Positions 1 to 64,000 of a stretch of DNA of 64,000 nt are shown here, piece by piece. Below the pieces are notes generated by a model. That model saw nothing but the letters and a program-made list of their open reading frames with translations, searched no databases and had not been told where the DNA came from. This DNA comes from an uncultured Chloroflexia bacterium (GTDB lineage Bacteria; Chloroflexota; Limnocylindria; Limnocylindrales; CSP1-4), in assembly GCA_963720755.1 (NCBI GenBank), contig CAVRGP010000011.1:672001-736000 (forward strand). Direction: 5' to 3'. The translations under genes and the position numbers were made by a program. Every line of letters begins with the position of its first letter. Within the stretch, counting starts at the first letter, position 1.

Positions 1-210
1 CCCCAGCCGACGTCAGATCGATACGCCCTGCTGACGCGGTGTCCGAACCAGTCGGACTGCTACATCTACGTGGTCAGATCGGGTGACAACCTGTACAGCA
101 TCGCCCGCTACTTCGGGGTCCCGCTGGCCACCGTCAAGGCGATGAACCCGTGGACCCAGAACGGCCTGAGGGCCGGACGCGACCTGCAGATCCCGACCCC
201 GACGCGGTGA
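1..210 (+). CDS. LysM peptidoglycan-binding domain protein, 3' part (start lies outside the window)
   Basis: Frame 1 reads ...YIYVVRSGDNLYSIARYFGVPLATVKAMNPWTQNGLRAGRDLQIPTPTR*, a typical LysM pattern. Not listed in the ORF track. Confidence 0.85.
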   Translation, partial: PQPTSDRYALLTRCPNQSDCYIYVVRSGDNLYSIARYFGVPLATVKAMNPWTQNGLRAGRDLQIPTPTR

Positions 211-394
211 CGCACCCCCTCGCGGCGCCGGCTCGCTGAGCCCGGCGGGGCGACACCCGCCACCGATACGCCCCGCCCGGTCCTTCGGGTTTGCCTCGGT
301 TCGCCCCCAGGACGGACGGTCTCTGGCCGCATCGCCAGGACCCCGCGGCCCGGTCTCGCCCCACCTCGGTCCTGTCCTCGCCCACGTTTCCGCC

Positions 395-422
395 TTGACG
401 TGGCCGGTTCGGTCGCTAGAAT
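395..422 (+). promoter_or_regulatory. sigma70-type promoter of the dcw cluster
   Basis: TTGACG (395-400), 16 bp spacer, TAGAAT (417-422), upstream of mraZ. Confidence 0.7.
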
Positions 423-428
423 GCAGCG

Positions 429-456
429 AAGTGGCACAAAGTGGTGCGAAGTGGGG
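429..456 (+). promoter_or_regulatory. MraZ operator (three AAGTGG repeats at 10-bp period)
   Basis: GTGG at 431, 441 and 451, each preceded by AA, just downstream of the -10. Matches the known GTGG-N6 MraZ box. Confidence 0.8.
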
Positions 457-507
457 AATTCAGCCCCACCGGCCCGGAGCCCATTCAGACAGGGGTAGGC
501 CCGACTG

Positions 508-936
508 GTGTTCACCGGCGAGTACCGGCACACGGTGGACGACAAGGGACGCATCGCCGTCCCTGTGAAGTTCCGCGCCCAGCTCGACCCCGGTTCGATG
601 GTTTCGGGCTGGCTGGACGATTGCCTCGCGATCCACACAAAGGCCGGCTGGGAGGCGTTGTCCGAGAAGGTCGCGGCACTGCCGATCACGGACCCTCGAT
701 CTCGGAGCTTCCAGCGGTTCGTGTTCTCGACGGCGATCGATGCCCAGATGGACAAGCAGGGCCGGATCCTGCTGCCGGCCTACCTGCGCCACTCGGTCGG
801 GCTCGACAGCGAGGCCGTCCTCGTCGGCTCACGAGATCACGCGGAGATCTGGGCCCCGGATCGGTGGGACACCTACCGGCAGGCCCTGGACGACCCACAG
901 GAGTTGGCCAGGGCCTTCGAAGGCCTGGGGATCTAG
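508..936 (+). CDS. mraZ: Transcriptional regulator MraZ
   Basis: MFTGEYRHTVDDKGRIAVP and DKQGRILLP duplicated motifs; first gene of dcw. Confidence 0.97.
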   Translation: MFTGEYRHTVDDKGRIAVPVKFRAQLDPGSMVSGWLDDCLAIHTKAGWEALSEKVAALPITDPRSRSFQRFVFSTAIDAQMDKQGRILLPAYLRHSVGLDSEAVLVGSRDHAEIWAPDRWDTYRQALDDPQELARAFEGLGI

Positions 937-998
937 CTCCCGACCATATGCGCTTCCAGGGTCCGCTCGGGATCCGATTCGTCCGGGATGGAGGAGTG

Positions 999-1946
999 AT
1001 GTACGAAGGGCACCTGCCGGTGCTGGTGGAGGAGGTCCTCGAGATGCTCGCCCCTGCCCCGGGCAGCCTTCACATCGACGCCACTCTGGGCGGCGGTGGG
1101 CACGCCGAGCGGGTCCTGGAGGCCACCAATCCCGACGGTCGCCTCCTCGGCCTCGATGCCGATCCAGCGGCCATCGCCAGGGTCGGCGCCAGGCTCGGCG
1201 GCATCTACGGCGACCGCCTCGTCCCTCTCCGGGCCAATTTTCGCGAGCTCGCGACGGTGGCCCCGGCGGCCGGCTTCGGCGAGGTCGACGGCTGTCTGTT
1301 CGATCTGGGTCTGTCGAGTTTCCAGCTGGCCGACCGTGACCGCGGCTTTGGGTTTCGAACGGGTGGGCCGCTCGACATGCGCTTCGACGCGACGCAGGGC
1401 CTCCCGGCTGCCGAGCTGCTCGCCTCGCTCGATGCCACGGAACTGACCGCGCTGCTCCGTCGGTACGGCGAGGAGCCGAAGGCGCCACGGATCGCCCGGG
1501 CGATCGTGGACGCGCGCAGGACCGCGCCAGTGACGACGGCCGAGGAACTGGCCACGTTGGTCGAGCGGGTCGCGCCGCCCAATCCCCGGATCCGGCGCCG
1601 GACGCACCCGGCGACCCGCACCTTCCAGGCGTTGCGGATCGCCGTCAACGAGGAACTCGAGGCATTGGAGGCGGGCCTGGCCGCGGCGGTCGACCTCCTG
1701 CATCCAGGTGGCCGGCTGGTCGTTCTGAGCTACCACTCGCTCGAGGACCGGATCGTCAAACGATTCTTCCAGGCCGAACGCCGCGGTTGCGTCTGCCCGA
1801 AGGAGGTCCCCGTGTGCGTGTGTGGACGGAACCCACGGCTCCGCCTGGTGTCCGACCCGTCAGTGACGCCGACTGCGGCCGAGATCGCCGCCAATCCACG
1901 AGCTCGGAGCGCCCGACTGCGGGCCGCCGAGCGTGTCGCAGCCTAG
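999..1946 (+). CDS. rsmH: 16S rRNA m4C1402 methyltransferase RsmH
   Basis: HLPVL, DATLGGGGH, DLGLSSFQL, PLDMR, ALRIAVNEEL, YHSLEDRIVK and NPRARSARLR motifs. Start at ATG 999 after GGAGG (alternative 948). Confidence 0.96.
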   Translation: MYEGHLPVLVEEVLEMLAPAPGSLHIDATLGGGGHAERVLEATNPDGRLLGLDADPAAIARVGARLGGIYGDRLVPLRANFRELATVAPAAGFGEVDGCLFDLGLSSFQLADRDRGFGFRTGGPLDMRFDATQGLPAAELLASLDATELTALLRRYGEEPKAPRIARAIVDARRTAPVTTAEELATLVERVAPPNPRIRRRTHPATRTFQALRIAVNEELEALEAGLAAAVDLLHPGGRLVVLSYHSLEDRIVKRFFQAERRGCVCPKEVPVCVCGRNPRLRLVSDPSVTPTAAEIAANPRARSARLRAAERVAA

Positions 1947-1969
1947 CCCCGTTCGGGAGGAGGGACCGC

Positions 1970-2167
1970 ATGAGCAAGCGTCACCAGGCCAGTCGGCGCA
2001 AGACCTACGGCCGTCGTCAGCACGAGGTGCGGGAGCGACAGGATCGTGACCAGCACAGCGAAGGGTTCGAGTTCGATCTGGTCGATCGTGAACCGGCCAG
2101 TCAAGCCGACCCGCTGGGGTTCCTCGACCCGCGCAGCCCTCGCGTGCGCTTCGTGTTGGGCGACTGA
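1970..2167 (+). CDS. Small hypothetical protein (65 aa) inside the dcw cluster
   Basis: Strong RBS GGAGGAGG before ATG 1970. Fills the rsmH-ftsL gap and stops 3 nt before ftsL. Confidence 0.7.
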   Translation: MSKRHQASRRKTYGRRQHEVRERQDRDQHSEGFEFDLVDREPASQADPLGFLDPRSPRVRFVLGD

Positions 2168-2170
2168 GAC

Positions 2171-2551
2171 GTGGCTGTCTACGAGGGTGCGCGGCCCAGG
2201 ACGATCTCGATCCCGGGGCCTTCGCGGGTCGCCGGCGGGCGGACCCTGGATCGCCGGCGAGCACGGACCGCGGTCCGTGCCGGACGTGGGACCAGCCGGC
2301 TCGGGATCGTCCTCGGGGCGATCGTGGTGGCGTTCATGCTCGCGTTCTTCTCGCTGGCGCAACAGGTCCAGGTATCGGCCACCGGGTTGGACATCGGACG
2401 GCTGGAACTGGAGCGACAGAGCCTCGACGACACGGCCAGCGAGCTGACCTCCGATCTCAACCGACTCGGCCGCGAGCCCGCCATCCGAAAGCAGGCCATC
2501 GACGCCGGCCTCGGGCAACTGTCCGCCCCGATCGTCCTCCCGGCCCGGTAG
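2171..2551 (+). CDS. ftsL: Cell division protein FtsL-like
   Basis: Single TM segment followed by a coiled coil and IRKQAIDAGL; canonical position before ftsI. Confidence 0.8.
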   Translation: MAVYEGARPRTISIPGPSRVAGGRTLDRRRARTAVRAGRGTSRLGIVLGAIVVAFMLAFFSLAQQVQVSATGLDIGRLELERQSLDDTASELTSDLNRLGREPAIRKQAIDAGLGQLSAPIVLPAR

Positions 2552-2566
2552 CGGATCGCGCGACTG

Positions 2567-4405
2567 ATGCTGGGCCGAACCGATTCGCGCCGCCGGCTCC
2601 TCGTCCTGATGGCGGTGTTCGTCGTCGGATCGACGGCCCTGATGGCCCGACTCGCGTACTGGCAGGTCATCGACCAGGAAAAGCTGGCGTCAGAGGCGCT
2701 CGGGCAGATCACGATCACGATCTCGACGCCGACGAAGCGTGGTGACATCTTCGATCGGTCGGGGACCGTCGTCCTGGCGACGACCGTCCAGCGCGAACGG
2801 CTGGTCGGCAGCCCCGACAAGCTGACACCCGATGAACGCCGGTCGACGGTCGCGGCGCTGACGACGATCCTCCAACTCGATGACGCCGAGGCGCTCGCCA
2901 TCCGGGACAAGCTGACTGGAAGTGCCAAGTACGTGATCCTGCGGCACGGTCTGGACCAGGCGACCGGCGACCGGATCCAGGCGGCCATCGATGCAAGGAA
3001 GGACGTCTTCGGGTTGTCGCTTGAGCCTGAGCCCGAGCGCGTCTATCCGCAGGGGGGCGGGGGACCGGGTTCCACCCTGGCCGCACAGCTCCTCGGCTTC
3101 GTCAATCGGGACGGGTCCGGTCAGTACGGCGTCGAACAGGAGTATCAGACCACCCTCGCCGGAGAGCCCAGGGAGGTCATCGCCGAGCGGGACTCGAGCG
3201 GGCAGCCGTTGCTCGACGGGGCGACGACCAGTCAGGTCGGCCAGCCGGGAACGGATCTGACCCTGACCATCGACGCGGGTCTTCAGTTGCGGATCGAACA
3301 GGAACTGCTCGCCGCATGGGTCGCCGACAGGGCCAAGAGCGCATCGGCCGTCGTGATGGACCCGTACACGGGCGAGGTCTACGCATCGGCGACGTACCCG
3401 TCCTATGACGCCAACGACTACAAGCAGATCGCGTCGGACGACCCATCGCGGTTCATCGATCCGATCGTGTCGGCCGTCTACGAGCCAGGCTCCGTCTTCA
3501 AGATGATGACCGCGGCCGCGGCACTCACCAAGGGGACCGTGACCACGACGACGCAGATCAAGGACACCGGGACGCTCCGCCTCGATGGCGGCCGGACGAA
3601 GATCGACGATGCCGACCACAAGCCGATGGGCTGGATGACGTTCGAGGACGGGATCGCCTTCTCCCGGAACGTGGTGGCGGCCAAGGTCGCTCTCGGTCTC
3701 GGCCCGACGACCCGCCAGTCCTCCGCCACGCTGTACGACATGTGGACACGTCTCGGGTTCGGCCAGCCGACCGGGATCGACGTCGCTGGTGAGGTCGGCG
3801 GGATCATGCGCGATCCGGCCATCACGCCGTGGCGCGAGATCGACCTGGCCAACGGCGCGTTCGGCCAGGGCGTCGCGGTCACACCGATCCAGCTTGCGAT
3901 GGCCTATGCGTCGCTGACCAACGGTGGGACGTTGGTCCAACCGCATGTCGTCAAGGCGGTGGGCGACAACGATGTCGAAGTCACGCCGCGGGCGCAGGGC
4001 GTCGTGGATCCGAAGACGTCGGCCACCCTGGTCCACATGATGCAGCACGTCATCTCTGCAGTTCCGTTCTACCGGGACCGGACGACGGTGCGTGGCTACG
4101 ACGTCGGCGGCAAGACCGGCACGGCGCAGATCTGGGACCCGACGGCCAGGGGCGGTCGCGGTGCCTGGAAGAAGAATCTGTTCAATTACTCGTTCGTCGG
4201 CTACATCGGTCGCCAGGCGGGTGTCCCCGACCTGATCGTGGCGATCCAGATCGAGGAGGGCAAGCCGACCGTCGCGCGGCTCGGCCACCTGGAGATGCCG
4301 GTCATGTCGTTCGAGTTGTTTCGCCGGATCGCCACCGACAGCATGAGCACGACCGACCTGCTCCCGGATCGATCGATGACTGTGGCTGCGGCCGCCGACC
4401 GGTGA
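2567..4405 (+). CDS. ftsI: Class B penicillin-binding protein (FtsI/PBP3)
   Basis: RGDIFDR, EPGSVFK (SxxK), SRN (SxN) and KTGT motifs; N-terminal TM. Confidence 0.93.
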   Translation: MLGRTDSRRRLLVLMAVFVVGSTALMARLAYWQVIDQEKLASEALGQITITISTPTKRGDIFDRSGTVVLATTVQRERLVGSPDKLTPDERRSTVAALTTILQLDDAEALAIRDKLTGSAKYVILRHGLDQATGDRIQAAIDARKDVFGLSLEPEPERVYPQGGGGPGSTLAAQLLGFVNRDGSGQYGVEQEYQTTLAGEPREVIAERDSSGQPLLDGATTSQVGQPGTDLTLTIDAGLQLRIEQELLAAWVADRAKSASAVVMDPYTGEVYASATYPSYDANDYKQIASDDPSRFIDPIVSAVYEPGSVFKMMTAAAALTKGTVTTTTQIKDTGTLRLDGGRTKIDDADHKPMGWMTFEDGIAFSRNVVAAKVALGLGPTTRQSSATLYDMWTRLGFGQPTGIDVAGEVGGIMRDPAITPWREIDLANGAFGQGVAVTPIQLAMAYASLTNGGTLVQPHVVKAVGDNDVEVTPRAQGVVDPKTSATLVHMMQHVISAVPFYRDRTTVRGYDVGGKTGTAQIWDPTARGGRGAWKKNLFNYSFVGYIGRQAGVPDLIVAIQIEEGKPTVARLGHLEMPVMSFELFRRIATDSMSTTDLLPDRSMTVAAAADR

Positions 4406-4431
4406 CGGCAGGCTATGCGACACTCCCGCCA

Positions 4432-5871
4432 GTGACCGACGTCGATCCGCTCCGTGCGGGTCCTGGGGATGCCCCCGAGGCCGCCCTCACGGCCGAGGAA
4501 CTCGCCCGCCTGTCCGGTGGACGCCTCCTGGTCAGGTCCGACCGACCCATCCGCGGCGCGGCCGCCGACTCCCGACTGGTCATGCCCGACAACCTGTTCG
4601 TCGCCCTGCCCGGCGCCCGGACCGACGGGCATGCGTTCATCGGCGAGGCCGTTGCGAGGGGCGCCGCCGCCGTGCTGGTCACGCGACCACTCGGCGTGGA
4701 TGCCGACCTTGGCGATGTGACGGTCGTTCGCGTGGCCGATCCGGTGGCGGCTCTCGGCGCGGTCGCGGCCGGTTGGCGAGCTCGCTTCTCGCCACTCGTC
4801 GTCGGCGTCACGGGCAGCATCGCCAAGACGTCGACCAAGGAAGCCGCTGCGGCCGCGCTGGCCGGTCGCTTTCGGACCCTTCGCACTGAAGGCAACCAGA
4901 ACAACGAGATCGGCTTGCCACTGACCCTGCTGCGGCTTCGGGCCGAGCATGGGGCGGCGGTCCTTGAGATGGGGATGTATGTCGGTGGTGAGATCGCCGA
5001 TCTGGCGGCCATGGCGCGGCCGTCGATCGGTGTCGTGACAGCGGTCCAGCCGGTCCACCTGTCCAGGATCGGGTCCCTCGAGGCGATCGAGGCGGCCAAG
5101 GGCGAATTGCTGGAAGCGCTGCCCCGGGAGGGGACGGCCGTCCTCAACGCGGACGACCCGATCGTCCGGCGGATGGGGGAGCGGACGGTCGCCCGGGTCG
5201 TCACCTACGGTCTGGCCCCCGGTGCCGACGTCACAGCGGTATCGATCGAGTCGGCCGGACTCGACGGGATGCGCTTCACGGCCCAGGCGAATGGCGCCCG
5301 GTATCCGTTCACGATCCCGACCCTCGGACGGCTGTCCGTCCACAACGCCCTGGCTGCGCTCGCGGTCGGTTTGGCCGCCGGTCTCTCGCTCGAGGAGATG
5401 GCTCCTCCTCTCGCGTCCGGCTGGGCCGCCCCGAACCGGGTCGAGGCTGTGCGTGTGGGTGGGGTCGTCCTGATCGATGACACCTATAACGCATCGCCAC
5501 GGTCCATGGTCGCGGCCCTTGACCTGCTGGCGGGGTTGCCGGGTCGTCGGGTCGCGGTCCTCGGCGAGATGCTGGAGCTCGGAGAGGCCAGCGAAGACGG
5601 CCACCGTGTCGTCGGCGAGGCGGCCGCCCGGGTGGTGGACTGGCTGGTCGTCGTCGGGCCCGGAGCGTCCGGGATCGCGGATGGTGCCGAGGCGGCCGGG
5701 CTGGACAGCGCGAAGATCCTCCGGGTGGATGACCCGGACGTCGCCGTCGAGACGATCGCTGCCCGGCTCCGCGATCGGGATGTCGTGCTCCTCAAGGCGT
5801 CACGCGGTATCGCCCTCGACCGACTCGTTGACGACCTGTACCGCGAACTCGGCGATGGGACCGCTCGATGA
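4432..5871 (+). CDS. murF: UDP-MurNAc-tripeptide--D-Ala-D-Ala ligase
   Basis: GVTGSIAKTSTKE, NNEIGLP, EMGM, DDTYNASP and LLKASRG motifs. Start GTG 4432 (alternative 4402). Confidence 0.93.
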   Translation: MTDVDPLRAGPGDAPEAALTAEELARLSGGRLLVRSDRPIRGAAADSRLVMPDNLFVALPGARTDGHAFIGEAVARGAAAVLVTRPLGVDADLGDVTVVRVADPVAALGAVAAGWRARFSPLVVGVTGSIAKTSTKEAAAAALAGRFRTLRTEGNQNNEIGLPLTLLRLRAEHGAAVLEMGMYVGGEIADLAAMARPSIGVVTAVQPVHLSRIGSLEAIEAAKGELLEALPREGTAVLNADDPIVRRMGERTVARVVTYGLAPGADVTAVSIESAGLDGMRFTAQANGARYPFTIPTLGRLSVHNALAALAVGLAAGLSLEEMAPPLASGWAAPNRVEAVRVGGVVLIDDTYNASPRSMVAALDLLAGLPGRRVAVLGEMLELGEASEDGHRVVGEAAARVVDWLVVVGPGASGIADGAEAAGLDSAKILRVDDPDVAVETIAARLRDRDVVLLKASRGIALDRLVDDLYRELGDGTAR

Positions 5872-6863
5872 CCAACAACCTCGCCCAGGTCGAATTGATC
5901 CAGGGTCTCCTTCTGGCGTTCGCCCTGATGGTCATCCTGATGTCGCCCTACATCCGGTTGCTTCATGCCCTCGGCTTCGGGAAACGGATCCGCCAGGAAG
6001 GGCCGGAAAGCCACTACATCAAGGAAGGCACGCCGACGATGGGCGGGCTGCTCATCGTCGCGGTGGTGATCGGGATCTACTTCTTCCTGCGACCCGGGCC
6101 TGACGCCTCGACGTTCGCGCCGCTGGCCGCCTTGGCCGGGGTCGGCCTGCTGGGGGCGTTCGACGACTACCTGAATGCACGGACCGGCGAGGGGATCCGG
6201 GCGCGCCAGAAGCTCATCTGGCTCACCGTCGTGGCGTTCGTGGCCGCCTGGCAGATCCAGGACACGTACGACATCACGGCCATCGCCGTGCCGTTCGTCG
6301 GTGCGGTCAGCATCGATCCTCGCGTCTACGTGATCTTCGCGGCCTTTGCCATCATCGCCGCCGCGAACGGGGTCAATATCACCGACGGCCTCGACGGCCT
6401 GTCCGGTGGCACGCTTGCCATCGCCTACGTCGCCTACATGCTCATCGCCCTGTTCAACGCTCCGTTCGCCCAACCGAACCTTGCCCTGCTGTGCGCCCTG
6501 ATCATCGGCGCGCTTCTCGGTTTCCTGTGGTTCAACGTCCACCCGGCCCAGATCTTCATCGGGGATTCGGGCGCCCTGTCGCTCGGGGCGACGCTGGCGG
6601 TCACGGCACTCATCACCGGCCAGATCCTGGTCCTCCCGCTGATCGGGATCATCTTCGTCATCGAAACCGCGTCGGTCATCCTCCAGGTCAGCTACTACAA
6701 GATGTCGGGCGGCAAGCGGCTGTTCCGGATGAGTCCGATCCACCACCACTTCGAGCTCGGTGGGTGGCACGAGGAGAAGATCACGATCCGGTTCTGGATC
6801 GTCGGGATCCTGGCGGCGCTGCTCGGCGTGACGTTGTTCCTCGCCTCGTTGGATCGGTTGTAG
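5868..6863 (+). CDS. mraY: Phospho-MurNAc-pentapeptide transferase
   Basis: KEGTPTMGG, DDY, NITDGLDGL, FIGDSG and PIHHHFEL motifs; multiple TM segments. Confidence 0.97.
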   Translation: MTNNLAQVELIQGLLLAFALMVILMSPYIRLLHALGFGKRIRQEGPESHYIKEGTPTMGGLLIVAVVIGIYFFLRPGPDASTFAPLAALAGVGLLGAFDDYLNARTGEGIRARQKLIWLTVVAFVAAWQIQDTYDITAIAVPFVGAVSIDPRVYVIFAAFAIIAAANGVNITDGLDGLSGGTLAIAYVAYMLIALFNAPFAQPNLALLCALIIGALLGFLWFNVHPAQIFIGDSGALSLGATLAVTALITGQILVLPLIGIIFVIETASVILQVSYYKMSGGKRLFRMSPIHHHFELGGWHEEKITIRFWIVGILAALLGVTLFLASLDRL

Positions 6864-6871
6864 TGGCGCCG

Positions 6872-8443
6872 ATGGCGACCCATGCGTCGATCGATCTCGA
6901 CCACCTCGGGCTCGACGAGATCCGGGCTGGCATCCTGCGCGATCGACCGGTCACCGTGCTCGGCCTCGCCCGGAGCGGGATCGCCCTGGCCCGGTTCTTC
7001 GCCGATGCCGGAGCGAGGGTGACCGTGTATGACGGCCGGTCCGCGACGGCGCTCGAGGGAGGGATCGCCGGCGTCGGCGATCGGCCGGTCACGCTGCGAC
7101 TCGGTCCGGACGTCGAGCCCGCATCGACCTGGGCGGACGCCGAACTCGTGGCGACGTCCCCATCGATCACACCCGACCACCCCACGACCGAACCACGCCT
7201 TCGGGCGGCTCTGCTGGACCTGGTGGCGGCCCGCCAGCGCGGCGATCCAGGTGCGCCCGCCCTGGTGTCCGAGGCCGATCTTTTCCTGCGGCTGTGTCCT
7301 GCTCCGACCATCGGGGTCACCGGGACCAAGGGCAAGACGACCACGTCATCGCTGATCGCGGCGATCCTGGCGACCGACGCGGGCCATCCGGTGGTCCTCG
7401 GCGGGAACATCGGGCTCCCGCTGGTCGACCAGCTGATCTCGCTCACCCCGGACCATCGAGTCGTCGATGAGCTGTCCGAGCTCCAGCTGCCGACCCTGTC
7501 GCGCGGCACGACGGTGGCCGTGTACACGAACGTCACGTCGGACCACCTCGATCGACACGGGACGCTCGAAGCGTATCGCCAGGTCAAACGACGCCTCGCC
7601 GAACTCGTCGATCCGAACGGGGCACTCGTCCTCAACCTGGACGATCCGGTCGTGGCGTCCTACACCCGGGCCGGGACGGCGAGGTTCGTCCCATATCGCC
7701 GGACCACGCCGCCGGTCGGGGGCCTCGGGGTCGTCGATGGCTGGATCGTCGCCGATCGCGTGGCGCGGCTCGACCTGGCCGGCGGTGGGGTCGCCCCGAT
7801 CGGCGCCGACGATCGGATCCTGCCGGTCGGTGAGCTCACGATCCCGGGCGACCACAACGTGTCGAATGCGCTGGCCGCGGTCGCGACGGGATTGCTCTTC
7901 GGGATCGGGCCGGATGCCATCCGGGCGGCGGTCAAGGCCTTCGGCGGTGTCGAGCATCGACTCGAGATCGTCGCCCTCGTCGACGGCGTGCGGTTCGTCA
8001 ACGACTCGCAGGGCACCCAGCCGGACGCGGTCGCGGCCGCCCTGCGAGCGTTCGATCCTCCGGTCGTGCTCATCGCCGGCGGCCGCGACAAGGGGATCGA
8101 CCTGACCGACCTTGCCCCGGTCGTGGCCGAGCGAGCCGCCGCCGCTGTCCTCATCGGCGAGAGTGGCCCGACGCTCGAGGCGGCGTTCCGGGAAGCGGGC
8201 CTCGCCCGGACTGAGCGCGCGGCCGACCTGGAGACGGCCGTCCGGCGTGCCGAGTCCATCGCGCGTGAAGCGCTCGGCGGATCGGGGGCCGGGTCCGGAC
8301 CGGTCCCCGTCGAGGCCACTGTCCTGTTGAGTCCGGCGGCGGCCAGCTTCGACATGTTCGAGGATTACGCAGCCCGCGGACGGGCATTCAGGGCGGTCGT
8401 CCAGGCGATCGCGGCCGAACGAGTGGGAGGACGCGACCGATGA
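6872..8443 (+). CDS. murD: UDP-MurNAc-L-Ala--D-Glu ligase
   Basis: GLARSG, GVTGTKGKTTT, GGNIG, DHLDRH, EHRLE, NDS and LLSPAAASFDMF motifs. Confidence 0.95.
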   Translation: MATHASIDLDHLGLDEIRAGILRDRPVTVLGLARSGIALARFFADAGARVTVYDGRSATALEGGIAGVGDRPVTLRLGPDVEPASTWADAELVATSPSITPDHPTTEPRLRAALLDLVAARQRGDPGAPALVSEADLFLRLCPAPTIGVTGTKGKTTTSSLIAAILATDAGHPVVLGGNIGLPLVDQLISLTPDHRVVDELSELQLPTLSRGTTVAVYTNVTSDHLDRHGTLEAYRQVKRRLAELVDPNGALVLNLDDPVVASYTRAGTARFVPYRRTTPPVGGLGVVDGWIVADRVARLDLAGGGVAPIGADDRILPVGELTIPGDHNVSNALAAVATGLLFGIGPDAIRAAVKAFGGVEHRLEIVALVDGVRFVNDSQGTQPDAVAAALRAFDPPVVLIAGGRDKGIDLTDLAPVVAERAAAAVLIGESGPTLEAAFREAGLARTERAADLETAVRRAESIAREALGGSGAGSGPVPVEATVLLSPAAASFDMFEDYAARGRAFRAVVQAIAAERVGGRDR

Positions 8444-9750
8444 ACCTGGCGCCCCCGATCCCGCGCCTGGAGCGTCCGCGACGCGATCCTGCCGGAGGCT
8501 CCCAGACGGACCGGACGACGAGCAACCGAACGCCGGCCAAGAGTCGCGCCGGTGCGCTCCGGCGCGAGCGTCACCAGGCCGACTACGTGATCATCGTGGT
8601 GGTCGTCGCTCTGACCGCGATCGGCATCCTGATGGTCTACTCGTCATCGGCCATCAACGGCTATCTGAAGGATGCAGATACCTTCGCGACGGTCGGGCCC
8701 CAGATCCAGTGGGCATTGCTCGGACTCGTCGCGATGGCGGTCATGATGCGGGTGGACTACCGCTACCTCCGATTGGTCTCGGTGCCGTTCTATCTGTTCG
8801 CCATCGGCTTGCTCGCCCTCGTCTTCGTGCCCGGTTTCAATCGGGTCGTCGGGGGCTCGGCCCGGTGGCTGCTCATCGGGCCACTACCGGCGATCCACCC
8901 GGCCGAGATCGCGAAGCTGGCATTGGTCATCTACCTGGCGCACTGGTTCGCCAAGCGCGGTACCCGGATCCACGGCTTCTGGAGCGGCACGGTCCCATTC
9001 CTCATCATCCTGCTGCCGATCGTCGCGCTGGTCTTCAAGGAGCCCGACCTGGGCACGACCATGGTCATCGGCTTGACCGCGTTCACCATGTTCTTCGCCG
9101 CCGGGGCGAATCTCGTCCATCTCGCCGTCATGGCTGCCGGGGTCGGATTGGCGATGATCACGGTCGGTCTGCGTGGCTACCAACTCGATCGGATCCGCGT
9201 CTGGCAGGATCCGTGGCTGGATCGACTGGGCGACGGCTTCCAGACCGTCCAGGGTCTCCTCGCCCTCGGCCTCGGCGGCTTCTTCGGGACCGGGTTGGGT
9301 GCGAGCAAGGTCGCGGTCCCGAATGCATTCAACGACTTCATCTTCGCGGAGGTCGGCCAGGAGTTCGGGATGATCGGCGCGATCGTCGTGATCACCCTGT
9401 TCCTGCTGCTCGCCTACTCGGGGGTTCGGATCGCCCTCGCCGCGCCCGATACCTTCGGGGCCCTCCTCGCGGTCGGCATCACCGCCTGGCTGTGTCTCCA
9501 GGCATTCATCAATATCGGGGTGGTCGTGGCGCTGCTGCCGATCACCGGGATCACGCTGCCATTCATCAGTGCCGGCGGCTCATCCCTCATCATCAGCTTT
9601 GCAGCGATCGGGATCTTGCTCTCGATCTCGCGCGAGACCGTGGAAAAGGGGACGTGGAACGACGATGCGATTGCTGATCGCGGCCGGGGGCACGGGCGGG
9701 CACATCTATCCGGCGCTCGCCGTGGCCCGATCGCTCAGCGCGACGTCTGA
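8440..9750 (+). CDS. ftsW: SEDS glycosyltransferase FtsW
   Basis: GSARW, PAEIAK, EPDLGT, DFIFA..EFG and GITLPFISAGGSS motifs. Confidence 0.95.
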   Translation: MNLAPPIPRLERPRRDPAGGSQTDRTTSNRTPAKSRAGALRRERHQADYVIIVVVVALTAIGILMVYSSSAINGYLKDADTFATVGPQIQWALLGLVAMAVMMRVDYRYLRLVSVPFYLFAIGLLALVFVPGFNRVVGGSARWLLIGPLPAIHPAEIAKLALVIYLAHWFAKRGTRIHGFWSGTVPFLIILLPIVALVFKEPDLGTTMVIGLTAFTMFFAAGANLVHLAVMAAGVGLAMITVGLRGYQLDRIRVWQDPWLDRLGDGFQTVQGLLALGLGGFFGTGLGASKVAVPNAFNDFIFAEVGQEFGMIGAIVVITLFLLLAYSGVRIALAAPDTFGALLAVGITAWLCLQAFINIGVVVALLPITGITLPFISAGGSSLIISFAAIGILLSISRETVEKGTWNDDAIADRGRGHGRAHLSGARRGPIAQRDV

Positions 9751-10825
9751 GGCGCCGGACCTGCGCTGGCTCGGTGGCCATCGCGGGCTGGAGGCGACGA
9801 TCGTGCCGGCGACCGGTATCCCGCTGCGCCGGCTCGCTGTCCGCTCCCTCCGGACGACCGACCTGGACGTTCATGCGCTGCTCGACCCGATGCGCCTGGC
9901 GGCGTCCGTGCCGCAGGCCGCGGCCATCCTCATCGCCGAGCGTCCCGCCGCGGTCTTCACGACCGGCGGCTATGTCGCGGTGCCGGTGCTGATGGCCGCC
10001 GCGCCCCTTGGGATCCCGGTCGTCATGTGGGATGGCAACGTCATCCCGGGTCGAGCCGTGCGGTCGACGGCTCGACTGGCTTCGGCCCTCACCGTCTCGT
10101 TCGACGCCACGTGCCGCGCGCTCGCCTCGAGCGCCCCGGGCCGGCCGTGCTACGTGACCGGGACACCGATCCGCGACGTGGCGGCGATCGACCAGGCTGC
10201 GGCGCGGGCGCGACTCGACATCGAACCCGGCACGCGAGTTGTCCTGATCTTCGGTGGCTCGCAGGCGGTCCGGCGGTTCAACGCGGCCGTCGCCGACGCG
10301 CTGCCCAGACTCGTCGAGCGCGTCACGGTCATCCATGTGGCCGGCGATGACGGCTACGCCGCGGCCCTCGCCGGACGCGAAGCGCTGCCCGATCCGATCC
10401 GCGGCCGCTATCGGCCATACCCATTCCTCGGGGAGGAGATGTTGCCGGCGTTGGTCGCGGCGGACCTGGTGGTCGGCCGGGCGGGCTCGTCGACGCTGGC
10501 TGAAGTGACCGCGCTGGGTATCCCGATGGTCGTGGTCCCGTACCCGCATGCGGCCGGGCATCAGCGAGCGAACGCCGATAGCCTGGTCGCGGCCGGGGCT
10601 GCACGCCTGGTCGAGGACGAGGCGCTCGACGGCCCATCCCTGGTCGACGCGGTCGGGCTGCTCGACGATCCCGACCGGTACCGGGCCATGGCCGATGCCG
10701 CTCGGTCGCTGGGCCGGCCGTTCGCCGCCGACGCGGTGGCAGCGCTCGTCCTCGCGACCGCGGCCAGGCGACCGCTGCCCGAGCCCGGGGCGCTCGAAGA
10801 CCAGGCCCGGGGTCGGGTGGCATGA
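9665..10825 (+). CDS. murG: MurG glycosyltransferase
   Basis: AAGGTGGHIYPA, GGYVA, FGGSQA, RAGSST and HQRANA motifs. Confidence 0.96.
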   Translation: MRLLIAAGGTGGHIYPALAVARSLSATSEAPDLRWLGGHRGLEATIVPATGIPLRRLAVRSLRTTDLDVHALLDPMRLAASVPQAAAILIAERPAAVFTTGGYVAVPVLMAAAPLGIPVVMWDGNVIPGRAVRSTARLASALTVSFDATCRALASSAPGRPCYVTGTPIRDVAAIDQAAARARLDIEPGTRVVLIFGGSQAVRRFNAAVADALPRLVERVTVIHVAGDDGYAAALAGREALPDPIRGRYRPYPFLGEEMLPALVAADLVVGRAGSSTLAEVTALGIPMVVVPYPHAAGHQRANADSLVAAGAARLVEDEALDGPSLVDAVGLLDDPDRYRAMADAARSLGRPFAADAVAALVLATAARRPLPEPGALEDQARGRVA

Positions 10826-11784
10826 TCGCACCGTTCGATGCCATCGCCACCGGCACCGAGATCCAACGCCGGATCGGGGTCAAGACCTCCCGGGACGAGC
10901 CGCTCGCCCGGTTCACGACGATGCGGGTCGGCGGTCCTGCGGACCTGTTCGCGACGGTCCACAACGCGCACGAGCTCCGGGCGATGGTCCGGTTCGCCCG
11001 GTCGCGCGGCCTGCCTCATCTCCTCCTTGGACGGGGGAGCGACCTGGTCATCGCCGATGCCGGCGTTCGTGGTCTGGTCATCCAGATCCGGGCCGAAGGT
11101 TCGCGGACGACCGGCGAGCACTACACCGCCGAGGCGGGGGTCCAGATGGCTCGAGCCGCCACGGAGACCCAGCGTGCCGGCCTCACCGGGCTCGAATTCG
11201 GGTTGGCCATCCCGGGGACGGTCGGCGGTGCGGTCTGGGCCAATGCCGGTGCCCACGAGGCCGACGTCGCGGGCGTCCTCGAGTCGGCCCGCGTCCTGTC
11301 TCCTGACGGCGCAGAGACGATCGTGCCCGGCGGGTCCCTCGGCTTCGGCTACCGGGACAGTCGGTTCAAGCATCCGGTCGATCTCGACGGGCGACTGCTC
11401 GGCGACGTGGTCATCGAGGCGACGTTCCGGCTGGCCGCCGCCCCTCCCGACGTCATCAAGGAACGCCTCGACGGGATCCGGCACTGGCGGCAGGCGCACC
11501 AGCCGCTGGGCCTGCCATCGGCCGGCAGCGTCTTTCGGAACCCGCCCGGCGATTCGGCCGGCCGGATGATCGACGCCGCGGATCTCAAGGGCACCCGGAT
11601 CGGCGGCGCGGTCGTTTCCGAGAAACACGCCAACTTCATCGTCAACGACCAGAAGGGCACGGCGGCCGACGTCCGGCGTCTCGCCGAGCAGGTCCGCGCG
11701 GTCGTCCTCGATCAATTCGGGATCCGTCTCGACTACGAGGTCGAGTTCGTCGGTGACTGGTCGGGATGGGGGGCAGCCGGATGA
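10822..11784 (+). CDS. murB: UDP-N-acetylenolpyruvoylglucosamine reductase
   Basis: TTMRVGGPA, GIPGTVGGA-like, NAGA, SAGSVFRNP and KHANFIVN motifs. Confidence 0.96.
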   Translation: MIAPFDAIATGTEIQRRIGVKTSRDEPLARFTTMRVGGPADLFATVHNAHELRAMVRFARSRGLPHLLLGRGSDLVIADAGVRGLVIQIRAEGSRTTGEHYTAEAGVQMARAATETQRAGLTGLEFGLAIPGTVGGAVWANAGAHEADVAGVLESARVLSPDGAETIVPGGSLGFGYRDSRFKHPVDLDGRLLGDVVIEATFRLAAAPPDVIKERLDGIRHWRQAHQPLGLPSAGSVFRNPPGDSAGRMIDAADLKGTRIGGAVVSEKHANFIVNDQKGTAADVRRLAEQVRAVVLDQFGIRLDYEVEFVGDWSGWGAAG

Positions 11785-12905
11785 CCGTCGCGATCGATCG
11801 GCCTCCCGTCGTCGTCCTCCTCGGCGGGCCATCGGCCGAGCACGACGTGTCGATCGTGTCCGGGACGGCGATCGCCGAAAGTCTGATCGGTGAGGGCCAT
11901 CAGGTCGGGCAGGTCTTCATCGATCTGGACGGCGCCTGGTGGTGGTTGCCGGATGAGCATCGCAGGGACCGGCGTCCCGCCTCCGACTACGACGATCCAG
12001 CCGCGCTCGGAGGCGAGGGGCCGATCAGCGCCGGCCAGGCGCTGGACCGATTGGCGTCGGCACAGCCGGCTCCGATCGTGGTCATCGCCCTGCATGGTCC
12101 GTTCGGCGAGGACGGGACGGTCCAGGCCATGCTCGAGGCAGCCGGGCTCGCCTACACGGGTTCCGGCGTAGCCGCCTCCGCGATCGGGATGGACAAGACG
12201 CTGTTCAAGCGGATGTGCCGCGGGATCGGTCTGCCGGTCGTCGATTGGCGTGAGATCCATGCCGTCCGCTGGGCAGCCGACCCGGACGGAGTGCGAGCCG
12301 AACTCGATGCGTTCATCCGCACCTCGGACGAGCCTCGTCTCATGATCAAGCCGGCCCGCCTCGGCAGCTCCGTCGGGATGACCCTGGTCCATGGACCGTC
12401 CGAACTCGGCCCGGCCCTCGACACGGCTTTTCGCCATGACACGCTGGCGCTCGTCGAGACATACGTGCCGGGAGCGCGGGACCTGGAGATCGCCGTGATC
12501 GGCGACGAGGCAGGACTCGAGACGTTCGGGCCGGGTGAGATCGTGTCCGGTCATGAGTTCTACGACTATGCAGCGAAGTACACGGCTGGACTGTCGAAGA
12601 CATCCACCAGGGCCGAGGTCACCGACGTCCAGCGCGCGACCATGCGAAAGATCGCCCGCGATGCGTTCCGGGCGATCGGGGCGACCGGGTTCGCCCGGGT
12701 CGACTTCCTCCTGGCGGGCGAGCGGATCGTCCTGTCGGAGATCAACACGATCCCGGGGTTCACCCCGATCAGCCTGTTCCCGACGATGCCCGCCGACGGC
12801 GGCTATTCGTTCGGGGGCGTGTGCAGCCGGATCGTGGAACTCGGTCTCGCTCGTCACGCGGCGCGCGCCGGTCGGCGTCTTCGGTCGGAGGACCTGCCCA
12901 GATGA
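11781..12905 (+). CDS. ddl: D-alanine--D-alanine ligase
   Basis: GGPSAEHDVS, LHGPFGEDG, GSSVG, FYDYAAKY and EINTIPG motifs. Confidence 0.96.
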   Translation: MTVAIDRPPVVVLLGGPSAEHDVSIVSGTAIAESLIGEGHQVGQVFIDLDGAWWWLPDEHRRDRRPASDYDDPAALGGEGPISAGQALDRLASAQPAPIVVIALHGPFGEDGTVQAMLEAAGLAYTGSGVAASAIGMDKTLFKRMCRGIGLPVVDWREIHAVRWAADPDGVRAELDAFIRTSDEPRLMIKPARLGSSVGMTLVHGPSELGPALDTAFRHDTLALVETYVPGARDLEIAVIGDEAGLETFGPGEIVSGHEFYDYAAKYTAGLSKTSTRAEVTDVQRATMRKIARDAFRAIGATGFARVDFLLAGERIVLSEINTIPGFTPISLFPTMPADGGYSFGGVCSRIVELGLARHAARAGRRLRSEDLPR

Positions 12906-13765
12906 GCGGACGGCCGATCGCCCGGCGAAGTCGGGCGCCACTGCCGAGTCGCCGGACCAAGCCGGTCCGCCGCGCCTCGCGCGGGCTGTCGACCGTCCGT
13001 GCCGGGGCCGCGCTCGCGATGTTGGCGTCGGCGGCGGCGATCTATGGAGTCGGCGCATCGTCAGCCTTCGCGTACACGAAACTGCAGGTCGAGGGCGTGC
13101 AGTACACCGACACGGCGGCGATCGAATCCGCGTTCTCCGAAGCTCGCGGAACGAACCTGTTCCGGCTGGCGACCGGCCCCCTCCGCGCCACCGTCGAGAC
13201 GATGCCGACGGTCGCTTCCGCCCGGGTGCAGGTGCGTCTGCCGGGCACGATCGCCGTGATCGTGGACGAGCGGCAGCCGATCGTCGTGTGGGCCGTGGGC
13301 GACGCCCGCTACCTGGTCGACGGCGACGGTCTGTTGTTCGAGCAGGTGGACGACCTGTCGACCATCGGCACCGACCTCCCGGTGGTCGTCGATCGGCGCG
13401 CCAGCAGTGTCGGATTGACCGTCGGGATGACCCTCGCACCGGTCGATCTCGATGCCGCGACTCGCCTCGCCTCGCTCACACCGGCGGACGTCGGTAGTGT
13501 GGCGTCGTCACTGGCGGTGGTCGTCACCGACGAGAACGGCTTCGTCGTCAATGCTCGTCCCGATGGCTGGTCTGCCGTCTTCGGTTTCTATACGCCGAGC
13601 CTGCGAACCACCGACATCATCCCGGGTCAGGTTCGCCTGCTGCGGAGCCTGCTGGCCGGTCAGGAAGCGAATGTCGATCGGATGGTGCTCGCCTCCGAGA
13701 CCGACGGGACCTACATCCCGCGGGCCAGTCCATCGACCTCGACCGATCCGAGCAAGGCACCATGA
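12902..13765 (+). CDS. ftsQ: Cell division protein FtsQ/DivIB (POTRA domain)
   Basis: Basic N-tail, TM segment, POTRA-like VEGVQYT...NLF...VRLPGTIAVIVDERQP; position after ddl. Confidence 0.85.
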   Translation: MSGRPIARRSRAPLPSRRTKPVRRASRGLSTVRAGAALAMLASAAAIYGVGASSAFAYTKLQVEGVQYTDTAAIESAFSEARGTNLFRLATGPLRATVETMPTVASARVQVRLPGTIAVIVDERQPIVVWAVGDARYLVDGDGLLFEQVDDLSTIGTDLPVVVDRRASSVGLTVGMTLAPVDLDAATRLASLTPADVGSVASSLAVVVTDENGFVVNARPDGWSAVFGFYTPSLRTTDIIPGQVRLLRSLLAGQEANVDRMVLASETDGTYIPRASPSTSTDPSKAP

Positions 13766-13829
13766 GGTGGCGCGTCGGGTTCGCGTCGGGTAGCCTTGGC
13801 GAAACCATCGGAGCGAGGACGAACACCCC

Positions 13830-14153
13830 GTGCTGCTACCCCTGCTCGGACTCCTCGTCGGCGTCCTCGCGGGTCTCGTCCTCAATGTCAATGTCGGATA
13901 CGAACTCAGTCGATATTCGGCCGTCGCGATCCTCGCCGCGCTCAATTCCGTCCTCGGTGCGGTCCGTGCCGAACTCGACGGCGTCTACGACAACAAGATC
14001 TTCATCAGCGGGTTCCTGGTCAATGCGATCGTCGCGGTGCTCCTCACATTCATCGGTGATCGACTCGGGCTCGATCTCTACCTGGTGGCCCTGATCACGT
14101 TCGGTCTGCGCATCTTCGATAACGTGGCCCTCATCCGGCGCCATTTCCTGTAA
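13830..14153 (+). CDS. Small basic membrane protein, DUF1290/Sbp family
   Basis: YSAVAILAALNSVLGAVRA...FISGFLVNAIVA...IGDRLGLDLYL...RIFDNVALIRRH; position before ftsA as in Bacillus. Confidence 0.88.
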   Translation: MLLPLLGLLVGVLAGLVLNVNVGYELSRYSAVAILAALNSVLGAVRAELDGVYDNKIFISGFLVNAIVAVLLTFIGDRLGLDLYLVALITFGLRIFDNVALIRRHFL

Positions 14154-14185
14154 GTCCGGATCCTGGAACGGAGACGAACCAAACG

Positions 14186-15418
14186 GTGGAACGAGAAGCG
14201 GTCCTGGTCGGCATCGATGTCGGCACGAGCAAGGTCTGTGCGCTCATCGGCGAGGTGAGCCACGACGGCCGGTTGACGATCATGGGCCACGGGACCGTGC
14301 CCGCATCCGGCCTGAAGAAGGGCGTCGTCATCAACATCGACCAGACCGTCCGCTCGATCGCCGATGCCGTGGAGCGGGCCGAGCGCCTGTCCGGCTGGAA
14401 GATCGACCGGGCCTTCGTCGGCGTCGGCGGTCAGCACGTCGAAAGCCTCAACTCGCATGGGCAGGTCGCCGTCACGGCCCACCATCGCGAGGTCACCCGC
14501 GAGGATGTCAATCGGGCGATCGAGGTGGCCCGGGCCGTGTCGATCCCGTCGAACCGCGACGTCCTCCACGTCGAGCGCCGCGGGTTCACGGTCGACGGCC
14601 AGGAGGGGGTCAAGGACCCATTGGGCATGAGTGCGCTCCGGCTGGAGGTCGAGACCCACATCGTCACCGCGTCCGCCACGGCCGTCCAGAATCTGACCAA
14701 GTGCGTCGCGGCGGCCGGGGTCAAGATCGATGAACTCGTGGTCGACTCACTGGCTTCGGCTGAGGCCGTCCTGACCGACACGGAGAAGGAACTCGGCGTC
14801 GCTGTCGCCGACATCGGCGCGGGGACGATCGACCTGGCCCTGTTCCAGGATGGCTCGCCATTCCACACGCGGGTGCTCCCCGTCGGTGGCGCGAACGTGA
14901 CCAATGACGTTGCGATCGGACTCAAGACGAGCATCCAGGTCGCCGAGGAACTGAAGATCCAGCACGGCACCTGCGATCTCGGGTCGATCGGTGAGGACGA
15001 GCAGATCAACGTTTCGGTCCTCGGCGAGACCGCCGGTCGGACGGTCAGTCGCCTCGAGGTCTCGCAGATCATCGAAGCCAGGATGCGCGAGACCTTCGAG
15101 CTGCTCCGGAATGAGATCCGGGCGGCCGGCGTGGGGATGCTGCCCGCCGGTGTCATCCTGACCGGTGGTGCCGCCCAACTGGCTGGGGCCGCGGAACTGG
15201 GTCGGGACGTCCTGGAGATGCCCGTGCGCGTCGCCGCGCCGGCGGGTATCGGCGGTCTGGTCGATACCCTCCTCAACCCCAGTTACAGCACCTCCGTCGG
15301 CCTTCTTCGCTGGGGCGCCGCGAGCCTGACCTCCGACGAGCCGAACCGCTATGAGTCCGCGCCGGCCGGAGGCGGCCTCGGGCGGATCCGGGACGCTTTC
15401 CGGAGCATCTTCCCCTAG
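14186..15418 (+). CDS. ftsA: Cell division protein FtsA
   Basis: [20 protein letters not shown] and ILTGG motifs. Confidence 0.97.
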
Positions 15419-15654
15419 GGCCGAGCGCCGGCCTCAGGGCCTCGCGGCACCCGCGCAGAACTTCGGTGCGCAGACGCACCGGTCAGGTGCCCCGACCGTA
15501 TGACTGGATCCGGATCCATCACCCATCGCGGGCCACTGGCGCTATACTCCGGCCTACCCTACGGACCCACGCGCCACCGGAGACACCAGACCGGGTCCGA
15601 CTGAGGCATGACACGTCGCGATCGCCCCTCCCGAGGGTCGCTGAGGAGAGCCCG

Positions 15655-16896
15655 ATGCCGTTGCGTTCCGATTCCGAGAACTTCGCCCTCATCCGTGTCA
15701 TCGGGGTGGGCGGTGGCGGCAGCAACGCCGTCAATCGGATGATCCGCGCCGAGATGATGGGCGTCGAGTTCATCGCCTGCAACACGGATGCCCAGGCACT
15801 CCTCCAGGCGGATGCGCCGCACAAGATCCGCATCGGCGACAAGATCACCCGGGGTCTCGGAGCGGGCGGTGACGCCAGCATCGGGCAGCGCGCGGCCGAG
15901 GAAGATTCCGAGAAGATCAGTCAGGCGCTCGTCGACTCGGACATGGTCTTCATCACGGCTGGCCTCGGTGGCGGGACCGGGTCGGGCGCGGCGCCCGTGG
16001 TCGCCCAGCTGGCCAAGGAGACCGGGGCCCTCACCATCGGCGTCGTGACCAAGCCGTTCGAATTCGAAGGCGCCAAGCGCAAGCTGGTCGCAGAAAAGGC
16101 CGCCGAGGAGCTCAAGGCCCAGGTCGACACCCTGATCACGATCCCCAACGACAGGCTCAAGGACGTCGTCCAGAAGAACACCAGCATCCTCGACGCCTTC
16201 CGGGTCGTGGATGACGTGCTCCGGCAGGGCGTCCAGGGGATCAGCGACATCATCACGATGCCGGGCCTCATCAACCTCGATTTCGCCGATGTCCGCGCGA
16301 TCATGCGCGACGCCGGTTCCGCCCTGATGGGCATCGGTCGCGCCTCCGGCGAGAACCGCGCGGTGGAGGCGGCCCGACAGGCCATCGCCAGCCCGCTCCT
16401 CGAGGTCGACATCGCCGGCGCGCAGGGGATCCTGTTCAACATCACCGGCTCGTCCAGTCTGAGCCTGTACGAAGTGACCGAGGCCGCCGAGGAGATCCGT
16501 GCCGCCGCGGACCCGGAGGCGAACATCATCTTCGGGACGAGCTTCAACGAGCGGCTCGGCGACGAGGTCATGATCACGGTCATCGCCACCGGCTTCGACG
16601 GTGGCCGCAAGCGCCAGACCGTTCGAGCGGACGCGTCGACCGGGGTCATGGACCAGTCCGTGACCGGGCGGCCCTCGCGCGAGCGCGACTTCCTCGAGGA
16701 ACTGCAGCGCCAGCGCGACGAAGTCGCCAATGGTGGATCCGCCTATCCGGTGTCGACGCCGTTCGACGACAGCGCCGCCGCGGTCGCGGTGCCTCGGGCC
16801 GAGCGGTCGGTCGGCGACAGCCAGCCTGCGAAGCGGCCCGCCACGAGCTACGACGCGGACGACCTGGAGATCCCGAGCTTCCTCCGCCGGAAGTGA
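15655..16896 (+). CDS. ftsZ: Cell division protein FtsZ
   Basis: [23 protein letters not shown] and C-terminal [20 protein letters not shown]; upstream TATACT at 15543. Confidence 0.98.
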
Positions 16897-16927
16897 CCGA
16901 CGCCGGCACGAGGCCGGCCCAGCGACG

Positions 16928-17662
16928 ATGACCGCGACCCGATCCCGCGCCCAGGTCCTTGGCGCCGCCCGCACGCGCGTCCTGGAGCGGATCGCCGATG
17001 CCTGCAACCGGGCAGGCCGGGACCCGGCCGAGGTCACCCTCGTCGCGGTCTCCAAGACCGTGGCGGCTGACGTCCTGCGCGATGCGGTGGCGGTCGGGCT
17101 CGACCTGCTCGGCGAGAACCGGGTCCAGGAAGCGACGGGCAAGGTGGACCAGGTCGCCGGCGCCCGCTGGCATCTCATCGGGCCGCTCCAATCGAACAAG
17201 GCCCGCCGTGCCATCGAGACGTTCGAGTCCATCCAGTCCGTGGACTCGGTCGACCTGGCCCGTCGGATCGACCGACTGGTGCCCGGGGTACGGCCAGGGG
17301 CACGGTACCCGGTCCTCCTGCAGGTGAATGTCGATCTCGACCCCGCCAAGGCCGGGTTCCGTCCGGTCGATCTCGATGGCGCGATGGCCGAGATCCTCGC
17401 GCTGGCACACCTCGACGTTCGGGGCCTCATGACCGTCGGCAGACAGACCAGCGACCCGGACCTGATCAGGCGGACATTCCAGGCCCTGCGCGCGACCTCC
17501 GATGCGACCCGCCGCCACTGGCCGAGCCTCGGGAACGCGTTGTCGATGGGCATGACGGACGATTTCGAACTCGCGGTCGAGGAGGGGGCCACGATCGTCC
17601 GGGTCGGCCGCGCCCTGTTCGGCGAGCGTCAGGTAGCCGATCCCGCGGTCGACGGGCCGTAG
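16928..17662 (+). CDS. yggS: PLP homeostasis protein YggS
   Basis: LVAVSKT, GENRVQE, WHLIGPLQSNK, LSMGMTDDF and VRVGRALFG motifs. Confidence 0.95.
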   Translation: MTATRSRAQVLGAARTRVLERIADACNRAGRDPAEVTLVAVSKTVAADVLRDAVAVGLDLLGENRVQEATGKVDQVAGARWHLIGPLQSNKARRAIETFESIQSVDSVDLARRIDRLVPGVRPGARYPVLLQVNVDLDPAKAGFRPVDLDGAMAEILALAHLDVRGLMTVGRQTSDPDLIRRTFQALRATSDATRRHWPSLGNALSMGMTDDFELAVEEGATIVRVGRALFGERQVADPAVDGP

Positions 17663-17707
17663 CCCCGTCGGGCGGCTCGCGCCGACCCTGCTGCTAGACT
17701 CGGGACG

Positions 17708-17947
17708 ATGGCCATCGCGCTCGAACTCGTCCAATTCGTGTTGATCGCCGCCTGGGTCCTCATCCTCGGGAGGATGGTCATGTCCTGGGTCGACCCCACG
17801 GGCCGGAACCAGATCTCGGTCATGTTGATCCAGACCACCGAACCGATCCTCGCCCCGGTCCGCCGGATCCTGCCCGCGACGGGCGCGATCGACTGGTCCG
17901 GCTTTGTCGTCCTGATCGTGCTCGGGTTCCTGTGGCGCGCCTTCTGA
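17708..17947 (+). CDS. yggT: YggT family membrane protein
   Basis: MSWVDP...TEPILAPVRRILP...IDWS pattern. Confidence 0.9.
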   Translation: MAIALELVQFVLIAAWVLILGRMVMSWVDPTGRNQISVMLIQTTEPILAPVRRILPATGAIDWSGFVVLIVLGFLWRAF

Positions 17948-17951
17948 CGCC

Positions 17952-18233
17952 ATGAGCCTGCCGACCGCGCGGTTCGCTGTCCGGGTCACGCCTCGCTCCG
18001 GTGTCGAGCGGGTGGAGGCGGCGGTCGACGGCGTGCTCAAGGTCCGGGTGATGGCCCCGGCGGTCGAAGGCGCCGCGAACGTCGCACTGGTACGCGTCCT
18101 GGCCGAGGCGCTCGACATCCCCCGGCGCGACGTCCGCATCGTCGCGGGTGCATCCAGTCGCCAGAAACTCGTTGTCGTGGACGGACTGGAACCGGCGGCG
18201 ATCGTTGCCCGTTGGCCGGGCCTGCGGGTATGA
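17952..18233 (+). CDS. yggU: DUF167/YggU family protein
   Basis: VRVTPRS...VRVMAPAVEGAAN...GASSRQK pattern. Confidence 0.9.
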   Translation: MSLPTARFAVRVTPRSGVERVEAAVDGVLKVRVMAPAVEGAANVALVRVLAEALDIPRRDVRIVAGASSRQKLVVVDGLEPAAIVARWPGLRV

Positions 18234-18278
18234 TCGGCGGGCACCGTCCGACGCCCTGTGCGGCGTCGCGACCCCTTC

Positions 18279-18355
<77 letters not shown>

Positions 18356-18419
18356 CTCCCGTCCTATTTGCGTGAGAGGCGTCGGCTCACCATGCTGCGT
18401 CGGGCTCACCACGTCCCGA

Positions 18420-18935
18420 TCAGCGAGTGGGTGCAGGCACACCCCACGCACGTCCGGTGGCATCGGCATGACTCCAGACGTCGATCTCCGGTGGCGTCCG
18501 TCCCAGGTTCGACAGGGCCGTGCAGACCTGGCTGCGGTGGTCCGTCCCGTGATGGATGACCTGCGCGAGGCGGACGCCCGCCCGGGCGTGATACTCGGAA
18601 CCATCGGGCCCGCGCTCGACGACGTCCACGTCCGGGTCGACACCGCCGTTCAGCAGCGCCGTCCACGCCTCCCCATTCGCGACGATGGCCGACCGCAGGT
18701 CGGCGAGGGGGGTGTCGTCCTCCTCGTCGATCTGCACCGTCGCCTCCTCGATGAAGAAGGATAGATACCAGCAGTCCGCGGACACCAGATGCCGGAGTGT
18801 GCCGATGACCGAACCGAATGTCCCGGGGACTGGCGTTGCCAACTCCTCGGCGGTGAGATCGATGCAGCTGTCGATGAGGCGCTCGGTCGCCCAGATGTGA
18901 TGGGCGAACGCGTCGGAGAGGCCTGAAGTCTTCAT
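18420..18935 (-). CDS. DinB/YfiT family protein (putative metal-dependent thiol transferase)
   Basis: TLRHLVSAD and QVIHHGTDHRSQV His motifs. ATG lies 6 nt after a TACAGT -10 (leaderless). Confidence 0.88.
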   Translation of the reverse strand: MKTSGLSDAFAHHIWATERLIDSCIDLTAEELATPVPGTFGSVIGTLRHLVSADCWYLSFFIEEATVQIDEEDDTPLADLRSAIVANGEAWTALLNGGVDPDVDVVERGPDGSEYHARAGVRLAQVIHHGTDHRSQVCTALSNLGRTPPEIDVWSHADATGRAWGVPAPTR

Positions 18936-19047
18936 CGGTGGACTGTATCGCGAGACGCTCGCTGCCTGCCGGGCGAGGAATGGCGAACGCCGTTGGAGCC
19001 GTCCGGCCCTTGACCGCCCGACCGAGCCCGCGCAATCTCGCTGCGGT

Positions 19048-19182
19048 GTGACGACGCGACACGGCGCGAAGCCAGAGGCGGCGAGATGGCCAGACCGCAC
19101 GGATCCGATCCCGGAGCCCGAGGCGCCCGGCCCGATGCGCCGCCTGATCGAACGATTGCGGGAATGGTCGGGCCGAGCTTGA
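19048..19182 (+). CDS. Putative 44-aa small protein
   Basis: GTG ORF VTTRHGAKPEAARWPDRTDPIPEPEAPGPMRRLIERLREWSGRA, downstream of TTGACC-17bp-CAATCT. Confidence 0.35.
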   Translation: MTTRHGAKPEAARWPDRTDPIPEPEAPGPMRRLIERLREWSGRA

Positions 19183-19255
19183 CCTGCGAGCGTCTCGAGG
19201 AGCGACAAGCCACCGCCGCCTGCGCGTGGCTGCGTCCGAGGCGCATCATCTGCCC

Positions 19256-20428
19256 ATGACCGAGACGACGGATGTGATCGTGGTCGGGGCCGGCGTCCAG
19301 GGTGCCAGCCTTGCATTCCATCTGGCGCGCCGCGGCGTTCGGGTACGGGTCGTGGAGCGCGCGACCGTCGCTGCCGGGGCCACTGGGCGATCATCGGGCT
19401 TCGTCCGGATGCATTACGACCTGCCCTCCGACGCCAGCCTGGCGTGGACGTCCTTCCCATACTTCCAGCACTGGTCGGAGCTCGTCGGTGAAGGCGACTG
19501 TGGCTTCGTCCGGACCGGGTTCGTCCAGCTCGTCCCGCCCGCCCTCGAGGCCGCGCTGCGCGCCAATGTGGCGATGCACCAGGAACTCGGGATCGAGACC
19601 GAGGTCGTGGACGCGGCCGATGTCGAGCGGCTCATGCCCGGCATCGTGACCGACGACATCACCGCCGCCGCGTACGAGCCATCGTCCGGTTACGCCGATC
19701 CGTCCGGGACAGCGGCCGGGTTCCTCGCGGCTGCGAGACGCGACGGCGCCCGGTTCGTGCAGGGCTGCCAGGCGATCTCCGTGATCGTCGACGGGGACGC
19801 CGTCAGCGGTGTCGACACGGACAAGGGTCGGTTCGACGCCCCCATCGTGGTGGACGTCGCCGGCGCCTGGGCAGCGGACGTCGCCACGACCGCCGGCGTC
19901 ACGATACCGGTGGAGACGTGGCGACACGACACCGCCTTCTTCGGCCTGCCGGGCGGCCGGATCGCGGACTTCCCGATCGTCATCGATGAGCCGAACCAGG
20001 TCTACTTCCGGCCCGAGGGAGGCGAGCAGATGCTGGTGGGGCTGGAGGGAGGCAACGAGGTCGGTGGTTCTCCCGACCGGCCGATGCTCCACCTGCACGA
20101 CGGTGCGGTCGAGGACATGATCGATCGAGTGTGCGCCCGGGTTCCCTGGATGGCGGATGGGTCGCTCCGCTCCGGGTACGGAGGGCAGGACGGGATCACC
20201 CCGGACCAGCACGCGATCCTCGGACCGGCCGGCCCGGATGGGTTCTACCTCGCCTGCGGGTTCTCGGGCACCGGTTTCAAGACGGCGCCGGCCGTGGGGA
20301 TGTGCCTCACAGAGTTGATCCTCGATGGCCGTTCGTCGACCGTCGACATCTCGGGCTACACGCTCGACCGGTTCGCGGAGGGTCGGACTCTCGCTGGCGA
20401 GCATTCGTATGGGCGTCTCTGGCGCTGA
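19256..20428 (+). CDS. FAD-dependent oxidoreductase (DAO / sarcosine oxidase beta-like)
   Basis: DVIVVGAGVQG, GATGRSSG, TPDQHAILG and GFSGTGFKTAP motifs. Confidence 0.9.
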   Translation: MTETTDVIVVGAGVQGASLAFHLARRGVRVRVVERATVAAGATGRSSGFVRMHYDLPSDASLAWTSFPYFQHWSELVGEGDCGFVRTGFVQLVPPALEAALRANVAMHQELGIETEVVDAADVERLMPGIVTDDITAAAYEPSSGYADPSGTAAGFLAAARRDGARFVQGCQAISVIVDGDAVSGVDTDKGRFDAPIVVDVAGAWAADVATTAGVTIPVETWRHDTAFFGLPGGRIADFPIVIDEPNQVYFRPEGGEQMLVGLEGGNEVGGSPDRPMLHLHDGAVEDMIDRVCARVPWMADGSLRSGYGGQDGITPDQHAILGPAGPDGFYLACGFSGTGFKTAPAVGMCLTELILDGRSSTVDISGYTLDRFAEGRTLAGEHSYGRLWR

Positions 20429-20542
20429 CTCGGCCGGCCCGACGGCGCCGTCCCTCGCGGTCGATGGCGAGGACGCTGGCGAACCGTCACGCCCGTGCGA
20501 CCCGGTCCGTCCGAGGAGAGACAAGACCCGCTCCTCCGCGTC

Positions 20543-20572
20543 GAAGCCCCCAGTTCCTCCCCTGGGGGCTTC
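20543..20572. terminator. Hairpin between convergent genes
   Basis: GAAGCCCCCAG-TTCCTCCC-CTGGGGGCTTC, an 11-bp stem followed by TTCGTGT. Confidence 0.6.
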
Positions 20573-20590
20573 TTCGTGTCGATCTCTCGG

Positions 20591-21688
20591 TCACGGGTGG
20601 ATCCGCCAGATCCGTTCCCCACCATAGTCGAGGACCCAGATGTCGCCGAAGGCCCCCTCGGCCACGAACGGGTTCTTGGCGCCCTCGAGTGCGTCCACGG
20701 ACGCGATCGCATCGGTCCCGAGATCCACCTCGATGAGCGTGCGGGCCTTGCCATCCGGGATGTACGCACGGTCGCCATCGACCGTCCCGTCGAGCGGGCC
20801 AGTGCCCCCGACGATCGGTTGTCCAGCGGTAGTCGTGGCCGGTTCGAGTTGGACGATCGAGCCGTTCAAGCGGTTCGCGACGAGAACGCTGGTTCCATCG
20901 TCGGCGAACCAACTGACTCCTCGATCGAGCTTCACGGTCGCTGCGACGGTGTCCGTATCCGGGTCGATCCGGCGCACCGATCCGTCGATATCGTCGACCA
21001 CCCAGACGGATCCGTCGGCGATGGCCAGGCCGGACCCGGATGGGCCGATGCCGATCCGCGCCGTCACCTTGGCCGTGGCCGGGTCGATTCGGACCACCTG
21101 GCGGTTCGTCCGGTCGACGACCCAGACCGATCCATAGCCGGCCTTGAGGTCCCACAGGCTCGGGCCGAGGCCGGTCACTGTGGCGGTCACCTTGGTCGTT
21201 GCCGGGTCCACCGCGACCACCTCGCCGATGGTCAGGAGGGCAACCCAGATCCGGCCGTCTGGACCGACGGAGATCCCGCAGGGCGATCCGTCGATCGGCA
21301 CCTGGGCGATGACGGCGTTCGCGCCCGGATCGATCCGTGCCAGCATCGACGGGTTGTTGCCGGTGACCCAGATCGTTGTCGCGGTCGCGGCCATCGCGCA
21401 CGGCTTGACGATGCCGTCGATCGTGGCGACGAGCCGGGCACCAAGTCCGGACGGTGGTGGGGCCGACGCGTCCGGCGTCGCTGAAGGACCGGCCGTCGGC
21501 GGCGCCGAAGGAGGGGCTGTCGACGGCGTGACCGAACCCGGAGCGGGGGTCGAGGACGGCGGGGCCGTTGACGATCCGGGCGATGTCGCGCCGCTCTGCC
21601 CGCAGGCGGTGATGAAGATCACGGCGCAGGCCAGGACGAAGGCGGATGGCGGGCGCACACGGGCGACGGATGGCGGCATCAACGCCAT
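20591..21688 (-). CDS. Lipoprotein with beta-propeller repeats (Vgb/YVTN-like)
   Basis: Lipobox FITAC, Pro/Ser/Thr linker, repeated G.VWV...V.RIDP.T units. Confidence 0.85.
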   Translation of the reverse strand: MALMPPSVARVRPPSAFVLACAVIFITACGQSGATSPGSSTAPPSSTPAPGSVTPSTAPPSAPPTAGPSATPDASAPPPSGLGARLVATIDGIVKPCAMAATATTIWVTGNNPSMLARIDPGANAVIAQVPIDGSPCGISVGPDGRIWVALLTIGEVVAVDPATTKVTATVTGLGPSLWDLKAGYGSVWVVDRTNRQVVRIDPATAKVTARIGIGPSGSGLAIADGSVWVVDDIDGSVRRIDPDTDTVAATVKLDRGVSWFADDGTSVLVANRLNGSIVQLEPATTTAGQPIVGGTGPLDGTVDGDRAYIPDGKARTLIEVDLGTDAIASVDALEGAKNPFVAEGAFGDIWVLDYGGERIWRIHP

Positions 21689-21715
21689 ACTCTGCCGATG
21701 ACTGGTCGGGTTGCA

Positions 21716-21750
21716 AGGGCCACAGAAGTGATGTTCGATAGGGCCACAGA
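21716..21750. promoter_or_regulatory. Direct repeat AGGGCCACAGA x2, putative MocR operator
   Basis: Perfect 11-bp repeats at 21716-21726 and 21740-21750, between divergent genes. Confidence 0.55.
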
Positions 21751-21823
21751 TGGGCGCTCGGTCGATGCGGTCGGTCGGCGCGAACCGGACATCGCGAATA
21801 CCCTCGCGTCACCGCTTCGACCG

Positions 21824-23275
21824 GTGGACCACGATCCGCTGTACCGGCAGATCGAGCGTCGCCTGCGCTCGGCGATCACCGATGGACGCCTGCGACCCGG
21901 CGCCAGGCTGGCCGCGACGCGGGTCTTCGCGCGCGAGCTCGGGGTCGCCCGGATCACCGTCCAGACCGCCTATGACCAACTGGTCGCCGAGGGCTATCTG
22001 GAGGTTCGTGGACGGCGAGGGACCCGCGTCGCGACCGACCTTCCCGACCGGGGTTTCGCGGCGTCCATGACGCCGATGGTCATCGCGACGTCGCGCTTCC
22101 CGCCACTGAACGACTGGGCATCCCGGGCACCGGTGACGTCGCCGGCGCCTGGCGTGTCCGCTCCGATCGAGCTTGGACCCGAGTGGTTCGGACTCGATAC
22201 GGTCGATCGGAAGCGCTGGGAGCGCCTGCTCGTCCGGGCGTGGCGCGAGCTGGTCGGCGAGCCGGACAGCCCGGCGGCGACCTATGCGGGCCCACTCGGC
22301 GATGAGCGTCTGCGGTCGGCCCTGGCCGATCATCTCGCCGTGCGGCGCGGGGTCCGCTGCCGGCCGGAGGCGATCGTCGTCACCGCCGGCTCGACGGCGG
22401 CGTTCGGAGCGATCGCCCGGACGTGGCTTGGTCCAGGGCGGATCTGCGTGATGGAGGACCCAGGTGGCGAGCAGTTGCGCCGGGCGCTCGGGGGTTCAGG
22501 CGCGACGATCGTGCCCGTGCCCGTCGATACCCAGGGGATCCGGGTGGAGGCACTGCCGAGTCGGGCGGATGTCGTGTTCGTGACGCCCAGCTGGCAGTAT
22601 CCGGCCGGTGGCAGTCTGAGCCTGCCACGACGCCTCGCGCTGCTCCGGTGGGCCGACGAGACCGGGGCGATCGTGGTCGAGGATGACTGCGAAAGCGAAC
22701 TGCGCTATGAGGGTCAGCCCCTGCCATCGCTCCAGGGTCTCGCCCTCGACGGCCGGGTCATCTACGTGAGCACGTTCAGCAAGGTCCTGTTCCCCGGCCT
22801 TCGCACCGGCTACGTGGTCATCCCGGACGTCCATCGTGGTCCGCTGCTGGCGGCTCTCGAGGCCGGCAGTCGTGCAGCCGGGGCCCTGGAGCAGCGCATC
22901 CTGGCGCTGTTCATGGAGAGCGGAGCGTTCGACCGCCACGTCCGGCAGACCCGGGCGACCTTCTCGGCACGCCGCGACGCGTTCGCTCGTGCCCTCGCCG
23001 CGACCGGGGCCGGCCTCGAGGTCCGCAGATCTTCAGCCGGGGGCCACCTGATCGTCGGCATCCTCGATCCGAACTGGACCGCCACGACGTTGTCGGGCGC
23101 GATGGGCGAACTCGGGATCAGGGTCGAACCGCTTTCCGCGAACCGTCGGCTTGCCGGTCCCGACGACGAACTTGTCGTCTATCTGAGCCGACCCGACATC
23201 CCGATGCTCGAGCGGGCGGCTCGATCGATGGGGGCACTGGTCCAGGCGGGCCCGTCCAGCGCCGGATCGCGCTAG
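21824..23275 (+). CDS. MocR/GabR family PLP-dependent transcriptional regulator
   Basis: GntR HTH (LYRQI...LGVARITVQTAYDQLVAEGYL) plus aminotransferase domain (STFSKVLFPGLRTGY). Start uncertain (21698, 21731 or 21824). Confidence 0.92.
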   Translation: MDHDPLYRQIERRLRSAITDGRLRPGARLAATRVFARELGVARITVQTAYDQLVAEGYLEVRGRRGTRVATDLPDRGFAASMTPMVIATSRFPPLNDWASRAPVTSPAPGVSAPIELGPEWFGLDTVDRKRWERLLVRAWRELVGEPDSPAATYAGPLGDERLRSALADHLAVRRGVRCRPEAIVVTAGSTAAFGAIARTWLGPGRICVMEDPGGEQLRRALGGSGATIVPVPVDTQGIRVEALPSRADVVFVTPSWQYPAGGSLSLPRRLALLRWADETGAIVVEDDCESELRYEGQPLPSLQGLALDGRVIYVSTFSKVLFPGLRTGYVVIPDVHRGPLLAALEAGSRAAGALEQRILALFMESGAFDRHVRQTRATFSARRDAFARALAATGAGLEVRRSSAGGHLIVGILDPNWTATTLSGAMGELGIRVEPLSANRRLAGPDDELVVYLSRPDIPMLERAARSMGALVQAGPSSAGSR

Positions 23276-26034
23276 TCCGAGTCCGCGGCCAGCCGGCGCA
23301 GTACGGTCGGGAGGATGCCGCCTCCGCGGTAATAGGCGACGTCGATCGGTCCATCGAGCCGCGCGATGGCGTCGAAGCGGCGAGGCCTGCCGTCCCCGCC
23401 GTCCGTGGGCTCACCAGCGACGACCACGGTCACGGTCTGACGCGGGGTCGCACCATCCTCGAGACCGATCACGGAATAGGTCTCCCGGCCGGTCAACCCG
23501 AGCGATGTAGCGCTTTCCCCGGGCATGAACTGCAGGGGCAGGATCCCCATGCCGACCAGGTTGGACCGGTGGATCCGCTCGAAGCTCTCCGCCAGGACCA
23601 TCCGCACGCCGAGGAGCGCCGGGCCCTTGGCCGCCCAGTCGCGCGACGACCCAGAGCCGTATTCCCGGCCCGCGATCACGGCCAGCGGTACCGATTCGGC
23701 CGCATACCGCATCGCGGCGTCGTAGATGAAACCCTCGTCGCCATCCGGGAGGTGGACCGTGTACGGGCCTTCCTTGTCCGGGACCATCCGATTGCGCAGC
23801 CGGATGTTGCCGAACGTCCCTCGCATCATGACTTCGTGGTGTCCGCGCCTGGCGCCATAGGAATTGAACGCGGCGGGTTCGACCCCGTTCGCCTGCAACC
23901 ACGACCCGGCCGGCGACCACGACGCGATCGATCCCGCCGGGGAGATGTGGTCGGTCGTGACCGAATCGCCGAACATCGCAAGGACGCGCATGTCGCGCAG
24001 CTCGGGAACCGCCGCGGGCGCGGCCGTCAGGCCGTCGAGGAACGGCGGCTTGGCCACATAGGTCGACCCGTCGGCCCACGCATATCGGTCCCCGGACGGG
24101 ATCGGCAGCGCCCGCCATCGATCGTCGCCGTCGAAGACGGTCGCATAGGTCCGCCGGAACAACTCCGGGTCGATCGCGGATCCGATGACCGACCGGATCT
24201 CGTCGGGTTCCGGCCAGATGTCGGCGAGGAAGACCGGCCGGCCATCGCCACCGGTCCCGAGCGGTTCGCTGGTGAGATCGATGTCGACCCGTCCCGCCAG
24301 CGCGAAGGCGACGACGAGTGGGGGCGAGGCCAGGTAGCTGGCCCGGACCAGCGGGTGGATCCTGCCCTCGAAGTTGCGATTCCCCGAGAGCACGGCGGCC
24401 ACCACCAGGTCGTTCGCCTCGATCGCGGCCGCGATCTCAAGGTCGAGCGGTCCGGAGTTGCCGATACATGTCGTGCAACCGTAGCCCGCCAGCGCGAAGC
24501 CGAGTGCCTCGAGCGGTCGCATCAGGCCGGCAGCTTCGAGGTAGCCGGTCACGGCGCGCGATCCTGGTGCCAGCGACGTCTTGACGGTCGGCGCAACCAC
24601 CAGACCGCGCTCCACGGCGTTGCGGGCGAGGAGACCGGCGCCGACCATGACCGTCGGGTTCGACGTGTTCGTGCAAGACGTGATGGCGGCGATGGCGACC
24701 GAGCCATGGCGGACGACGGCGGGCCGTCCGCCGACCTCGACCGCGACGCTTCCGTCGTCGGTCGCCCCGGTCGTCCCGCCCTCGTCGGCCAGGCGGGCAA
24801 GCGCCTTCGTGGTCGCCTGGGATGGGGCGGTCGACGGGAACGCTGCGTGGAAGTTCGCGGGCAGTCCTGGCAGGACGACTCGATCCTGTGGACGCCGGGG
24901 GCCGGCCACGGACGGTTCGACGCCGGCGAGATCGAGTTCGAGGAGTTCGTCGAAGATCGGGCCATCTCCCGGTTCGCGCCACAGGCCCTGGGTCTTGGCG
25001 TAGCGCTCGACCAGGTCGACCCGGTCGGTCGAGCGGCCGGTCAGGCGCAGGTAGCCGAGCGTCTCGTCGTCGATCGGGAAGAGTGTCGACGTCGCACCGA
25101 ACTCCGGGCTCATATTGCTGATCGTCGTCCGGTCGGCGAGCGCAAGACTCGCCAGTCCGTCCCCGGCGAACTCGACGAAGCAGCCGACGACGCCATGGGT
25201 TCGGAGCATCTCGGTCACGACCAGGACCAGGTCCGTCGCCGTCGAGCCGTGCGGCAGGGCACCGTGGAGTCGAACGCCGACGACATGGGGCATCGGCAGG
25301 TACAGGGGCTGACCAAGCAGGACGGCCTCGGCCTCGATCCCGCCGACCCCATACCCGAGAACGCCCAGCCCGTTGACCATCGTCGTGTGTGAATCGGTCC
25401 CGACCACGGTGTCGGGGAACGCGACCCGAGCACCGCCCGGCTCGGCTCGATCGTCCACGACCGTCGCGAGGAATTCGAGATTGACCTGGTGGATGATCCC
25501 TGTCCCGGGTGGCACGACTCGCAGACCGCGGAATGCGGTCTGCGCCCAACGCAGGAGCTGGTAGCGCTCACCGTTACGCTCGTACTCGCGCTCGACGTTG
25601 TACGCGAAGGCCCCCGGCGTCCCGAACCGGTCGATCTGGACCGAGTGGTCGATCACCAGGTCAGCCGGGACCAGCGGGTTGACCAGACTCGGGTCGCCGC
25701 CGAGATCGGCCATCGCATCGCGCATGACGGCGAGATCGACGACGGCCGGGACGCCGGTGAAGTCCTGGAGCAGGACCCGCGCCGGCATGAACGGGATCTC
25801 CGCCTCGGCCGGCTGGCCCGGTCGCCAGGAGAGGAGCGTCTCGACATCCTCGGCGCGGACCGTCGGGCCACCCGCGTGCCGGAGCAGGTTCTCGAGCAGG
25901 ACCTTGATGGTCACCGGCAGGGTCGCGAGGTCGATCCGGTCGGCGATGGCGTCGAGCCTGTGGATGTCCGGGAGTCCCGATCCGAGCGTTCCGCGGGCGC
26001 CGAACGGGTCGGACCCCGATCTCGTGGTGGTCAT
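23272..26034 (-). CDS. acnA: Aconitate hydratase AcnA
   Basis: LQDFTGVP, DHSVQ, TDSHT, AITSCTNTS, GCTTCIGNSG and GSSRDWAAKG motifs. RBS AAGGAGG; -10 TATACT at 26127-26122. Confidence 0.97.
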   Translation of the reverse strand: MTTTRSGSDPFGARGTLGSGLPDIHRLDAIADRIDLATLPVTIKVLLENLLRHAGGPTVRAEDVETLLSWRPGQPAEAEIPFMPARVLLQDFTGVPAVVDLAVMRDAMADLGGDPSLVNPLVPADLVIDHSVQIDRFGTPGAFAYNVEREYERNGERYQLLRWAQTAFRGLRVVPPGTGIIHQVNLEFLATVVDDRAEPGGARVAFPDTVVGTDSHTTMVNGLGVLGYGVGGIEAEAVLLGQPLYLPMPHVVGVRLHGALPHGSTATDLVLVVTEMLRTHGVVGCFVEFAGDGLASLALADRTTISNMSPEFGATSTLFPIDDETLGYLRLTGRSTDRVDLVERYAKTQGLWREPGDGPIFDELLELDLAGVEPSVAGPRRPQDRVVLPGLPANFHAAFPSTAPSQATTKALARLADEGGTTGATDDGSVAVEVGGRPAVVRHGSVAIAAITSCTNTSNPTVMVGAGLLARNAVERGLVVAPTVKTSLAPGSRAVTGYLEAAGLMRPLEALGFALAGYGCTTCIGNSGPLDLEIAAAIEANDLVVAAVLSGNRNFEGRIHPLVRASYLASPPLVVAFALAGRVDIDLTSEPLGTGGDGRPVFLADIWPEPDEIRSVIGSAIDPELFRRTYATVFDGDDRWRALPIPSGDRYAWADGSTYVAKPPFLDGLTAAPAAVPELRDMRVLAMFGDSVTTDHISPAGSIASWSPAGSWLQANGVEPAAFNSYGARRGHHEVMMRGTFGNIRLRNRMVPDKEGPYTVHLPDGDEGFIYDAAMRYAAESVPLAVIAGREYGSGSSRDWAAKGPALLGVRMVLAESFERIHRSNLVGMGILPLQFMPGESATSLGLTGRETYSVIGLEDGATPRQTVTVVVAGEPTDGGDGRPRRFDAIARLDGPIDVAYYRGGGILPTVLRRLAADSD

Positions 26035-26259
26035 CAACGCGCCTCCTTCGTCGACCGCGCCAGTGCGCGGGGTCAGTCGGCGCCGGGCGGGTGCGCCCAC
26101 CCCGGGTCGAAGTTCGGGGCAAGTATACGGCGGGCCGCCACGGGTCGCCACGGGCCATGGGCGACGCGGGCCGTGGACGACCCGTCGACGCAGGCCCGCT
26201 GGTTACACTCGATGGATGATGACCCGACGACACCGGACGACCGTCTCGGACGACCCTCG

Positions 26260-27324
26260 ATGAGATCCTGGGGCGATCTGCCCGGCGACGATCCGGAGCG
26301 GGATCGGGCCGAGATCAAGCGCGAGATCGAAGCGGCCGGGATCGATCTCGAACCGCCGCCGGGGACCCATCGTCATGGCGATGCGGTCCACGCCAGTGAC
26401 CACGCCCACCCCCATGCCCACTCCGAGCCGGGCGAGCCACCCGTCATCGGCATCGTCGGTGCCGGCGCGGTCGGGACGGCCCTGGGCGTCGCGTTGTCGC
26501 GCTCCGGCTGGCCGATCCACGCCGTAGCCAGCCGCGACGCGGGACGACGGGACCGGTTCCGATCCCTGGTCGATGTGGCACGCGTCTTCGCCGATCCCGA
26601 ACCGATCCTCGACGAGGTCGAGCTCATCATCCTGGCCGTTCCCGACGATGCGATCGCCGGGCTCGCGGGCTCGCTCCGGATGTACGCCGGCCAGGCGATG
26701 ATCCACACGAGCGGTGCCCTCGGCGCCGGTGTCCTCGCGCCGGCGATGGCGGCCGGGACCCAGATCGGCTCGTTCCATCCGCTCGTCGCGGTCGCCGACA
26801 CCGAACGCGCTGTGGCGGCGTTCCGTGGGGCGACGGTCGCCATCGAAGGCGACGACCAGCTCGCATCGATGCTGGCCGAGATGGCCGAGGTGATCGGCGC
26901 GGTCCCGGTCAGGCTCGAGCCCGGCTCGAAGGCGGCTTATCACGCGGCCGCGGTCCTGGCCGCCGGCGGGTTCGTCGCGCTGCTCGATGCGATCGCCGAG
27001 CTCGGCCGAGTCGCCGGCCTGGACGAGGCCGGATCGCTGGCGATCTACGGGCCGTTGCTCGAAGGCACCCTCGGGAACGCGCGAGCCCTCGGGATCCGAG
27101 GGGCGCTGACCGGGCCGATGACCCGTGGCGACGTCGGGACCTTGCGGGTCCACCTCGCCACGCTCCGGTCACACGCGCCCGGTGTCATGGACCTCTATGT
27201 CGCTGCAGCGCGCCGCGAAGTCGACCTGGCCCTGGCCCGGGGCGTCCTGGCACCGGAGGACGCGGAGACGATGCGCGAGGCGATCGTTTCGGCCTTGCAA
27301 GGTGAGCCCGAACCGGTACCATAG
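26260..27324 (+). CDS. Rossmann-like DUF2520 oxidoreductase (PanG-like) with His-rich N-terminal extension
   Basis: IVGAGAVG, LAVPDD, HTSGA, FHP, KAAYHAAA and LTGPMTRGD motifs. Alternative start 26212. Confidence 0.88.
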   Translation: MRSWGDLPGDDPERDRAEIKREIEAAGIDLEPPPGTHRHGDAVHASDHAHPHAHSEPGEPPVIGIVGAGAVGTALGVALSRSGWPIHAVASRDAGRRDRFRSLVDVARVFADPEPILDEVELIILAVPDDAIAGLAGSLRMYAGQAMIHTSGALGAGVLAPAMAAGTQIGSFHPLVAVADTERAVAAFRGATVAIEGDDQLASMLAEMAEVIGAVPVRLEPGSKAAYHAAAVLAAGGFVALLDAIAELGRVAGLDEAGSLAIYGPLLEGTLGNARALGIRGALTGPMTRGDVGTLRVHLATLRSHAPGVMDLYVAAARREVDLALARGVLAPEDAETMREAIVSALQGEPEPVP

Positions 27325-27331
27325 GCCGGAC

Positions 27332-27655
27332 ATGGACCACAGCATCGCGGCCAGATACGCGGCCCGCCCGGCGGCCAGATTCGTCCGCCCCTCCGCCCGC
27401 GTCAAGGAGCGTCGGCTGGGGTTGCGACCGGTCGGCACATTCCGGGCCCTGGACCGGAGATCGACGGTCCTGTATGCATCTGATGCGGCCCCGTTGGTGC
27501 GCCTGCGCGCCAGTTGGCGAGCCATCCATCCGGCCGTGCCGAAGCGGGCACTGGACGGGCGGCCGCGCCCGCAGGTGATCATGGTCTGGACGAGGTCCGG
27601 GCGTGCGGGAACGGTCCGTCGTCCCGGCGCGACCTCGGCGCTGTGGCCGGTCTGA
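27332..27655 (+). CDS. Hypothetical Arg-rich protein (107 aa)
   Basis: Fills the gap between the DUF2520 stop and NUDIX (13-nt overlap); TACCAT -10 just upstream. Confidence 0.55.
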   Translation: MDHSIAARYAARPAARFVRPSARVKERRLGLRPVGTFRALDRRSTVLYASDAAPLVRLRASWRAIHPAVPKRALDGRPRPQVIMVWTRSGRAGTVRRPGATSALWPV

Positions 27656-28089
27656 GGGACTCGACGGCCACTTCCGCCGGCGGGATCGTCGTTCGATACG
27701 AGGCGAGCGAACCGTGGCTGGTCGTCGGGAGTCGTCGTCGCGAGCGCGACGGCCGGACCTGGACATTACCCAAGGGAACGCCCGATGCGGGTGAGACCCT
27801 CGAGGAGACCGCCCTCCGCGAAGTCCGCGAGGAGACCGGTCTTGAAGTCCGGATCACCGGGCCGCTCGACTCGATCGAATACACCTTCAGTCAGTCGGGG
27901 ACGCGCATCCACAAGACCGTCCACTATTTCATGATGGAGCCGGTCGGTGGGGACCTGTCCGGCCACGATCACGAGTTCGACGAGGTTCGCTGGATCCGTT
28001 TCGAGGAGGCGCCGGCGATGCTGACGTTCGAAACGGAACGGACGCTCGTGGGCCAGGCGGCCCGACGCCTCGTCGAGGTGGGCAGATGA
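27643..28089 (+). CDS. NUDIX hydrolase (Ap4A hydrolase-like)
   Basis: SAGGIVV, WTLPKG and Nudix box GETLEETALREVREETGL. Confidence 0.92.
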   Translation: MAGLRDSTATSAGGIVVRYEASEPWLVVGSRRRERDGRTWTLPKGTPDAGETLEETALREVREETGLEVRITGPLDSIEYTFSQSGTRIHKTVHYFMMEPVGGDLSGHDHEFDEVRWIRFEEAPAMLTFETERTLVGQAARRLVEVGR

Positions 28090-29201
28090 CCGATGCCCAC
28101 GAGGCGGCTGTCCACCTGACACCGTTGACCGAGGTGCACCGCGCACTGGGCGCTCGACTGATCGAATTCGGCGGGTGGCTGATGCCCGTCCAGTACGGTT
28201 CGATCATCGAGGAGCATCGGGCGGTACGTGAGCGGGTCGGGCTGTTCGACCTCTCTCACATGGGCGAGCTCTATGTCGAAGGCGGTCAGGCCGGCGAGGC
28301 CCTGGCGGCGGCGCTCGTGTCCGATCCGCCGAGCCTTGGACCGGGCCGCGCCCAGTACTCGATGATCTGCCAATCCGATGGCGGGATCATGGACGATCTC
28401 ATCGTGTACCGCCTGGACCAGGAGCGGTTTCTCGTCGTCGCCAACGCCGGGAATGCCGGCCCGATCTCGGACGCCCTGGCCGAGCGCTTGGTCGGCTTTC
28501 GGGCGGTGCTCGACGATCGGTCATTGGCGACCGGGCTCCTGGCGATCCAGGGTCCGGCTTCGCGGGCGGTCCTGGAGCCACTGACCGATGTCGACCTCGG
28601 TTCGCTGCGCTACTACGCAGCCGCCGAAGGGAAGGTCGCCGGACTCTCGGCACTCGTTGCCAGGACCGGTTACACGGGCGAGGACGGGTTCGAGATCTTC
28701 GTCGACTCGAACGACACGGTCGATCTTTGGCACGAGTTGATGGAGGCCGTCGGCCAGCACGGCGGCCAGCCCATCGGCCTCGGTGCTCGCGACACCCTCC
28801 GCCTCGAGGCGGGCATGCCGCTGTACGGCAACGAACTCGACCTCAAGACGAACCCATACGAGGCAGGCCTCGGTCGGGTCGTCAAACTCGACAAGGCGGC
28901 GGAGTTCGTCGGCCGGGCCGCCCTGAAGCAGGTCGCCGATGCCGGGCCGGCGCGCAAGCTCGTCGGCTTGATCATGGAAGGACGCGGGATCGCTCGGCAT
29001 GGCTATCCTGTCTGGTCGGGCGTGCGCCAGACCGGGCGGATCACGAGCGGGACCCAGTCGCCGACCCTCGATCGAGCCATCGCGATGGCCTACGTCGCAC
29101 CGGGTGACGCCGAGCCGGGTACCGTAGTCGAGGTCGAGATCCGCGACAGTCGCGTCCCGGCCAGGGTCGTTCCGCTGCCGTTCTATAGGAGGTCTGACTG
29201 A
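28086..29201 (+). CDS. gcvT: Glycine cleavage aminomethyltransferase T
   Basis: FGGWLMPVQY, FDLSHMG, RTGYTGEDGFE and GARDTLRLEAG motifs. Confidence 0.97.
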   Translation: MTDAHEAAVHLTPLTEVHRALGARLIEFGGWLMPVQYGSIIEEHRAVRERVGLFDLSHMGELYVEGGQAGEALAAALVSDPPSLGPGRAQYSMICQSDGGIMDDLIVYRLDQERFLVVANAGNAGPISDALAERLVGFRAVLDDRSLATGLLAIQGPASRAVLEPLTDVDLGSLRYYAAAEGKVAGLSALVARTGYTGEDGFEIFVDSNDTVDLWHELMEAVGQHGGQPIGLGARDTLRLEAGMPLYGNELDLKTNPYEAGLGRVVKLDKAAEFVGRAALKQVADAGPARKLVGLIMEGRGIARHGYPVWSGVRQTGRITSGTQSPTLDRAIAMAYVAPGDAEPGTVVEVEIRDSRVPARVVPLPFYRRSD

Positions 29202-29205
29202 TCCG

Positions 29206-29586
29206 ATGGTGCCGACCGATCTCCGGTATACGACCGATCACGAATGGGTTCGGGTCGACGGCGACCTGGCGACGATCGGGATCACCGCCTACGCGGCCGA
29301 ACAGCTGGGCGACATCGTCTTCGTCGAATTGCCCGACGCCGGTCGGTCGTTCGATGCGGCCGCGACGTTCGGCGTCGTCGAGTCGGTCAAGGCGGTGAGC
29401 GATCTGTTCGCGCCGGTGGGCGGCACGGTCACCGAGGCGAATGCCGGACTCGCCGCCAGTCCAGAGCTGGTGAACAGTGACCCGTACGGATCCGGCTGGA
29501 TGATCCGCCTGACGCTCAGCGAGCCGACCGAGCTGGATGGGCTGCTGGATGCCGCGGCCTACGACGCGCTCATCGCGGCAGGCTGA
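29206..29586 (+). CDS. gcvH: Glycine cleavage H protein
   Basis: HEWV, LGDIVFVELP, VESVKAVSD (lipoyl Lys) and DPYGSGW motifs. Confidence 0.97.
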   Translation: MVPTDLRYTTDHEWVRVDGDLATIGITAYAAEQLGDIVFVELPDAGRSFDAAATFGVVESVKAVSDLFAPVGGTVTEANAGLAASPELVNSDPYGSGWMIRLTLSEPTELDGLLDAAAYDALIAAG

Positions 29587-29597
29587 CACCGACCTCG

Positions 29598-30983
29598 ATG
29601 CCCTACGGCCCACACACCTCGGCCGACCGCGCCCGGATGCTGGACGCTCTCGGGATCGATTCGGTCGATCGGCTGTTCGAGGATATCCCGGTCGAGCTCC
29701 GGGCCTCGGCCATCGATCTGCCGGGACCCGAGCCCGAGCTCGAACTCGCTGCGAGACTGACCGGCCTGGCGGCTCGCAATCGGACCGATCTCGCCTCGTT
29801 CCTGGGGGCCGGCGTCTACCGTCACTGGAGCCCGCCGGTCGTCGACCAACTGCTGCTTCGGGGTGAGTGGTACACGGCCTACACGCCCTATCAACCTGAG
29901 GTCAGCCAGGGCACCCTGCAGAGCATCTACGAATACGAATCGCTCCTGGCGGAACTGGTCGACCTCGACGTCGTCTCGGCATCCCACTACGACGGGGCGG
30001 CAGCGACCGCAGAAGCGGCACTGATGACCTGTCGGGCGACGAAGCGGGAGCGGGTCCTCATCTCGCGGGGCGTTCACCCTCACTACCGTCAGACCACCCA
30101 GACCTACTTCGAAGGTGGCCTCGACCTCGAAGAGGTCCCGCTCGTCACCGACGGTCCGGAGGCAGGGACGACCGACCTCGTCGCCCTCGAGCGGATGCTC
30201 GCGGATCCCGATCGGCCGGTCGCCGGGGTCATCGCCGCCCAGCCCAACTTTCTCGGCCTCCTGGAGCCCATGGCCGAGATCGGTGCCCTGGCCCATGCGG
30301 CCACTGCGCTGTTCGTCTCCGTCATCGAGCCGGTCAGTCTCGGGGTCCTGGCCCCACCGGGCTCGTACGGGGCCGATATCGCCGCCGGCGAGGGCCAGCC
30401 ACTCGGGATCGCGCCGCAGTACGGCGGACCGTATCTCGGGATCCTGGCCTCCACGGATGCGCTGGTCCGTCAGATCCCTGGCCGGCTCGTCGGGATGACC
30501 ACCGACCTCGAGGGGCGGCGCGCCTTCGTCATGACGATGCGAGCCCGCGAGCAGGACATCCGACGCGACAAGGCCGCCAGCAATATCTGCACGAACCAGG
30601 CCCTTCTGGCCCTGGCAGCATCCATCTACCTCGCGACGATCGGTCCTCGTGGGTTACGCGATGTCGCGACCCTCGGTGCCGCCCGCGCGGCCGAACTGGA
30701 ATCGGCCCTGGCGGCCGTCGGCGTCGAGCGTCTGCACCGCGGTGCCTATCTGAACGAGTTCGTCATCCGCGTGCCCGATGCCGGGACGGTCCACCGTCGC
30801 CTGCTCGATGCCGGGATCCTCGCCGGCCTCGTCCTGTCCGACGCCGAGCCGGACGATCCGAGCCTGGCCGACGGTCTCCTGGTCTGTGCGACGGAGGTCA
30901 CCACCTCCGCAGAGATCGCCCAATTCACCGGCGCCCTGGCCGGCCTTCTCGACCATGCCGAGATCCCCGTGACCGCCCGATGA
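29598..30983 (+). CDS. gcvPA: Glycine dehydrogenase subunit 1
   Basis: FLGAG, YTAYTPYQPEVSQG and REQDIRRDKAASNICTNQ motifs. Confidence 0.96.
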   Translation: MPYGPHTSADRARMLDALGIDSVDRLFEDIPVELRASAIDLPGPEPELELAARLTGLAARNRTDLASFLGAGVYRHWSPPVVDQLLLRGEWYTAYTPYQPEVSQGTLQSIYEYESLLAELVDLDVVSASHYDGAAATAEAALMTCRATKRERVLISRGVHPHYRQTTQTYFEGGLDLEEVPLVTDGPEAGTTDLVALERMLADPDRPVAGVIAAQPNFLGLLEPMAEIGALAHAATALFVSVIEPVSLGVLAPPGSYGADIAAGEGQPLGIAPQYGGPYLGILASTDALVRQIPGRLVGMTTDLEGRRAFVMTMRAREQDIRRDKAASNICTNQALLALAASIYLATIGPRGLRDVATLGAARAAELESALAAVGVERLHRGAYLNEFVIRVPDAGTVHRRLLDAGILAGLVLSDAEPDDPSLADGLLVCATEVTTSAEIAQFTGALAGLLDHAEIPVTAR

Positions 30984-32476
30984 CGGTCGTCGGCGATCGG
31001 CTGCAACCGACCCTGTTCGAGCGAAGTCGGCCCGGGCGCGGTGGCGGCAAGTTCCCCGAGCCGCCGAAGGGTGCCCTCGATCGCATCCCGGCGGAGGCCC
31101 GGCGGACCGTCGCACCGAGGCTGCCCGAGTTGAACGAACTCGAGGTCGTCCGTCACTACGTCAACCTGTCGCAGCTCAATTACTCGATCGACACCGGCTT
31201 CTATCCGCTCGGCTCCTGCACGATGAAGTTCAACCCGAAACTCAACGAATGGGCGGCGCGACTGACGGGCTTCGCTCAGCTCCATCCGATGGCGCCGGAC
31301 GTGACCGCCCAGGGGACCCTGGAGCTGCTGTGGGAGCTCGAGCAGGCCCTGGCCACGATCTCCGGGATGCGCGCCGTGACCCTCCAGCCCGCCGCGGGGG
31401 CGCAGGGGGAGCTGACCGGGATCCTGATGATCCGGGCCCACCACCGGGCCACCGGGCAGGCGGATCGCGACGAAGTCCTGGTGCCCGATTCGAGCCACGG
31501 GACCAACCCGGCAACGGCGACGATGGCCGGCTACCGGACGATCACCGTGCCATCGGCGGAAGATGGCGGCGTCGACATCGACGCGTTCAAGGCCGCCCTG
31601 GGTCCCCGCACCGCCGCGGTGATGATCACCAACCCGTCGACACTCGGTCTGTTCGAGGCGCGGATCGGCGAACTCCTCGAGGCGGTCCATGCGGCCGGCG
31701 CACTCGCCTACATGGATGGCGCAAACCTCAACGCGATCATGGGCCGGTTCAAGCCGGGTGAAGCCGGCTTCGACGTCATGCATTTCAACGTCCACAAGAC
31801 CTTCTCGACCCCGCATGGCGGCGGCGGCCCGGGGGCGGGTCCGGTCGGCGTCGGGGCAACGCTCGAGCCGTACCTGCCGACACCACGGGTCCTTCGGGAC
31901 GCGGACGGCTCCTTCCGCCTCGAGCGGCGGGATGAGCGCCCGACCTCGATCGGCCGGATGCGCAGCTTCGTCGGCAATACCGGGGTCCTGGTGCGGGCGT
32001 ACGCCTATATCTGCGCGCACGGGGCATCGGGCCTGCGCGAGGTCAGCGACGATGCCGTCCTGGCGGCAAACTACCTCAAGGCCCGGCTGGCCGGGACCTA
32101 TGACATCCCATATGACCGGCCCTGCAAGCACGAGTTCGTTGCCTCGGCCGCGACGATCAAGGCGCGGACCGGTGTGCGCACCCTCGATATCGCCAAGCGA
32201 CTGATCGACTACGGCTACCATCCGCCGACGATCTACTTCCCCCTCATCGTCGAGGAGGGGATGCTGATCGAACCGACCGAGACGGAATCGGTCGAGACCC
32301 TCGACGCCTTCGCCGATGCGCTCATCGCGATCGCAGCCGAGGCCGACACGAGCCCGGACCTTGTCACCGGCGCACCGCACGACGCCCCGGTCCGCCGGCT
32401 CGATGAGGCCGCGGCCGCCCGGCACCCGAACCTGCGCTGGCGCCCGACTGCCGCGGCGGAGGGGGTCGAGGACTGA
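30980..32476 (+). CDS. gcvPB: Glycine dehydrogenase subunit 2
   Basis: YPLGSCTMKFNP, HGTNPAT and HFNVHKTFSTPHGGGGPG motifs. Confidence 0.96.
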   Translation: MTVVGDRLQPTLFERSRPGRGGGKFPEPPKGALDRIPAEARRTVAPRLPELNELEVVRHYVNLSQLNYSIDTGFYPLGSCTMKFNPKLNEWAARLTGFAQLHPMAPDVTAQGTLELLWELEQALATISGMRAVTLQPAAGAQGELTGILMIRAHHRATGQADRDEVLVPDSSHGTNPATATMAGYRTITVPSAEDGGVDIDAFKAALGPRTAAVMITNPSTLGLFEARIGELLEAVHAAGALAYMDGANLNAIMGRFKPGEAGFDVMHFNVHKTFSTPHGGGGPGAGPVGVGATLEPYLPTPRVLRDADGSFRLERRDERPTSIGRMRSFVGNTGVLVRAYAYICAHGASGLREVSDDAVLAANYLKARLAGTYDIPYDRPCKHEFVASAATIKARTGVRTLDIAKRLIDYGYHPPTIYFPLIVEEGMLIEPTETESVETLDAFADALIAIAAEADTSPDLVTGAPHDAPVRRLDEAAAARHPNLRWRPTAAAEGVED

Positions 32477-32532
32477 CAGGCCCCAGGGCGCGGAACGGAC
32501 ATCCTCGCCGAACGCGCTAGGATGTCGCGGAC

Positions 32533-33465
32533 ATGAGGACTACCGTGCGAACCGGCCGACTGGGGACCCTCGTCGTGGCCGGTACCGTGATCTCCCTGGC
32601 GTTCCTGATCTCTGGCTGCGGTGGCGCGCCGGCCGGCGGGGCCGGCTGGACATTCGGCCCGACGCTGGCCCCGGCCGCAACGTCGACCAGCCCGGCCAGT
32701 GCGGTCCCGAGCCAGGCGACCCCGAGCCAGGCGGCAGCGAGCCCGGTTCCGGCCAGCCCGGCCGCCACGCCCGTTCCCGCAAGCCCGTCGGCCACGTCCT
32801 CGCCCGTGCTCTCGACGCCGGGTCCGGGTGAGACCCCGAAGGCCTTCAGTGGCCGGATGACGCCGCAGGTGATCCTCCACGACGGCTACGTCTCGATGTA
32901 CATGGACCTGGAGAACACCGGCAGCGAGCCGTTGACCTTCCTGAACACCCTGTATGACATCGAGCCAGACAAGCTCTATGCGCCGGTCGTCGATTTCCCG
33001 TGGACGACGGGCGAGACGGCGGTGTACACGCGGCAGGGCCGGTTCTTCCCGAGTCCGGCGATCGTGCAGCCGGGCGACCGGGCCGTCTACGTGATGGGCG
33101 GGATGGAGGCGCGTGGAAATGGTCAGCTCGCCCAGCCGGTCGCCAATATCAAGTTCTGCCCGACGCGGGGGATGGATGACACCCCGTCACTCCCGGTGCA
33201 GGTGGACGGGGTCACCTGGTCGACGACGGGTGGGGTCACGTCGGTCTCGGGGACACTGGTCCAGACGAGCGGTCCGCAGCGAGTCGATCCGCCGGTCGTC
33301 GCGGTCGCGTTCTTTGACGCGAGCGGAGCCTTCGTGGGCGCCGTGGTCGGCTCACGGGTGGGCGATCACCTGGTCCCGGGCGAGGTCACGCCATTTGCGA
33401 TCGAGGGACGTGGGGTGGAGACCGACCGGATCGTTCGAGCGGAGGCCTACGCGTTCGTTTCGTGA
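32533..33465 (+). CDS. Hypothetical lipoprotein with probable FxLYD-like Ig domain(s)
   Basis: Lipobox LISGC, P/A/S/T linker, C-terminal VSGTL...VAVAFFDASGAFVG...LVPGEVTPF. Confidence 0.75.
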   Translation: MRTTVRTGRLGTLVVAGTVISLAFLISGCGGAPAGGAGWTFGPTLAPAATSTSPASAVPSQATPSQAAASPVPASPAATPVPASPSATSSPVLSTPGPGETPKAFSGRMTPQVILHDGYVSMYMDLENTGSEPLTFLNTLYDIEPDKLYAPVVDFPWTTGETAVYTRQGRFFPSPAIVQPGDRAVYVMGGMEARGNGQLAQPVANIKFCPTRGMDDTPSLPVQVDGVTWSTTGGVTSVSGTLVQTSGPQRVDPPVVAVAFFDASGAFVGAVVGSRVGDHLVPGEVTPFAIEGRGVETDRIVRAEAYAFVS

Positions 33466-33493
33466 CCCATACGAACGCTTGTTAGGTTCGAAG

Positions 33494-33522
33494 TTGACAG
33501 TCGGCGAAACCCTGTGGATAGT
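33494..33522 (+). promoter_or_regulatory. sigma70-type promoter of the first peptide ABC operon
   Basis: TTGACA (33494-33499), 17 bp spacer, GATAGT (33517-33522). Confidence 0.55.
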
Positions 33523-33693
33523 ACCCGCAGCGCACCGACCCGACTTGTGCTGTCGTTGCTACTCGACCGTGGGCTGCTCCGAGCGGGAGGCTCGTACCGG
33601 ACCGCGACCGACACGCTGCGACGTTCATGGCACAGGCGAAACGCGGTAGCGAGAGAACGTCATCGGGTAAGCACCCGTTTCGGAGGAGAATCC

Positions 33694-35406
33694 ATGCGCA
33701 AACGCCTTCTAGGCATCATGGCGAGCGCCGCGGTCATCGCGGCAGCTTGTGGCGGTTCCACCGCCACGACGGCGCCGGTCACCTCGACCGAGCCCGGGTC
33801 GTCAACGCCCGCTGAGACGCCGGCTCCCACCACGGACATGGCGGCTGACCAGATCTTCAACATCGATCTCGGCAACGAGCCGCCGACCCTGGACCCGACG
33901 CTGGCCCAGGACTCGACCTCGATCGCCGTGCTCCACGCCCTCACCCGGCCGCTCGTCTACTTCGACAAGGACCTCAAGGTCGTCCCGGAGCTGGCCGAGT
34001 CGTACGACGTCTCGACCGACGCCAAGACGATCACCTTCCACCTGCGTGACGCCAAGTACAGCGACGGCAATCCGATCGTCGCCGGTGACCTCGTCTACAG
34101 CTGGAAGCGGCTGGTCGATCCTCGCACTGCGGCCCCGTACAGCTACGTGACCCAGGAGATCGATGGCGCACCGGACCTGCTGGCGATGGCCGGCGAGGAC
34201 CCGCTCCCGTCTGACGCAGACATCACCGCCGCACTCGACAAGCTCGGTGTCGCGGCGCCGGACGACAAGACCTTCGTGGTCACCCTGAACACCCCGGCGA
34301 CCTACTTCCTGTCGGCCGCGGCCCTGTGGGTCTTCGCGCCGATCGAGGAATCGTGGATCACCAGCACCGGTGCGACCGAGGCCGGCAACTATGTCAGCTC
34401 CGGCCCGTACATCCTGGACACCTGGAACCACAACAGCGAGATCGTCCTCAAGCCGAACCCGAACTGGTACGGCGAGACCAAGTCCACCCTGACCGAGATC
34501 CACATGTCGATGACCGCCGAGCCGGCGCAGGCGCAAGCCGCGTTCGAGGCTGGCGAGCTTGACATGGTGGCCCCGCCGACCGAGGACATCCGGCGCATCC
34601 AGGACGATCCGATCCTGAGCCCGCAGGTCCTCCAGCAGCCGACCTTCTCGATCTACTACTTCGACTACAACAACACCAAGGGCCCGACGACCAACAAGGA
34701 CTTCCGGATCGCGCTGACCCAGGCCATCGACAAGCAGGGCCTGATCGATGCGACCTTCTCCGGCGTCGGAGCCGTCGCCAACAGCTTCGTGATGCCCGGT
34801 ATCCCCGGATATCAGGCTGACCTGGATCCCTATCCGTACGATGTCGCCGCCGCCAAGGAACACATGACCACGGCCCTCGCGGCCCTGGGTGTGGCTTCGG
34901 TCGCGGACCTCGGCAAGATCTCCGTGGGCTTCAACTCGGGCTCCGGCCACGAGACCAAGGTGGCCTACATGGCCGAGGCCTGGCGACAGGCGTTCGGTCT
35001 TGAGACCGAGCAGATCGGCAGCGAGTGGAGCGTCTTCCTGACCCAGCGTCAGGCCGGCGACTACACGATCGCCCGAGATGGTTGGGGTGCGGACTACCCG
35101 CATGCCAACAACCAGCTCAACGGCATCTTCACCTGCGGTGGCGGGAACAACGCCAGCCAGTACTGCAACCCGGCCTTCGACGCGCTCATCGCCCAGGCGG
35201 CGAGCGAGCCTGACCAGGACAAGCAGGTTGCGCTGTACAACCAGGCCCAGACGATGCTGTTCGGAGATGCTGCGGTCCTGCCGCTGCGCTTCGGCCTGGC
35301 AACCTATGAGATCGCGCCGTACGTGGGTGGTGTCATCCCGACTGGCTCGGACTCGCAGCTGCCGGGTGACCTGTTCTACGAAAACATCTACATCAAGGCT
35401 CACTAG
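33694..35406 (+). CDS. oppA: Oligopeptide ABC substrate-binding lipoprotein
   Basis: Lipobox IAAAC, EPPTLDP, AKYSDGNPIVAGDLVYSWKRLVDP, SSGPY and GWGADY motifs; RBS GGAGG. Confidence 0.93.
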   Translation: MRKRLLGIMASAAVIAAACGGSTATTAPVTSTEPGSSTPAETPAPTTDMAADQIFNIDLGNEPPTLDPTLAQDSTSIAVLHALTRPLVYFDKDLKVVPELAESYDVSTDAKTITFHLRDAKYSDGNPIVAGDLVYSWKRLVDPRTAAPYSYVTQEIDGAPDLLAMAGEDPLPSDADITAALDKLGVAAPDDKTFVVTLNTPATYFLSAAALWVFAPIEESWITSTGATEAGNYVSSGPYILDTWNHNSEIVLKPNPNWYGETKSTLTEIHMSMTAEPAQAQAAFEAGELDMVAPPTEDIRRIQDDPILSPQVLQQPTFSIYYFDYNNTKGPTTNKDFRIALTQAIDKQGLIDATFSGVGAVANSFVMPGIPGYQADLDPYPYDVAAAKEHMTTALAALGVASVADLGKISVGFNSGSGHETKVAYMAEAWRQAFGLETEQIGSEWSVFLTQRQAGDYTIARDGWGADYPHANNQLNGIFTCGGGNNASQYCNPAFDALIAQAASEPDQDKQVALYNQAQTMLFGDAAVLPLRFGLATYEIAPYVGGVIPTGSDSQLPGDLFYENIYIKAH

Positions 35407-35424
35407 TCGCCACCGGCGATTGAT

Positions 35425-35458
35425 CGCTGGGTGGCCGGCTTCGGCCGGCCACCCAGCG
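35425..35458 (+). terminator. 15-bp hairpin with UUCG loop after oppA (mRNA-stabilising or attenuating stem)
   Basis: CGCTGGGTGGCCGGC-TTCG-GCCGGCCACCCAGCG. Confidence 0.7.
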
Positions 35459-35502
35459 CCTTACCCATTCCAATCCACGATCATCGATAGCTACGTGATG
35501 CC

Positions 35503-36420
35503 GTGATCACCTACATCGCTCGACGCTTCCTCTGGATCATCCCGGTCCTGTTCGTGGTGTCGGTCATCACGTTCACGCTGATGCACTCAGTGCCCGGCGG
35601 TCCCTGGGATCGCGAGAAGTCGCTCCCGGCCGCGACCGTCTCCCGCTTGAATGCCAAATACGGACTCGACGATCCGATCTACGTCCAGTACATCAACTGG
35701 GCCGGTAACTTCCTCCAGGGCAACCTCGGCCCGTCCTATCGGTACGTCGACCGCTCGGTCAACGACATCGTCGCGGACGGGATCTGGACGACCGTGCAGC
35801 TCGGGGTCATGGCGTTCCTGCTGGCCGTCATGGTCGGCATCCCGCTCGGGATCTTCGCCGCGCTCGGGCATAACCGCGGCCCGGACTACGTTTCCACGAG
35901 CATCTCCATCATCGGCATCTCCACGCCCAGTTTCGTGCTGTCCATCCTGCTCATCGTGTTCTTCGCGGTGCAATTACGGTGGTTCCCGACCGGCGGGTGG
36001 AAGGGTCCGGAGTACTGGGTCCTGCCGACGATCGCCCTGGCCGGGTTCCCGATCGCGGTCATCGCCCGGTATACCCGAGCCTCGATGCTCGAGGTGACCC
36101 GGAAGGACTACATCCGGACGGCCCAGAGCAAGGGCCTCCGCGAGCAGGCCGTGGTCACCCGCCACATGATCCGCAACGCGCTCATCCCGGTCGTGACGAT
36201 CCTTGGTCCGACCCTCGCCTTCCTGGTGACCGGCTCGTTCATCATCGAGACCATCTTCGGCATCCCCGGCGTCGGCCGCTTCTACATCACGGCGATCGGC
36301 ACCCGGGACTACGGCCTGCTGATGGCGATGACGATGCTGTATGCCTTCGCGGTGGCGTTCCTCAATGTCGTGGTCGATGTCCTGTATGCGTACATCGACC
36401 CGCGCATCCGGTATAGCTAG
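35503..36420 (+). CDS. oppB: Oligopeptide ABC permease
   Basis: PGGPW, YIRTAQSKGL, HMIRNAL and YAYIDPRI motifs. Confidence 0.93.
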   Translation: MITYIARRFLWIIPVLFVVSVITFTLMHSVPGGPWDREKSLPAATVSRLNAKYGLDDPIYVQYINWAGNFLQGNLGPSYRYVDRSVNDIVADGIWTTVQLGVMAFLLAVMVGIPLGIFAALGHNRGPDYVSTSISIIGISTPSFVLSILLIVFFAVQLRWFPTGGWKGPEYWVLPTIALAGFPIAVIARYTRASMLEVTRKDYIRTAQSKGLREQAVVTRHMIRNALIPVVTILGPTLAFLVTGSFIIETIFGIPGVGRFYITAIGTRDYGLLMAMTMLYAFAVAFLNVVVDVLYAYIDPRIRYS

Positions 36421-36431
36421 GAGGCCGCGAC

Positions 36432-37376
36432 TTGGCCACGAACACGACGGTCGTCCAGGGTCGACTGGCAGAACCCAAGGCGTCGGCCGGCCCCTGGCGC
36501 GAGGCTGCCGGCCGCTTGTTCAAGAACAAGCTCGCGATCGTCGGGCTGGTCCTCGTCTCGCTCCTCCTGTTCGCCGGGATCTTCGGACCGTTCCTTGCGC
36601 CGTGGCCGTATCAGGTCCAGGATCTGCAGGCGATCTTCGCCAACGGCGGTCGGCCCCTTCCGCCCCTCTCGCCGAACCACATCCTCGGGACGGACCAGCT
36701 CGGACGTGACCTGCTCAGCCGCCTCCTCGATGGTGCCCGGATCAGCGTGACCGTCGCGTTCGTCGTCCAGATGGTCATCATCTTCATCGGCGTCCCGCTG
36801 GGCGCGCTGGCAGGCTGGTATGCCGGACTCATGGATAGCGCCGTGATGCGCTTCACCGATGTCATCTACGCATTCCCGGATCTGCTGTTCATCATCCTGC
36901 TCTCGGTCGTCTTCCGGGAGACCCCGTTCGGCCAGGCCCTGGACGGCCTGTTCCTGGTCTTCGTGGCCATCGGCCTGACGTCATGGGTCACGGTCGCCCG
37001 GCTCACCCGTGGCCAGTTACTGTCGTTGAAGGAGACCGAGTACGTCGAGGCGGCGAGAGCCATCGGCGTCAGCGACCGCAAGATCGTGCAGCGCCATCTC
37101 CTGCCCAATGGGATGGGCCCGATCATCGTCGCGATCACGCTCGGGATCCCGACCGCGATCCTGGCCGAAGCGACCCTCGCCTACATCGGCATCGGCGTCC
37201 AGCCACCGCGCGCCTCATGGGGCAGCCTCATCGCCGAGGGTCAGAAGTCGATCCGCTCGGATCCGCATCTCGTGACCTTCCCGGCGATCTGCATCGCGCT
37301 TGCCCTCATCGGATTCACCTTCCTGGGTGACGGACTCCGGGACGCCCTGGACCCGAAGCTCAAGGGAAAGCAGTAG
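36432..37376 (+). CDS. oppC: Oligopeptide ABC permease
   Basis: LGTDQLGRD, EYVEAARAIG and LGDGLRDALDP motifs; TTG start after AGGAGG. Confidence 0.93.
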   Translation: MATNTTVVQGRLAEPKASAGPWREAAGRLFKNKLAIVGLVLVSLLLFAGIFGPFLAPWPYQVQDLQAIFANGGRPLPPLSPNHILGTDQLGRDLLSRLLDGARISVTVAFVVQMVIIFIGVPLGALAGWYAGLMDSAVMRFTDVIYAFPDLLFIILLSVVFRETPFGQALDGLFLVFVAIGLTSWVTVARLTRGQLLSLKETEYVEAARAIGVSDRKIVQRHLLPNGMGPIIVAITLGIPTAILAEATLAYIGIGVQPPRASWGSLIAEGQKSIRSDPHLVTFPAICIALALIGFTFLGDGLRDALDPKLKGKQ

Positions 37377-37379
37377 CTG

Positions 37380-38483
37380 GTGAACGCCCAGGAAGACGTA
37401 CCCGCCGGCGAACGCCCAACGATCATCGAACTCTCGCCCGAGGACGTCCTGCGCGAGCGCAAAGCGGAGGTCGTCGAGGCAGCCGTAGGGCAGAAGGCGG
37501 CCCACCTGCTCGAGGTCCGCGGCCTGTCGACCCACTTCTTCACGCCCGACGGCGTCGTGCAGGCGGTCGACGACGTCAACTTCGATGTCGGATACGGCGA
37601 GACGCTCGGCCTCGTCGGCGAATCCGGTTGTGGCAAGAGCGTCACCGCCCTGTCGATCGCCCGCCTGGTCGCCGACCCACCCGGCAAGATCGTCTCCGGT
37701 TCGATCGCGTTCGATGGGATCGACGTCCTGAAACTCAGCGGCGACGATATGCGCAAGCTTCGCGGGAAGGAGATCGGGTTCATCTTCCAGGACCCGCTGA
37801 CCAGTCTCAATCCGACCTTGACCATCGGCTACCAGATCGGTGAATCGATCCGTGAACACCTCGGGTTGTCCACGAAGGCGGCTCGGGACCGGATCACCGA
37901 TCTGCTCGCGAAAGTGGGCATCCCGCGGCCGGCCGAACGGCTGAACGACTACCCGCACCAGTTCTCCGGCGGCATGCGCCAGCGGGTGATGATCGCCATC
38001 GCCCTGTCGTGCGATCCGAAGCTGATCCTGGCCGACGAACCGACGACGGCGCTTGACGTGACCATCCAGGCGCAGATCCTCGAACTGATCCAGCGACTGT
38101 CCTCCGAGTTCGGGACGGCCGTTCTGCTCATCACCCACGACCTCGGGATCGCAGCGGGGATGTGCGATCGAGTCAACGTCATGTACGCCGGCCGGATCGT
38201 CGAGACCGGCACGGTCGACACGTTGTTCGAAAACCCGCGGATGCCCTACGCCTGGGGTCTGCTCGATTCGCTTCCGCGGATCGACGACGTCCGTGGCGAT
38301 CGCCTGCGGACGATCGAGGGTCTGCCACCGTTGTTGATCGATCCACCGGACGCGTGTCGGTTCAACCCGCGCTGTAGCTATGCCCGCGACGTGTGCCGCA
38401 GTTCAGAGCCCGCGTTGAACGAGCGCGATCCGGGGCATTGGGCCCGTTGCTGGGCGACGGAACCCGGGGGGTGGATCGAATGA
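37380..38483 (+). CDS. oppD: Oligopeptide ABC ATPase
   Basis: [25 protein letters not shown] and Cys-rich C-terminal domain. Confidence 0.93.
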
Positions 38484-39760
38484 CCGCGACCGCGACACCG
38501 CCGACCGCGAAGCCGGTCCGACCGCATGACCCGACCAACCTCGTCGAAGTCGACGACCTCAAGGTCCACTTCCCGATCCGGTCGGGGATCTTCAAGACGG
38601 AGAAGGGCAGCGTCAAGGCGATCGACGGCGTCACCCTGGACGTCCGTCGCGGCGAGACGCTCGGCCTGGTCGGTGAGTCCGGCTGCGGCAAGAGCACGAT
38701 CGGTCGGGCGATGATCCGCCTTCGCGAGGCGACCGCCGGAACGGTCCGGTTCGACGGTGTGGACCTGACCTCGGTCAGCCCGGACGAACTGCGACGGATG
38801 CGTCGTCGGATGCAGATCATCTTCCAGGACCCGTACGGGTCGCTGGATCCGCGGATGTCGGTCGGGGCGATCATCAGTGAGCCGCTCGACACCCACCACC
38901 TTGCCGATGGTCAGGCGAAGGTCGACCGGGTCGCTGAACTGCTCGAACTCGTGGGACTCGACCCCAACTACGTGCGTCGCTATCCGCACGAGTTCTCGGG
39001 TGGCCAGCGACAGCGGATCGGCGTCGCGAGGGCATTGGCCGTCGAGCCGGAGTTCATCGTCTGCGACGAACCGATCTCGGCGCTCGACGTGTCGATCCAG
39101 GCGCAGGTCCTGAACTTGCTCACCGACCTCCGCTCGAGCCTTGGCCTGACCTACCTGTTCGTGGCACACGACCTGTCCGTGGTGAAGCACATCAGCGATC
39201 GCGTCGCGGTCATGTATCTCGGCAAGATCGTCGAAGTCGGACCGCCGGACGTGCTGTACGGCGCGCCCGGGCATCCGTATAGCCGGGCCTTGCTTTCGGC
39301 GGTCCCGGTTCCTGATCCGGTCGCCGAGCGGCGACGAAAGCGGGTGATCCTCAAGGGTGATGTGCCGAGTCCGGTGAACCCACCGCCCGGCTGCCGGTTC
39401 CATACGCGGTGCTGGCTGTACGAGCAGCTCGGCGAACCCGAGGAGTGCCGGACGATCGACCCGGAGCTTGCCGTCGTGGCCGGGAATACCGACCACATGG
39501 CTGCCTGTCACTACACCCATGAGGCCCTCAAGACGGACGTCGGGATCGCCCACATCGATGCGACGCTCGTCCGGCGGGGGACGCCGGCCAATGCGCTGGC
39601 GATGCTGTCCGCCGCCGATGGGGCCTCCGGTCCCGGACTCGAGTCGCCGGCGTTCGGCGACATGCCGGAGTCGGCGGCGAAGACGTCGGCGACCGACGGG
39701 TTCGCCGTGGAGGATCCAGCGTCGACGTCGACCCCGACCGACCGCCTGGACCCATTCTAG
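38480..39760 (+). CDS. oppF: Oligopeptide ABC ATPase
   Basis: [26 protein letters not shown] and CRFHTRC motifs. Confidence 0.93.
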
Positions 39761-39888
39761 GAAAGCACTCGCAGACCCGATCGCCACAGAGCGTCCACGG
39801 CGACGCCAAGGTATCCTGTGGCCCGTTCGGTCGCCCACCGCGGATCGATGACGATCCGGGCGGCGGGGGCCATGGAGGAGGAGAGTCT

Positions 39889-41601
39889 ATGAAACGACTG
39901 CGCATCGGTGCGCTCTTCGCCGTGACGGCGATCGCGTTCGCCGCCTGCGGCGGCAACAGCGCGACCACCGCGCCATCGGCGGCCGCGTCCACCCCGGCAG
40001 GATCTGAAGCCCCGGCCGCCACGCCAACGCCAGATGCCAACGCGATCAAGACCGGTGGCGTCCTCGTCGTCGGTATCCCGAGCGACATCAAGTGGACCGA
40101 TCCGGCCCTCGTCGATGATGGCTCGTCGATCTATGTGTGGCAGAACGTCCTCGAGACGCTGGTCACCCTGGCGCCCGGCAGCGGCAGCGATATCGTCGGC
40201 AGCCTGGCCGACAGCTGGACCGTCAGCGACGACGGCCTGACCTACACGTTCAAGCTGCATCCCGGTGTCAAGTTCCATGACGGGACCGACTTCGATGCGG
40301 CTGCCGTGAAGTTCAACTTCGACCGCTGGATCAACATCCCGCAGTCCTACAGCGACCTCGGCTACACCTACTACATCGACACGGTCATCGGCCGGGGCGA
40401 TGCGAGCAACATCGCATCCACAGAGGCCCCGGATGCGAGCACGTTCGTGCTGACCCTGAAGGCGCCGAACTCGGCGTTCCTCGTCACCATGACCCTGCCG
40501 GTGTTCGCCATCTCGAGCCCGACCGCCCTTCAGGCCGGCGGCGCGAGTGACGCGGACTTCAAGAACAACAAGTACGCGCAGGGTGGCCCGCCCGCGGCCG
40601 TCGGCACCGGTCCATTCATGTTCAAGGAATGGGTCCTCGGTGATCACGTCACGGTCGTCAAGAACCCGGACTACTGGAACGCCGCCGCCGGTGGCCCGTA
40701 CCTCGACTCGCTGACCTTCAAGCCGCTGACCGACTCCACGGCGATCCTCAATGCGCTCCAGGCGGGCGACATCGATGTCACCCAGACCTTCGCGCCGGTC
40801 GACGTTCCAACGGTCAAGGCAGATCCGAACCTGCAGTTCTACGATCGCGGCAGCGCCTGCAACGTGGGCGTCCTGGCCATGAACCAGACGCACAAGCCGT
40901 TCGACAATCTCAAGATCCGACAGGCGGTCGCCTACGCGATCAACCGCCAGGCGATCGTCGATGCCTACTTCGGTGAGACCGGCGTCGTCCTCAAGAACTG
41001 GACACCGCCGGGCACCCTGTTCGCGAACGACCTGGCTGTCCCCGACTACAACCCGGATATGGCCAGGCAGCTCATCTCCGAGAGCGGCGTGACCGACCTG
41101 TCCTTCGACATGTGGTATCCGTCCGGCGTCAGTCGGCCGTACATGCCGGATCCGAAGGGTGAGTTCCAGGCCATGCAGACCGACCTCGAGGCGGTCGGCT
41201 TCAAGCCGAATCCGATGACCGCGCCATGGAACCCGGACTTCCTGGGTGCCGAGGCCAAGGGCGACTACCCGGCCTGGCTGATCGGCTGGAACTGCGACTG
41301 GCTCGGGATCGACAACTTCCTCAAGACCGCGTTCTTCGGCTACCAGAACGGCGTGCCGAACCCGGAGTACGCGTACAAGAACGACGCGATGAACCAGGCC
41401 ATGAACGACGCGCTCGCCGCTTCGGACGAGGCCACCCAGCAGGCCGATTGGACCGCTGCCCAGAACTACATCGTGGCCGACATGCCGTCGGTCCCGATCG
41501 TCTCGGGCAAGACCCCAGCGGCCGGCCAGATCTACGTGAAGGGCTTCGTCCCTGCGCCGACGCAGCTGGAACTCTTCACCAACGTGTGGGTCGATAAGTG
41601 A
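39889..41601 (+). CDS. dppA: Dipeptide/peptide ABC substrate-binding lipoprotein
   Basis: Lipobox AFAAC, VKFHDGTDFDAAAV, GTGPF and RPYMPDP (DppA-like) motifs; RBS GGAGGAGG. Confidence 0.9.
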   Translation: MKRLRIGALFAVTAIAFAACGGNSATTAPSAAASTPAGSEAPAATPTPDANAIKTGGVLVVGIPSDIKWTDPALVDDGSSIYVWQNVLETLVTLAPGSGSDIVGSLADSWTVSDDGLTYTFKLHPGVKFHDGTDFDAAAVKFNFDRWINIPQSYSDLGYTYYIDTVIGRGDASNIASTEAPDASTFVLTLKAPNSAFLVTMTLPVFAISSPTALQAGGASDADFKNNKYAQGGPPAAVGTGPFMFKEWVLGDHVTVVKNPDYWNAAAGGPYLDSLTFKPLTDSTAILNALQAGDIDVTQTFAPVDVPTVKADPNLQFYDRGSACNVGVLAMNQTHKPFDNLKIRQAVAYAINRQAIVDAYFGETGVVLKNWTPPGTLFANDLAVPDYNPDMARQLISESGVTDLSFDMWYPSGVSRPYMPDPKGEFQAMQTDLEAVGFKPNPMTAPWNPDFLGAEAKGDYPAWLIGWNCDWLGIDNFLKTAFFGYQNGVPNPEYAYKNDAMNQAMNDALAASDEATQQADWTAAQNYIVADMPSVPIVSGKTPAAGQIYVKGFVPAPTQLELFTNVWVDK

Positions 41602-41610
41602 TCTCCTGAG

Positions 41611-41680
41611 CAGGCGCCGCTCGCGGCGCCTGCCAGACCTGTAGTCAGGGATCCCCCGGCGGCGATCGCCCCGGGGGATC
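41611..41680 (+). terminator. Two hairpins after dppA
   Basis: CAGGCGCC/GGCGCCTG and GGATCCCCCGG/CCGGGGGATCC inverted repeats. Confidence 0.55.
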
Positions 41681-41716
41681 CGAGTCCATCGACTAGGACG
41701 AGGCACGACCGGCGTC

Positions 41717-42721
41717 ATGCTCCAATTCATCGTTCGGCGTCTGCTCGGCGTGATCCCGGTGCTCTTCGGCCTGTCGATCCTCCTGTTCGCGTTCGTCCAC
41801 CTGTTGCCGGGTGACCCGGCGACGGCGATCCTCGGGCAGCACGCCACGGCGGAGCGGATCGCGGCGATGCGCGAGTACCTCGGTCTCGACTCGCCGCTCT
41901 GGCAGCAGTACCTGACCTACCTCAACAACGTCATCCACGGCGACCTGGGCGTCAGCATCATCAACAGCCAGCCGGTGCTGCGCGAGTTCCTGGTCCGGTT
42001 CCCGGCCACGATCGAACTGACCGTGGCGGCGATGATCTTCGCGGCCGGGATCGGGATCCCGCTCGGTCGCTACGCCGCCCGGCACGCGCAGCACTGGCCC
42101 GACGGCGCGGTGACGATCGTGTCGCTCCTGGGGATCAGCATCCCCGTCTTCGTGCTCGGGCTCACGCTCCAGTACGTGTTCGCCGTCCAGCTCGACCTGC
42201 TTCCCGCGTCAGGGCGGATCGACCCTCGTGCCGGGCTCGAGTACCGCACCAACTTCGTGCTCATCGACAGCATCCTGATGGGCAGTCCGCAGCTCTTCAT
42301 CGACGGTCTCAGCCACCTCATCCTGCCGGCCATCGCGCTTGGGTCCATCCCGCTTGCGATCATCACCCGGATCACCCGAGCGTCGGTCCTCGACGTGACC
42401 AACGAGGACTACGTTCGGACGGCCCGTGCGAAGGGCCTGTCCGAACGTCGGATCAGCTCGCGCCACATCATGCGCAACGCCTGGCTGCCGGTGGTGACCG
42501 TGCTGGGATTGCAGATCGGCGGGCTGCTCGGGGGCGCGGTCATCACCGAGACGGTTTTCGGCTGGGGCGGTGTCGGCACGTTCGTCGTCGACGCGATCTT
42601 CAACCGCGACTACTTCGTGATCCAGAACACGATCCTGATCTTCGCGGTGATCTTCCTCATGGTGAACCTGCTCGTCGACATCCTGTACGCGGTCCTCAAT
42701 CCACGGATCCGGTACGCCTAG
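41717..42721 (+). CDS. dppB: Dipeptide ABC permease
   Basis: PGDPA, FPATIEL, DYVRTARAKGL and NPRIR motifs. Confidence 0.92.
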   Translation: MLQFIVRRLLGVIPVLFGLSILLFAFVHLLPGDPATAILGQHATAERIAAMREYLGLDSPLWQQYLTYLNNVIHGDLGVSIINSQPVLREFLVRFPATIELTVAAMIFAAGIGIPLGRYAARHAQHWPDGAVTIVSLLGISIPVFVLGLTLQYVFAVQLDLLPASGRIDPRAGLEYRTNFVLIDSILMGSPQLFIDGLSHLILPAIALGSIPLAIITRITRASVLDVTNEDYVRTARAKGLSERRISSRHIMRNAWLPVVTVLGLQIGGLLGGAVITETVFGWGGVGTFVVDAIFNRDYFVIQNTILIFAVIFLMVNLLVDILYAVLNPRIRYA

Positions 42722-43615
42722 ATGGCTGCGCCCGCCATTCCCGCCGTCCAGCCCGTCGACCAGCGCGCGAGCCGCGGGCTGTGGGGCGATGCGGCCCGTC
42801 GCCTCGTCCGCAACCGACCGGCCCTGCTCGGCCTGTTCTTCATCGGGGTCTTCGTGCTGGCCGCGATCCTGGCCCCGATCATCGCTCCGTACGGTCCGCT
42901 GGAGGGCGGTCTCGCAGATCGTCTCCAGCCGCCCTCGTCGGCCCACCTCATGGGCACGGACGCCCAGGGCCGCGACGAATACACGCGGGTGCTGTATGGG
43001 GCACAAGTCAGTCTCGTGGCGGGCGTGGCGTCGGTCGTGATGGGCGTCCTGATCGGCGGGACCATCGGGGCACTGGCAGGCGGCGTCGGCGGCAAACTCG
43101 ACTCGGTCCTGATGCGCTTCGTCGACGCCATGCTGGCAGTTCCCGGGATCCTGCTGGCCATCGGGATCGTCGCCTTCCTCGGGCGCGGCCTGCCCCAGAT
43201 CATGTTCGCCGTGGCGATCGTCAACGTGCCCATCTTCGCCCGGATCCTGCGAGGCAGCCTCCTGTCCTTGCGCGAGTCGGACTACGTCTCGGCCGCCCGA
43301 TCGATCGGTGCGACCGGACCGCGGATCCTGGTCCGGCATATGCTCCCGAATTCGATGTCGCCGCTGATCGTCGCGGCGACCCTGGCCCTGGCGACCGCGA
43401 TCATCGATGTCGCCGGCCTTGGCTTCCTGGGACTCGGCCCGCCCGATCCTCGCACCCCGGAATGGGGCACGATGCTGACCGATGCCACGAAGTACATCCG
43501 GCAGGCCCCCTGGCTCCTGTGGTTCCCGGGGGCGGCGATCGTGATCAGTGCGATCGGCTTCAATCTGCTCGGCGACGGGTTGCGTGAGTCGCTGGATCCG
43601 CGGATGCGGCGATGA
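42722..43615 (+). CDS. dppC: Dipeptide ABC permease
   Basis: GTDAQGRD, DYVSAARSIG, PEWG and GDGLRESLDP motifs. Confidence 0.92.
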   Translation: MAAPAIPAVQPVDQRASRGLWGDAARRLVRNRPALLGLFFIGVFVLAAILAPIIAPYGPLEGGLADRLQPPSSAHLMGTDAQGRDEYTRVLYGAQVSLVAGVASVVMGVLIGGTIGALAGGVGGKLDSVLMRFVDAMLAVPGILLAIGIVAFLGRGLPQIMFAVAIVNVPIFARILRGSLLSLRESDYVSAARSIGATGPRILVRHMLPNSMSPLIVAATLALATAIIDVAGLGFLGLGPPDPRTPEWGTMLTDATKYIRQAPWLLWFPGAAIVISAIGFNLLGDGLRESLDPRMRR

Positions 43616-44862
43616 CGACGGGCACGCAGCCGCTCCTGTCGGTGGACGATCTCGTCGTCCGCTTCCGAACCCACGAGGGCACGATCCACGCCGTCAACGG
43701 CGTGACCTTCCAGCTCGAGGAGGGCGAGCGTCTCGGGTTGGTCGGGGAGTCAGGCTGTGGCAAGAGCGTGACCAACCTGGCCGTGATGCGGCTGCTGCCG
43801 AAACCGGCGGGCCAGATCGAAGGTGGCCACGTGGTCTTCGATGGCCAGGAACTCACGACCCTCCGCGAGGATGAGATGCGCTCCATCCGGGGCCGTGACA
43901 TCGCGATGATCTTCCAGGACCCGATGACCAGCCTCAATCCGGTCCTGACCGTCGAGGAGCAGATGGTCGAGACGATCATGGCCCATCGCGAGATCGACCG
44001 GTCCACGGCACGGAAGCGAGCGATCGAGCTCCTGTCCCTGGTCGGGATCCCGCAACCGGAATCGCGTCTCAGCAGCTTTCCACACCAGTTCTCGGGCGGG
44101 ATGCGCCAGCGGGTGATGATCGCGATGGCGCTGGCCCTCGAGCCGAAGCTGCTGATCGCCGATGAGCCGACGACCGCGCTCGACGTCACGATCCAGGCGC
44201 AGGTCCTGGAATTGATCCAGCGCCTGTCGACGGAGTTCGGGACCGCGCTCATCCTGATCACCCATGACCTGGGCGTCGTGGCCGGGATGACGAACCGGAT
44301 CAACGTCATGTATGCCGGCTACATCGTCGAGTCGGCGACGACGTCCGCGCTCTTCGCGGAACCGACGCATCCGTATACGGTCGGCCTCCTCCATTCCATC
44401 CCGCGGCCGGACATGGCGGAGGGCGAAGCCCTCATCCCGATCGAGGGCAGGCCGCCGGACATGCGGCACGAGCCCACCGCCTGTCCGTTCGCCGCACGAT
44501 GCCGCTGGCGGCTCGATGTCTGCTGGCAGGAGAACCCGTCACTGCGCCCGGTCGGCGCCGAGACGACGGTCGTGCTGACCGGCTCCGAGGCGACCCACCA
44601 GATCGCCTGCTTCAACCCGGTCACCGCGGAGGAGCGAGCTGCCGGGCGGCCGCTCCGGCCCGGGTTCAGCGCAGCGCCGGCCCCAGCCGGGGTCGTCGAC
44701 GAGGTCGCGGGGGAGCGGATCGGTTCGACGGAGGATGTCGACCGCGACTTCCGATCGATCGAAGCGGAGGAAGGTCCGCTCTCGACGGGTCCATCTGCTG
44801 GCGGACTCCCGCTGCCAGCTGAGCCGGAGCACCACCAGGACGGCTTCCTCCATGACGACTGA
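43612..44862 (+). CDS. dppD: Dipeptide ABC ATPase
   Basis: [25 protein letters not shown] and CPFAARC motifs. Confidence 0.92.
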
Positions 44863-46072
44863 TGCCATGACGGCCCCCGCCAGCGCCACGGCGGGGACCG
44901 ACGGAGTCACGCCACCCCTGTTGCGACTCGATAACCTGAAGGTCTACTTCCCGATCCGGGACGGCATCATCCGCCAGCGTCATGTGGGCGATATCCAGGC
45001 CGTTGACGGGGTCACGCTCGAGCTGCAACGTGGGGAGACCCTCGGTCTCGTCGGTGAGTCGGGCTGCGGCAAGAGCACCACCGGGCGAGCGATCATCCGC
45101 CTGAACCCTCCGACTTCGGGTCGGATCCACTTCGATGGGGTCGACGTCACCGAGTTCAAGGGCGCCGCACTCCGGCAGCTGCGCAGGCGGATGCAGATGA
45201 TCTTCCAGGATCCCTACGCGAGCCTCGATCCCCGGATGACCGCGGGCGGGATCATCGCAGAGCCCCTGGACGTCCACGATGTCGGGACGAAAGCCGAACG
45301 ACGCGAACGGGTCGGCGAGCTTCTGTCGACGGTCGGACTCAACCCGGCCTACGCATCACGCTATCCGCACGAGTTCTCGGGCGGGCAGAGGCAGCGGATC
45401 GGCGTCGCCCGCGCACTGGCTCTTCGTCCGGAACTCATCGTGGCCGACGAGCCGATCAGCGCCCTGGACGTGTCGATCCAGGCCCAGATCATCAACCTGC
45501 TCGAACACCTTCAGGCCGATTTCGGGCTGACCTACCTGTTCATCGCCCACGATCTGAGCGTCGTCCGCCATATCAGCGATCGAACGGCGGTCATGTATCT
45601 GGGTCGGATCGTCGAGATCGCCAGATCGCGCGAATTGGACGTGGTGCCGCTCCATCCGTACACCGTCGCCCTGCTGTCGGCCGTCCCGATCCCCGACCCG
45701 AGCATCGAAGCGCGCCGTCGGCGGATCATCCTCAAGGGCGACGTGCCGTCACCGGTCAACCCGCCGTCCGGATGCCGATTCCACACCCGCTGCTGGCTTC
45801 GAGAGAAGCTCGGCAACCCAGAGCAGTGCGCCACCGTCGACCCGCCGCTTCGGACGATGTCGGCTGGCCACGAAGTCGCCTGCCATTTCGCCGACCAGGT
45901 GGATGGTTCGACCGAACAGGTGCAGGCCACCGGGCGGCCCCGCTCGAGTGGCGTATCCGACCGCGAAGACGCACAGACTGGAACATCCGCGACGGCCCCC
46001 CCGATCCCATCGGTCCCGCCGATCCCACCAACCGTTCCGCCGAGTCCGGCCGACCGGTCCCCGCGGCCCTAG
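44852..46072 (+). CDS. dppF: Dipeptide ABC ATPase
   Basis: [16 protein letters not shown] and CRFHTRC motifs. Confidence 0.92.
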
Positions 46073-47934
46073 CCTGCCGGTGGTGGGGGATGCAGGTACC
46101 CGCCGAACAGGGTCGTGAACGTGGTTGACCCATCGACCTGGCCGGCATGGAGTGGGTGGTTCGCATCCCATTGGATCGCATAGCTGAGGGCGACGTCGTC
46201 GGCCTCGAAGCGAGCGCCGTCGTGGAAGGTGATGCCCGGTCGCAGGGTGCACGTCCACACCGTGAGGTCCTTGTTGGGCACGCAACGCTTCGCCAGGTTC
46301 GGCACCGGCGCGGCACCGGTCGGCGCGTAGGCGTACAGGCCCTCGACGAGCTGGGAGCAGACGAGCATGCTGACGGGCTCGAGCGCATCGGCGCACGAGG
46401 GTCCGGTCGGCTCCGACGTGGTCAGCCAGACGAACTGGCGCCGATCGCCGGGCGTCATCCTCGCGAATCGTTCGAGACGAAGTGGTGAGGTGGTCGCCCC
46501 GTCGACGTCCGCCCGGAAGGCAGCGACCGAACCGACGTGGGCGATCGGGACCATGGGCACGTGGGTCCGGATGGCATCGTTCGCGTTCGCATAGGCCGTC
46601 TCGCGCTTGTCGTCGTTAGCCGTTGCGGCACCCGCCGCCAGCGCCTTCGTGACGTCGTCGAACGGTGTCCCGAACTCGGCCGACGCCCCCGAGCCGAACT
46701 GCGGATCCAGGTACGCCCCGACGTCGGGATACGCCGCGTCGCCGACCATCAGGTGGAGCCCGACGATCTTGCCGGCCGACAGGTCCGCGAGGTACGTATC
46801 GGCCGGTTCCGGCACGAGTTCGACGTTGATGGCGAGGTTGTCGAGGAGCTCGGCCTGGATCTCCTGGGCGATGGCCGCTGGATCGGGCATGGATGGAGAA
46901 CCGGTCGTCGGGTAATGCAGGCTCGTGTCGAAGCCGTCCGTGTAGCCGGCTCCGGCGAGCGTCTCGTCGGCCAGGGTCGGATCGTATCCGTACCAGCTTT
47001 CGCCGGCGCAGCCGTGCGGGATCGCGCACGGGGTGTAGTGCGAGGCGACCTCGGAACCGGCCGGCAGCATGGTGTCGTTGATGTGCTGACGGTCGAGTGC
47101 GAGGGCGATCGCGCGTCGGACCTGCTCAGAACCATACGGCGACTGGGTGACGTCGAACCCGAGGTAGACCGTCTCCAGGCCCGACCTCGGGACGAGCGAA
47201 AGGGATACGTCATTGATCGCGGTGGCAACGCCGGCGGCGTCGACCTCATCGATCCCGTCCACTGACCCGGCCTGAAGCTCGGCGACACGCGCGCCCGGAT
47301 CCGTGTCCCAGCGAACGATGAGACGCTCGGCATCGGCCCGGGGGCCCCAGTAGCCATCGTTCCTCGCGAGGCTGATCTCGGTGCCTGGCGTCCAGCGTTC
47401 CAGGCGGAATGGCCCGGTGCCGTTGCTCCGGACGGCCCCACCCGAACCCGCGTCGGACTGCGTTCGCAACCAGCCGGCATCCTCGATGCCCATGGCCGGC
47501 GAGGCAACCTTCGACAGGAATGCCGCGTCCGGCCGGCAGAGCTCGAAGACGACCGTCGTGGGATCCTGGGCGATGATCCTCTTGAGATCGCCGGTATAGG
47601 GGCCGTGCGCCGCATCGGGCGGGTCGGTCTGGCCGCACGGGGCGTCGCCACCGGGTGGATAGGCCATCGCGCTGAATGGGCGATCGCTCGACGTCGACGT
47701 CGACGGGTCGGGCGTGGGGATGGGGGTCGCGAGCACCGGGGCCTGGGTGGGCGGCACGGACGGATCGCACGCCCCGGCGACCAGCACGACGAGGATCAGC
47801 AGGATGCGTCCGACTCCGGGTCGGGCGGCTCGTGCGCGTGCTGGGGACAAGCTGGCAGACGCTCCTGTCGTTGATCCACCCCCGGACGGCAGCGACACGG
47901 TTCGAACGGTCGCGACCGACGGGAAGCCTAGCAT
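46069..47934 (-). CDS. Family-5 ABC substrate-binding lipoprotein, circularly permuted
   Basis: Lipobox LAGAC; [11 protein letters not shown] and [11 protein letters not shown] occur early, while EGLY...PNLA...[10 protein letters not shown] sits at the C-terminus. Start uncertain (47934 or 47898). Confidence 0.88.
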
Positions 47935-48016
47935 CGGCCGAGGATGTCGTCGAAATCGATGTGGGGACGCGGGCGGACATCGCTCTTGCAGCGGACGGTC
48001 GCGTATGCTCGGCATC

Positions 48017-48997
48017 GTGCAGACCATCAAGATCGCGCTCGCCCAGATCGCGCCGAGGCTCGGGCAGCTCGAGGCCAACCTGGCCACCCACCAGCGGCTC
48101 CTGGACGAGGCCCGGCAGGGTGGGGTCGACCTGATCGTGTTTCCGGAGCTTGGCTTGACCGGCTACCAGCTCCAGGACCTCTCCTCCGAGGTGGCGATGC
48201 GCCTGGATGATCCACGCCTGGCGGCGCTCGCGGGGGCGACCCACGGGTTGTCGGCGATCGTGTCGTTCGTCGAGGAGTCGGCCGATCATCGCTTGTTCAT
48301 CGCAGCCGCCTTGCTGGAGGACGGCGACATCCGCCATGTCCATCGCAAGCTGTTCCTGCCGACCTATGGGCTGTTCGACGAACGGCGGTTCTTCGCCGCC
48401 GGCGACACGTTGCGGTCCGTCCCTTCGCGCCTCGGGGTCGGGCTCGGGATCGGCGTGTGCGAAGACTTCTGGCATCTGTCGGTGCCCCAACTGCTGGCGC
48501 TCGACGGCGCGCAGATCCTGGTCAACGTGTCGTCCTCGCCGGGCCGAGACCTGGCCGCCACGAGCGAGGTCGGTCTCGGAACGGCGACGTCCTGGCGGAC
48601 CATCATGCGGACGTATGCCCAGCTGACGACGTCGTATGTCGTCTTCTGCAATCGGGTCGGCGTGGACGAGTCGATCTCGTTCTGGGGCGGGTCGGAGGTC
48701 ATCGCACCGACCGGAGAGGCGCTCCTGAGCGCGCCGCTCTATGACGCCGGGTTGTTCATGGTTGAGATCCCCGTGGCGGCCATCCGACGCGAGCGGATCA
48801 CCCTCCCGCTGCTGCGCGACGAGCGTCCGGAGCTGCAGGTACGCGAGCTGCACCGAGTCATCGCCGAGCGCGCCGGGATGGCCACCGATTCGACGGCCGA
48901 GCCGGGCGCGGAGCCGGGGCACGATCTGGCGCCCGCCGATCCTGGGTCAGCGCCGAACGGGTTCGGGCGCCCCGACGAGCATGACCGATACCCATGA
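48017..48997 (+). CDS. Nitrilase-family carbon-nitrogen hydrolase, probable glutaminase subunit of NAD synthetase
   Basis: Catalytic triad FPELGLTGY / RKLFLPTYGLFDERRFF / VCEDFW; overlaps nadE by ATGA. Confidence 0.9.
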   Translation: MQTIKIALAQIAPRLGQLEANLATHQRLLDEARQGGVDLIVFPELGLTGYQLQDLSSEVAMRLDDPRLAALAGATHGLSAIVSFVEESADHRLFIAAALLEDGDIRHVHRKLFLPTYGLFDERRFFAAGDTLRSVPSRLGVGLGIGVCEDFWHLSVPQLLALDGAQILVNVSSSPGRDLAATSEVGLGTATSWRTIMRTYAQLTTSYVVFCNRVGVDESISFWGGSEVIAPTGEALLSAPLYDAGLFMVEIPVAAIRRERITLPLLRDERPELQVRELHRVIAERAGMATDSTAEPGAEPGHDLAPADPGSAPNGFGRPDEHDRYP

Positions 48998-49890
48998 CCA
49001 GCTCAGATCGGACGCCGTTCGACCTGCCATCGGAATTGTCGATCGACACCGATGTCGCCCGCCGGGTCATCGGCGGGTTCATCCGAGGTCAACTCGAGCA
49101 GGCGGGGTTCGAACGGGTCGTCGTTGCACTCTCGGGCGGGATCGACTCCGGGCTGGTCGCCTACCTCGTGGCGGAGGCGATCGGCCCTGAGCGGTTGCTG
49201 GCGGTCATGCTGCCGTATCGGAGCTCATCGCCGGACTCGCGGTCGGACGCGGAGTCGGTCGTGGCTGACCTCGGCTGCCGGAGCGAGTTGATCGAGATCA
49301 GTGCGATGGTCGATGGGTACTTCGGCACCGAGGGAGATGTCGGCGCCGGCGGACCGGATGCCCTCGAGGCGACGGCGCTCCGGCGCGGCAACTTCGCGGC
49401 CCGAATGCGGATGGCCGTCGTGTACGACCGGTCCGTGACCTGGGGCGGGCTCGTCGTCGGGACCGGGAACAAGACCGAGTCGCTCATCGGCTACACGACG
49501 ATCTTCGGTGACGCGGCCTGTGCGTTCAATCCGATCGGAGACTTGTACAAGACCCAGGTCAGACAGATGGCCATCGCGATGGCTGTTCCGGAGCCGATCA
49601 TCACCAAGGCCCCGTCGGCCGACCTCTGGCCGGGCCAGACGGACGAGATCGAGGGGGGCTTCAGCTATCCGGTCCTGGATCGGCTGCTCTTCTGGAGGGT
49701 CGACAAGCGTCGCTCGACCGAGGAGATGGTGTCCCTCGGCTTCGATGCCGCGATGGTCGATCGGGTGGACCGGATGGTGGCGGCGGCCGAATTCAAGCGT
49801 CAGATGCCCCCGATCGCCAAACTCGGGCCGCGGACCGCCGGCGTCGACTATCTGTATCCGAGGCGCCGCCCGGGCTCGGCCCGGACGTGA
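48994..49890 (+). CDS. nadE: NAD+ synthetase
   Basis: LSGGIDSG, GNFAARMR, GTGNKTE, DLYKTQV and APSADLW motifs. Confidence 0.96.
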   Translation: MTSSDRTPFDLPSELSIDTDVARRVIGGFIRGQLEQAGFERVVVALSGGIDSGLVAYLVAEAIGPERLLAVMLPYRSSSPDSRSDAESVVADLGCRSELIEISAMVDGYFGTEGDVGAGGPDALEATALRRGNFAARMRMAVVYDRSVTWGGLVVGTGNKTESLIGYTTIFGDAACAFNPIGDLYKTQVRQMAIAMAVPEPIITKAPSADLWPGQTDEIEGGFSYPVLDRLLFWRVDKRRSTEEMVSLGFDAAMVDRVDRMVAAAEFKRQMPPIAKLGPRTAGVDYLYPRRRPGSART

Positions 49891-50858
49891 CGTCGCCCGG
49901 GAACGACTCGGGGCGCGGGGTCCTGTACGTGGTCGCGACCCCGATCGGCAACCTCGGCGACATCTCCCTGCGGGCGATCGAGGTCCTCCGGTCCGTGCCC
50001 CTCATCGCGGCCGAGGACACCCGTCACACGCGTCGCCTTCTGGTTCGGCACGAGATCGACACGCGGATGTCGAGCTATCACGCTCGGAGCCCGGTCGGAC
50101 GGGTCGCGGCGTTGCTCGGCCATCTCCGTGGCGGGGCCGACCTCGCGCTGGTCACCGATGCCGGGACCCCGGTTGTCAGCGATCCCGGTGGCGAACTCGT
50201 CGGCGCCTGGGCGGCCGAAGGTGGCCGGGTGGTTCCCATCCCGGGGCCGAGTGCCGTGCTCGCGGCCGTGTCGGCCTCCGGGGTCACGGGTCCGCGCTGG
50301 GCGTTCGAGGGATTTCTGCCGAGGCGGGGTCGCGAGCGGCGCGAGCGTCTTGCCAGGATCGCCACCGATGACCGCGGGACGGTGATCTTCGAAGCGCCGG
50401 ATCGTGTCGCGGCGACCCTGCGAGACCTGGTCGAGGCATGCGGACCGGGCAGACCGGCCGCCGTGTGCCGCGAGTTGACCAAGATGCACGAGACGATCGT
50501 CCGCGGGACGCTCGACCGACTCTCCGCGATGGCGGCGTCGACGGAGATCCCGGCGCGCGGAGAATTCGTGATCGTCGTCGGGGTCGCCGACCCGTCGCCG
50601 CCGGACGCCGCGCCAGAGGCTCTGGACGCGGCTCGGGAGGCTGTCGAGCGGCTCGTCGAGTCAGGGGTCGCTCGTGGAGACGCCGCTCGACAGGTGGCCG
50701 CGACGACCGGACTACCGCGCCGGCGGTCTCTATGGACGTGGCAACGACCGAGGGGAGGAGCGGTGAATCAGACTATCAGTTCCTCAAGTCAGACGGCACG
50801 GTGGATGGCGATGTGTGGCATGGCCAGAACGGCGACTTCCACGACGGCGGTGGGTTGA
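49887..50858 (+). CDS. rsmI: 16S rRNA C1402 2'-O-methyltransferase RsmI (possible frameshift near the 3' end; natural stop may be 50766)
   Basis: LYVVATPIGNLGD, AEDTR, DAGTP..SDPG, FEGFLP and RELTK motifs. Confidence 0.93.
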   Translation: MTSPGNDSGRGVLYVVATPIGNLGDISLRAIEVLRSVPLIAAEDTRHTRRLLVRHEIDTRMSSYHARSPVGRVAALLGHLRGGADLALVTDAGTPVVSDPGGELVGAWAAEGGRVVPIPGPSAVLAAVSASGVTGPRWAFEGFLPRRGRERRERLARIATDDRGTVIFEAPDRVAATLRDLVEACGPGRPAAVCRELTKMHETIVRGTLDRLSAMAASTEIPARGEFVIVVGVADPSPPDAAPEALDAAREAVERLVESGVARGDAARQVAATTGLPRRRSLWTWQRPRGGAVNQTISSSSQTARWMAMCGMARTATSTTAVG

Positions 50859-50908
50859 TCCCGGGTACCGCGGAGTTGCGGGCCGACGTCCGGACTCGCG
50901 CGCGGAGC

Positions 50909-50942
50909 GGCGGCGGCACGGGAGGGGACCGCGCCGCCGCCG
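50909..50942. terminator. GC-rich hairpin between convergent rsmI and ssb
   Basis: GGCGGCGGCACGG ... CCGCGCCGCCGCC inverted repeat just past the ssb stop. Confidence 0.55.
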
Positions 50943-50960
50943 AAGGGGAGTTGCCGGGGA

Positions 50961-51440
50961 TCAGGCGACCGCAGCTCCCTCCATGAACCCATCCTCGGCC
51001 TCGGCGTCGTCATCTGCGGTGCCGGGGTCGAAGGACGGCTCGACGATCGGCTCGGCGGCCGGCGACCCGACCGCGCCTGCTTGTGCGGCCAATGAGTCGG
51101 CCGCCTGCTGAGCCTCGTAGTCCTTCTTCCGCCGTCCGGAGAGCATCTCCACGTGCGAGGCCACGATCTCAGTCTTCCAGTGACGAGCGCCCTTGTCGTC
51201 ATCCCAGGACCGAGTCTGGAGTCGCCCCTCGATGGCGACCTGCTGACCCTTCCCGAGGTAGCGTCCGGCGATCTCGGCCAGGCGATCCCAGGCGACGACC
51301 GGGTGGTACTCGGCCTTTTCCTTGCCGCCTCCGACGAACTCGTTGCTTGCCACGGTGAACGTCGCGACGTTCTTGCCCGAGGCGAGACTGCGCAACTCCG
51401 GGTCGCGCGTAAGGCGCCCCGTGAGCAGGACCTTGTTCAC
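50961..51440 (-). CDS. ssb: Single-stranded DNA-binding protein
   Basis: MNKVLLTGRLTRDPELR and GKGQQVAIEGRLQTRSW motifs; RBS AAGGAG. Confidence 0.95.
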   Translation of the reverse strand: MNKVLLTGRLTRDPELRSLASGKNVATFTVASNEFVGGGKEKAEYHPVVAWDRLAEIAGRYLGKGQQVAIEGRLQTRSWDDDKGARHWKTEIVASHVEMLSGRRKKDYEAQQAADSLAAQAGAVGSPAAEPIVEPSFDPGTADDDAEAEDGFMEGAAVA

Positions 51441-51567
51441 GGTCCGATCTCCTTCCCGGTCGGCCGGCTGCGCCGATCACGACCCTGCGTCTCCGGCGGG
51501 ATGACAGGGTCAACCTAGCGAGGGGCGCTGCACGGAGGCTTATCCGGCCGGATCGGCCCGACCAGGC

Positions 51568-53256
51568 TCAGCCCGGGTTGGAGGCGACGCCGCGCTCGCC
51601 TGGTGGCGTCGGTGGGCTCTCGGCCGCACGCGATCTCGTCCGCTTTCGGCGACTGGACTCGAGTTCGACCATCCCCCCCGCGCCATCTGCGAGGGTCCCG
51701 CTCGAGACGTTCGGGACCGGCGCCTTTGGCGATCGGCGGCCGACCATGGTCTTGGGCGGGTCGGTGATGGCCAGGACGGTCGGGTCGGGGCTGGGTGCCC
51801 GATCCGCGTACAGGTCGCAGAAGAGCACGACGAGTTCGGGATCGAACTGGGTGCCGGCGTGCTCGCGCAGCTCGGCGATCGCAGCGTCGTGGCCGATGGC
51901 GCGCTGGTACGGCCGGTCGCGAGTCATCGCATCGTAGGCATCGGCGATGGCCACGATCCTTGCGCCCAGCGGGATCTCGTTCGCACGGAGGCCGTAGGGA
52001 TAGCCATGTCCGGCGAATCGTTCGTGATGGTGGAGGATGATCGGGACCGCGTCGCGGAGGGCGGACGCATGCTCCAGGATCACCTGCCCGATCCGCGGAT
52101 GCTGGATGACGGTCCGCCATTCCGTCTGGGTGAGTGGCGCCGGCTTGTCAAGGATCTCCTCGGACACAGCGACCTTGCCGACATCGTGGAGGAGCGCGGC
52201 AAGGCGGATGCGGTCCACCTCCGCGTCGGGCAGCTGCAGGCGTCGGGCCATGTCCACCACGATCGAGGCGATCAAGGCGGATGGCTGGCCGCGATAGTGG
52301 GGGAGCGGTGCGATGAACGAGGTCAGCATGTCCGTGGCCGCATCGCGCGCCCGGCGACCGATGTCCGCGGCCCGGGCACGGCCGGCTTCGGAGATCGGCG
52401 CCCTCGGCACGCGAGCGTCCTCGTCGGGCTCTTCGAAGATATAGGTCTGATTGCGGCCCAGCGCCTTCGCCGAGTACATCGCGGCGTCCGCGTCGCGGAT
52501 GAGCGCGTCCAGGCGGACTTGCGAGCCTGTCCCACCGGCGATCCCGATCGAGATGGTGACGGACAGGTTCGGGTTGCCCTCGACCTTGAACTGGAGGCCC
52601 TCCACGATCGTCCGGAGTTTCTCGCTGAGGACTGCCCCATCCTCGACGTCGGTCTCGGTCAGGATGAGCATGAATTCCTCGCCGCCGTAGCGGCCGATCA
52701 TGTCACTCGCCCGCAGATTCTGGGACAGCGACTGAGCGACGCCCCGGAGGACGATGTCTCCGGCGGCATGACCATACGAGTCGTTGACGACCTTGAACAT
52801 GTCGATGTCCACGAACGCGACACACAACGGACGTCCGTATCGGGCCGCCCGCTCGACCTCGGAGAAGAGCTCGGCCAGCAATGCATGACGGTTCGGGATG
52901 CCGGTCAACCGGTCGACCGTGGCTCGGGTGTGGCTGTCCGCCAGCGATGCCGAGATCTCGTTGATGGCCCGGCCAAGGCGTGCCTCGAGTCCGCCGCCCG
53001 TGGTCGGCACCGTGACCGTGTAGTCGCCTCCGGCGATGCGTTCGGCCGCCCGGATCAGGCGGCCGTACCGGATACGACCGATCAGCCAGAAGATGACGGC
53101 ACTGACGCTGACCGCCATCGCGACGGCCATGACCGAGGCCGCGAACGGGCGATCGGCCGGAGCGACGAACGGCGCCGCAGCATCGGGCGACCCCACGAAG
53201 AGGATCCCCACCGCCGCCGGCACGGTGACGGCAAGAAGTGCGAGCAGTCGTATCAC
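51568..53256 (-). CDS. Membrane HAMP-GGDEF-HD-GYP c-di-GMP enzyme
   Basis: Two TM segments, HAMP domain, RASD I-site plus GGEEF, HDVGK, HHHERFAGHGYP and IADAYDAM motifs. Confidence 0.93.
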   Translation of the reverse strand: MIRLLALLAVTVPAAVGILFVGSPDAAAPFVAPADRPFAASVMAVAMAVSVSAVIFWLIGRIRYGRLIRAAERIAGGDYTVTVPTTGGGLEARLGRAINEISASLADSHTRATVDRLTGIPNRHALLAELFSEVERAARYGRPLCVAFVDIDMFKVVNDSYGHAAGDIVLRGVAQSLSQNLRASDMIGRYGGEEFMLILTETDVEDGAVLSEKLRTIVEGLQFKVEGNPNLSVTISIGIAGGTGSQVRLDALIRDADAAMYSAKALGRNQTYIFEEPDEDARVPRAPISEAGRARAADIGRRARDAATDMLTSFIAPLPHYRGQPSALIASIVVDMARRLQLPDAEVDRIRLAALLHDVGKVAVSEEILDKPAPLTQTEWRTVIQHPRIGQVILEHASALRDAVPIILHHHERFAGHGYPYGLRANEIPLGARIVAIADAYDAMTRDRPYQRAIGHDAAIAELREHAGTQFDPELVVLFCDLYADRAPSPDPTVLAITDPPKTMVGRRSPKAPVPNVSSGTLADGAGGMVELESSRRKRTRSRAAESPPTPPGERGVASNPG

Positions 53257-53377
53257 CGCCTCAGGCTACGTGCCAACGGGCGCGTGGCGGACCGACCGGA
53301 CGTACCGCGGCGAGGCCTCCGGAAGTACGGTGGTGCCCGAACGTCCCACCGGCGGGCCGGTCGGGCAGGTGGCGTCC

Positions 53378-53386
53378 TGCTATACT
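53378..53386 (+). promoter_or_regulatory. Extended -10 promoter (TGcTATACT) for the pur leader
   Basis: TG-n-TATACT located about 220 nt upstream of purA. Confidence 0.65.
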
Positions 53387-53392
53387 CCCGCC

Positions 53393-53577
53393 GTCCTCGA
53401 ATCGTGCGGATACGACGCCGCGAACCAGGAGGTCAGCGATCGCGCTTTCATGGCGCATCGGCCGTCCCGTGAGGCGCCCGAGCGACCGATCGATGGCGAT
53501 CCGCCGATACGTCGGCGGCGCGACGCGGGAGAGGTCTATCCGGGTCCCGGGCCGATCGCCCAGGGGCCTTTTCGTTT
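53393..53577 (+). ncRNA. Structured RNA upstream of purA (attenuator/riboswitch-like leader or 6S-like sRNA)
   Basis: Nested stems, a UACG hairpin, the PyrR-like CGTCCCGTGAGGCG loop, and a terminal hairpin with U-tract. Confidence 0.55.
53542..53577 (+). terminator. Intrinsic terminator before purA
   Basis: GGGTCCCGGGC-CGATC-GCCCAGGGGCCT followed by TTTCGTTT. Confidence 0.65.
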
Positions 53578-53605
53578 GCCCGATCGCCAGCCGAGGGTCT
53601 CGCTG

Positions 53606-54913
53606 ATGCCGGCCACCGTCATCGTCGGGTTGCAGTGGGGCGACGAGGGCAAGGGCAAGACCACCGACTTCCTCGCCGAGCAGGTGAGCATGGTCGTCCG
53701 GTACCAGGGTGGCGACAACGCCGGTCACACCGTGGTCAGCGGGGACGAGGTCTTCAAGTTGCGGCTCACCCCATCCGGTGTGTTGTACCCGCACATCACG
53801 TCGGTGATCGGCAACGGGGTCGTCGTGAACCCGATCACCCTGATCGCCGAGCTGGACATGCTGACATCGCGAGGGATCGACGTCTCGCGGGTCAGGGTCA
53901 GCCGGAGCGCGCACGTGATCATGCCGTACCACGTCGCGCTCGACCAGGCGAACGAGGCCCGACTTGGCGGCGCCAAGGTGGGTACCACCGGGCGGGGCAT
54001 CGGCCCGACCTACGGTGACCGGGCCTGGCGGATCGGTTTGCGCATGGAGGACCTCCTCGATGCCGAGCTCCTGCGAGAACGGATCGAGCGGGTCCTGATC
54101 GACAAGAACGTCCTGCTCGCGGCCGGCGGCTTACCGGCATTCGAGGTCGAACCACTGGTGGAGACCGCCCTGGGGTGGGGTGCGCGCCTGCATGCCCACC
54201 TCGACGATACGACCTGGCTCGTGCAGACCGCACTGGCCCGCGGCGAGCACGTCCTTCTCGAAGGTGCCCAGGGCACGCTCCTCGATATCGACCACGGCAG
54301 TTACCCGTTCGTCACGTCATCGAACCCGGTGGCGGGTGGAGCCTGCACCGGCGGCGGGATCGGTCCTCTCCAGGTCGACGAGGTCATCGGCGTGATGAAG
54401 GCCTATTCGACCCGGGTCGGATCCGGCCCGTACCCGACCGAGCTGACCGACGAGGTGGGCGCCGGCATCGCCGAACGCGGGCACGAATTCGGGACGGTGA
54501 CTGGCCGCCCGCGCCGGGTCGGCTGGTTCGATGCGGTGCCCCTGCGCTACGCGGTGGCGGTCAACAGCGCGAGCAGCATCATGCTCAACAAGCTGGACAT
54601 CCTGTCGGGTATCGAAACGATCCGGCTCTGTGTCGCCTACGAACTCGATGGCCAGCGGGTCGAGACCTGGCCCTCGAGCGGCGCTGCCCTGTCGCGGGCG
54701 ACGCCGATCTACGAGTTGTTCGAGGGATGGGACGAACCCATCCACGACATCCGGTCGGTGGCGGAGCTGCCTGACAACGCGCGCCGCTATGTGTCCGCGC
54801 TCGAGGAGCATGCGGGCGTACCCATCGTGCTCGTCTCGGTCGGCCCTGAGCGGACGCAGACCATCGACCGAGCCTGGCGACCGATACGAAACCGGTCGGC
54901 GCTTCAGGCATGA
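53606..54913 (+). CDS. purA: Adenylosuccinate synthetase
   Basis: GLQWGDEGKGK, GGDNAGHT, EGAQG, TRVGSGP and TGRPRRVGW motifs. Confidence 0.97.
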   Translation: MPATVIVGLQWGDEGKGKTTDFLAEQVSMVVRYQGGDNAGHTVVSGDEVFKLRLTPSGVLYPHITSVIGNGVVVNPITLIAELDMLTSRGIDVSRVRVSRSAHVIMPYHVALDQANEARLGGAKVGTTGRGIGPTYGDRAWRIGLRMEDLLDAELLRERIERVLIDKNVLLAAGGLPAFEVEPLVETALGWGARLHAHLDDTTWLVQTALARGEHVLLEGAQGTLLDIDHGSYPFVTSSNPVAGGACTGGGIGPLQVDEVIGVMKAYSTRVGSGPYPTELTDEVGAGIAERGHEFGTVTGRPRRVGWFDAVPLRYAVAVNSASSIMLNKLDILSGIETIRLCVAYELDGQRVETWPSSGAALSRATPIYELFEGWDEPIHDIRSVAELPDNARRYVSALEEHAGVPIVLVSVGPERTQTIDRAWRPIRNRSALQA

Positions 54914-56244
54914 CGGTCGACGCACCACGCCGGATCCTGGTCGTGGGCGGTCGCGGGCGCGAGCATGCCATCACCTGGAAGCTCGCCGCAGAACCGGGCG
55001 TGGACACGGTCCTGGTGGCGCCGGGAAGTGCGGCCATCGCGGCGGAGCCCCGTGTGGAGACGGTCGACGTGCCGGCGACCTCGATCGACGCGATCGTCGA
55101 ACTGGCGGATGCACGAAGGATAGAGCTGGTCGTGGTCGGGCCCGAGGCGCCGCTCGCTGCCGGGCTGGCCGATCGGCTCGAGGCAGCGGGGATCGCGGTC
55201 TTCGGCGCCAGCAGCGCGGCATCGGCGATCGAATGGTCGAAGGCCTTCTGCCACGACGTCGCCGCATCTGCCGGGGTGCGAATGGCCGAAGCGCAGGTGT
55301 GTCGATCGCGCGCGGCCGCCGAACAGGCCATCGATCGACTGCGCAGTCCCGACGGCGGGTTCGTCGTGAAGGACGACGGGCTGGCGGACGGGAAGGGCGT
55401 CACGGTCTTCGGGCCGGGCGCGACCCCGGAGGCACACCTGCCCCGGCTGCTTGACGACTTGTATGGCGCGACGAGTCGTGAGCGCACGATCGTCGTCGAG
55501 GAGCGGCTCCACGGCCTGGAGGCCAGCGTGATCGCCGTGTGCGATGGCGTGCGAGCGATCGCCCTGCCCGCTGCCCGGGACCACAAACGCCTCGGCGACG
55601 GCGACCGAGGCCCGAATACCGGTGGCATGGGTGCGTATTCACCCTTGCCGGACCTCGACGACGCGGGCGTCGACCGGGTCCTGGCCGACGTCCACGAGCC
55701 GGTCCTGCGCGAACTGGCGGCCCGTGGCACGCCGTTCCGGGGGTTCCTGTACGCCGGTCTCATCCTGACCGCGACTGGCCCCGTCCTGCTGGAGTGCAAC
55801 GCCAGACTGGGCGACCCGGAGGCGCAGGTCATCCTGCCGCGGGTCGACCTGGCCCTGGGCCCGATCCTGCTCGCCGCCGCACGGGGAGCGTTGCCGCCCG
55901 GTCTCGCCACACGTCTTCCGGTCCTGCCGGAGGCCGCTGTGGGGATCGTCATGGCGGCCGGTCGCTATCCGGCCGGATCGAGTGTCGGCGTGCCGATCGC
56001 CGGGATCGAAGCCGTCCGACGTCGCGGGTCGCTGGTCTTCCATGCCGGAACGATCCGAACCGCGGATGGATGGGCGACGAATGGCGGTCGGATCCTGACC
56101 GTCGTGGGTCGGGGTCCCGACCTCGACGCAGCGCGGGCGAACGCGGAGGATGCAGCCGACCTGATCACGTTCGAGGACAGCCAGCGTCGGCACGACATCG
56201 GCCGATCCACGGCCCCGGTCGAGTCGTCGGCGGTGGTCCGATGA
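54910..56244 (+). CDS. purD: Phosphoribosylamine--glycine ligase
   Basis: GGRGREHA, GPEAPL, DHKR...GPNTGGMG and NARLGDPE motifs. Confidence 0.96.
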   Translation: MTVDAPRRILVVGGRGREHAITWKLAAEPGVDTVLVAPGSAAIAAEPRVETVDVPATSIDAIVELADARRIELVVVGPEAPLAAGLADRLEAAGIAVFGASSAASAIEWSKAFCHDVAASAGVRMAEAQVCRSRAAAEQAIDRLRSPDGGFVVKDDGLADGKGVTVFGPGATPEAHLPRLLDDLYGATSRERTIVVEERLHGLEASVIAVCDGVRAIALPAARDHKRLGDGDRGPNTGGMGAYSPLPDLDDAGVDRVLADVHEPVLRELAARGTPFRGFLYAGLILTATGPVLLECNARLGDPEAQVILPRVDLALGPILLAAARGALPPGLATRLPVLPEAAVGIVMAAGRYPAGSSVGVPIAGIEAVRRRGSLVFHAGTIRTADGWATNGGRILTVVGRGPDLDAARANAEDAADLITFEDSQRRHDIGRSTAPVESSAVVR

Positions 56245-57602
56245 TCCCGCGCTACACGCTTCCCGAGATGGGCGCGATCTGGTCGGACACCGCCCGGTTC
56301 GAGGCGATGCTGCGAGTCGAACTGGCAGTCGCACGTGCCCAGACCGCCCGTGGGCAGATCCCGCCGGACGCGCTCAAGGCCCTCGAACAGCGAGCCCAGG
56401 TCGATGTCGGTCGGATCAGCGAGATCGAGCGGACGACCGACCACGATGTGATCGCCTTCGTGAGCCAGGTGGCGGAACGCGTCGGACCCGAGGGGCGGTT
56501 CCTCCACCTCGGCCTGACCAGCAGCGACGTCGTCGATACCGGCCTGGCGCTCCAGCTCCGCGCGGCCGGCGAGCACCTCCTGACCGACGCGGATCGACTG
56601 ACGACCGTCCTCGTCGGGCGCGCCAGGGCCGAGGCCGGGACCGTCATGATGGGTCGCACCCATTCCGTCCACGCGGAGCCGACGACGCTCGGCCTGAAGC
56701 TCGCAGGCTGGGCGTTCGAGCTTGAACGGGGACGCGACCGGCTGAGCGCCGCCGTGGACGAGATCGGGACCGGCAAGATCTCCGGACCCGTCGGCACGTA
56801 CAGCCACCTGGATCCAGACCTGGAAGCGGAGGTGCTCGCGGCACTCGGCCTGCACGTGGACCCGGTGAGCACCCAGATCGTCCAACGTGACCGACACGCG
56901 GCCCTGCTGACCGCCATCGCGATCATCGGTGGCTCGCTCGAACGGTTCGCCACCGAGATCCGCAACCTGCAGCACACCGAGATCGGCGAGTTGCGCGAGC
57001 CATTCCGCGCCGGCCAGAAGGGTTCATCGGCGATGCCGCACAAGCGGAACCCGATCGTGTCGGAGCGGATCGCGGGACTGGCCCGCCTGCTGCGCGGCTA
57101 TGCCCAGACGGCCCTCGAGGACCAGCCCCTCTGGCACGAACGCGATATCAGCCATTCGAGCGCCGAACGAGTCATCCTCCCGGATGCGACGATCGTGCTC
57201 GATTACATGCTGGTCCGGATGGCCGGACTGATCGAGGGTATGGAGGTCCATGCCGACCGGATGCGCGAGAACATCGACCGCGGTCTCGGCCTCCACGCGT
57301 CGTCGCACGTGCTCGTCGCGTTGGTCGATATCGGCGGCCTGTCGAGGGAGGATGCCTATGCGATCGTCCAGCGGGCTGCACTCCGGGCGGCCGATGAGCG
57401 CTTGCCGCTGCGCGACCTGCTGGCGGTCGATGCGGGCGTCGCTCAGCGCCTGTCGCTCAGTCAGCTCGATGCATGCTTCGACGACGCGGCTTTCCTGGGC
57501 CACGTCCCCGACGTGATCGGTCGGCTGGATGCCATCGCTGCGCGCCAGGCCGCCCGGTCGATCGGTGGGCAGGTGGAGGTGGCCGGTGTCCATGGCATCT
57601 GA
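56241..57602 (+). CDS. purB: Adenylosuccinate lyase
   Basis: MIPRY, HDVIAF, GRTH and GSSAMPHKRNP motifs. Confidence 0.96.
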   Translation: MIPRYTLPEMGAIWSDTARFEAMLRVELAVARAQTARGQIPPDALKALEQRAQVDVGRISEIERTTDHDVIAFVSQVAERVGPEGRFLHLGLTSSDVVDTGLALQLRAAGEHLLTDADRLTTVLVGRARAEAGTVMMGRTHSVHAEPTTLGLKLAGWAFELERGRDRLSAAVDEIGTGKISGPVGTYSHLDPDLEAEVLAALGLHVDPVSTQIVQRDRHAALLTAIAIIGGSLERFATEIRNLQHTEIGELREPFRAGQKGSSAMPHKRNPIVSERIAGLARLLRGYAQTALEDQPLWHERDISHSSAERVILPDATIVLDYMLVRMAGLIEGMEVHADRMRENIDRGLGLHASSHVLVALVDIGGLSREDAYAIVQRAALRAADERLPLRDLLAVDAGVAQRLSLSQLDACFDDAAFLGHVPDVIGRLDAIAARQAARSIGGQVEVAGVHGI

Positions 57603-58488
57603 GTTGCACCACGTGCGCTCCGGGAAGGTCCGGGACCTGTACGACCTGCCCGACGGTCGTCTGATGCTCGTGGCTTCCGACCGCATGTCCGCGTTCGACG
57701 TCGTGTTGCCGACCGCGATCCCGGACAAGGGCCGAGTCCTGACCGGGTTGTCGCGCCACTGGTTCGCGCGAACCCGACAGATCGTGCCGAACCACCTGCT
57801 GGGAACGACCGTGGACCCAGGCCTTGATCCCGACGGCGAGCTCCGGGGCCGGGTCATGCTCTGTCGGCCGGCCGAGGTCGTGCCGATCGAGGCGGTCGCC
57901 CGCGGCTACCTCGCGGGCTCGGGCTGGAAGGCGTACCGCGACGGCGGAGCCATCTGCGGGGTCGAACTCCCGCCCGGGCTTGCCGAGAGCGACCGGCTGT
58001 CACGCCCGATCTTCACGCCGGCGATCAAGGCCGAGGCCGGTGCGCACGACGAGAATGTCACCTTCGATGCAATGGTCGATCTCGTCGGCGGCGACCTTGC
58101 CGAACGCATCCGCGCGATCACCCTCACGCTCTACGACGTGGCCGCGACCGTCACGTCGGCGGTCGGGATCTTGCTGGCCGACACGAAGTTCGAATTCGGG
58201 ATCGTGCCCACTACGGGTGAGCTCATCCTCATCGACGAGGTCCTGACACCCAATTCCTCGCGTTTCTGGGATGCTTCGACCTACGAGCCCGGTCGGGCCC
58301 AGGCGAGTTACGACAAGCAGTTCGTGCGCGACTGGCTGGAGACCCAGCCGTGGGCCAAGGTGGCCCCCGGACCGGCTCTGCCCGACGACGTCGTGGCGGG
58401 GACCCGGGCGCGCTACATCGAGGCGTTCGAGCGGATCACCGGCGCGAGCTTCGCACGCTACCTCCAGGAGGATGTCATCGCCTCATGA
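57592..58488 (+). CDS. purC: SAICAR synthetase
   Basis: SGKVRDLY, SDRMSAFD, DTKFEFG and DKQFVRDWL motifs. Confidence 0.96.
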   Translation: MASELHHVRSGKVRDLYDLPDGRLMLVASDRMSAFDVVLPTAIPDKGRVLTGLSRHWFARTRQIVPNHLLGTTVDPGLDPDGELRGRVMLCRPAEVVPIEAVARGYLAGSGWKAYRDGGAICGVELPPGLAESDRLSRPIFTPAIKAEAGAHDENVTFDAMVDLVGGDLAERIRAITLTLYDVAATVTSAVGILLADTKFEFGIVPTTGELILIDEVLTPNSSRFWDASTYEPGRAQASYDKQFVRDWLETQPWAKVAPGPALPDDVVAGTRARYIEAFERITGASFARYLQEDVIAS

Positions 58489-58775
58489 CCAGCTTCCGGT
58501 TCGCGGTCAATGTCACCCCGAAGCCCGGCATCCTCGACCCCGCAGGCCGCGCCGTCGAGGGCAGTCTCAACCACCTCGGCATCACTGGCGTCCACGACGT
58601 GAGGATCGGCCGGCGCGCCGAGTTGACGGTCGACGCCGTCGACGAGACGGCAGCGCGGGCCGTGGTCGACCGGCTCGCCACCGACCTGCTGTCGAACCCG
58701 CTCATCGAGGCCTTCGAGGTGGAGTCGGTGGCCGCGGCCTCGTCGCTCCACAGCGACCGGGTCGGGGAGGGCTGA
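58485..58775 (+). CDS. purS: FGAM synthase subunit PurS
   Basis: ILDPAG and LLSNPLIE motifs. Confidence 0.93.
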   Translation: MTSFRFAVNVTPKPGILDPAGRAVEGSLNHLGITGVHDVRIGRRAELTVDAVDETAARAVVDRLATDLLSNPLIEAFEVESVAAASSLHSDRVGEG

Positions 58776-58777
58776 GC

Positions 58778-59521
58778 GTGGCCGTGCGGATCGGTGTGGT
58801 CGTCTTTCCCGGCAGTAACTGCGATCGCGACACCATCCGGGCGCTCGACCTCGCCGGAGCTGAACCCGTGGTCCTGTGGCATGAACACGCATCCCTCGAA
58901 GGCGTGGCGGCGGTCGTCCTGCCCGGCGGCTTCGCCTACGGCGACTACGTGCGGGCCGGCGTGATCGCGCAATTCAGCCCGGTGATGCGGTCGGTGACAG
59001 CCTTTGCGGCCGATGGCGGCCTGGTCCTGGGGATCTGCAACGGCTTCCAGGTCCTGGCGGAGGCCGGACTGGTCCCAGGAGCATTGCTTCGCAACGAGTC
59101 GCTGCGGTTCGCCGGGCGGAGCGTCACGATCGCCCCCGACCGGGTCGACACGCGGTTCACCCATGCCCTGGAAGCCGGCCGCGGCCTTCGGATGCCGGTC
59201 GCCCACGGTGAAGGTCGGTTCTATGCCGACGGCCCGACGATCGATGCGCTCGAGCGCGACGGTCAGGTGCTGTTTCGGTACGTCGATCCCGTTGACTCGG
59301 CGTCTGCCACGGACGGGCCAGCCAACCCGAACGGCTCTGTGCGAGCGATCGCCGGGGTGATGAATGCGGCCGGGAACGTGGCGGGCCTGATGCCGCACCC
59401 GGAGCGGGCGTCCGAGGCGATCCTCGGGTCGGACGATGGGTTCGGGATCATCCGGTCGCTCGTCGAGAGCGCAGCCCAGGTGGCCCACGGGTCGGACGTC
59501 GTCGGGGCGGCTCGTTCATGA
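58778..59521 (+). CDS. purQ: FGAM synthase glutaminase PurQ
   Basis: [22 protein letters not shown] and MPHPER motifs. Confidence 0.96.
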
Positions 59522-61809
59522 GCGTCGCCGCGGCCTCGACCGAACCGCTCCATCGCCGGCTCGGCGTCACCGACGACGAGCTGGAGGCGATCAGGTCGCG
59601 CCTTGGAGGGCGAGAGCCGAACGATCTTGAACTGGCGATGTTCAGCGTGATGTGGAGCGAGCACTGCTCGTACAAGAGCTCGAAGCCGCTGCTCCGGACG
59701 CTCCCGATCGCGGGCGAGGGCGTCGTCGCCGGTCCGGGTGAGAATGCCGGGGTCATCTCGATCGGTGACGGCCTGGCGGTCGCCTTCAAGATCGAGTCGC
59801 ACAACCATCCATCGGCGGTCGAGCCGTACCAGGGTGCGGCGACCGGCGTGGGCGGGATCCTGCGCGACATCTTCACGATGGGCGCCCGGCCGATCGCGGT
59901 GCTCGACGCCTTGCGGTTCGGTGACCCCGCGGACTTGCGGACGCGCCACCTCGTGGACGGGATCGTGCGCGGCGTCGGCGGCTACGGCAACTGCGTGGGC
60001 GTCCCCACCGTGGGTGGCGAGCTCGTGTTCGATCCGGGCTACCAGGGCAACCCGCTGGTCAACGTCATGGCCATCGGCCTGCTCGAGGAGCGCCGGTTGA
60101 CGCTCGCGTCGGCCCCGGGACCGGGCAACCTCGTCGTCCTGTTCGGGTCCGCGACCGGTCGCGATGGGATCGGTGGGGCATCGGTGCTGGCCAGTGCCAC
60201 GTTCACCGACGACGACCCGTCGAAGCGGCCGTCCGTCCAGGTCGGGGACCCGTTCGCGGAGAAGCTCCTCATCGAGGCGAGCCTGGAACTCATCGACCGA
60301 GGCCTGGTCGAGGGCCTCCAGGATCTCGGTGCCGGTGGGATCACCTGTGCGACGTCGGAGACGGCGGATCGGGCTGGGACGGGGATCCTGGTCGACCTGG
60401 ACGCCATCCCGCGTCGCGAGCCGGGTCTTGAACCCTTCGAGGTCATGATCTCCGAGTCGCAGGAACGGATGTGCGCGGCGGTCCTGCCGGAACACTGGGC
60501 GGCGGTGCAGGAGGTCTGCCAGCGCTGGGGTCTGCCCGTCGCGGTCATCGGCCGGGTGACCGACGACGGCGACATCGCCATCGTCGAAGCAGATCGGGAG
60601 ATCGCCCGTGTCCCCGCCCGAGCCCTGACCAGTGACGCCATCGTCCACGACCGCCTCGCCCTCGCTCCGACCCATCGACGGGAAGCGCCGGCCCCGGGTG
60701 CTCCGGCCACCGTCAGCGACCGACTACCGGAGCGCGGCACGGATCCCGGTGCCGTCCTGCTGGCCCTGCTCGGCTCCGCCAACCTGTCGTCGCGTCATCA
60801 GGTCTTCCAGCAATACGACTCGACCGTCGGGGCCGACACCGTCGTCGGGCCTGGTCGCGGCGCGGCCGTCCTTCGGGTGCCCGGGACGCCGAAGGCCCTC
60901 GTCGCGACGACGGACGGCGATCATGCGGTCGGCCGGCTCGATCCATGGCTTGGCGCCGCCCTGGCGGTCGCCGAGGCGACTCGGAACGTCTCGATCACGG
61001 GCGCCCGGCCGCTCGGCGTGACGAATTGCCTGAACTACGGGGATCCAACCCGGCCAGAGGCGTTCTGGCAACTTCAGGAGGGGGTTCGAGGCCTCGCAGA
61101 CGCCTGTCTCGCCCTCGGATTGCCGGTCACCGGCGGGAACGTTTCGCTCTACAACGAGTCGCCGACGACCGCCATCGCGCCGACACCCGAGATCGGGGTC
61201 GTGGGTCTCCTCGACGACGTCAGCACCCTGGTCGGCCCGGCGTTCGTGGCCGCCGGCGATGCGATCGTCCTCGTGGGCGAGGTCGGGCCCGGACTGGCTG
61301 GGTCGGCGTATGCGGGATTGGCCGGCGGATCGGTGGACGATGCACCGCCGAATCTTGACCTTGACCGCGAGGTGGCCATCCAGGCGTTCGTGCGCGAGGC
61401 CATCGCTCGCGGGTTGGTCGCGTCGGCCCAGGACATCTCCGGCGGCGGTTTCGGGGTGGCGCTCGCGGAGGGTGCGATCTGGAGCGGTCTCGGGGCCTCG
61501 GTCCGCCTGCCGATCATCCACTCGCCGGCGGTGGACCTGTTCGGGGAGAGCCCGTCACGGCTCATCGTGTCGTGTCGCCCGCGGTATGTCGCGGCGCTCG
61601 AGCTCCTCGCGCGCCACCATGGACTCCCGGTCGAAGCCATCGGCACGGTCGGCGGCGATCGCCTCGTCGTCGAGCTGACGATGGCCGGAGCGACCGGCGC
61701 GGCGGAAGAGCGCGGTGGCCGGGTCGCCGACGCGCTGGAGGTCGCGGTCAAGGACCTCGCCCATGTCTGGGAGCACGGGCTGGCCCGCGCGCTCGGCTGG
61801 GAGGGCTGA
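59518..61809 (+). CDS. purL: FGAM synthase subunit PurL (small type)
   Basis: [22 protein letters not shown] and GGNVSLYN motifs. Confidence 0.97.
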
Positions 61810-61812
61810 CCG

Positions 61813-63264
61813 ATGTGCGGCGTGTTCGGGGTCGTCCTGCCGAACGGTGAACCGACAGAGGCCGCGTCCCTCGCCGCCCTGGGCCTGTTCGCGCTGCAGC
61901 ACCGCGGCCAGGAGTCGGCCGGGCTTGCGGTCAGCGACGGCGATCAGTTGATGCTCTACAAGGACCTCGGGATGATCAGCTCCGTCCTCGATGAGCGTCG
62001 GCTGCCGAGCCTCCGGGGTCAGATCGCGATCGCTCATTGCCGCTATTCCACGACCGGCTCGACGGTCTGGGAGAACGCGCAGCCGACCTATCGGTTGGGA
62101 CCACGGCGAGCCCTGGCGATCGGACACAACGGGAACCTGGTGAACACCCGGGAACTGCTCGACCAGCTCACCGGGGGCCGGGCGCGCCTGCCCGCGTCGA
62201 CGGACACGGAACTGCTGACCGCCCTCCTCGCCGACGAACCGGCGGCCGACACCGTCGAAGCGCTGACGCGCGTCCTTCCTCGGGTCCGCGGCGCATACAG
62301 CCTGGTGGTGCTCGACGAACGACGGGTCATCGGGGTTCGCGATCCGTTCGGGTTCCGTCCACTCGTCTTGGGCCGATTGCCGGCGTCGGGCACATCGGAC
62401 GACGGATTGTGGCTGGGCGATGACGCGTCGGTCGGCTGGTGCCTGTCGTCAGAGACCGCGGCGCTCGACATCATCGGGGCCGACTACGTCCGCGACGTCC
62501 AACCGGGCGAGATGATCATCCTTGAGGCGGGTCAAGCTCCACGCTCCGTCCGGTTCGCCACCGCGACGCCGGCATTGTGCGTGTTCGAGCTCATCTATTT
62601 CGCCCGACCCGACTCCTACATGGAGGGCCGAAACCTGTACGAGGCCCGGCGCCTGATGGGGATGCAGCTTGCCGCCGAGCATCCCGTCGACGCGGACCTC
62701 GTCATGCCGGTGCCCGACACGGGGGCCCCGGCCGCGGCAGGCTTTGCGGAAGCGTCCGGCCAGCCCTACCGCGAGGGGATGTACCGCAACCGGTATGCGG
62801 GACGAACCTTCATCCAACCATCCGCCGGACTGCGCCATCGCGGGGTCACGATCAAGCTCAACCCGCTCCGCGAGGTCGTCAGCGGCAAGCGCCTGATCGT
62901 CGTGGACGATTCGATCGTTCGCGGGACGACGACGAAGCGGATCGTCGAACTCCTGCGCCGGGCCGGTGCGACCGAGGTCCACGTTCGGATCAGCGCTCCG
63001 CCCATCTTCCATCCATGTTTCTACGGGATCGATACCCAGATCGAGACCGAGCTCATCGCGTCGACCCATACCGAGCCTGAGATCCAGGCCTTCATCGGCG
63101 CCGATTCGTTGGGCTACCTGTCGATCCGCGGCGTGCTCGCTGCGCTCGACCTGCCCTACGAGCGCTTCTGTTTCGCCTGTTTCGACGGCCACTATCCGGA
63201 GCCCGTTCCGTATGACGCGGCCAGCCGGAAATTCATGCTCGAGGAGGCGGTGGTCGGTCGATGA
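61813..63264 (+). CDS. purF: Amidophosphoribosyltransferase ([4Fe-4S] type)
   Basis: MCG N-terminus, LQHRGQ, HNGNL, VDDSIVRGTT, and Fe-S Cys in CVFE, PCFYG and FCFAC. Confidence 0.97.
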   Translation: MCGVFGVVLPNGEPTEAASLAALGLFALQHRGQESAGLAVSDGDQLMLYKDLGMISSVLDERRLPSLRGQIAIAHCRYSTTGSTVWENAQPTYRLGPRRALAIGHNGNLVNTRELLDQLTGGRARLPASTDTELLTALLADEPAADTVEALTRVLPRVRGAYSLVVLDERRVIGVRDPFGFRPLVLGRLPASGTSDDGLWLGDDASVGWCLSSETAALDIIGADYVRDVQPGEMIILEAGQAPRSVRFATATPALCVFELIYFARPDSYMEGRNLYEARRLMGMQLAAEHPVDADLVMPVPDTGAPAAAGFAEASGQPYREGMYRNRYAGRTFIQPSAGLRHRGVTIKLNPLREVVSGKRLIVVDDSIVRGTTTKRIVELLRRAGATEVHVRISAPPIFHPCFYGIDTQIETELIASTHTEPEIQAFIGADSLGYLSIRGVLAALDLPYERFCFACFDGHYPEPVPYDAASRKFMLEEAVVGR

Positions 63265-64000
63265 CCCGGTCGGGCGCCAAGGGCGCGGCCGGACGCGATC
63301 GATACCGTGCTGCCGGGGTCGACGTCGCTGCCGGGGAACGGGCGGTCGACCTGATGCGGGCGCACGTCGAGTCGACCCGCCGCCCCGAAGTGGTCGGCGG
63401 CCTTGGCGGCTTTGGGGGCGCGTTCACGATCCCCGCGGGGTATCGCGTGCCGCTGCTCGTGGCATCGACCGACGGCGTCGGGACGAAGACCGCGATCGCC
63501 GCGTCGCTTGCGCAATTCGACACGATCGGGATCGATCTCGTGGCGATGTGCGCGGACGACGTCGTGTGCTGCGGGGCGGAGCCGCTCGCGTTCCTCGATT
63601 ATGTCGCGGTGGGTCGGGTGACGCCGGAATGGGTCGCCGGTCTCGTCGATGGGGTCGCCGCCGGTTGCCGGGCGGCCGGCTGCGCACTCGTGGGCGGCGA
63701 AACGGCCGAACATCCTGACCTGATGGCGCCCGAAGCCTATGACCTGTCCGGATGTTGTATCGGCGTGGTCGAGCGCGACGACGTGATCGATGGACGGACC
63801 GTCGGAGCGGGCGACGCCATCGTCGGTCTCGCGGCATCGGGACTGCACGCCAACGGCTACTCGCTCGTCCGTGCGCTGATCGCGAGCTGGGACCTGGACC
63901 TGACCGAGCCGTACCAGGAGCGGTTGCGTCGGTCGCTGGGCGACGCTGCAGCTGACCGGGCGCTCGCCGACGCCCCGGCCGAGGCGATGGCGACGCTCGG
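63261..64000 (+). CDS. purM: AIR synthase PurM (runs off the window end)
   Basis: YRAAGVD, GLGGFGG, STDGVGTK, GGETAE and SGLHANG motifs. Confidence 0.95.
   Translation, partial: MTRSGAKGAAGRDRYRAAGVDVAAGERAVDLMRAHVESTRRPEVVGGLGGFGGAFTIPAGYRVPLLVASTDGVGTKTAIAASLAQFDTIGIDLVAMCADDVVCCGAEPLAFLDYVAVGRVTPEWVAGLVDGVAAGCRAAGCALVGGETAEHPDLMAPEAYDLSGCCIGVVERDDVIDGRTVGAGDAIVGLAASGLHANGYSLVRALIASWDLDLTEPYQERLRRSLGDAAADRALADAPAEAMATL

Follow-up and report, generated by a model that had tools for sequence, protein, structure and literature searches.

A Conserved Structured Leader RNA With a Putative PyrR-Type Loop Upstream of a purA-Led Purine Operon in Limnocylindria

Introduction

How is a whole de novo purine operon controlled when the space ahead of its first gene, purA, appears to encode an RNA whose best conserved loop resembles the binding site of PyrR, the regulator of pyrimidine operons? 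This question is raised by a locus of the Limnocylindria (Chloroflexota), abundant and uncultured bacteria of soil and freshwater. To our knowledge, the regulation of purine synthesis outside the model phyla is largely unknown. In Bacillus subtilis, a guanine riboswitch stands before the pur operon. We know of no earlier case in which PyrR controls purine genes, and a full-text search of the literature returned no report of such control, nor of a purA leader motif in Chloroflexota. The original prediction, made from the letters of one DNA stretch, took the region ahead of purA for an attenuator with a PyrR-type loop or, alternatively, for a 6S-like RNA. The answer is approached here from the parts of the leader, its conservation and fold in relatives, the relationship of its main hairpin to other presumed PyrR sites of the lineage, and the weight of the competing explanations.

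The purA Operon and the Parts of Its Leader

The window (the whole 64-kb stretch of DNA that was analysed, to which all coordinates refer unless a contig is named) contains an intergenic space at 53257-53605, bounded by a divergent gene for a membrane protein with GGDEF and HD-GYP domains (51568-53256, minus strand), which adjoins the leader, and by purA, encoding adenylosuccinate synthetase (53606-54913, plus strand; Pfam PF00709, 565 bits). As the first gene of the operon, purA is followed by purD, purB, purC, purQ, purL and purF, as identified with Pfam, which together with the sequence bears out the proposal of a leader of purA-purD-purB-purC-purQ-purL-purF with its own promoter and terminator. 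The window also has an SSB gene (50961-51440, minus strand), and a tRNA at 18279-18352 on the plus strand is its sole Rfam match.

The structured leader RNA is located at 53378-53578 on the plus strand and comprises a promoter, a set of helices and an intrinsic terminator. The extended -10 promoter, TGCTATACT, was read directly at 53378-53386, and transcription would start at about 53392-53394. The form TG(C/G)TATACT is present in 23 of 23 same-genus loci; no conserved -35 was seen, nor was any conserved operator-like sequence found upstream of the leader promoter in the same-genus loci. The folded part, all of it on the plus strand, begins with P1 (UCCU/AGGA, 53394-97 with 53427-30), which encloses a variable hairpin, P1a (53406-10 with 53417-21, within the 53394-53430 span of P1). 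A long-range helix, obtained with RNAalifold on the larger of the two alignments described below (A2), has its 5' strand, GGUCAGCGAUCGCGC, at 53431-53445 and its 3' strand, GCGGGAG..GUCUAUCC, at 53525-53541; it encloses P2 and P3 and closes a junction. The P2 hairpin (53452-53487), with the PyrR-type apex, is made of a lower stem (GGCGC/GCG-CC, 53452-56 with 53482-87), a middle stem (UCGG/CCGA, 53458-61 with 53478-81) and an upper stem (CGUC/GGCG) with the hexaloop CCGUGA at 53467-53472, while P3 (CCGCCG/CGGCGG, about 53501-53519) is a variable and optional hairpin. The intrinsic terminator, with its stem at 53542-53569 and a U-run to 53577, directly abuts the long-range helix, and 28 nt separate the U-run from the purA ATG at 53606. 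The features that had been read from the letters, namely the promoter, CGTC-CCGTGA-GGCG at 53463-53476, the CCGCCGA-TACG-TCGGCGG hairpin, the terminator at 53542-53577 and the ATG 28 nt further on, are all in place.

Conservation and Distribution

The lone sequence and the comparison with relatives give opposite answers on whether the structure is due to chance. The minimum free energy of the window leader is no better than that of dinucleotide shuffles (z +0.39 on the plus strand, +0.55 on the minus strand), and a simple consensus scan for promoters and terminators flagged neither the promoter nor the terminator of the leader. A search with Rfam 15 at gathering scores across the window gave no match to the leader, and nothing relevant was found at E<=10 in 53200-53700, nor by Rfam in the pyrR leader of the genome and in divergent purA leaders; none of the known classes envisaged for the region at the outset (PyrR, 6S, purine, ZTP, ykkC/PRPP) has a family that matches. 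Comparison with relatives, on the other hand, leads to the conclusion that a genuine structured RNA, conserved and absent from Rfam 15, is encoded here.

By DNA search, the stretch from the -10 (about position 120 of the query, window 53376) to the T-run (about 53578) is kept in 22 of 24 same-genus genomes, and in the sister family f2, characterized by small genomes, the coding part of purA alone was matched (14 of 16 genomes). A pattern built from invariant columns matched at least 119 stretches in species-representative genomes. Among the pattern matches listed, the leader is present in 114 of 119, the other five being fortuitous matches, located in other taxa or within coding sequence, and purA lies downstream in 106 of 119; the 13 listed matches lacking purA are made up of these five, three cut contigs and five short flanks. 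Without exception the leader stands immediately ahead of purA, in the same orientation, even where the gene on its other side differs. Between terminator and purA, 9 of 23 same-genus loci carry a non-conserved insert of 150-250 nt, and the others have a few tens of bases.

More distant members were sought with a covariance model built from A2, and every full-length model match examined has purA downstream. The model found the leader in 39 of 44 genomes of the family to which the window belongs (f1), one copy each, and in 0 of 6, 1 of 49, 2 of 49 and 0 of 1 genomes of the families f2, f3, f4 and f5, respectively. When the regions upstream of purA were read directly, the leader was present in 1 of 27 loci of f4 (three of these loci being from genomes flagged as unpublished) and in none of the 24 loci of f3 and the seven of f2. 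Moreover, the genus g4, though missed by the model, has the leader in all three of its loci, and the sole usable locus of the genus g6 is without it. The leader is a motif of one Limnocylindria family, where it occurs in nearly all genera sampled, and of one genome elsewhere (G170, belonging to f4); apart from G170, three sister families are without it. The G170 leader stops 14 nt short of purA, and the identity of this purA to that of the window is 63-69%, against about 50% for other f4 genomes; since the G170 purA is of the f1 type, leader and gene may have moved together by horizontal transfer.

Two side observations concern the relatives. In f3, purA appears leaderless at 24 of 24 loci, with a TAGCAT-like -10 about 7 nt before a GTG start. 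In one relative of the window genome, a second copy of the leader (G002:C319:4011-4264, 82% identity) exists beside the copy before purA; it could reflect a bin of mixed strains or a genuine duplication.

Covariation and Fold

The fold was assessed on two alignments. A2 is a MAFFT alignment of 109 leaders, left from 118 non-identical ones after setting aside six partial sequences and three cut short in end-finding. In this alignment 89.4% of the cells are paired, a share that falls to 38-50% when the partners are slid; both-sided changes occur in 17 pairs, and the covariation score was reached by none of 500 shuffles. A3, consisting of 35 rows aligned to the covariance model, four of them partial or spurious, in a fitting that leans towards the model, has both-sided changes in 34 of its 47 pairs (144 cells against 50.5 expected from shuffles), and every helix has compensatory changes. 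The conservation and covariation of relatives' purA leaders, to which the original prediction had looked, are present in both alignments. When 30 family-level leaders were aligned by MAFFT alone, independently of the model, RNAalifold returned eight pairs only, mainly in the upper stem of P2.

Taken helix by helix, pair 15/73 of P1 occurs in A2 as UA 68 times and as CG 19 times, and both-sided changes affect four of four P1 pairs and five of five P1a pairs in A3. P2 is 97% paired in A2, where pair 109/126 is found as GC, GU, AU and UG, and seven of its 13 pairs change on both sides in A3. P3 is missing from seven of the 109 rows of A2, and five of its six pairs change on both sides in A3, as do nine of ten pairs of the terminator stem, whose hairpin has a mean energy of -17.7 kcal/mol. 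The long-range helix is about 89% paired in A2 and shows no covariation there; its 5' strand is invariant in the main group, so that A2 speaks neither for nor against it. In A3, three of its five pairs change on both sides, and GUCUAYCC, in its 3' strand, is nearly invariant across the family. Furthermore, G-U pairs are frequent in A2 (113/122 is UG in 82 sequences and 84/190 is GU in 79), and these would be A-C on the other strand, which fixes the RNA to the plus strand. No linker separates P1 from the long-range helix or the latter from the terminator, and nothing in the fold prevents P2, the long-range helix and the terminator from forming together; the linkers of the junction are short and poorly conserved.

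The alignments also revise parts of the pairing scheme that had been drawn from the window by itself. The proposed basal stem, CGGATA..GAC with GTCTATCCG, is not conserved, and its 5' half forms the local P1a in relatives; the GATCGC/GCGATC stem is likewise given up, its 3' partner being variable or absent while the 5' side is invariant. For the ATCGG/CCGAT stem the pairing within P2 is supported and the register is shifted, to UCGG at 53458-61 with CCGA at 53478-81. Mutual information on A2 was set aside as a source of pairs, being dominated by the split into subgroups, with a signal at 94/138 that lacked supporting neighbours. A leader peptide was also rejected: the main group does not keep the UUG...UGA reading frame of the divergent genera.

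The P2 Apex and PyrR

The apex of P2 is CGUC-[CCGUGA]-GGCG, with a U-G wobble under the closing C-G pair. The loop is CCGUGA in 88 of the 109 leaders, CCGAGA in eight, CAGUGA in five, CGGUGA in two, and CAGAGA and CCGCGA in one each; it fits C-N-G-N-G-A in 105 of them, varying solely at the two N positions, and is flanked by (U/C)C..GG in 96. Across 11 genera, this loop is the most conserved part. In one review (PMC7430163), the PyrR consensus is given as ARUCCAGAGAGGYU, to the core of which the P2 apex fits, the lower stem and the purine-rich bulge are called crucial for PyrR binding, and RNA binding by the Bacillus protein is described as favoured by UMP/UTP and opposed by GMP. P2 is without the canonical CCUUUAA...GAAGG lower stem and purine-rich bulge that the family's own pyrR leaders display, and has single-base bulges only, which agrees with the initial suspicion that the flanking CUUUAA/AAGG is missing. 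The Rfam family of PyrR sites, RF00515, has no match to the leader at E<=10, nor any in the whole genome; since the pyrR and carA leaders of the genome go undetected by it as well, this negative carries little weight.

The genome, for which pyrR paralogs had been considered, was found to hold one pyrR (L151:1477-2040; NF003549, 250.7 bits against a cut-off of 138), which is the sole PyrR among the four of nine PF00156 matches that were scanned with NCBIfam. Its leader (L151:1425-1476, G000:C13) contains the two hairpins GGCC[CCGUGA]GGCC and GGCC[CAGUGA]GGCC, abutting the Shine-Dalgarno sequence, an arrangement that by analogy suggests translational autoregulation of the mycobacterial type. The same region matches the Actinomyces-1 RNA (RF02928) weakly and below threshold (E 0.31). 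Ahead of carA (G000:C15:216350-216500), a -10 (TGCTACTCT), two tandem CUGUGA hairpins, a Shine-Dalgarno sequence and a 22-codon ORF precede a CarA-like frame, and this leader has the look of a PyrR operator, perhaps with an upstream ORF. In relatives, CNGNGA-GG loops are present in 24 of 29 usable pyrR leaders, CCGUGA being the commonest, and several of these leaders have the full canonical form CCUUUAACGA-CCGGUC[...]GGCCGG-GAAGGAGG. A PyrR-type loop in P2, as originally predicted, is supported by the loop counts, by the one pyrR gene and by the same hexaloops before pyrR and carA; judged by its sequence, the P2 apex is the same object as the presumed PyrR sites of the lineage before these two genes. 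A genome-wide search for further PyrR-type hairpins gave chance-level counts and no clear leader site besides those of purA, pyrR and carA. PyrR matches were obtained in 101 of 101 genomes of the class that were searched, four of them flagged as unpublished, with strong matches listed for about 97; PyrR is also present in families without the leader, and there is therefore no co-occurrence signal.

Some members of the motif have a different apex. In the three g4 genomes and in G170, the leader is complete from the promoter through P1, the 5' block, the stem of P2, P3 and GUCUAYCC to the terminator, but the apex of P2 differs: it reads GGUC-N-(G/C)AUGA-ACC in g4, and G170 has a loop of 8 nt. 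Since the core persists in these genomes without the PyrR-type loop, it probably has a function independent of that loop. In the g4 loci (L259, L260 and L262), the longer P2 loop ends in (G/C)AUGA next to ACCGAG, and the UGAUGA-like sequence recalls, by analogy, kink-turn or box C motifs.

Alternative Pairings, Termination and Transcripts

Three conserved alternative pairings (86-93/101-107, 77-85/130-135 and 113-119/179-185) show no covariation and none of them touches the terminator; the first is lost in the divergent genera, as read from A3. Mutually exclusive pairings among the invariant blocks would explain why these blocks are invariant, and their conservation suggests, from the sequences, a switch. 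A search of the alignments for pairings to the terminator arm brought up no conserved antiterminator. The candidate with the best conservation pairs GGGA (53527-30) with UCCC in that arm; it was rejected for want of covariation and of any energy advantage, the 3' block together with the 5' arm of the terminator folding at -7.6 kcal/mol, against -7.7 for shuffles and a mean of -17.7 for the terminator hairpins. Both 7-mer pairings that had been thought to disrupt the terminator are indeed found in the window; they are window-specific and fall in the non-conserved terminator loop. A PyrR attenuator working by alternative pairings, as first proposed, is thus disfavoured by the lack of a conserved antiterminator.

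In two metatranscriptome studies, contigs of relatives bridge the leader and purA (corresponding to 53417-53651 and 53417-53659); the data are small shares of three runs in the form of contigs, which carry no ends, levels or strand and may include DNA carry-over.

Possible Modes of Action

The explanation placed first, with a confidence that falls a little short of even, is that the leader is a new cis-regulatory RNA of the purA-led purine operon, the P2 apex probably recruiting PyrR. The strong extended -10 promoter would start a transcript of about 185 nt, predicted to fold into P1 with P1a, the long-range helix closing the junction with P2 and the optional P3, and then the terminator. There is no promoter room before purA (28 nt in the window, 14 nt in G170), and expression of the operon would consequently pass through the terminator, possibly by read-through alone. 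The P2 apex being a PyrR-type loop, the most likely effector is the single PyrR of the genome, which by binding P2 would alter how often transcription terminates or reads through, and would thereby make purine synthesis depend on the pyrimidine/purine ratio. However, because P2, the long-range helix and the terminator can form simultaneously, no route from P2 binding to termination is evident. The junction core probably has a second, PyrR-independent function, for instance metabolite sensing. A fuller version of this reading, in which the leader is a two-input switch with PyrR recruited to set purine against pyrimidine synthesis through its sensing of UMP and GMP and with the junction core as a new riboswitch class, is possible but rather doubtful as a whole. 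With the PyrR attenuators and translational operators (RF00515, Bacillus pyr) the purA leader shares the (U/C)C-[CNGNGA]-GG apex, a downstream terminator and the presence of pyrR in the genome. It differs from them in standing before a purine rather than a pyrimidine operon, in lacking the lower stem and bulge as well as an antiterminator overlapping the binding loop, and in having its hairpin as one part of a far larger conserved fold, with some members of the motif lacking the loop.

A new metabolite-binding riboswitch, in which the junction (the long-range helix, P2 and P3, with GUCUAYCC and the G-rich blocks) binds a ligand of the purine pathway and sets read-through, is an unlikely explanation, though one to be taken seriously; the P2 hexaloop would then be structural, and its PyrR likeness a coincidence or a later addition. 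A complex covarying fold followed by a terminator before a biosynthetic operon is in keeping with it, as are the core blocks kept in g4 and G170 in spite of the absent PyrR-type loop, the several mutually exclusive pairings that the invariant stretches allow, as in a switch, the seeming confinement of control to the RNA, given that no operator-like sequence lies upstream, and the failure of any known family to match. However, no conserved alternative pairing links an aptamer strand to the terminator, the junction linkers are short and poorly conserved, and P3 is dispensable. In addition, chance is a poor explanation for a P2 loop whose variation is confined to the N positions of the PyrR motif and whose identical counterparts precede pyrR and carA in the same genomes. 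The leaders with purine riboswitches also combine a three-helix junction with a terminator before de novo purine genes, but the purA leader resembles neither the purine class nor the ZTP, ykkC/PRPP or other classes of Rfam, whether compared by sequence or by model, and a loop-loop contact of the purine-riboswitch type is excluded by P3 being optional.

Lower in probability, and best called improbable, is a stable trans-acting sRNA of about 185 nt ending at the terminator, which might for example sequester PyrR while purA is served by constitutive leak-through. Riboswitch-linked sRNAs that sequester an RNA-binding regulator exist (EutX/Rli55). The helices that abut without unpaired linkers and all form together, giving a closed and compact fold, the lack of an antiterminator, the retention of the RNA despite long inserts before purA in 9 of 23 same-genus loci and a hairpin of protein-binding type would suit such a molecule. 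Against it stand the strict position of the RNA upstream of purA and in the same orientation, the lack of promoter room between terminator and purA at most loci, the poor sponge that a single PyrR-type hairpin would make when PyrR's own targets carry two and, weakly, the metatranscriptome contigs that bridge into purA. Least probable by far is the originally considered 6S-like RNA, binding RNA polymerase as in the purD motif of Epsilonproteobacteria, which the purA leader resembles in length (about 180-190 nt) and in lying beside a purine gene. The length of about 185 nt, the strong promoter and the place before a purine gene would fit, and the slot is formally open, no RF00013 match having been detected elsewhere in this genome or among 101 genomes belonging to the class. 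Nevertheless, RF00013 has no match to the leader even at E<=10, and the branched fold does not have the shape of a 6S RNA, a rod with a central bubble. Unlike a housekeeping 6S, the RNA is also limited to a single family, with three sister families lacking it ahead of purA.

Whichever of these explanations applies, the leader is a covariation-supported motif, new to Rfam 15, that heads a whole de novo purine operon. If, as in the preferred reading, PyrR binds it, this would be the first known PyrR control of purine genes and a direct molecular route for balancing purines and pyrimidines; if the core binds a metabolite, it would represent a new riboswitch class.

A Repeated Insert Near purA and pyrR

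The inserts of 150-250 nt in the gap between terminator and purA (L013, L015, L017-L022 and L024) are repeated sequences with an inverted repeat, GAGCGAGCGCAC...GTGCGTGAGCG. In the window's own genome the insert was not found, a search giving five pattern matches, which is chance level. It looks, from its sequence, like a REP- or MITE-like element, and a similar GAGCGAGCGCAC...GTGCGTGAGCG insert is located upstream of pyrR in L164 and L165.
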